DNA of 29,103 nt from the IMG/VR virus record IMGVR_UViG_3300016476_000510, positions 1 to 29,103 of that record; one strand, 5' to 3'. Both the position numbers and the translations under genes were made by a program. The notes under the pieces are model-generated. The model saw only the letters and a program-made list of their open reading frames with translations, was not told where the DNA came from and made no database searches. Of the stretch, positions 1 to 29,103 are shown one piece after another; position 1 is the stretch's first letter; every line of letters begins with the position of its first letter. This stretch comes from a virus (lineage: Duplodnaviria > Caudoviricetes).

Positions 1-116
1 CATTCCCTAACAATCAACTCGGCGAACTTTTCAACCACTTCTTTAGGAACATTCACTGGCTCATAATCACTGTGATAACAAGCCTTGGTAAAAAGTTTTA
101 GTATCGTTCTGTTCAT
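1..116 (-). CDS. Partial (runs off the window edge) copy A of the 'MNERI...KFAELIV...HFGVE' repeat family
   Basis: Hand translation MNRTILKLFTKACYHSDYEPVNVPKEVVEKFAELIVRE; bases 1-34 are identical to 380-413. Confidence 0.85.
   Translation of the reverse strand, partial: MNRTILKLFTKACYHSDYEPVNVPKEVVEKFAELIVRE
10..31. repeat. 22-bp anchor acaatcaactcggcgaactttt, identical at 10-31, 389-410, 23104-23125 and 23519-23540
   Basis: Direct comparison of the four sites. Confidence 0.95.
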
Positions 117-286
117 TTTGTTTCCTCTGCTTTTACTTCAACAATTTCTACAGCCCCAACACTCTTGTACTTCATTGCCATTTCAGCATAGTGATTAGCA
201 ACAAACAATGCTTCATTGTATTGAACCCCTGGGTCAGAATCAAGCACATCAATACGAATTTTTACAGTAATATCAAATTGGTTCAT
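113..286 (-). CDS. Hypothetical protein, 57 aa (MNQFDITVKIR...EETK)
   Basis: Below the ORF-track cutoff; ATGA overlaps at both ends; SD GGAG supplied by the end of the upstream gene. Confidence 0.75.
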   Translation of the reverse strand: MNQFDITVKIRIDVLDSDPGVQYNEALFVANHYAEMAMKYKSVGAVEIVEVKAEETK

Positions 287-519
287 TCTTCAACTCCGAA
301 ATGTTTCTTCAAATCATCAATAGGATGACCGCCATCAAAGTTTTCCATCCTAATGGCATACGGACTTACAATATCAATACATTCCCTAACAATCAACTCG
401 GCGAACTTTTCAATATCTTCTGTAATGGGCAAATGCTCAAGCCGTGAGGTGTAAATCTCACCATCTCGGTGTAATCCAAAGCCAGCCTGTTTAGCAAGTT
501 TTCTAATTCGTTCGTTCAT
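283..519 (-). CDS. Repeat-family protein, copy B
   Basis: MNERIRKLAKQA...EKFAELIVREC...KKHFGVEE; shares three DNA anchors with the copies at 23 kb. Confidence 0.9.
   Translation of the reverse strand: MNERIRKLAKQAGFGLHRDGEIYTSRLEHLPITEDIEKFAELIVRECIDIVSPYAIRMENFDGGHPIDDLKKHFGVEE
289..305. repeat. 17-bp anchor ttcaactccgaaatgtt, identical at 289-305, 22983-22999 and 23407-23423
   Basis: Direct comparison. Confidence 0.95.
504..519. repeat. 16-bp anchor taattcgttcgttcat, identical at 504-519, 23195-23210 and 23643-23658
   Basis: Direct comparison. Confidence 0.95.
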
Positions 520-520
520 C

Positions 521-1540
521 TTACGCTCCTAAAAAGTGTTGCAGGATTTCGTAGTGGTCTTCAAAACATTCTTCGCTTCGGACCTCTGCGATAGGAACCC
601 AACGTGCTTTTTCAGCATCATCACTACCTTTAACTTTAGGCAGTTCACCGTCAGGCAATTCAATGTGGAATGCGTGAGTAATTGTTCTACCACGAGCACT
701 TCGGTCAATAGCATCAAATACACGACTGCGCTTGATGCTACCACGCAACACAGGAGCAGGAACCTTGATGCCAGTTTCTTCGCGAAGTTCGCGGATAGCG
801 GCATCTTCTACACTACGGTCGGTGTTAGCGTTTACAAAGCCGCCTGGCAATGCCCACAAACCCTTACCAGGTTCACTGCGGCGCTTGATCATCAGTACGT
901 GGCCGCTTTGGATAACCACGGCATCAGCAGTGCTGAAGATTGGCGGGTAAGGCAGACTTTCGTATTGCTTTTTGTAGTTAGCAATGAACTCGCGTTCACG
1001 AACAATCTGTTGGAACTCTTCAGTACGGCGGAAGTTCATCAAGAAATCGTAGGTTGTTTCAGGCACCACGTTCTTGATAAAGTTGCTGTTGAAGCTGGTC
1101 TTGAAGTAGAGATCGCGAATGTCAGTAGCGCCCAGTGGTTCAATCTGCTCTACGTTGATGTACTCCCATTGCGGGAACATATCCAGGTAGAAACTAGAAT
1201 CGTCCTTCTTGTGACCAATAATAGCATCCTTGGTGCCAAGGCAACGATACTTGCTGTGGATGCCTTGGACGCGAACTGCCCATGCTTGATCATTATAGAT
1301 AGTGTCAATGTTAGGTTCAACATAGACACGCATACTGAGACCGGCAGTAGCAGCCAGAATCATTTGACGGCGTTCGTCGAATGTAAATGGGTTCTTGTAA
1401 GTGCGTGGTTGATGTGCAGATCCTGCAATAACCACAAGTTGGTCTGTTAGTGCGGTGCAACGCTTGATGATTTCCAAGTGTGCATTGTGCAAGGGCTGAA
1501 AGCGACCGATCAGCAGAATGGTTCCATATGGTTTTGACAT
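521..1540 (-). CDS. nadM: Bifunctional NMN adenylyltransferase / Nudix ADP-ribose pyrophosphatase (NadM-Nudix)
   Basis: N-terminal GRFQPLHNAH nucleotidyltransferase motif and KNPF; Nudix box GG...AAIRELREETG and GSDDA; start moved to MSKPY (1540). Confidence 0.92.
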   Translation of the reverse strand: MSKPYGTILLIGRFQPLHNAHLEIIKRCTALTDQLVVIAGSAHQPRTYKNPFTFDERRQMILAATAGLSMRVYVEPNIDTIYNDQAWAVRVQGIHSKYRCLGTKDAIIGHKKDDSSFYLDMFPQWEYINVEQIEPLGATDIRDLYFKTSFNSNFIKNVVPETTYDFLMNFRRTEEFQQIVREREFIANYKKQYESLPYPPIFSTADAVVIQSGHVLMIKRRSEPGKGLWALPGGFVNANTDRSVEDAAIRELREETGIKVPAPVLRGSIKRSRVFDAIDRSARGRTITHAFHIELPDGELPKVKGSDDAEKARWVPIAEVRSEECFEDHYEILQHFLGA

Positions 1541-1541
1541 T

Positions 1542-1868
1542 TTAGTGACCCCTAATAACTTTGAACATGGCCAGGGCAGATTCAACTCGAATGCCCTCTT
1601 CTTTGCAACTATGCATCAGTTTGCGAGCACGACCAAGGTACTCGCCGTGTGCGTGGCCTGTCCAGTCGTCTTTTTTGTTCTTAAACTCGTAGTACCAACC
1701 ACAACCATCAGTGTGGTTCCAGGTACAGAGCATACCGTGTAGCTCTTTGGCGAGCTGTTCTTCTGGGGATTCCATTTTGGCTGTTTCAAGCTCTTTCTCG
1801 AGCTTGGCCAAATCAGCTTTATGCTGTTTGATTTTTTCTTCGATGCCGAAGATTGTTAAGTCTGACAT
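1542..1868 (-). CDS. Hypothetical protein with N-terminal coiled coil and a His/Cys motif (HGMLCTWNHTDGC)
   Basis: ORF with SD AAGGA; abuts nadM. Confidence 0.8.
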   Translation of the reverse strand: MSDLTIFGIEEKIKQHKADLAKLEKELETAKMESPEEQLAKELHGMLCTWNHTDGCGWYYEFKNKKDDWTGHAHGEYLGRARKLMHSCKEEGIRVESALAMFKVIRGH

Positions 1869-1915
1869 ACAAAAATCCTTTGTACGATTGTCTGTGTTGC
1901 GTCTATCGCTTCACA
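1868..1915 (-). promoter_or_regulatory. Structured 5' leader: UGUG-AA-GCG-AUAGA-CGC-AA-CACA hairpin plus an SD-sequestering hairpin UACAAAG-GAU-UUUUGUA
   Basis: Inverted repeats at 1893-1915 and 1868-1884; the second covers AAGGA and the A of the AUG. Confidence 0.6.
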
Positions 1916-1931
1916 TGTTTATTTAGTCTCT

Positions 1932-1960
1932 AGTATAGCAAATTCAGGATTATTTGTCAA
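1932..1960 (-). promoter_or_regulatory. Sigma70-type promoter TTGACA-17-TATACT
   Basis: Consensus hexamers and spacing; TG extended -10. Confidence 0.8.
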
Positions 1961-2094
1961 CTATTTGAATTCAGGAATGCCAAAATTTGTAATACTAAAT
2001 CAGTATCCATATTACATTTTCTGGAAATATCTGCCGCAGACCAGTTGCGCTCAACCATTTCTTTGACTTGCATTACTTGCATTTTACTGAACAT
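1957..2094 (-). CDS. Small protein, 45 aa, possibly helix-turn-helix (WSAADISRKCNMD)
   Basis: Hand translation; SD AAAGGA; the HTH call is weak. Confidence 0.65.
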   Translation of the reverse strand: MFSKMQVMQVKEMVERNWSAADISRKCNMDTDLVLQILAFLNSNS

Positions 2095-2143
2095 GATCGT
2101 TCCTTTCGCTATACTAATATAACGTCTTGAACGATCATTCCGT

Positions 2144-2389
2144 TTACAAGAAGTCCGAAATCAATTCAGTCATATACTTCAATTTTAAGAAAACTTCTTC
2201 CTCTTCCGTAGCTGGATGGAAAATGATTCTATCAGAAGCCTGAATTATCCTTGCACCAGTGGCGGCATCACACCAACCACTATCATAAGGAGCAAGAAGA
2301 TCTGTTTTGAACACGAACTCGATGTCAGTACTGTTAAGAAAGTCTACATCCGCCGGAGTCAGACTTCTATTGAGCAAGTATGAATTCAT
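2144..2389 (-). CDS. Hypothetical protein
   Basis: Start moved to MNSYLL, whose ATG overlaps the upstream TGA. Confidence 0.7.
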   Translation of the reverse strand: MNSYLLNRSLTPADVDFLNSTDIEFVFKTDLLAPYDSGWCDAATGARIIQASDRIIFHPATEEEEVFLKLKYMTELISDFL

Positions 2390-3246
2390 GCGTAAATTTT
2401 CAAACTGGTTCCACACTTGGTGCAAAAATTTGCAGTTGCTTTGTTGGTGTGACCGCAAGTATCGCACTTTTGTTTTGCCTTAACAGTGACTGGTTTTTCA
2501 ACAGGCATATTGTTGGCGGTTTGACCAAGGATGCGAATAACCATGTTGTGCTTTTCAGCTTCCAGGGTGCCCATGTGTACTGTTTGGAACTTTTGTTCAC
2601 TCTTGCTGCCTGGAACAGTGATACCAACATCGTTGATATAACTATCCATGGTTGCCAAACCTTCATGGTACTCGCATTGGGCAACAATGCCATTATCAGC
2701 ACAATATTGGTTGATAGCTGTTGTGGCCATGGCCTTAACCTGTTCGCCCTTGCTGATATCAACGCTACGCAAAACGCCACCAACATTGTAGCTATTGGTG
2801 GATACCGTTCCCATGGGCACTGCCCAATCTCCGGTGCCGTTGCCATATCGCTTGTTCCAAAAATCATTGTTATTGATATACATTGGAGGACGATAAGGCA
2901 TTTCAAACTGGTGCTCAATGCGGATTAGGCCATCTTCCAGCTTGACACCTCGGTGGTCTTCCACTGCACCAGTGCGTTCAATGAACTTGAAGCGATTGCC
3001 TTCGTTGAGGTTGCCGTTCTTGATTGAACGTTCCAGGTCCACTTCTTGACCTGCGTTTAGAACGAGTCCACCAGGCACGACATTGTCGCCATCAATAAAG
3101 ATATTGATGACTGCTCGTTGTGTGTGGAGGTTCTTGATTAGAATTGTGTATTCGCTACCGAATGGTACATACACTGTGTCCTTGAATTCGCGTAGGACTT
3201 TGCCGTTTACTTTGATCGCGGCGGCGATTTTATTACCATACATCAT
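2386..3246 (-). CDS. Hypothetical protein with C-terminal zinc ribbon (CDTC...CTKC)
   Basis: Start MMYGNK after SD AAGGAG; two CxxC pairs at the C-terminus. Confidence 0.85.
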   Translation of the reverse strand: MMYGNKIAAAIKVNGKVLREFKDTVYVPFGSEYTILIKNLHTQRAVINIFIDGDNVVPGGLVLNAGQEVDLERSIKNGNLNEGNRFKFIERTGAVEDHRGVKLEDGLIRIEHQFEMPYRPPMYINNNDFWNKRYGNGTGDWAVPMGTVSTNSYNVGGVLRSVDISKGEQVKAMATTAINQYCADNGIVAQCEYHEGLATMDSYINDVGITVPGSKSEQKFQTVHMGTLEAEKHNMVIRILGQTANNMPVEKPVTVKAKQKCDTCGHTNKATANFCTKCGTSLKIYA

Positions 3247-3340
3247 GGTTTCTCCTTTTACTGTGTACAGACTAAACACATAAATTCTTAAAGTCTGTTG
3301 GCTGTAGCACCTGCTACATTTCTATTTAGTGATTGTATAA

Positions 3341-3368
3341 TAAAAATAAAGGGGCGTCAAGCCCCTTT
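3341..3368 (-). terminator. Rho-independent terminator after ahpD
   Basis: AAAGGGGC-TTGAC-GCCCCTTT followed by ATTTTTA. Confidence 0.85.
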
Positions 3369-3374
3369 GTGTGT

Positions 3375-3893
3375 TTAGTTTGCCAAAACTTTTGATACGC
3401 TGTTCATTACTGCGGCAATACGACCAATGTCGCGAAGTTGTTCTACGGTGTAGCCTGCCTTCTTGAGTGTTTCGTAATGTGCCTTAACGCAGAAATGGCA
3501 CTTGCCCACAATACTTGCTGCCAGGCTGTATGCTTCAAAACGCTCCTTGGTTGTGCCACCACTAGAAGCAATCGCATTCATACGTAGCTGTGCAGGCAGA
3601 CCCTTAAGGTTTTCGTCATCTGCCATTTCAACGAATGGATACCAAACGTTGTTCTGTGCCATCAGGCTTGCTGCTGTTAGTGCGGCATCTGCTTCCACAC
3701 GATTAGCCAATTGACTGTGTACCCAGGTCCATAGCTTGCTATTACCCGTTGCAAATGCCGCTGCCAATGCCACAGCTTCTGCTTCTTCGACCGGCAAACT
3801 AGAACGCTTGATAACTGCGTCAATGTTTAGCTTTGTATCTTTTGCGTAATCAGGAATACTCTGTTCTTTAAGTGCATCTACCCATGCTGTCAT
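3375..3893 (-). CDS. ahpD: Alkylhydroperoxidase AhpD (carboxymuconolactone decarboxylase family)
   Basis: IPDYAKDTKLN, AASLMAQNNVWY and the CHFCVKAH active-site motif. Confidence 0.9.
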   Translation of the reverse strand: MTAWVDALKEQSIPDYAKDTKLNIDAVIKRSSLPVEEAEAVALAAAFATGNSKLWTWVHSQLANRVEADAALTAASLMAQNNVWYPFVEMADDENLKGLPAQLRMNAIASSGGTTKERFEAYSLAASIVGKCHFCVKAHYETLKKAGYTVEQLRDIGRIAAVMNSVSKVLAN

Positions 3894-4060
3894 TATTCTT
3901 CCCTCGCTTTTTCATCAAAAATCTTTTCTCTGTACTTGGCTAGTTCTAGTTGGAATTGTTCTTCACTTAAACCATGCCAGCCAATACAGTCGCCAGTTGG
4001 GCTCCTGCCACAACCACATGTACCAATCTTCTTACCTTCTTCTGCTACTCTTACTTGCAT
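3893..4060 (-). CDS. CDGSH-like iron-sulfur/zinc-finger protein
   Basis: CGCGRSPTGDCIGWH resembles C-x-C-x2-S...C-D-G-S-H; start at TAATG overlap (MQVRV). Confidence 0.65.
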   Translation of the reverse strand: MQVRVAEEGKKIGTCGCGRSPTGDCIGWHGLSEEQFQLELAKYREKIFDEKAREE

Positions 4061-4128
4061 TATTTCGCCCCCTTGCATGCAGGGCAATGCCACTGCTTTA
4101 AATAATCAAATTGTTCTCTAAAGTTCAT
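4060..4128 (-). CDS. 22-aa peptide with CxxC (MNFREQFDYLKQWHCPACKGAK)
   Basis: Fills the gap exactly; its stop overlaps the next ATG. Confidence 0.5.
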   Translation of the reverse strand: MNFREQFDYLKQWHCPACKGAK

Positions 4129-4129
4129 A

Positions 4130-4258
4130 TTACCCCCAAAAAATTTTGTACAAGATCACACATTGTAGTGTGATAATAATGACTGGTGCAATACTTCGCA
4201 ATAACTCTAGTCGATAGTGATACTGTCTAATTTTCTTTTCAAGTTCTTTACCAGTCAT
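4130..4258 (-). CDS. Small membrane protein, 42 aa
   Basis: Hand translation MTGKELEKK...IAPVIIITLQCVILYKIFWG; ATGA overlap. Confidence 0.7.
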   Translation of the reverse strand: MTGKELEKKIRQYHYRLELLRSIAPVIIITLQCVILYKIFWG

Positions 4259-4674
4259 TTTGCCTTCTCCGCTAACTCTTTATATCCCGCCCAACTAGGA
4301 TGGATACCATCCTTCTGCAATCTAGTGATTGGAAGCACGATGTCTCCGTTCCTAGCGGCAATTTCTCTGACTATGTGTTGTATAGCTTCTATATCAACAC
4401 CGCCCGCTTTTAGGTTTCCTGCGGGCAATATCCAAAACACCCTAGATGCCTTTACCTTAGATCGCATCGCTTCTAGTTCTTTTTGTGTCTTAACACCTTT
4501 GTGGTCATTGCTTCCAAGACTAATGATCACTGTATTTGCACTGACATCATGTTGTCCGTACTGCTTGTTCCACTGCCAGCTATTAATGCCACCCTTTGCG
4601 TATGACACACATTCAGGTCTTTGCTGATGTGTACCAACTGCGATGCTATCACCAAGGATAAGACAATCAATCAT
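4255..4674 (-). CDS. SGNH/GDSL hydrolase
   Basis: GDSI, LGSND and DGIHP blocks. Confidence 0.85.
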   Translation of the reverse strand: MIDCLILGDSIAVGTHQQRPECVSYAKGGINSWQWNKQYGQHDVSANTVIISLGSNDHKGVKTQKELEAMRSKVKASRVFWILPAGNLKAGGVDIEAIQHIVREIAARNGDIVLPITRLQKDGIHPSWAGYKELAEKAK

Positions 4675-5002
4675 TTTTACCCCTCGAGTATTGTTCTAGC
4701 CATTTAAGATCCAATACAAGTGGGCGGCCGATCCATCTTGCGCCTTCGGTGTGATCACGCACATCATCTCCCGTGTCCTCATGTAGCAAGATATGAAGTT
4801 TAGCCTTGTACAGTAAGTTTTCAACTTCTTCTGCAATATTGCTATTGTAGTTTACTTGATACATCGCATGAGGATGAGGACCTATTGCATCTTCATGTAT
4901 CGAACCTACTTTAGAGCCCATCTCTCGAAGAGGCTCTCGTAGGCTCAATGCTTCACGCCTCTGATCTTCATTCTGCCAGTAGATGTGTGCGTGATATCTC
5001 AT
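4667..5002 (-). CDS. DOPA 4,5-dioxygenase family protein
   Basis: YHAHIY, GPHP, LLH...RDHT...WIG; start at TAATG overlap. Confidence 0.8.
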   Translation of the reverse strand: MRYHAHIYWQNEDQRREALSLREPLREMGSKVGSIHEDAIGPHPHAMYQVNYNSNIAEEVENLLYKAKLHILLHEDTGDDVRDHTEGARWIGRPLVLDLKWLEQYSRGKND

Positions 5003-5547
5003 TACAGAGTCTCGCCACCGATTGGACGGCTGCATGGGCATAGTTCGCCAGTTTGCAGTGCGTCTAGAACACGCAATGTTTCGTCTGGGTTACGACCAAC
5101 GTCCAAGTTGTTTACTGTAACGTGCTGGATAACGTTATCAGGATCAACGATGAATGTGGCACGTAGAGCAGCACCTGCTGGACCATAGAAGATACCTAGT
5201 TGTTCTGCAAGGCTGCTCTCGTCGCGAGCAACGTCAGCAAAGCTCCAGCTGGTTGTCTTCTTTAGATCTTCGTGTGCGTTACGCCATGCCAGTTTGCAAA
5301 ACTCGTTGTCTGTGCTGCCAATTAGCAGAACTGCATCACGATCTTCGAAGTCTTGACGTAGCTTGTCATAGGCTACGATTTCAGTTGGGCACACAAAGGT
5401 AAAGTCCTTTGGGTAGTAAACAATGATCTTCCACTTACCTTCAAAGCTCTTGTCTGTGATGGTTTCGAAAGCGCCTTCTGGTGTCAGTGCGCCTGGCTTT
5501 ACCCCGGTAACTGCAAAACTTGTGATTTTATCGCCGATTGTTTTCAT
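5002..5547 (-). CDS. ahpC: Peroxiredoxin AhpC
   Basis: YPKDFTFVCPTE, ALRATFIVDP, GRN and C-terminal LCPC; start MKTIG after SD AAGGA. Confidence 0.95.
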   Translation of the reverse strand: MKTIGDKITSFAVTGVKPGALTPEGAFETITDKSFEGKWKIIVYYPKDFTFVCPTEIVAYDKLRQDFEDRDAVLLIGSTDNEFCKLAWRNAHEDLKKTTSWSFADVARDESSLAEQLGIFYGPAGAALRATFIVDPDNVIQHVTVNNLDVGRNPDETLRVLDALQTGELCPCSRPIGGETL

Positions 5548-5572
5548 TTTGTTTCCTTTTAAGTTAATGAAA

Positions 5573-6064
5573 TTATAACCATTCATTTTTGAATGGTATC
5601 ATGTTAAATGTATCTTTTGATTTACATTTATTGTGATTCCTACCAAGGAATGCATCTTCCGTCATCTTCGCGCCGCAAATAGAACATTGAAACCATTTAG
5701 ATTTCCTGCTATATTCCAATAGTTCTTCGTCGCTTGCAAACGACATTGGTTTTGATCTTAATATTTTATTACCCGAACTATCCACAGGATATTCACCACC
5801 ACCGCGCTCGAGTCTACAGTTTGCCCAGTCTTTAGAACTTACAATATCAAACTCTATAGATTTTTCAATACAAGTTTTTGAAAAATCTTCGATGTTGTCG
5901 GACTCATATAAGAGATCAGTGGACCATGTTCTACCATGTTCCTCTAGATGCTTTTTCCATTGTTTACCTGAACCCGTATACCTATGATAATCTGACCTGG
6001 TAGTAACACACAGATATTTTAATCCTGTCACCATATGGGTCTTGATCATCAACTTGTATTTCAT
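5573..6064 (-). CDS. Putative GIY-YIG-like (homing) endonuclease with C-terminal Cys/His finger
   Basis: TGLKYLC...YTGSGKQWKKHL pattern typical of phage Seg-like proteins; CSIC...HNKC. Confidence 0.55.
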   Translation of the reverse strand: MKYKLMIKTHMVTGLKYLCVTTRSDYHRYTGSGKQWKKHLEEHGRTWSTDLLYESDNIEDFSKTCIEKSIEFDIVSSKDWANCRLERGGGEYPVDSSGNKILRSKPMSFASDEELLEYSRKSKWFQCSICGAKMTEDAFLGRNHNKCKSKDTFNMIPFKNEWL

Positions 6065-6414
6065 CTCTGCGCTCTGCAATTTGGGCAAATTAGTGCTAAA
6101 TTTGTTTCCTCATTATTATGAGTATTGTGGTCCCAATGACCTACGACTAGTGGTATATCCTCGCCTTGCCATTCAGTACCCCCGCAAATTTCACATTTGT
6201 GACCTCTTATGCCTATCAGGTATTTTTTCACATACTCGGGGACCTGGCGCCAAGCCGTTTTTGTTTCGTTTTGTTTCCACTCGTTTACTAAATTCCTACT
6301 ACGGTGTTCGGCCTGGCACTTATTATTGCAATATTTTGCCAATATCCCGCCGGACTTAACTGGATTTTGTCTACCGCAATTCAAACATGTAAAACAATAA
6401 TTACCCGAATTCAT
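6061..6414 (-). CDS. HNH-like endonuclease with zinc knuckles
   Basis: CEICG...VVGHWDHNTHNN...NLALICPNCR; the usual final His is Arg. Confidence 0.75.
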   Translation of the reverse strand: MNSGNYCFTCLNCGRQNPVKSGGILAKYCNNKCQAEHRSRNLVNEWKQNETKTAWRQVPEYVKKYLIGIRGHKCEICGGTEWQGEDIPLVVGHWDHNTHNNEETNLALICPNCRAQR

Positions 6415-6513
6415 AATACCTTCTTGCAAAGCACTTTATATTACTTAGTGGTTTCAAGTCACAATTATATACGCACTTAATTAGAAATCAAGTGATTTTG
6501 GTAAAATTAGTTC

Positions 6514-6540
6514 AAAGAAAATGCCGGTATCTTTCCCGGC
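6514..6540 (-). terminator. Terminator-like hairpin GCCGG-GAAAGATA-CCGGC-ATTTTCTTT
   Basis: 5-bp GC stem and U-rich tail. Confidence 0.65.
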
Positions 6541-6542
6541 TG

Positions 6543-6625
6543 TCATCTACTGTAGATTTGGTACTCTTGCCTGCCCCAGGATTTAGCTAGCTTACCTGGT
6601 GACTCATACTGGATTCAGTAGATAA
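6543..6625 (-). ncRNA. Candidate structured non-coding RNA
   Basis: 10-bp closing helix (6616-6625 with 6543-6552) enclosing CCAGG/CCUGG; no convincing ORF. Confidence 0.35.
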
Positions 6626-6636
6626 TCCGCTGCTCT

Positions 6637-6765
6637 TTACATCAAGGCGTAATCTTCTTTGCCAACGCCACACTCGGGGCAGACAAAGTCGTCAGGGAGA
6701 TCTTCCCACTTACCTTCGATTTCTTCATTGTGGACATGTCCACATACCATGCAAATGTGATCCAT
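6637..6765 (-). CDS. Rubredoxin
   Basis: CMVCG...WEDLPDDFVCPECGVGKEDY. Confidence 0.9.
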   Translation of the reverse strand: MDHICMVCGHVHNEEIEGKWEDLPDDFVCPECGVGKEDYALM

Positions 6766-6766
6766 A

Positions 6767-7126
6767 TTACATTGACTTGTAAAGACTTGCACTCGCAGTG
6801 AATGCATTTTTCCAAGCCCATTCATCTAGAACAAGCTGGTTGAAAACGTCTTGCTCAACTTCAATGACTTCTTCAACACTGAGCTCGAGCATCCTGATTG
6901 CCCGATCATATTCCTTTTCATAACTGGTGGGCGCAGAAGGCATTGCTTTGATTTTGGCGATCTTGCTTAGTTCGCCTGTGTTAGCAAGTGCCACATGCTC
7001 TGCGGCTAACTTGATTGCCGCAGCCTTGTAATCCACCACGCTCTCGTTATATTCTGTGATATGCTTTTCCCGGTTCTGCCTAACAATACCCAGCAGTTCC
7101 AGGCGATTAACCTTTACACTATGCAT
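6767..7126 (-). CDS. Hypothetical protein
   Basis: Start MHSVKV after SD AGGAG. Confidence 0.85.
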   Translation of the reverse strand: MHSVKVNRLELLGIVRQNREKHITEYNESVVDYKAAAIKLAAEHVALANTGELSKIAKIKAMPSAPTSYEKEYDRAIRMLELSVEEVIEVEQDVFNQLVLDEWAWKNAFTASASLYKSM

Positions 7127-7150
7127 GACGTTTCTCCTAATGTTTTGCAT

Positions 7151-7495
7151 TTACTTTCTCTTAGACTTTTTTGTTTGGTGCGTCTGGCGGGAGTCGAACC
7201 CGCTACCAAGAGTTTTAGAGGCTCCGTCTATCCGATCAGCTTCAGACGCAAAATCTTTTAGATATCCTTTGATATCTTTGTGCTTTACAATTATAAGCGT
7301 TCTAACGTTATTGTCAACCTTAATTGGCAAATCTAGCATAACGCTAATACGTGGTCCTTCTTCTTCACTGATCAAGGTGTCGTTACCCACAGTGCCAATG
7401 AAGGGAATCTTCTTGTAGAAACCAAAGACCCTATCGCCAATAAAATATTTTGGCTTGTAGCGATTCTTTTCGAACCATTCAGCGAGACTAGCCAT
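7151..7495 (-). CDS. Hypothetical protein whose last ~32 codons run through the tRNA
   Basis: Open frame, TAATG-coupled to the upstream gene. Confidence 0.8.
   Translation of the reverse strand: MASLAEWFEKNRYKPKYFIGDRVFGFYKKIPFIGTVGNDTLISEEEGPRISVMLDLPIKVDNNVRTLIIVKHKDIKGYLKDFASEADRIDGASKTLGSGFDSRQTHQTKKSKRK
7176..7249 (-). tRNA. tRNA with CUA anticodon (amber suppressor-type), CCA encoded, atypical D arm
   Basis: Acceptor GCGTCTG/CAGACGC-A-CCA; T arm GCGGG-TTCGACT-CCCGC; anticodon arm GGAGC-CTCTAAA-ACTCT with CTA at 7216-7218; A at position 8 and a C:A mismatch closing the loop. Confidence 0.8.
7290..7317 (-). promoter_or_regulatory. Intragenic sigma70 promoter TTGACA-16-TATAAT upstream of the tRNA
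   Basis: Both hexamers are perfect; -10 lies 40 nt before tRNA G1. Confidence 0.7.
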
Positions 7496-7716
7496 TATAG
7501 AATCTTCCCAAGTGTAACGTAGATGAGCTCGTCCAGTTCACGTTCAAAGTTCTTACCCATGCGGCGCTTCAGATAAATCGCTTCTACCAGTTCCGTGGGC
7601 GTGCTGCTGGCAACTTCAAAGCCTTTGCCCCGGCGCTCCAGTTCTTCAATCAGATCATCGTCGTCGAAATCATCCAGATCGATATCTACTTCAACTTCTT
7701 TGTAAACGTATGGCAT
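7495..7716 (-). CDS. Hypothetical acidic protein
   Basis: Start MPYVYK; DIDLDDFDDDDLIEEL. Confidence 0.8.
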   Translation of the reverse strand: MPYVYKEVEVDIDLDDFDDDDLIEELERRGKGFEVASSTPTELVEAIYLKRRMGKNFERELDELIYVTLGKIL

Positions 7717-7718
7717 AA

Positions 7719-8294
7719 TTAATCCCAACTGCTACTAGAACTACTGTCACTAGAACTGCTATCCCAGCTTGAGCTAGGACTGGAACCACTCCAACTGCTA
7801 CTGGACTTGCTGGGTCCGTCATCATCCCAACTCGGTGAACTATAAGAACCAAATGAACTTGTGGGCTTACTTTCCTCGACGTCTGGTTTCACCTTTGGTA
7901 CATCGTTATCCCAGGAGACCGAGCCGGATGCTGTATCGGACTTGCTCTTAAGCAACTCAGCCACAATCATGGTGGTCAGTAGATCAGGTCCAGTGTCATT
8001 GGTGTGCACATAACTGATGGAGTTATTGGTACCTCGTTCAGTTACCGTGGTTCGGTGCACGTCTGCATTGTAGTCATATGTGGTCTTACCCACATGAGTT
8101 GCCCCATTCAATCGCTCTTTCCAACGTGCCTTGCTGGCTTCTCTTTCCTGGCGTAGCTGTTCCAGTGCTTGCTCTCGTTGAAGTTTTGCTTGCAGTTTTT
8201 TCTTCTGAATCTTCTTCAGGGTCCAGTAACCTGCGCCAATTACCAACACCGGAGTCGCCACCATGAGTAGCCAGCCGACTGCATCTTCAAACAT
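7719..8294 (-). CDS. Membrane-anchored protein with Ser-rich low-complexity tail
   Basis: N-terminal hydrophobic helix, coiled coil, repeated SSSW(D/S) tail. Confidence 0.8.
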   Translation of the reverse strand: MFEDAVGWLLMVATPVLVIGAGYWTLKKIQKKKLQAKLQREQALEQLRQEREASKARWKERLNGATHVGKTTYDYNADVHRTTVTERGTNNSISYVHTNDTGPDLLTTMIVAELLKSKSDTASGSVSWDNDVPKVKPDVEESKPTSSFGSYSSPSWDDDGPSKSSSSWSGSSPSSSWDSSSSDSSSSSSWD

Positions 8295-8796
8295 TGGTTA
8301 GTCTTTCAATTTGTTCGCGGAGCACCTTCTCCACAAACTGGTTCAGGGTCATGTCTGCTTCATGTGCCATCTTCATCAGAGCAAACATTTCGTCATCGGG
8401 CAGTTCCAGTGGAACCTGTACACGAGTGTCGTAAGGTTCGCCTGCTTCTATTGCGGCAATCTTTTCAAACATGTCGTCAAGTACTTCCAGATCAATGTAG
8501 TCAACATCGTCCCAGGCCTGCTTTTCTAGCACACTTCTAGTCGCAGCCTCTGCCTGCATAGCAGGACGCCAACTTGCTGCCACCCAACGGTAGGCACGTT
8601 GGTTAGCATAATCGTGCGCCTGAATTTCGTAAACTGTCTGATCGTTGGTGTCAAAGATAATGCTGAAGCTGTGACCATCCTGCTCACCATTCCAGCTATC
8701 AAGGCAATAGGCATAGGGACCATAACAATCCCAGCCATAGTCACTGCCTTCTGTAATCCTGAAGCCCACTGCTTCCATCCATCGTTGCATCGTCAT
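8287..8796 (-). CDS. Hypothetical protein, possible C-terminal ribbon-helix-helix
   Basis: Start MTMQRW after GGAGG; VPLELPDD...AHEADMTLNQFVEKVL. Confidence 0.8.
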   Translation of the reverse strand: MTMQRWMEAVGFRITEGSDYGWDCYGPYAYCLDSWNGEQDGHSFSIIFDTNDQTVYEIQAHDYANQRAYRWVAASWRPAMQAEAATRSVLEKQAWDDVDYIDLEVLDDMFEKIAAIEAGEPYDTRVQVPLELPDDEMFALMKMAHEADMTLNQFVEKVLREQIERLTNV

Positions 8797-8797
8797 T

Positions 8798-9058
8798 TTA
8801 GCCTCCGTGCTTGAGCACATACATTAGAACATCCTCGCCGCCAATGATAACCATCTGGTTGCCATACTCGAGGTACGTTTTTTCCTTGCCGCGCCAGTTT
8901 GTCTGTTTCTTAACTGGCGCCACTCTAACCATTTTAGGGGTGAGTGCCGTAATGGTACAGATTTTCAAACCAACTGTGCCTGCACTCACTGCTACAGGCA
9001 TGCCCACCTTGAGCTCTCGCCCTAGAATATCAAGATGCGGATTCTGTTCCGTCGTCAT
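8798..9058 (-). CDS. Hypothetical protein (DILGRELKVG, SH3-like)
   Basis: ORF in the operon. Confidence 0.75.
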   Translation of the reverse strand: MTTEQNPHLDILGRELKVGMPVAVSAGTVGLKICTITALTPKMVRVAPVKKQTNWRGKEKTYLEYGNQMVIIGGEDVLMYVLKHGG

Positions 9059-9356
9059 AAGTCGCCCTTATCATCCTAATCAACTGTTCACATGCAACAT
9101 CGTTCATTGCAAGTGTAATAGAACCAAACCCATCTCCAGACATAACCGTCAAAGTTGTCATGCCATCGTCCCTGCGACCTATACGGTAACATTCTTTAGC
9201 CGAGGGCTTGGGAGGTTGCACAGGGGGCACCGGGGGCACCGATCTTGGCTCAGGAAACTTAATCACGTTGTCAGTCTCATCAGGGGGAGGAATATCTTTC
9301 CATGTTGGATCGCTTTCCTTGCGCTTACCCTTGAATAGATCAAAGATGTTTTTCAT
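9030..9356 (-). CDS. Hypothetical Pro-rich protein
   Basis: ORF coupled by TGATG. Confidence 0.75.
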   Translation of the reverse strand: MKNIFDLFKGKRKESDPTWKDIPPPDETDNVIKFPEPRSVPPVPPVQPPKPSAKECYRIGRRDDGMTTLTVMSGDGFGSITLAMNDVACEQLIRMIRATYDDGTESAS

Positions 9357-9637
9357 CAGTTACTCCCAAAGCTACCTGGCTTACCGGGTTCAGGATTACC
9401 GTGGCATCGAACACCTTTACCAAACTCATCCAGAATCTGTCGTGCTTGACCACGCTCCCCAACCACAAACTTGTAGCCTTCAATACAACGGCTTTCCGTC
9501 ATACCATTGATGCCCCAGCTAACGCTAGTGTTACCTTGGCTCGTTCCAAACAGAATAGGAGCAACGATAGCCGCAAGGATACCAACAATGGCGACGACGA
9601 TCATAAGTTCAATAAGAGTAAAGCCACGTTGCTTCAT
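9356..9637 (-). CDS. Type IV pilin-like protein (class III signal peptide)
   Basis: MKQRG|FTLIELMIVVAIVGILAAIVAP with E5 and P22; two Cys in a short C-terminal domain; SD GGAG. Confidence 0.88.
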   Translation of the reverse strand: MKQRGFTLIELMIVVAIVGILAAIVAPILFGTSQGNTSVSWGINGMTESRCIEGYKFVVGERGQARQILDEFGKGVRCHGNPEPGKPGSFGSN

Positions 9638-9834
9638 TTGATTCTCCAGAAAGGTGTACCACGCACTAGTTTGGGAACGGGAAATAAAACTGGAATGCAC
9701 AGGCTTAGTAACCAGATCAGCTGAATGTATTCAGCCTGTGCAAATCTATAGATAAACAAGTTGACCAAGCCCGCAACAAGATACACTGCTCCTGTTAGGA
9801 AGAGATACTCGCCGGGGCTCAGTGGCAACCGCAT
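9634..9834 (-). CDS. Small two-helix membrane protein
   Basis: Two hydrophobic stretches. Confidence 0.7.
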   Translation of the reverse strand: MRLPLSPGEYLFLTGAVYLVAGLVNLFIYRFAQAEYIQLIWLLSLCIPVLFPVPKLVRGTPFWRIK

Positions 9835-9836
9835 GA

Positions 9837-10634
9837 TTACTTAGGCATCATCAGAGCGTTAAAGTTAGCAGGCACCACAATGGTCTGCACCTTACCGTTC
9901 TTAATACCTTCTGAAATGTTCAGAGCAGCCTGAGCGTTCATAAACGCAATGGAGCTCGCACTGTTGTTAGCCAGCGCAGCCATACGACGAGCCTCAGCTT
10001 CGGCAGTCTTCACTTCAACTTCCTTCTGCTTGAGTTCGTTCTTAGCGCGAACCAGGTCGTTGGCACTAGCCACAACACTGTCTGCCGGGACCACATTACG
10101 AATCAGAACTTGACTGATAGTGATGCTGCCATCCAGCTTTTCTTCTGCCAGGTTGCGGATAATTTCTTCCTTGACGTAGTTTTCCATTTCACTACGATTG
10201 TCTGCCATGTCCAGTGCCTCGTACTTACGAGCTGCCTTGTAAATGGCGTTACGAGCATTCTGCACGATGTAGTTATACATCAGGTAAGTATCACCCTTGT
10301 GCTCAACGTGGAATGCCTTGTTCTTGCTGGAATACAGTTCGCTGACCTGATTGGGATTGATGTTATAGACAACCACAGCATCCAGATCCTTCATGGTGCT
10401 GTTGTCTTTGGCTACAGGGGTCATGTTGTCCAGGGTGACGTTGACGTCCTTGACCGGGAAGGTGAGCACATCGCCCACCAGCACCTGGTTAAAGCTACCA
10501 GGCAGCAGTTCACCAGGCTTGACCTGCTTATCGAAACCAACTCGTACACCAACCTCACCGGTTTCGATACGAGTGCAAGCTGCCATAGAAGCGACAGCGG
10601 CGGCCAGGAGGGAAAGTTTTACGAAGCGATTCAT
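9837..10634 (-). CDS. SPFH/Band-7 (prohibitin-like) lipoprotein
   Basis: Lipobox-like MAAC, then TRIETGEVGVRVGF; C-terminal AEAEA coiled coil. Confidence 0.85.
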   Translation of the reverse strand: MNRFVKLSLLAAAVASMAACTRIETGEVGVRVGFDKQVKPGELLPGSFNQVLVGDVLTFPVKDVNVTLDNMTPVAKDNSTMKDLDAVVVYNINPNQVSELYSSKNKAFHVEHKGDTYLMYNYIVQNARNAIYKAARKYEALDMADNRSEMENYVKEEIIRNLAEEKLDGSITISQVLIRNVVPADSVVASANDLVRAKNELKQKEVEVKTAEAEARRMAALANNSASSIAFMNAQAALNISEGIKNGKVQTIVVPANFNALMMPK

Positions 10635-10646
10635 CTCTGTGTGTCC

Positions 10647-10823
10647 TTAAAAAAGAGTAACCAAAACAAACATCAGCACCATTGCTAATGTAGAACTAAT
10701 TATAACGTATCCTGCAATTTTTGTCAATTTCAGGAATTGTTTTCCTGTAATTTTTTGAGCGCCCAGTAAGCCCAGGTAGCACAAGATGGACAGGATCAAA
10801 AACAAAAATATCACACGTATCAT
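10647..10823 (-). CDS. Small membrane protein, 58 aa
   Basis: Hand translation MIRVIFLFLILSIL...LMFVLVTLF; TGATG overlap. Confidence 0.75.
   Translation of the reverse strand: MIRVIFLFLILSILCYLGLLGAQKITGKQFLKLTKIAGYVIISSTLAMVLMFVLVTLF
10699..10727 (-). promoter_or_regulatory. Sigma70 promoter TTGACA-17-TATAAT (intragenic, upstream of SPFH gene)
   Basis: Perfect consensus. Confidence 0.8.
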
Positions 10824-11362
10824 CAGACATCTCCTTCTCTTACAGGCGGAACATACAAACCAGTTTCAGTCTTTTCCCAGACCTGCTTGTTGCCAAGCTC
10901 GTCGTAGCTGAAGGGAACCCCGTTGATAGTGTGGGGTTCCTGTTCGTCGTAGGTCCAGCCCAGGGCCTTCATCATGCGATGCTTGACCAAGAGGTTAGGA
11001 CTGCGGAATACTTCTGTGTCATCAAAGCCCATCATGACACCAACTTCACAGACTGCACCAGAACGGCAGACGCCAGCATGGCAGTGAACGATCACGTTCA
11101 TTCTGTTAGCCAGTGCATGTTGCAGTAGGCGCACCAATTCATCAGCCTGCTCCTGGCTGCATCGCATGGCTTCTTCCAGAACAAAATCGTCCTTTTCAAC
11201 ATCCAGGAATTGGAATTGATGAACTTCCTTAAACTGGTACTTGGGGGTGGGGAAGTCGCCGGGCGGATCGGTAATTTGAATCAGCATGGCGTTCTCGCCG
11301 GGGTTGATGTGAAAACCCTTCTTGATGTCGCTCATTGCTACGTTTTGAATCCAAGGCATCAT
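10823..11362 (-). CDS. Protein-tyrosine/dual-specificity phosphatase-like protein
   Basis: VHCHAGVCRS CX5R motif; upstream FLD acid loop. Confidence 0.85.
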   Translation of the reverse strand: MMPWIQNVAMSDIKKGFHINPGENAMLIQITDPPGDFPTPKYQFKEVHQFQFLDVEKDDFVLEEAMRCSQEQADELVRLLQHALANRMNVIVHCHAGVCRSGAVCEVGVMMGFDDTEVFRSPNLLVKHRMMKALGWTYDEQEPHTINGVPFSYDELGNKQVWEKTETGLYVPPVREGDV

Positions 11363-11380
11363 TGCTCCTAATATGCTGAT

Positions 11381-11409
11381 ATTATAGCATACCCTGGATT
11401 TTTTGTCAA
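11381..11409 (-). promoter_or_regulatory. Sigma70 promoter TTGACA-17-TATAAT
   Basis: Perfect consensus with TG extension. Confidence 0.85.
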
Positions 11410-11410
11410 T

Positions 11411-12955
11411 TTAGAGATTTAATATTTTAGTTTTATATGACTGTGCAAGTGCTTGGAACGCTTCCGCGGACTCTGACTTGATGTAGTCTGTGTACTCAAA
11501 CCTATTCATCTGAATCTGCTGATCAAAGGTCTTCTTGTTTTTAAAGTACATGGTTTTGTGATAGTAGTCAAACATGGAGAAGCCACCCTGACTATCTCTG
11601 CCCATTTCACTGGTCGCACGAATCAGTCGTTGCTGTATGTCACGTGCCTGTGAAAAAGTGGTTACTGGGCTCTCGTAGTTGTGCCAGTTAAAGGGCTTGC
11701 TCCTTACTGGCCAGTGGTAACCGTATGCGTCTGGGTTTAGTTCAAACTCACTCTTCCAGGGAAACTTATTGAACTCTGGATTCATTAGCTTGAGCGGTGC
11801 CACCGTTACCTTTTCAATCAAACAGTTTTCATTGTCTCGAATCCAGGCTTCTGTCTCGTTATATGACTCTATGGTTTCGTAGGGCAAGCCTGTGATCAGA
11901 CCTATCTGCACCTTAACACGTTCTTTCCAGTGTGTTGCTTTCAGATCGTACAGTAGGTCTTTTGCCAGCTTGGATACGATACCTTTACCAATTGTCCTTG
12001 CTGCCTTTTCGTGAAAACTTTCAACACCAAAGAACGCACCTGTTAGTCCCATCTCGTACAGTTTGTCTATCTGTTGTCTGTGTGCGTTTAAAAGGTCTAG
12101 TCTAAGGTACGCTGAAAAATTAAGTTTGAATGGCAGGGTTGTAAAGATGCTGTGTAGTAGATCCAGCTTGTCATTACTATCGTTAAATGTGTCGTCGCTT
12201 AGTATGTACTTGTCTATACCGAACATCTCGTAGTTGCGTATGAGTTCTTCTCGTATTACGCCAGGGTCCTTGATGTGGTCTAGCTTCTTTTTGCCTGTTA
12301 GTGGATAGGAGCAGAACTTGCATTTGAAAATACAACCTCTACCTATCTCCAAGATCATGGGCTCGCCCCAGTCAATACAGTCGGACTTGTCGTAGAGTGT
12401 CTTGCTGTTGCAGAAGTCAAATACATTGGAATTCTCAACAAAGTTGAACACGGGGATGTTCTTAAACATTGAGTCAGGAACAATATCAACCTTGTTGACC
12501 AGACTGTCAAAGTATCTTATAAAGGCATGCTCACCAAATCCTAGTATAACTGCGTCAATGTCAAAGTCCTGCGTTCTTAGCATGTTCATGCTATTGGGAC
12601 CACCAAAGATGGCTTTGACCTTGGGATTTAATTCCCTGGCACATTGTATGATGTGCTGCACACGAAACTGAATCCTTGGATTTTCATCCATCCAGAACGA
12701 TGTACTGAAACCAACGATAAGAGTTTCTTGATCAACGAACTTCTTGCAGACTTGTTCAAGTTCAGATGAAGAAAATTCAGCCATCAAGTGTATTACTTGA
12801 CAGCTGAATCCTCGACTTCTTACCTCAGACGCTATTCTGAAAGGTCCAAGTGTTTTAAGAGCAGCCTCGTCTCTTACGCTTTGCTCTTGCTGATTTTTTA
12901 TGTTGAGCGGGTTAGTTAGCGCCCTGCTGTCAGCAAATATCAATACATGTGCCAT
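11411..12955 (-). CDS. B12-binding-type radical SAM protein
   Basis: RGCIFKCKFC, DDTFN, GVESF, GLPYET; N-terminal VGFST...FGGP...GFGE cobalamin-binding-like domain. Confidence 0.88.
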   Translation of the reverse strand: MAHVLIFADSRALTNPLNIKNQQEQSVRDEAALKTLGPFRIASEVRSRGFSCQVIHLMAEFSSSELEQVCKKFVDQETLIVGFSTSFWMDENPRIQFRVQHIIQCARELNPKVKAIFGGPNSMNMLRTQDFDIDAVILGFGEHAFIRYFDSLVNKVDIVPDSMFKNIPVFNFVENSNVFDFCNSKTLYDKSDCIDWGEPMILEIGRGCIFKCKFCSYPLTGKKKLDHIKDPGVIREELIRNYEMFGIDKYILSDDTFNDSNDKLDLLHSIFTTLPFKLNFSAYLRLDLLNAHRQQIDKLYEMGLTGAFFGVESFHEKAARTIGKGIVSKLAKDLLYDLKATHWKERVKVQIGLITGLPYETIESYNETEAWIRDNENCLIEKVTVAPLKLMNPEFNKFPWKSEFELNPDAYGYHWPVRSKPFNWHNYESPVTTFSQARDIQQRLIRATSEMGRDSQGGFSMFDYYHKTMYFKNKKTFDQQIQMNRFEYTDYIKSESAEAFQALAQSYKTKILNL

Positions 12956-12964
12956 ATGGCATAT

Positions 12965-13714
12965 TTATGACTCCAAAACGTAGTCGACACTATTCCTCTT
13001 GCCTGCAAGAACTTGTGCCAGCTGTTCGTGCCCAACAACACGAGCCATACCAGGCCAGTCTGCTGCAAACATACGGAAGTCATAGCCAAAGCTCTGAACG
13101 TGGCACTTGTACTTTTCACTGTAGCGCATGCCACCACCGCCGCCGGTGCCGCTGTATGCACGAACACGACTGGTACCAAAGCTATCGCGGAACAGGTCAC
13201 TACCTAGGTAGATGCCATCCCATTCTTTAGGCCAGCGAACAATCCATTCAACACGGCCACTCCAGCCCGGGTAGCTTCGGGGGCGACCGTCTTTGGCTTC
13301 CTGGCTACTCCAGCAGGTGACACCGTTATGCGGGCGACTGTGGCTGTTGCTGACCGTTGGGTTCCAACGAACATCGAAAGTGGTAAACTCTAGAAGTTCA
13401 GGAACAGGACAATGCACGGCATTTTTTCCTCGGCTGTGCGTCTTGCCGACATACTTCCAGTCAAAGGGATCAGTCTTAGCAGCTTCTGCCCAGAAACGAC
13501 TTTGATTGTCAATGACAAACTGACGCCATTCATCAATGGTCATTTCACGCTCATAGGCCTGTGCCCACCAGGCATCAGCCTCTGCTTCCTTGACCATTAG
13601 CTTGCGCTTGGTGTTTCGCTCGCGGGCTAGCTTACGCAGATGACTCTGGTACTTGACCTTATCCTCGAACAGTTTACCCGTTTCGTCACATTTCCAAACT
13701 AGAATTTGACTCAT
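12965..13714 (-). CDS. Hypothetical protein
   Basis: 249-aa ORF, TAATG-coupled. Confidence 0.85.
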   Translation of the reverse strand: MSQILVWKCDETGKLFEDKVKYQSHLRKLARERNTKRKLMVKEAEADAWWAQAYEREMTIDEWRQFVIDNQSRFWAEAAKTDPFDWKYVGKTHSRGKNAVHCPVPELLEFTTFDVRWNPTVSNSHSRPHNGVTCWSSQEAKDGRPRSYPGWSGRVEWIVRWPKEWDGIYLGSDLFRDSFGTSRVRAYSGTGGGGGMRYSEKYKCHVQSFGYDFRMFAADWPGMARVVGHEQLAQVLAGKRNSVDYVLES

Positions 13715-13968
13715 TATTCTACCTCAAAGAAAATACGTTCACCCAGAGCACTGATACGACGAATCTTGCGACCGTTGATCGTCATGCCAAGTGCAATAAA
13801 AGGACCTCCGCTGGGGTCGACAAAACCTAGGTCATTAAAGTCCACACTTTCTTGTCCTTCTTTGCCACCATAGCGCCAGTACTTCAGATCACCCTCGATC
13901 GTAAAAGAGTCTTGATCTACCTCTACAAACTTATATTCATCGCCATAACGATTTTTCATATCTATCAT
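13714..13968 (-). CDS. Hypothetical protein (FVDPSGGPF motif)
   Basis: ORF in the operon. Confidence 0.8.
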   Translation of the reverse strand: MIDMKNRYGDEYKFVEVDQDSFTIEGDLKYWRYGGKEGQESVDFNDLGFVDPSGGPFIALGMTINGRKIRRISALGERIFFEVE

Positions 13969-14105
13969 CCAAACAAAACATTACGCAACCAAGCATAGTA
14001 GACAATCTGTCCCACAATGCTACCAAAGAATCCAGCCCAGCCTGCCCACAGTGTACAGAGACCGGTGGAAATACAAGCAACAATAACATTTCCTGCGTCA
14101 ATCAT
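13965..14105 (-). CDS. Small membrane protein, 46 aa
   Basis: Hand translation; ATGA overlaps at both ends. Confidence 0.7.
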   Translation of the reverse strand: MIDAGNVIVACISTGLCTLWAGWAGFFGSIVGQIVYYAWLRNVLFG

Positions 14106-14314
14106 TCTTTAATCCTTGTGTTAGTCATTTTCTGAATCAAGCCTTCAACATATTCATTGTCTCGGCGATATGCGGCAATGTAATCTTCTTTGCCAGGCTT
14201 GCCAATCATTTCAATGATTTGCTTATTGTTCATCATGATGCGGTCACGCATAATCTGAAAAATGTTTTGAGCGTCAGCATCACTCACAGTAAAATCAAAA
14301 CGGATCATCGCCAT
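14102..14314 (-). CDS. Hypothetical protein
   Basis: ORF with SD AGGAG. Confidence 0.75.
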   Translation of the reverse strand: MAMIRFDFTVSDADAQNIFQIMRDRIMMNNKQIIEMIGKPGKEDYIAAYRRDNEYVEGLIQKMTNTRIKE

Positions 14315-14631
14315 TCTCCTGCACGGTTAATTTCATCTTGCGTAAACTGTCCGCCTGAACGGTCGGGGTTGTCACGCCACGATTGTTCTACATCCTTAGC
14401 TAAGTTTGCCAAACGGCGTTGCTCGTTACTGGCACGATTATGTGCTTTACGCTGTGCCTTCTTTGCTTGTTCACGCAATTCTTTTTCAAACTTGATATCA
14501 CCAAATACTGTATCTTGAGGGATACCGTACACCTCTGCGATAGCAATCACAGCCGGCCATTCATAGTATCGAAGTTTACCAAGGTCAACTTGGTCAACAA
14601 TGAACTGAACCATTTCGTGATATGTTTTCAT
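14305..14631 (-). CDS. Hypothetical protein (C-terminal NPDRSGGQFTQDEI)
   Basis: ORF in the operon. Confidence 0.75.
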   Translation of the reverse strand: MKTYHEMVQFIVDQVDLGKLRYYEWPAVIAIAEVYGIPQDTVFGDIKFEKELREQAKKAQRKAHNRASNEQRRLANLAKDVEQSWRDNPDRSGGQFTQDEINRAGEWR

Positions 14632-14632
14632 T

Positions 14633-14896
14633 TTATCGGCCCATTCTAATCAAGTTGCGGACTTCTTCACTGTCGCTTTCATCAAACTCAGGCTCTTTAG
14701 GAATACACTGTTCCACATCCTGTAGGATACGCTTGAGTTCGGCGATGTTGATTTTAAGAAACTCGATAGTAGCAATAATTGCCATTTGGTCGCCGGTGGC
14801 ACGTGGAATATCTCGGCGAGATTCGTAAAGAGCAAGTGCTTCTTCCTTGCCGGCGATTGTGTTACGCAGGTTTTGTGCTACGGTTTGGATGTTCAT
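14633..14896 (-). CDS. Hypothetical protein
   Basis: Start moved to MNIQTV. Confidence 0.75.
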   Translation of the reverse strand: MNIQTVAQNLRNTIAGKEEALALYESRRDIPRATGDQMAIIATIEFLKINIAELKRILQDVEQCIPKEPEFDESDSEEVRNLIRMGR

Positions 14897-14897
14897 T

Positions 14898-15281
14898 TTA
14901 GAGCCCCAGCAGTTCACGTTCTTCTTCACTCAGCAGTTCACGAACCTTGCGTTCTGCTTCCTTCTTGACAGCATAACGGCGTTCTGCTTCGGCACGTTCT
15001 TCCTCAAGGTAATCAACCTTGTAGGTCAGGTCCTCCAGAACGGCGTTAGCGTCCTGGCTGTAGCTGTAGGACAGAACATAGTCGTTGCGATAGCGGTCGT
15101 TGCGATCTTCAACATTGAAGAACCCATTCTTGACAGTCAGCGTCAGAGTAGGTTCTGCACTAACACGCTCCAGCAAATTCATCAGTCGCAGGGGATAGGC
15201 CAGACGTTCTGCTTCCAGACGTTCTGCACGTTCGCGAGCTTCACGTTCTAGACGTTCTGCCTTAGTTTCTCGCTTTGCCAT
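14898..15281 (-). CDS. Hypothetical Glu/Arg-rich protein
   Basis: SD AGGAG; first gene after a promoter. Confidence 0.85.
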   Translation of the reverse strand: MAKRETKAERLEREARERAERLEAERLAYPLRLMNLLERVSAEPTLTLTVKNGFFNVEDRNDRYRNDYVLSYSYSQDANAVLEDLTYKVDYLEEERAEAERRYAVKKEAERKVRELLSEEERELLGL

Positions 15282-15309
15282 TGTTAGCTCCTGTTTCGTT
15301 CGATAAGTT

Positions 15310-15345
15310 ATTATAGCACAGGAGCCAATTTCAGCCTATTTTTGG
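15310..15345 (-). promoter_or_regulatory. Early promoter, variant class CCAAAAA-TAGGCT-17-TATAAT
   Basis: Extended -10 TGcTATAAT; shared AAATT spacer motif. Confidence 0.75.
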
Positions 15346-15358
15346 CTAATTATCAAAA

Positions 15359-15601
15359 TTAATACTCGCGTATTACATTTGCCTCACTGTCCCAGCCCTT
15401 GCCGCCCAGTGCTTTCATGAGCTCGTATTCCTGTGCCGCTTCTTTACATTCCCTTGGTTGCCCCATTGACCCCACCACAGCCATGCAATATTCGCAACGG
15501 TAGCTGATGCCTGAACTGTGGTCAAAGCTGGCAATGCCCCCGCAAGGCAACTTAATTCGCGGGAACTGATCTTGATAGTGCTTGCTCACGTTCAGCCTCA
15601 A
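15359..15601 (-). CDS. Hypothetical Cys-rich protein (start uncertain; GTG at 15589 possible)
   Basis: LPCGG...YRCEYC...PREC. Confidence 0.7.
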   Translation of the reverse strand: MRLNVSKHYQDQFPRIKLPCGGIASFDHSSGISYRCEYCMAVVGSMGQPRECKEAAQEYELMKALGGKGWDSEANVIREY

Positions 15602-15734
15602 TGTCTGCGTGGGCAGACTTCAAAGTTCGACCAGTGGTGCCCACATAGTAGACACCGTCCCGCATGTAGGCATACCTATAGACGCCCTCACGCAGGCCAT
15701 CGTAGTATGCATTGATTTCTTCTCTGGTATTCAC
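15552..15734 (-). CDS. Hypothetical protein
   Basis: GTGA overlap start. Confidence 0.7.
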   Translation of the reverse strand: MNTREEINAYYDGLREGVYRYAYMRDGVYYVGTTGRTLKSAHADIEAEREQALSRSVPAN

Positions 15735-15904
15735 TTGTATCGTTCCAGTAATTCTTTATGGCGCTGTTCAACATCTTTCATGTGGTTGTCCAGCGCCTTT
15801 TGTTTGACGTTGCGATCAGTTTTGGCACGTTGCCATTCTTCCCACAGCTCTAGAGCTCGGCTACCTTTAGCCAAAACACTATCTCGATAAACAACTTGTT
15901 TCAT
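15731..15904 (-). CDS. Hypothetical protein, 57 aa (MKQVVYRD...)
   Basis: Hand translation; TAATG and GTGA overlaps. Confidence 0.75.
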   Translation of the reverse strand: MKQVVYRDSVLAKGSRALELWEEWQRAKTDRNVKQKALDNHMKDVEQRHKELLERYK

Positions 15905-16128
15905 TACAATACCCTAAACAATGTATTGCCTGCGGCGACATCAAAAGGTGCGCCATGCTCGGCAATATAAGTCATGTCAGTCTTTTCATCTTCACCCCAA
16001 CCTACACCTATATAATATTTGTAGTTGGCTTCTCCGGTTTGACGATAAGTTTCGATTTCGTGATCTTGTACAATCTGTACAATACCTACGCACTTTGAGC
16101 TAGTAAACCAACGAACACCTGTAATCAT
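15904..16128 (-). CDS. Hypothetical protein
   Basis: ORF in the operon. Confidence 0.75.
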   Translation of the reverse strand: MITGVRWFTSSKCVGIVQIVQDHEIETYRQTGEANYKYYIGVGWGEDEKTDMTYIAEHGAPFDVAAGNTLFRVL

Positions 16129-16129
16129 G

Positions 16130-16441
16130 TCAACCTTTCAATGTTGCCCAAAACGCTGTTTGGTGCAAGTCTGTTTCAAACTCTGGATACACTTTATTGA
16201 GCTCATCCAGATTGACCTTGTCATAACCCTTCTTGGTCTTGCTAGAAATCAGCTTGTTGATGTCTCGCTGACTTTCCACGCTGACCTTGGTCTGTAGCTT
16301 CTTGCCACGACGTCCCCAAAAGTAGGCAACCTTGTGTGAGGAATCGTAGACGTATTGATTGATGTTGCGCTCAAGGACAATGACACCCCATACCTTGTCG
16401 TGTCCGTCCTCGTTATTCCAGCCAATGAATTCGTATTGCAT
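16130..16441 (-). CDS. WGR-domain-like protein
   Basis: HDKVW...FWGRRG...KTKKGY. Confidence 0.65.
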   Translation of the reverse strand: MQYEFIGWNNEDGHDKVWGVIVLERNINQYVYDSSHKVAYFWGRRGKKLQTKVSVESQRDINKLISSKTKKGYDKVNLDELNKVYPEFETDLHQTAFWATLKG

Positions 16442-16450
16442 CTTAAAGAT

Positions 16451-16466
16451 GCCCCCTTGCGGGGGC
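16451..16466 (-). terminator. GC hairpin with GCAA tetraloop (terminator or processing site)
   Basis: GCCCCC-GCAA-GGGGGC then ATCTTT; weak U tract. Confidence 0.5.
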
Positions 16467-16472
16467 TGTTAG

Positions 16473-16679
16473 TTAGCGGACAGGACCTTCGTAGCGAGCG
16501 ACCACGTACCAGTCAGGAACTTCTTTTTCGTTGTTATGCTTCAGATTGTAATCGATAGCATACTGCTTGGCTTCTTCTTCGTTGTCAAAGTAAACATCGT
16601 CCCAGGGTTTCTGTCCCCAACCACGTTCGTATTCAGTGAGCGATACACGGAAACCAGTGGGTTTAGAGATCTTTGCCAT
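16473..16679 (-). CDS. Hypothetical protein (EYERGWGQK motif)
   Basis: SD AAGGAG. Confidence 0.8.
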   Translation of the reverse strand: MAKISKPTGFRVSLTEYERGWGQKPWDDVYFDNEEEAKQYAIDYNLKHNNEKEVPDWYVVARYEGPVR

Positions 16680-16720
16680 TTTAGGCTCCTTTCTTCTGGG
16701 TTACTATTTACTGTACTTAC

Positions 16721-16749
16721 AGTATACAGCAGGAGCCATTTTCTGTCAA
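16721..16749 (-). promoter_or_regulatory. Sigma70 promoter TTGACA-17-TATACT
   Basis: Consensus; spacer nearly identical to the 15310 promoter. Confidence 0.8.
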
Positions 16750-16988
16750 TTTTCCAGTATTTTTACCGCAGTAACATTGTCAACCCTGAAGCTGCGCCAG
16801 CCCTGGGCGTCTGTACACCAAACGCTCATAACTGCGTCATTGGGCTTTTTAACACCCTTGGACTCTACTACAGGGACCACACCCGTTTTGAGTGTGCAGG
16901 GCATTGTGCGCTCTGTGCCGTCCACTTTGGTGAACGTGACTTCGCAGACATTTTCTTGTAAGAGTTTAGTAAGTTCGGTGCGGTTCAT
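16746..16988 (-). CDS. WYL_2/SH3-like beta-barrel protein of T4-like phages
   Basis: VTFTKVDGTERTMPCTL...WRSFR. Confidence 0.75.
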   Translation of the reverse strand: MNRTELTKLLQENVCEVTFTKVDGTERTMPCTLKTGVVPVVESKGVKKPNDAVMSVWCTDAQGWRSFRVDNVTAVKILEN

Positions 16989-17302
16989 TTTGGGTTCCAT
17001 AGTTTAGCAAATTTTAACACGTTAGGAAGGTCTGCGTTCTCGTAGGGCAGGACTACTGCACAGGCTTTCTGTGCATCAAGGGTCTTGTTCTCGTGACCGA
17101 GATAGACATTGGGGAGATTGGCAATGCGTTCAAACTCTTTGCGATTTACACGCACCACGCACTTCTTAAATGATTCCTCTAGCCACTTTTTGTACAGCGG
17201 CTCGTCTTGAAATTGGAAGTGGGCACCCAAGACCGCATGCGCCACCAAGGTAGGTGTCATGTAGTCTGGAAACTCATCCAATACTGCGATGTATAATTTC
17301 AT
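16985..17302 (-). CDS. Peptidyl-tRNA hydrolase type 2 (Pth2)-like protein
   Basis: KLYIAV...LVAHA...W...KKCVVRV pattern. Confidence 0.6.
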   Translation of the reverse strand: MKLYIAVLDEFPDYMTPTLVAHAVLGAHFQFQDEPLYKKWLEESFKKCVVRVNRKEFERIANLPNVYLGHENKTLDAQKACAVVLPYENADLPNVLKFAKLWNPK

Positions 17303-17568
17303 TTCTTTAATAGCTCAAATAATTTCTTGGGATCAATAACATCCGCAAGATGTTTAACTGCGACTTCTCTGACTTCAAATTCTACAATTTCCCAGTCCTT
17401 GACCTTTTCGCGAGTGTACTCACTATAACTGTTCATATTCAGTGTAATAGTAGAACGAAGTTTGCCCAGGGTGTCATAGACCTTGCCCGACTTATTCCAG
17501 CTACCATCTGCTTTGCGGAACAGTTCGGGATTCTTCTTACTACGAATTTTGTAATATGTCATTGTCAT
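17299..17568 (-). CDS. Hypothetical protein
   Basis: ATGA overlaps. Confidence 0.8.
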   Translation of the reverse strand: MTMTYYKIRSKKNPELFRKADGSWNKSGKVYDTLGKLRSTITLNMNSYSEYTREKVKDWEIVEFEVREVAVKHLADVIDPKKLFELLKK

Positions 17569-17834
17569 TTCGTAACTGCCCTTAACTTAACCATCATAAA
17601 TTCTTCCATATCAACATCGTATCCATGAGTGTCGTATATGTCAGAGAATCTATTCTTTACAAATTTTACATGACCGTCTTTTTCTTTCCAGATGCGATCA
17701 CTGATACTGGTAAGTCTGAAGCCGCCAGCAATGACCGCATCGCTGGCTTCATGGGCATCATAGATTGCCACATAGCGACCAGGGTGACCCTCTTTTTCCG
17801 CCACGTAACTATTGATCTCGTAAAAGTAATTCAC
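17565..17834 (-). CDS. Hypothetical protein
   Basis: GTGA overlap. Confidence 0.75.
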   Translation of the reverse strand: MNYFYEINSYVAEKEGHPGRYVAIYDAHEASDAVIAGGFRLTSISDRIWKEKDGHVKFVKNRFSDIYDTHGYDVDMEEFMMVKLRAVTK

Positions 17835-18037
17835 TCGTCACCTTTGATCACATCAAAGATATTGCCGTACTCATAACGAGCCCAGTTATCCATGTCCACA
17901 TAGGTGTTGATCCGCCTGCGGAACACCCACTCAAACCAATACCACTCACCGTGTAGTTTGATTGGACGCCATGCATACCAACCACGCCAGGCGGACCTTT
18001 CGATCTTCCTGTATACAGTGCCTGGGTGATCTAGCAT
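17831..18037 (-). CDS. Hypothetical Trp-rich protein (WYAWRP)
   Basis: Start moved to MLDHPG after SD AAGGA. Confidence 0.7.
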   Translation of the reverse strand: MLDHPGTVYRKIERSAWRGWYAWRPIKLHGEWYWFEWVFRRRINTYVDMDNWARYEYGNIFDVIKGDE

Positions 18038-18041
18038 TTCC

Positions 18042-18965
18042 TTAGGCCGTCTCCATGTAGTTGCGTACCCATGCCAGACGAGCTTGCTCGTCCAGTGCAG
18101 AGTATTCTGCAATGTTAGCACGAATAGCATCCACTAGTGGATAATATTCTTCATCAAGTTTTTTCTTGATGTCGTTGTTCAGATCCACCAACTTGTCGGT
18201 CTTTGGATTGCGAGCAACCCACTTAGACGTCAAGTAGTATGGGCTCTTGATCTTAGCGGACGTTCCGTCTACTGTGTAGAAGACGAAACCTTCGTGCTTA
18301 ACCGTCTTAGCCTCAGCCATAAGCTCAGCCATAGTGTAGTGGTAGCTTTCCACAGAGTAACACCCAAGGGTATCTTCTGCAAAGATCTTCCAGGCCACTT
18401 CAGAACCAAAGCCGTTGACCTTGCTATCCCATTCGTTAGCACGCCAACCCAGGAAATACATACCAGCCTTTTCAGGCACGATATGCGGATCGTTGGGATG
18501 TACGCACTCGAACATCAGGGTATGACCATGTGCTCCACGAACTGCAAACTGCCAGTCAATCCAGGAAGCATGCTTGAGCATCATTTCCTTGGCAAGACCA
18601 ACATAAGGGCTGTCAGTAGAACCAGTAGTAGACACAAGGATGTCTCCGTTGTGCCAAGTTACGGCTACCATGAAACCGTTTACCTTACGGTATGCAGTCA
18701 CAGGCGTAGTCAAAGCGATGCGAGGTGCACGAGCTTCGATGCCATAGTTGTAGATCTTAGTGAAAGGGCGTGAGATCACGTTGAAGTCTTTGTCAACAAC
18801 AGTGCCACGACATTCTTCCAGATAAGAGTTCCACAGGTCGTCGAAGAAAACCTTCTTGGAATACTTTAGCACGAAGATGCCATCACCCGCAGGTCGCATC
18901 TTAACCAGCTTAGGGTTTTCTTCAACAAACTTCTTCAGTGCAAACTTGTCCATGACTTTTACCAT
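18042..18965 (-). CDS. RNA ligase (T4 Rnl1-like nucleotidyltransferase)
   Basis: ECRG, PFTKIYN, motif I KVNG, FE, EGFV and KIK. Confidence 0.82.
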   Translation of the reverse strand: MVKVMDKFALKKFVEENPKLVKMRPAGDGIFVLKYSKKVFFDDLWNSYLEECRGTVVDKDFNVISRPFTKIYNYGIEARAPRIALTTPVTAYRKVNGFMVAVTWHNGDILVSTTGSTDSPYVGLAKEMMLKHASWIDWQFAVRGAHGHTLMFECVHPNDPHIVPEKAGMYFLGWRANEWDSKVNGFGSEVAWKIFAEDTLGCYSVESYHYTMAELMAEAKTVKHEGFVFYTVDGTSAKIKSPYYLTSKWVARNPKTDKLVDLNNDIKKKLDEEYYPLVDAIRANIAEYSALDEQARLAWVRNYMETA

Positions 18966-18994
18966 AAAAACGGCTCTTGCGTTACAATAAATGT

Positions 18995-19029
18995 ATTATA
19001 ACACCAGAGCCAATTTGTGTCTATTTTTG
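18995..19029 (-). promoter_or_regulatory. Early promoter CAAAAA-TAGACA-17-TATAAT
   Basis: Extended -10; shared AAATTGGCTC spacer. Confidence 0.8.
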
Positions 19030-19030
19030 A

Positions 19031-20017
19031 TTATTTTTCGATTTCAAGCTCTGCAAGCTCAGCCTCGCTCAAGTTTTCATCATCGTACTCGGCATTCTCA
19101 CGATCCAGCGCACTCAGTACAGCCTTGGCAAGAAAACGGTGTGCATCTTGCTCGGTGTTCTGACTGCCTTCGTGTCCACCAGGAATCCAGGTTTTGCGAG
19201 CACTGTGCATGAATGCATCAATGTAGATTGCCTTCAGGTGTTCTGTTAGCAAGGCGATCAACTTGTCGTTTTCACCAGCGGCCAGCATGTCACTGGCAAT
19301 CAACTTGACGTCAACCAGTCGACTGTAACGGTAGTTGTCGCTTTGTAGCCAAGCCGCAGCCTTGTTTGAATCTCGCAATCGATGCAGGCCATCAAAGCCC
19401 ATCATACGTAGACGAAATCGAGCACGTTGTTCTTCTGGCAGATCTTTAAGGTATTCGAAATCTTCATCTGACCCTGTGGTTAGCATATCGATCAGCACGG
19501 GTAGATCTGCAACAATGTCCTTGAATCCATAGCTGATGTAATTGTTGCGGAAACCGTGGGTGCCAAGGCCGCCACCTACATACTTTTCAACTAGGTAGTT
19601 GTTAAGAATGTCATCTACAATATCCTTGCGGAACATGGTAAACTGTAGCTTGGTAGGCTCTGCGCTGAAACGTCCTTTGATTGCGAGTCGATTTTCATGC
19701 ACTGCCTCAAAGAACAACTCCTCATCGAAGTCTTTCTTTTTAACGGCAATGTCATGATACTGGTTGTCACCCACATCCATTTCAACCAGATCTTCCCGGA
19801 TGGCACTCATGATCAGGTCAAATGCGATGCCAGAACTATTCTCTCCTCCGCCATAATCATTGTACTCGCTCTGGAAAGGCAGCAGTAGCGGGCTAAACAG
19901 ACTAGTAGTATAGCAGTTGCTATCATCTCGAGCATCCTCCAAGACAAATACGTAGACGGGATCACCTGCATTGATGTGCAGATTGCTCAGGCCACAAGTT
20001 TTATTCCAGCATCCCAT
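19031..20017 (-). CDS. Hypothetical protein (MGCWNKTC...YNDYG)
   Basis: 328-aa ORF, SD AGGAG. Confidence 0.85.
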   Translation of the reverse strand: MGCWNKTCGLSNLHINAGDPVYVFVLEDARDDSNCYTTSLFSPLLLPFQSEYNDYGGGENSSGIAFDLIMSAIREDLVEMDVGDNQYHDIAVKKKDFDEELFFEAVHENRLAIKGRFSAEPTKLQFTMFRKDIVDDILNNYLVEKYVGGGLGTHGFRNNYISYGFKDIVADLPVLIDMLTTGSDEDFEYLKDLPEEQRARFRLRMMGFDGLHRLRDSNKAAAWLQSDNYRYSRLVDVKLIASDMLAAGENDKLIALLTEHLKAIYIDAFMHSARKTWIPGGHEGSQNTEQDAHRFLAKAVLSALDRENAEYDDENLSEAELAELEIEK

Positions 20018-20018
20018 T

Positions 20019-20387
20019 TTAAGCTCCTGTTACAAGATAAACCAAACCAATATACGTCAGTGCATGCAGGAATTGATCCAGACCCAGCAGCCACCAAAAC
20101 TGTTCATGTGTAGTAGGACCCCAACCAAGACGCTTGTTAAGATTCATCTTGGCCCAGTCGATATGATAGTGTAGCAGGCCGTCCAGAGCCGCAAGATACC
20201 ATGCGGCTACCGGAGCGTACCAATAGAAACAGAACAGTGTACCTACACAATGGAGCCATGCATGCAAGATACCACCTGCATGACCATATGTTCCTTTGTT
20301 ACTCCACTGAAATTTTGTTTGCAGAGGAAAGTCTACAATAAAATGTTTGGTGAATAGCAGGGTAATCAGTATCAGCGTTTCGCTCAT
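20019..20387 (-). CDS. DUF3307-like membrane protein
   Basis: HFIVDFPLQ, H...H, HYHID and DQFLH. Confidence 0.8.
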   Translation of the reverse strand: MSETLILITLLFTKHFIVDFPLQTKFQWSNKGTYGHAGGILHAWLHCVGTLFCFYWYAPVAAWYLAALDGLLHYHIDWAKMNLNKRLGWGPTTHEQFWWLLGLDQFLHALTYIGLVYLVTGA

Positions 20388-20575
20388 TTTCTTTTTCCAA
20401 TTCTTTCTGCGATCAACAGCTTCAACTTCTGGATGTATTCGTTATGCCAGCTATGTTCAAACTGCGGATGTTCTTTGACAAAATCTTGAGCCTTCTTCAA
20501 GAGCGCCTCAAGTTCCCGGGTTGACTTAGAAGCATAATGGGCTTCATGGTCAAAGTGTTTTGTATTGTAACCCAT
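20384..20575 (-). CDS. Hypothetical protein
   Basis: SD AAGGAG. Confidence 0.75.
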   Translation of the reverse strand: MGYNTKHFDHEAHYASKSTRELEALLKKAQDFVKEHPQFEHSWHNEYIQKLKLLIAERIGKRK

Positions 20576-20589
20576 ATGCTTCTCCTTTC

Positions 20590-20991
20590 TTAATTAAACA
20601 GTTCGCTAATGTCCCAGGCAAAACGTGCTCGCATCTTTGCCAAAGTTTCAGCAGGTACGTTATGCACGTTGCCGAAGTTGTTTTGTGCGACGAACACATT
20701 GGGCACGATGCCGAATTCTTTTGCGATGTCAAAGTAAGGGCGCAACTCCTTCACAGTGGTAAAGGTGTTGGAAACCACGACATTGCAATCTGCGGCCAGT
20801 GCTTCACGAGTCTTTGCTTGACACCACTCGTGAGCTTCACGCAGACGAGCAGCATCGAACCTGTACTCACCATCCACCATCCAGAATTGGTCTGCTTCTT
20901 GATGCACCCAATCTGGATTGTAGCACAGGGCTTGTGCCATAGTGCTCTTGCCTGAACCAGGCAAGCCACGAATCAAAACTAACTTAGGCAT
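20590..20991 (-). CDS. P-loop kinase (AAA_33 / polynucleotide kinase-like)
   Basis: LIRGLPGSGKST, VVSNT, NVHNVP. Confidence 0.85.
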   Translation of the reverse strand: MPKLVLIRGLPGSGKSTMAQALCYNPDWVHQEADQFWMVDGEYRFDAARLREAHEWCQAKTREALAADCNVVVSNTFTTVKELRPYFDIAKEFGIVPNVFVAQNNFGNVHNVPAETLAKMRARFAWDISELFN

Positions 20992-21535
20992 GATGTCCCT
21001 TAATTTCGCCTTTGAGTGCCTGAGCAATCATAAGATCAAGCTCTTGCACGATAAAACCAGTCGCGTCCATGCCTACGTCACGAGCGCGAAACTTTTCAAG
21101 ACCACTCACGCCACCATGCAGGTGTCCGTGAAAGTGTACTGCACCACGATGCATTTGATCCCATTCAGCAATAGGATAGTGAAACATCACCACCTTAGTG
21201 CCGTTGACATTGATGTCAAGGTACTTGTGTACTTCTGCAAAGCAGGAACGGAAATCCTCATCCTTCAAGAGCTTGCGATCGTGATTTCCTTCAATCAAAA
21301 TCTTAGTGCCGTTTAGGCGATCCATGATGGCGATTGCCTTGTCTGCTGGCAGAAATGCAACGTCGCCCAGAATGTAAACAGTGTCCTCAGGACAAACCAT
21401 GTCGTTCCATTCCTTGATCATGGCCTCGTTCATGTAGGCAACATCGTTACGGAAACGAGCACGGGTTACTGGGCAGAACTTCATAATGTTCGCATGCCCA
21501 AAATGGAGATCGCTAGTGATATATGTCTTAGTCAT
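20984..21535 (-). CDS. Calcineurin-like metallophosphoesterase
   Basis: DLHFGH, LGD, GNHD, HYP and HGHLH. Confidence 0.9.
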   Translation of the reverse strand: MTKTYITSDLHFGHANIMKFCPVTRARFRNDVAYMNEAMIKEWNDMVCPEDTVYILGDVAFLPADKAIAIMDRLNGTKILIEGNHDRKLLKDEDFRSCFAEVHKYLDINVNGTKVVMFHYPIAEWDQMHRGAVHFHGHLHGGVSGLEKFRARDVGMDATGFIVQELDLMIAQALKGEIKGHHA

Positions 21536-21542
21536 AAAACAT

Positions 21543-21571
21543 ATTATAACACTAGCGAGAATTTAGGTCAA
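21543..21571 (-). promoter_or_regulatory. Sigma70 promoter TTGACC-17-TATAAT, 7 nt from the ATG
   Basis: Near consensus; no room for an SD. Confidence 0.8.
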
Positions 21572-21581
21572 TTATTGACTA

Positions 21582-21659
21582 TTATTGTGGTAGTGACCAC
21601 TGGCTCATGCTCTGTTCGTCGGGGACGAAAGGCACCCAGTCTGCAGGTACGTCGATCAT
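21582..21659 (-). CDS. Possible 25-aa peptide (MIDVPADWVPFVPDE...)
   Basis: ATGA overlap and SD GGAG; coincides with a long hairpin. Confidence 0.4.
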   Translation of the reverse strand: MIDVPADWVPFVPDEQSMSQWSLPQ

Positions 21660-21997
21660 TTCTTCTCCAGTTCCTTGATGGTTTCTGTGATAGCATGCGC
21701 GAAGTTGATAGCGCTCTGCTTGTTCAAGAGCATGTGATGCTCTTGTTTGTGTACACCCTTGAACAGGATGTCATATACTGCACGAAGCCTTGCTGGCCAA
21801 TCTTTCCAGAACTCTTTGGTCCAGGTTGTAACGTAGAAGCTGACCTCTACATCAGGAATGTCTGCATCTCGCTGAACTTCAATCCACATGTGGACTGCAT
21901 GGTCATCGCTTGAGCAATCACACTCCACCTTGAAGTTCTTGCTGTCGCCGTAGTCGCCTTGCAGCGTTATACCTTGAGCAGGCTTCTGTGGTTTCAC
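21656..21997 (-). CDS. Hypothetical protein (CDC...H motif)
   Basis: GTGA overlap. Confidence 0.8.
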   Translation of the reverse strand: MKPQKPAQGITLQGDYGDSKNFKVECDCSSDDHAVHMWIEVQRDADIPDVEVSFYVTTWTKEFWKDWPARLRAVYDILFKGVHKQEHHMLLNKQSAINFAHAITETIKELEKK

Positions 21998-22281
21998 TGT
22001 AGAGTCCTCTTTGGAGCTTCTGGCAGTTCGTCTAGACCGTCAACGTCTTCAAGATCAATGCCAAGTGCCTTTGCAAGAATCATGGCTTCCTCGGGATCCA
22101 TAGTTTCCAGATCAACCGGGCGTGCCTTCTCGAACAGTTCACCAGAAGTGACCAGTCGATTGATTTCTGCCATCAGCTCGTCTAGCTCTTCTTGTGTACC
22201 TTCGAAGTTGTCAAAACAGCCTTCGGCAAAAACGATTTTCACATTTTCCGGATGCTCGGGCTTTTCAATTTCGTCAGTCAT
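21994..22281 (-). CDS. Hypothetical acidic protein
   Basis: SD AAGGA; extended -10 at 22303-22311. Confidence 0.8.
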   Translation of the reverse strand: MTDEIEKPEHPENVKIVFAEGCFDNFEGTQEELDELMAEINRLVTSGELFEKARPVDLETMDPEEAMILAKALGIDLEDVDGLDELPEAPKRTLQ

Positions 22282-22312
22282 CGTGTTTCCTTAGTGTGCT
22301 TTATTATAGCAC

Positions 22313-22537
22313 TTAACGGCGTTTACGCCAAGTGTATTCTTCACCATTTGGCAAAACTCCTTCGGTGATAGAATCAACACCGGGCTTGCCAACGCAGTTG
22401 GGGTCTTCGCTGACCATGGTCACAAAGGTGTTGCCTTCACGGCGAAGTTCCTCTGTCATCTTCAATGCCTTGGTTAGGCCCATTACATACAGTGCCTGTG
22501 CCTTGCCGTCATCATCTGTCCAATAAACTCTAAACAA
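22313..22537 (-). CDS. Hypothetical protein
   Basis: Likely TTG start (FRVYW) after GAAGGA. Confidence 0.7.
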   Translation of the reverse strand: MFRVYWTDDDGKAQALYVMGLTKALKMTEELRREGNTFVTMVSEDPNCVGKPGVDSITEGVLPNGEEYTWRKRR

Positions 22538-22895
22538 TCGTTCCTTCTTTCTCTGTATGATCCTTTGCCAGCTCGCGTAGCATGCGAGCGTGGCGGTAAT
22601 CGTTTTCCTTCTTTGTGCGCTTCTTGTCATCGCTTAGGCGCAACATCATGTCGTAGTTACGTGCCCACTCAACACCAATCAGCCAGATCTTAATTTGCTC
22701 AAGTGTGCCAGTGAACAGTTCTGCATCACGAGCGTAAATGGGCAAGCTATCTTGATCCTTGGGCTTTACGCCTGCGCGATCGCTGTAGTCATCACCACCC
22801 CAGCCGCCATGCTTGGGTGCGCTCAACATCAAACCAAGTTTGTCAAGATCGGCTTCCAGACGCCGCAGTCCCAGAACACTTTGATAGCCAGCCAT
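22530..22895 (-). CDS. Hypothetical protein (ends in TAG)
   Basis: Start moved to MAGYQ. Confidence 0.8.
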   Translation of the reverse strand: MAGYQSVLGLRRLEADLDKLGLMLSAPKHGGWGGDDYSDRAGVKPKDQDSLPIYARDAELFTGTLEQIKIWLIGVEWARNYDMMLRLSDDKKRTKKENDYRHARMLRELAKDHTEKEGTIV

Positions 22896-22896
22896 T

Positions 22897-22980
22897 TTAA
22901 AACCCATCCTTAATAAGAATTGCCAGGCCCATGATAATCACAGGCATTAGCACGATACACAAATTTACGATAGCGGTCAT
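22897..22980 (-). CDS. 27-aa hydrophobic peptide
   Basis: MTAIVNLCIVLMPVIIMGLAILIKDGF; started by the ATGA of repeat copy C. Confidence 0.6.
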   Translation of the reverse strand: MTAIVNLCIVLMPVIIMGLAILIKDGF

Positions 22981-23210
22981 AGTTCAACTCCGAAATGTTT
23001 CTTGATAAATTCAGATGGAACCAGATCCAGTCGTTTCACCCTCAGAGGATTAGGTGTGTTCTTTTCAAATTGATACTGATCCGCTAACAATCCACATTCT
23101 TTCACAATCAACTCGGCGAACTTTTGTTCATCAAGTTCTTCAGTCACATAATTACCATTCCAAGTGTATGATGTAGCCTGTTCTTTAAGTTTTTTAATTC
23201 GTTCGTTCAT
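22977..23210 (-). CDS. Repeat-family protein, copy C
   Basis: MNERIKKLKEQA...KFAELIVKEC...KKHFGVEL. Confidence 0.9.
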   Translation of the reverse strand: MNERIKKLKEQATSYTWNGNYVTEELDEQKFAELIVKECGLLADQYQFEKNTPNPLRVKRLDLVPSEFIKKHFGVEL

Positions 23211-23404
23211 TATTGATCTCCAATAACATCCAGTGCTTCATCAAAATCAGCAGTTGATTCTGTCCACTCTTTGTGAACAGAATGAATAATGAACCCAGCA
23301 TCAATTCGCTCTTTGATGAATTTTGACGCATCAGTCCACTTGGTGAAAATCTTTTGGTTATATGGAACATTACCATACCAAACTGAATACACAAACTTTT
23401 TCAT
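23210..23404 (-). CDS. Hypothetical protein sandwiched between repeat copies D and C
   Basis: ATGA and TAATG overlaps. Confidence 0.75.
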   Translation of the reverse strand: MKKFVYSVWYGNVPYNQKIFTKWTDASKFIKERIDAGFIIHSVHKEWTESTADFDEALDVIGDQ

Positions 23405-23661
23405 TCTTCAACTCCGAAATGTTGTTTTACAGATTGTTTGATATGTTCAATCAAAGCCCGATCCCGATCAGTTTGGAACACTTCTGTGTGTGCGTCAGTA
23501 ATGTCCAACATTTGACGAACAATCAACTCGGCGAACTTTTCCAAGTCTACTGAATGAAGTGTAACTGCATTTTCTGGTTTCTTTTCACCACGATAGTAAG
23601 CATAACTCAATTCGTTAGCATTAGCCTGTAGAGCAAGTTCTTTAATTCGTTCGTTCATCAT
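23401..23661 (-). CDS. Repeat-family protein, copy D
   Basis: MMNERIKELALQA...EKFAELIVRQ...KQHFGVEE. Confidence 0.9.
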   Translation of the reverse strand: MMNERIKELALQANANELSYAYYRGEKKPENAVTLHSVDLEKFAELIVRQMLDITDAHTEVFQTDRDRALIEHIKQSVKQHFGVEE

Positions 23662-23715
23662 TCCAATTCTCCTGTAATATCGTTGACCCGACCAAGGTAG
23701 ACAGCCTGCTTTATA

Positions 23716-24039
23716 TTACCAACTAATTTGGATACCGTAGTTTGTATGTGAGGGGCCATTGCCATCATCGTCAGCAAGTCCTCGGGGAACATAACTCTCA
23801 CCGTCTCGTTGAAAGACAACCTTGTAACCTAACTTCTTGAGTTCTTCCATTGCGGCTTTTTGGATATTATCGGGCTGAACATTATGATAAACTGGTTCGG
23901 CACCTAGGCAGATGAACACAAATCGTTTTCCGCTTTCAGCCGCGTCTTTGACTTTCTTCTCAACAGTATGTGTAAGGAACGTCTGTACCTCTACACCGCT
24001 CTCATCGTAGAGTTGTTTGGCTTGTTTTGCGTCAATCAT
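23716..24039 (-). CDS. Hypothetical protein
   Basis: 107-aa ORF. Confidence 0.8.
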   Translation of the reverse strand: MIDAKQAKQLYDESGVEVQTFLTHTVEKKVKDAAESGKRFVFICLGAEPVYHNVQPDNIQKAAMEELKKLGYKVVFQRDGESYVPRGLADDDGNGPSHTNYGIQISW

Positions 24040-24114
24040 TTTGTAACCTTACTCAAGTTGACCTCGCCGTCGACCACGGGGTGGACTTGAACGATGTGTT
24101 TGTATGTGGTCACA

Positions 24115-24327
24115 TCATTCTCCTCGGATTTGAACAATGACTCGCCCGGCCTGCGAATAATCCTTGTATTCCTCGCTGGTGTAGTCAAAGACATAGCATT
24201 CTTCGATGTCTACAGGCTTCATGGTCATGTAGATGTCGTAGCCTTTGATCACTTCAACACCGCATTCTACTTCAGCGTCTTGAGGGAGTGTCTTCATCCA
24301 CTCAATCATTTGAGCTACAGTAGTCAT
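24115..24327 (-). CDS. Hypothetical protein (TVAQMIEWMKTLPQDAEV)
   Basis: ORF in the operon. Confidence 0.8.
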   Translation of the reverse strand: MTTVAQMIEWMKTLPQDAEVECGVEVIKGYDIYMTMKPVDIEECYVFDYTSEEYKDYSQAGRVIVQIRGE

Positions 24328-24328
24328 T

Positions 24329-24442
24329 TCAACGATCCTTCATACGCTTCATGATAGCGATGAACCAGTGCTCTTTGAGGACACGCTGGAACTCGACTTC
24401 GGGATCGTATTGACGACCAGTTTTCCTGCAAGTAACCAACAT
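24329..24442 (-). CDS. Small protein, 37 aa
   Basis: Hand translation MLVTCRKTGRQYDPE...KRMKDR; SD AGGAG. Confidence 0.7.
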   Translation of the reverse strand: MLVTCRKTGRQYDPEVEFQRVLKEHWFIAIMKRMKDR

Positions 24443-24474
24443 GTTCAACTCCTGTTTTGTTTCGCTATGTAACT

Positions 24475-24519
24475 ATTATAACACCGAAACGAATTTCGTG
24501 CTATTTTTGGCTATTTTGG
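24475..24519 (-). promoter_or_regulatory. Early promoter AAAATAGCCAAAAA-TAGCAC-17-TATAAT
   Basis: Extended -10; upstream tandem AAAATAG. Confidence 0.75.
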
Positions 24520-24702
24520 CATGTTTTCCAGTGCCTTCTTCCTAGTCTTGTAGGGGCCGGAAACCACGTCGTAGCCATGCTCTGCACAGTACTCAGGGAA
24601 CGTTTGGCGCCCTGGAACGTAACTGGCATTCTCTGCCCAGCGAATGGGCTCATAGATCCCGTCACGCTCAACGACAAACCAAATAAAACGTAGGTAGATC
24701 AT
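24511..24702 (-). CDS. Hypothetical protein (ends in TAG)
   Basis: SD AAGGA. Confidence 0.7.
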   Translation of the reverse strand: MIYLRFIWFVVERDGIYEPIRWAENASYVPGRQTFPEYCAEHGYDVVSGPYKTRKKALENMPK

Positions 24703-24711
24703 TACAGTTCC

Positions 24712-25029
24712 TTACAGGGTGTTCAGAACAGGATTGTGCACTCGAGTAAGCTCGCGCTCACGTGCATGCGCTGCCGCTTTACCACGCACAGTCTCAACCA
24801 CACCGTAGGTAAAAGACTCAACACCGTGCTCACGAATGCTACGGCACAGGGCCCAATCCTTGTTCTCAGTCAGTGCACGGCGAACGTGCTTTTGGATGCG
24901 AATTTTGAGTGCTTTACGCAGGTTGCCCGAGCAAACTGTAACACCAATGTATTGCTCTGCGGTCACCACGTTGGTGATCACATAGATTGCATGATTGCGG
25001 TCACTGCGGGTTTTGCGTTTCGTCGTCAT
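24712..25029 (-). CDS. Stand-alone GIY-YIG nuclease domain protein
   Basis: AIYVITN...QYIGVT...RIQKH...E...N. Confidence 0.8.
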   Translation of the reverse strand: MTTKRKTRSDRNHAIYVITNVVTAEQYIGVTVCSGNLRKALKIRIQKHVRRALTENKDWALCRSIREHGVESFTYGVVETVRGKAAAHARERELTRVHNPVLNTL

Positions 25030-25035
25030 GTATCA

Positions 25036-25078
25036 ATTATAACACGACAGCGAATTTTTGCCTATTTTTGGCTATTTT
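25036..25078 (-). promoter_or_regulatory. Early promoter AAAATAGCCAAAAA-TAGGCA-17-TATAAT, 6 nt from the ATG
   Basis: Extended -10; same upstream element as 24475. Confidence 0.75.
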
Positions 25079-25484
25079 CGGTAGCCCAGTCATGCTGCGG
25101 GTTTACATCGTACTCTATTACCGAATATGCTACCACACTGGTATCAGTATCCGATAATGATATATGACAACGTGCCCTTAATGATTCTATAGTTTGCCTT
25201 AATTTATCATTAAAACAAACGACTGGTTTTCCATTTGTATTATGTCTAATTTCGATACTCTTAAATCGAGTATCTCCCTGAATACCTGTACCAAATGCTT
25301 TTGCAACTGCTTCTTTTGCAGCCCATTTTTTAGCAAGGTATAATGATTTTAATTCATCAATATTAGCAAAATATTCTTCTAATTCAAAATCAGTGCAAAT
25401 ACGTTTTGCTAGATTATCCATATGTGTTCTAGAGTTTCTAAAACGCTCTATGTCCACAATATCGGTACCAATACCAAGAATCAT
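25062..25484 (-). CDS. acpS: Holo-[acyl-carrier-protein] synthase (4'-phosphopantetheinyl transferase)
   Basis: ILGIGTDIVDIERF, WAAKEAVAKAFGTG, GKP and ISLSD. Confidence 0.92.
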   Translation of the reverse strand: MILGIGTDIVDIERFRNSRTHMDNLAKRICTDFELEEYFANIDELKSLYLAKKWAAKEAVAKAFGTGIQGDTRFKSIEIRHNTNGKPVVCFNDKLRQTIESLRARCHISLSDTDTSVVAYSVIEYDVNPQHDWATENSQK

Positions 25485-25913
25485 TTAATCCAACTTGTAG
25501 TGTTTAATCCTGTACTTACGTGCAAGATGTATATTAAACTCAGCTAGGTGTCTTTTCCATAAGAAGAACGCAGGTCCATGAGTCATATTTTCATTAACCA
25601 ACCATTCCCACTGGTGCACCATCTCGTGAGCTAGAGTATCTATAAACAATCTCTTGCTTAGGAAACTCTTGTTCATATATATCGTGCAGGTTCTATTGTC
25701 ATCCAGGTTTCCTACACACATGCCCCAATAATCTTTACTGTAAACTAGCCTAAAATTAGGCATTTTTAGTTCACCATTGAATACTTGATTATTGATGTTG
25801 CGGAAAACTTCCCTACAGTCGTGTATAGTGGGTCTAAATTTGTAGTCCTCAACCCAGCAGGCTTGAACCATTCTGAACAGTTTTGTTCGTGTAACGTTGC
25901 GCTTTTTTGGCAT
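25485..25913 (-). CDS. SprT-like zinc metalloprotease
   Basis: TLAHEMVH...HGPAF. Confidence 0.85.
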   Translation of the reverse strand: MPKKRNVTRTKLFRMVQACWVEDYKFRPTIHDCREVFRNINNQVFNGELKMPNFRLVYSKDYWGMCVGNLDDNRTCTIYMNKSFLSKRLFIDTLAHEMVHQWEWLVNENMTHGPAFFLWKRHLAEFNIHLARKYRIKHYKLD

Positions 25914-25970
25914 GCTAACACCCCCTATACAGAAGTATTTAGCGATTATGCGCTAACATTAACTACGTTG

Positions 25971-26069
25971 TCAATACCACATGACTGGATTATTTTTGAT
26001 AGATTTGGCTCTGTGTTCGGCGTATTCCATTAGGAATCGCTTGATGGCTCTAAATGCAGTTTTAATCAT
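25971..26069 (-). CDS. Small protein, 32 aa
   Basis: Hand translation; ATGA overlap. Confidence 0.55.
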   Translation of the reverse strand: MIKTAFRAIKRFLMEYAEHRAKSIKNNPVMWY

Positions 26070-26227
26070 AGCCAACCCCCTGCTTGTCTGCGGTCATATA
26101 CTCTGGACCAATAATCGACTTCTGCCGGTGTTGTTGGGTTTTTGCTTGTTATGAACTGGTCTAGTTCGTTTTGCTTTGTTCTATTTTCGATCAGGGTTCT
26201 GATGAATTCAGCTATTAGTTTGAACAT
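26066..26227 (-). CDS. Small protein, 53 aa (LDQFITSKNPTTPAEVDYW)
   Basis: Hand translation; SD AAAGG; follows TAAATA and a leader hairpin. Confidence 0.7.
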   Translation of the reverse strand: MFKLIAEFIRTLIENRTKQNELDQFITSKNPTTPAEVDYWSRVYDRRQAGGWL

Positions 26228-26316
26228 TTTTGGTGCCTTTACTAGGAGGACGCTCGTTGCATCCTCTAGTATTTATGTGGCACCGCAGCATTTTATTAGT
26301 GTTTCTACTAATATGC

Positions 26317-26592
26317 TTACTCAGAATAGATGCTAGACCACTGCTTGAGTTTGTCTTTTTTGGCTGCGCGAGCTACATCTACGCTATTGGAGTCAATGAT
26401 TTTGTGTTCAATCATTAGATCAACCATGGCTAGCAAGTCGCCAACTTCTTCCTCAAGATGCTCTCGGTTTGTTTTGGGTTTTCCGGGTTTGTAATTGTCT
26501 AAGCCAAAGCGACTGATTTTGCTCACGGCTACTACTACTTCTGCACATTCCTCTTGGGTAATGTCCAGGATTTCTTTGGTTTTTGGATCCAT
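26317..26592 (-). CDS. MazG-like nucleotide pyrophosphohydrolase
   Basis: EECAEV...LEEEVGDL. Confidence 0.8.
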   Translation of the reverse strand: MDPKTKEILDITQEECAEVVVAVSKISRFGLDNYKPGKPKTNREHLEEEVGDLLAMVDLMIEHKIIDSNSVDVARAAKKDKLKQWSSIYSE

Positions 26593-26900
26593 TATTCGGA
26601 CTCTACGTTGATGTTTAGTGGGTGCCCGTTACTGCGGGCGATATAAACTGCTTCATTGTGCTTCTGTTCCGCAACTTCGAAAGTATAAACACCGGCAATA
26701 CCCTTGCCTTGTTCATGAATTTCCATAGTTGTTTTTGTTGCACGTTCGTCATCGTGATGGAAAACAACCTTCAACAACTCTATGACAAAGTTCATAGGTG
26801 TTGAGTCGTCATTATTAAACACAACCTTGTACATGCTAGGTTGCTTGATGTTTGTTAGTTGACGAGTGGAGTTTTTTGTTTCTGTTGCCATTAGAGTCAT
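26592..26900 (-). CDS. clpS: Clp protease adaptor ClpS
   Basis: YKVVFNNDDSTPMNFV, IHEQGKGIAGVY and HPL. Confidence 0.93.
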   Translation of the reverse strand: MTLMATETKNSTRQLTNIKQPSMYKVVFNNDDSTPMNFVIELLKVVFHHDDERATKTTMEIHEQGKGIAGVYTFEVAEQKHNEAVYIARSNGHPLNINVESE

Positions 26901-26915
26901 GTTCGTCCTTAATTG

Positions 26916-26923
26916 TATTTATA
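26916..26923 (-). promoter_or_regulatory. T4-type late promoter TATAAATA
   Basis: Exact T4 late consensus upstream of clpS, directly after the hairpin at 26926-26943. Confidence 0.7.
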
Positions 26924-26925
26924 CA

Positions 26926-26943
26926 GGGGGCAAAAATGCCCCC
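26926..26943 (-). terminator. Hairpin after hsp20 (GGGGGCA-TTTT-TGCCCCC)
   Basis: 7-bp stem; weak U tract on the minus strand. Confidence 0.55.
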
Positions 26944-26951
26944 ATTTTGGT

Positions 26952-27386
26952 TTACTCGTCGTAGCCTAGGATTTGGATCTTGCGAGGCTTGAGCTCTTCA
27001 GGAACGATCCTATTGATAGCAATACGTAGTACACCATCCCTGATAGATGCAGTACCAACTTTCATGTATTCACCAAGAGTTAGCGTTCTTTCGAAGCTGC
27101 GATAAGCTAGGCCGCGATGTAGATATTCTACATCTGCATCTTCGGCACGTTTGCGCTCGCCACGAATGATCAACTGGTTCTTATCAACTTCCACTTCAAT
27201 TTCAGCAAGAGTGAAGCCAGCGACCGCTACTTCGATTTCGTAGTTGTCGTCATCTTTCTTGATTACGTTGTATGGGGGATAAGTTTGGTTTGTAATACCG
27301 TTTGTAGCCAGTAGGCGATCAAAACCAATAAGAGCTCTGTTCAATTGATTCAAAGCTGCTGTGTCAAAGCGTGTTAAAGCATTCAT
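26952..27386 (-). CDS. hsp20: Small heat-shock protein Hsp20 (IbpA-like)
   Basis: YPPYNV, VAVAGF, YLHRGLAYRSF, DGVL and PEELKPRKI. Confidence 0.95.
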   Translation of the reverse strand: MNALTRFDTAALNQLNRALIGFDRLLATNGITNQTYPPYNVIKKDDDNYEIEVAVAGFTLAEIEVEVDKNQLIIRGERKRAEDADVEYLHRGLAYRSFERTLTLGEYMKVGTASIRDGVLRIAINRIVPEELKPRKIQILGYDE

Positions 27387-27457
27387 GTTGTTTCTCCTTT
27401 TAAAGCAAGAATGTTTTGGGCGATTGCCCGTTGTAGAACCCTATTGGCGTCCTACAA
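27387..27457 (-). promoter_or_regulatory. ROSE-like RNA thermometer in the hsp20 5' UTR
   Basis: Three hairpins; the last, UUCUU-G-CUU/AAGGAGAA, has the UUGCU motif opposite the SD. Confidence 0.7.
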
Positions 27458-27460
27458 ATA

Positions 27461-27496
27461 TATTTATATGATACTACCTTAACTGTTATCTGTCAA
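27461..27496 (-). promoter_or_regulatory. Overlapping promoters for hsp20: TTGACA-17-TATCAT and late TATAAATA
   Basis: -35 at 27491-27496, -10 at 27468-27473, TATAAATA at 27461-27468. Confidence 0.7.
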
Positions 27497-27856
27497 TAGA
27501 TCACCCTTGTTTCGCTGAGCCAAAACAAGAAGGAATCTGTATTCATCATAAGCATTGCGTACTGCCGGGCATTCGTCTCTGATCTTCTTTTCTTCTGCGA
27601 TTATTGCTTCCAGTTTTTCCAGACGCTCACGCAGTTCTTCATAAGGATCAGTCAGTGTAATAGTACCTGAACCACCGACAAGCGAACCCCAGGTGCCATT
27701 CATACCACTGGATGTGTTCAGTGTGACTGATTGTGTGTTCAGAGAACTCAGATCTATGGTGGTGATATCTACAGAGTCTATGGGTTCTGCTGTAATACCC
27801 GTCGCGCCCGACGCCTCCGACCACTCGTAGGAGTATGTCTTGATATCATCACTCAT
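27479..27856 (-). CDS. Hypothetical protein
   Basis: TAATG-coupled to rpsU. Confidence 0.8.
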   Translation of the reverse strand: MSDDIKTYSYEWSEASGATGITAEPIDSVDITTIDLSSLNTQSVTLNTSSGMNGTWGSLVGGSGTITLTDPYEELRERLEKLEAIIAEEKKIRDECPAVRNAYDEYRFLLVLAQRNKGDLLTDNS

Positions 27857-28086
27857 TAGTAGAGCCTTTTAGGTAGTGCTTCTGCTTGTCTCTTTTTCTG
27901 TGCCCTACGAGTCTGTTGGTTCTTGGTCTTGCGGCGTGTAACACTAGGCTTTTCATAGAACTCTTTTTCTCGAAGTTCAACCAGCTTGCCGCTTTCTGTG
28001 ATCTTCTTCTTAAAGGTTCGTATCGCCTTCTCGACGTTATCGTTGTAGACCTCTACGGTCAGACCTCTATTTTTACGTTTACTCAT
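27856..28086 (-). CDS. rpsU: Ribosomal protein bS21
   Basis: VEKAIRTFKKK...ELREKEFYEKPSVTRR...RLY. Confidence 0.92.
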   Translation of the reverse strand: MSKRKNRGLTVEVYNDNVEKAIRTFKKKITESGKLVELREKEFYEKPSVTRRKTKNQQTRRAQKKRQAEALPKRLY

Positions 28087-28622
28087 TTTTGCTTACCTTG
28101 AAAAATAATGGCTGTCAGCCTATTACCCTGCATCTCACTGTTACCTTCAAGTTTAGCTGCCGGTACTTGAGCAAGGATATTTTCAATAATGGTATAGCCA
28201 ATATCCTTGTTGGCCATCTCCCTGCCCCTGAATTTAATGACAATTTTTACCTTGTCACCATCACCCAACCATTCTTGTATATGTTTAATCTTGACACCAA
28301 GATCATGAGAATCAATAGCCGGTCTCAACTGGACTTCTTTGACTTCAATCCTGTTTTCTCGATTGCGGCGATCAATGTCCTTTTGTTTCTTCTGTTGCTC
28401 GTACTTATACTTACCCAGATCACCTATCTTGCATACAGGAGGATTTGTCTGACCATTGATCATGATCAAATCAAGATCACTGTCCTGCGCCATGTTAAGT
28501 GCTTTAAAAAATCCCAGGACTCCGAGGTTTTCGCCGTTTACACCAATTAGGCGAACCTCTCTTGCTCTGATCTCCCTATTAGCTAGAACTCTGTTCTCGT
28601 GTCTTCTTTCGTTTGTTGCCAT
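28083..28622 (-). CDS. infC: Translation initiation factor IF-3
   Basis: NREIRAREVRLIG, PPVCKI, KEVQLRP, KVKIVIKFRGRE. Confidence 0.95.
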   Translation of the reverse strand: MATNERRHENRVLANREIRAREVRLIGVNGENLGVLGFFKALNMAQDSDLDLIMINGQTNPPVCKIGDLGKYKYEQQKKQKDIDRRNRENRIEVKEVQLRPAIDSHDLGVKIKHIQEWLGDGDKVKIVIKFRGREMANKDIGYTIIENILAQVPAAKLEGNSEMQGNRLTAIIFQGKQK

Positions 28623-29103
28623 ATACTAGTAATGGTTCTTTACCCTGTGTTACGCTTTCTTCCGTGATGGTTACTTTAGCCACATTCTCTGCGGCCAGTT
28701 CGGGTAAAATGAACTGCGTCTGCAATAAGACGTTTTCTAATTCAGCACGTAGACCACGTGCTCCTACTTTCATCTCTATACACTTACGAGCCAGTGCCAG
28801 GCAAGCTGCCATGTCCACTTCTAATTCCACACCATCCATCTTGAATAGTTCTTGGAATTGGCTAATAAGGTTGTTCTTGGGTTCTGTTAGAGCTTTAACT
28901 AATTGGTGTTCATCTAATTCTTCCAGGACTGCAATTTTGGGCATGCGTCCAACAAGTTCTGGAATCATGCCCCATTTGATAATATCCTCATGAATGACCT
29001 TGGTGAGGTCAGCTTTCTTTTTCTCTGGGTTACCGGCAAAGCCGATAGTAGACGTATTGTTCATACGCCTGTTGATCACCTCTTCTAGGCCAACGAATGC
29101 ACC
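28579..29103 (-). CDS. clpX: ClpX ATPase, C-terminal part (gene begins outside the window)
   Basis: GAFVGLE at the edge, IGF, GMIPELVGRMP, LTEPKN and GARGLR. Confidence 0.93.
   Translation of the reverse strand, partial: GAFVGLEEVINRRMNNTSTIGFAGNPEKKKADLTKVIHEDIIKWGMIPELVGRMPKIAVLEELDEHQLVKALTEPKNNLISQFQELFKMDGVELEVDMAACLALARKCIEMKVGARGLRAELENVLLQTQFILPELAAENVAKVTITEESVTQGKEPLLVYGNKRKKTREQSSS

Follow-up and report, generated by a model that had tools for sequence, protein, structure and literature searches.

Integron gene cassettes are small genes delimited by repeats, and diversity-generating retroelements are a source of localised protein diversity. In the T4-type phages RB49 and phi1, promoter-early stem-loop (PeSL) cassettes contain intergenic repeats of a promoter and a terminator, which have been proposed as linkers through which ORFans are inserted, deleted or replaced by homologous recombination and for which mini-circles have been demonstrated (PMC2839356, in part). 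In the gp38 adhesins of T-even phages, glycine-rich motifs separate hypervariable segments (PMC3157838, in part). The internal proteins Ip1–3 of T-even phages have a shared constant part, unrelated bodies and variable loci, and each blocks one host defence variant (PMC12373910 and PMC2839356, in part). It is an old question whether phage mosaicism arises through conserved linkers or through random joining followed by selection (PMC2839356).

Here, a family of small phage genes is described from one window, the whole 29,103-nt stretch of the Caudoviricetes record IMGVR_UViG_3300016476_000510 that was analysed, and from its relatives. Judged from sequence comparison, the best explanation is that these multicopy acidic proteins of approximately 76 aa are encoded by genes whose near-fixed coding blocks probably serve as linkers for homologous recombination.

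Four members of the family in the window

The source record is a linear virus contig with an estimated completeness of 8 %, indicating a genome of approximately 360 kb. A Pfam scan covering 46 of the 245 listed ORFs identified homologues of NadM-Nudix, RNA ligase, ClpS, HSP20, ribosomal protein S21 and IF3. No recombinase was found among these 46 ORFs, in agreement with an earlier note on this DNA, made from the letters alone, that none was visible in the window.

Four ORFs (copies A–D) were located on the minus strand where the earlier note had placed them (Table 1), and its description of four copies with base-identical anchors of 22, 16 and 17 nt and a diverged start in copy A was confirmed. 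Every copy has exactly the same 22-nt middle block (M). The 16-nt start block (N) and the 17-nt end block (C) do not vary among the complete copies B, C and D, and the variable segments V1 and V2 lie between the blocks. All 16 repeated 22-mers of the window fall within the N, M and C blocks, and a profile search of the contig returned exactly four family matches, corresponding to copies A–D. Copies A and B share a 34-nt repeat ending at base 1, so the contig end falls inside the M repeat. The C block of copy B continues into a GGAG ribosome-binding motif and an ATGA stop/start overlap, and the heptamer GAGTTGA is common to the M and C blocks, in different frames. The anchors, perfect according to the earlier note, are exact in the complete copies of the window but strongly rather than absolutely conserved across the family: of 91 members that were selected by protein only, 25 have the exact 22-mer.

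Table 1. Positions of the family copies, their conserved blocks and neighbouring features in the window
Feature	Position	Strand	N block	M block	C block	Remarks
Copy A, partial	1..116	-		10..31		Diverged start, segment V1 and middle block; truncated by contig end
Copy B, 78 aa	283..519	-	504..519	389..410	290..306	
Copy C, 77 aa	22977..23210	-	23195..23210	23104..23125	22984..23000	
Copy D, 86 aa	23401..23661	-	23643..23658	23519..23540	23408..23424	
NMN adenylyltransferase/Nudix (NadM-type) gene	521..1549	-				Directly upstream of copy B
57-aa unrelated cargo ORF	113..286	-				Start codon overlaps copy B stop (ATGA)
84-aa unrelated ORF	13714..13968	-				Without any block in the window
27-aa hydrophobic ORF	22897..22980	-				Begins in copy C stop
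64-aa unrelated cargo ORF	23210..23404	-				Between copies D and C
Sigma-70-type promoter-like motif, TATAAT box	24462..24517	-				Repeated motif, ~0.8 kb upstream of copy D

Several further features of the window were recorded. Copy D may be expressed early from the promoter-like motif at 24462..24517. The AT-rich promoter-like motif with its TATAAT box occurs in seven minus-strand copies (11381, 15310, 18995, 21543, 22303, 24475 and 25036), which may constitute another linker family, intergenic and of the PeSL type. The end of the NadM-Nudix gene (521–560) encodes HFLGA followed by GGAG before the next start, loosely like the family C block. The genes for ribosomal protein S21 and IF3 are adjacent (27856–28622), with ClpX-like, HSP20 and ClpS genes nearby, a set typical of huge phages. 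Two ORFs (24712–25029 and 5573–6429) contain motifs that we take, by eye, to resemble those of GIY-YIG and HNH homing endonucleases; neither had a Pfam match at E 1e-4. One tRNA gene (7179–7249, Rfam) overlaps the listed ORF 7151–7495, the product of the ORF at 9356–9700 has, although from a phage, an N-terminal methylation motif like that of type IV pilins, and ORF 22530–22907 as query returned one distant locus.

Family size and distribution

The earlier note had proposed counting the anchors genome-wide and across related phages. Copy B had 1389 homologues among 4866 candidates, many on contigs of approximately 1 kb, and the exact 22-mer was estimated to be present in approximately 1300 stored viral stretches. 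Five long related records of 300–374 kb, four of them at least 90 % complete, were used as genome references, four having been chosen because they carry the family and the fifth because of its NadM gene. All five encode the T4-type gp23 capsid gene, and they had 3, 14, 17, 12 and 3 family matches respectively.

For cultured phages there was one weak match among 50,697 GenBank phage records, and DNA matches to cultured phages, of 27–28 nt, were rejected as chance hits. In the genome collection 19 loci were found, all in metagenome-assembled bins of mixed phyla and mostly on short contigs. These are probably mis-binned phage DNA, and no host was therefore assigned to the family phages. No named family was found for the copies in Pfam, PHROGs, PADLOC or the named Atlas clusters. 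One PHROGs family of unknown function matched at E 0.009, and PADLOC, which does not cover anti-defence function, gave 0 of 64 matches. A literature search, including huge-phage preprints, found no description of the family, which may be listed as a cluster in the supplements of those preprints.

Conservation of silent sites in the blocks

A first set of 317 unique complete members was parsed from 349 loci and the window, and codon usage was determined for 160 members in protein-selected loci. In this 160-member set, CGA made up 134 of 145 arginine codons in the N block against a background of 13 %, GCC and GAG made up 134/158 and 118/140 of the respective codons in the M block (background 20 and 28 %), and GGA made up 150/156 in the C block (background 21 %). 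The codons fixed in the blocks were often rare ones.

The bias introduced by the choice of loci was controlled with 34 members in loci fetched via unrelated neighbour genes. Silent-site fixation also held in these members, with synonymous differences of 0.155, 0.205 and 0.225 for N, M and C respectively. For the NadM control (70 orthologues) the median synonymous difference was 0.525, and the best of 345 windows of eight codons reached 0.32. The synonymous divergence of the anchors, singled out by the earlier note as a check, is thus not that of normally varying coding sequence. Among the 91 protein-only members, M differed at 0.31 of same-residue codons. A highly polymorphic patch of 4 nt lies at M offsets 20–23 (386–389 in copy B) between near-fixed positions, a polymorphism that plain homogenisation does not obviously predict.

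Fixation of rare codons would also be expected if the blocks were kept for regulation at the DNA or RNA level, as a protein-binding, processing or translation signal, with reassortment a by-product of the homology. The ribosome-binding motif and stop/start overlap in the C block fit this explanation, and these translation signals account for part of the conservation of C without recombination; such a role is not apparent for M. No inter-block covariation remained after correction in 1725 tests, the mean folding z was −0.05 across 40 genes, and Rfam found only a tRNA in the window, away from the blocks. Neither a promoter nor a terminator was called on the minus strand at the blocks within 21400–25300. 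A purely regulatory origin of the blocks is therefore considered unlikely.

Reassortment of the variable segments

Segment sharing was determined for 371 unique members (372 parsed, one dropped for a short segment), giving 68,635 pairs; this set comprises members that match all three motifs, leaving out partial or atypical ones, with exact duplicates collapsed. At 80 % identity, 86 pairs shared V1 only, 93 shared V2 only and 4 shared both, the expectation for sharing both under independence being 0.13. Among the best 119 of 1388 homologues of copy B, V1 was common to 34, V2 to 85 and both to none. The V2 of copy D has 89 % identity with the V2 of an L149 gene whose V1 is unrelated, and no sharer of either segment of copy C was found among 316 genes. 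Approximately 300 separate groups were distinguished per position among the 371 genes, bearing out the observation in the earlier note that the segments are unrelated between copies, and Chao1 richness was approximately 1,400 groups for V1 and 1,100 for V2.

Among 316 members, the identity of sharers was approximately 85–90 % across the shared segment and dropped to background right after the block, and segment identities overall formed a continuum down to background. For shared segments, a crude count over 42 and 45 disjoint pairs gave pN/pS values of 0.17 and 0.15. Most of the 434 substitutions counted in 72 close pairs were transitions (150 C/T and 113 A/G), with no adenine bias. V1 and V2 are under purifying selection and represent conserved reusable modules, not fast-mutating spacers.

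The continuum of identities, and the mapping of the blocks to helices in the structural model, would be in keeping with ordinary paralogues that have conserved helices and fast-evolving loops. However, protein constraint cannot freeze silent sites, the segments behave as conserved modules with almost random partners, and the 179 one-segment pairs against 4 both-segment pairs contradict this explanation, which is considered highly improbable.

It is likewise very doubtful that the mosaics arose as chimeras at short repeats during assembly. The data are all metagenome assemblies, the window contig ends inside an M repeat and many homologues lie on contigs of approximately 1 kb, each of which would favour chimeras. 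However, the longest exact run in M was below 21 nt in 121 of the 179 one-segment pairs and reached 31 nt in only two, shared segments were fully identical in only 13 of 90 cases for V1 and 7 of 97 for V2, and identical segment combinations recur on separate contigs (L375/L425, L393/L396 and L418–L421).

All 149 members found in more than one locus had the same flanks, so these loci represent the same or near-identical genomes. In the five long records, whose 49 matches yielded 24 parsed members, none of the 67 pairs within a genome shared a segment, a null result of little power since 0 of 209 pairs between the five genomes shared a segment either. Block likeness was 0.844 for copies in one locus and 0.843 for different loci, so there is no sign of within-genome homogenisation. 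Within-genome gene conversion was not seen, with one shared V2 within a locus. The lack of excess likeness within loci, together with the absence of within-genome sharing, points to exchange between genomes.

Two further sources of segments were considered and rejected. Of 632 segments compared with the masked DNA of the fetched loci, the only search space for capture from other genes, 5 had a hit; four of the hits were in unparsed family members and one was a weak match of 28 nt. For interchange between V1 and V2 there was one weak hit of 22 nt.

Exchange at an orthologous slot, empty sites and cargo genes

The position next to the NadM-Nudix gene was compared across 81 loci, 80 fetched via the NadM gene plus the window. 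The next gene was a family member in 18 of these 81 orthologous loci and one of many different other genes in the rest. L385 and L393 have two differences from the end of NadM through M and are unrelated directly after M, L370 and L375 have V2 in common but a different V1, and in L432 the V1 seen in L375 is followed by the V2 seen in L385. Mosaic combinations and exchanges bounded by the anchors, which the earlier note had proposed looking for among relatives, therefore do occur, including at this single slot.

In L369 and L378, NadM is joined directly to a homologue of ORF 113–286, and copy B is absent from start codon to start codon. More generally, 140 members had foreign genes on both sides and 14 of these had both flanks syntenic elsewhere; a precise start-to-start empty site was found for 8 of the 14, six of them at the NadM slot. 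Across the slot comparisons, the position was occupied by unrelated genes in 78 cases and by other family members in 33, and was empty in 23. The empty sites carry no block, so the first insertion needs another route.

The downstream side was similarly variable. An ATGA stop/start overlap behind a GGAG motif ends 266 of 317 members, and the ORF after ATGA was a family member by strict pattern in 49 and another ORF in 217, some of the latter being diverged members. Homologues of ORF 23210..23404 follow other family genes in L119, L207 and L247, and homologues of ORF 22897..22980 stand directly before family genes in L288 and L276. None of 42 V2 sharers also shared the next gene, so the C block is a breakpoint too.

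In loci partly selected for C, 417 ORFs ended in a C block and 21 of these had a non-family body. A C block was also present just upstream of 14 of the 21, and 7 of the 21 had a tail-free homologue, although one of these 7 resembles a fusion with a degenerate family member. A homologue of ORF 13714..13968 in L448 lies between two C blocks and has a C block as its own tail, whereas the window ORF is one of the tail-free homologues. These foreign small genes tailed with C support the suggestion in the earlier note that the sites capture small genes. At the other end of the gene, unrelated ORFs beginning with the family N block were seen in L314, L333 and L336, and 24 of 398 start blocks had no recognisable M, some of these belonging to diverged members.

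Linkage across the middle block and recombination machinery

From left to right, the linkage of M positions to V1 was 0.78, 0.61, 0.54, 0.23 and 0.20, and that to V2 was −0.07, 0.31, 0.50, 0.24 and 0.83. These values are from 27 and 25 disjoint pairs at 90 % identity (25–42 disjoint pairs overall), and the gradients were flatter at 85 %. In these pairs, the graded linkage is more readily reconciled with crossovers or heteroduplex distributed along the block than with a single cut site. The patch at offsets 20–23 was weakly linked to either side (0.23 and 0.24).

A RecA-family gene was present in all five long related genomes. Searches with Pfam models found no tyrosine recombinase (PF00589) or resolvase (PF00239) in the five genomes, a search by which a recombinase outside these models would be missed, and no reverse transcriptase (PF00078). 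A Chi-like role for GAGTTGA was rejected, the heptamer not being enriched outside genes (134 against 122 expected).

The M block also allows an alternative in which the blocks are recognition sites of a dedicated, undescribed recombinase or nicking enzyme, with cassette exchange as in integrons and shufflons. Position-specific fixation flanking the variable 4-nt patch, the occurrence of GAGTTGA in M and C in different frames and the precise empty sites of 8 of the 14 members with syntenic flanks would all fit recognition by such an enzyme. In the 25–42 disjoint pairs, however, linkage across M is graded with no step, neither PF00589 nor PF00239 has a match in the five genomes, the heptamer lacks enrichment outside genes, and the empty sites have no block while other small genes come and go likewise. 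A dedicated enzyme is regarded as quite unlikely.

Under the preferred explanation, the N, M and C coding blocks would be crossover points for the general homologous recombination of the phages, of the RecA/UvsX type. Module boundaries among relatives coincide with the conserved blocks. Against this explanation, the blocks provide only approximately 20–35 nt of homology. Exchange partners would most likely be co-infecting phages. A crossover at N, M or C would replace V1 or V2 in frame from a pool of approximately 1,100–1,400 variants per position. The ribosome-binding motif and stop/start overlap of the C block would keep genes behind or tailed with C expressed, and such genes could move as C-to-C cassettes. 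Majority-type blocks may be kept because matching blocks give access to the segment pool.

The sequence comparisons themselves establish that silent sites are frozen, that the segments reassort almost freely with breakpoints at the blocks, that empty sites exist and that foreign genes carry the block as a tail. We infer that recombination is the cause, that UvsX-type machinery is the agent and that blocks matching the majority are kept for access to the pool.

Predicted protein structure

The model of copy B (pLDDT 81.6, pTM 0.70) has helices at residues 3–12, 33–56 and 66–74 and a hairpin in V1; the N and C blocks map onto the first and third helices, and the M block lies within the second. 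Together with the reassortment at the blocks, this predicted three-helix arrangement, obtained by the structure prediction that the earlier note had recommended, supports its suggestion of segment swapping on a helical frame. Members of the family are acidic, with a median pI of 4.9 and a median length of 76 aa. Foldseek found no PDB match to the copy B model at E<=0.001, the best structural match by VIA-align had Z 4.3 and rmsd 3.9 over 67 aligned residues, and neighbours in a viral structure library were uncharacterised or unnamed phage proteins. By analogy with the T4 internal proteins, the protein might tentatively be viewed as a three-helix frame, made early, whose two variable surfaces are presented to host proteins, so that the family would act as a counter-defence library.

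Comparison with known systems

The family resembles PeSL cassettes in having short conserved repeats amid small non-essential genes of T4-type phages, no dedicated recombinase having been found (PMC2839356, in part). Whereas PeSLs are intergenic (PMC2839356), each family gene has three linkers, which are protein-coding, include a translation joint and allow half-genes to be swapped in frame, and the blocks have no stem-loop, promoter or terminator call. Segment exchange between conserved motifs is shared with gp38, but gp38 is a tail-tip adhesin of known function, while the family consists of multicopy helical proteins of 76 aa that match no named family (PMC3157838, in part). The family further differs from gp38 in its frozen silent sites and cargo genes; the word 'synonymous' is absent from the main text of PMC3157838. 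The family is placed outside the PeSL and gp38 classes because its repeats are coding and its protein is unrelated.

The internal proteins Ip1–3 suggest, by analogy, what a phage might gain from maintaining a library (PMC12373910, in part). The Ips share only an N-terminal capsid-targeting leader (PMC12373910). In contrast to integrons, the family genomes have no tyrosine recombinase match (0/5) and no structured attC-like site. In contrast to diversity-generating retroelements, there is no reverse transcriptase match (0/5) and no adenine-biased substitution, and pN/pS is 0.15–0.17.

A broader proposal is that freshwater jumbo phages share a population-wide combinatorial library of approximately a million V1 and V2 pairs on one three-helix frame, with joints recognised by a dedicated phage factor, the same joints recruiting foreign small genes into mobile, translation-ready cassettes, and that this library is aimed at host defences. 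We regard this as rather unlikely; if true, such a library would be the phage counterpart of both segment shuffling and integrons.

The family is a large group of so far undescribed proteins whose exchangeable surfaces are under purifying selection, and it offers a short, synthesizable substrate for testing linker-driven exchange. The blocks may also explain assembly breakpoints in these phages, such as the start of the window contig at base 1. As in the linker model of Botstein and Campbell, described in PMC2839356 (in part), the family has short conserved sequences between otherwise different modules, and its module boundaries fall at those conserved sequences. With regard to the two proposed modes of mosaicism, the family shows both, since half-genes reassort at three coding linkers and whole genes come and go at linker-free sites.
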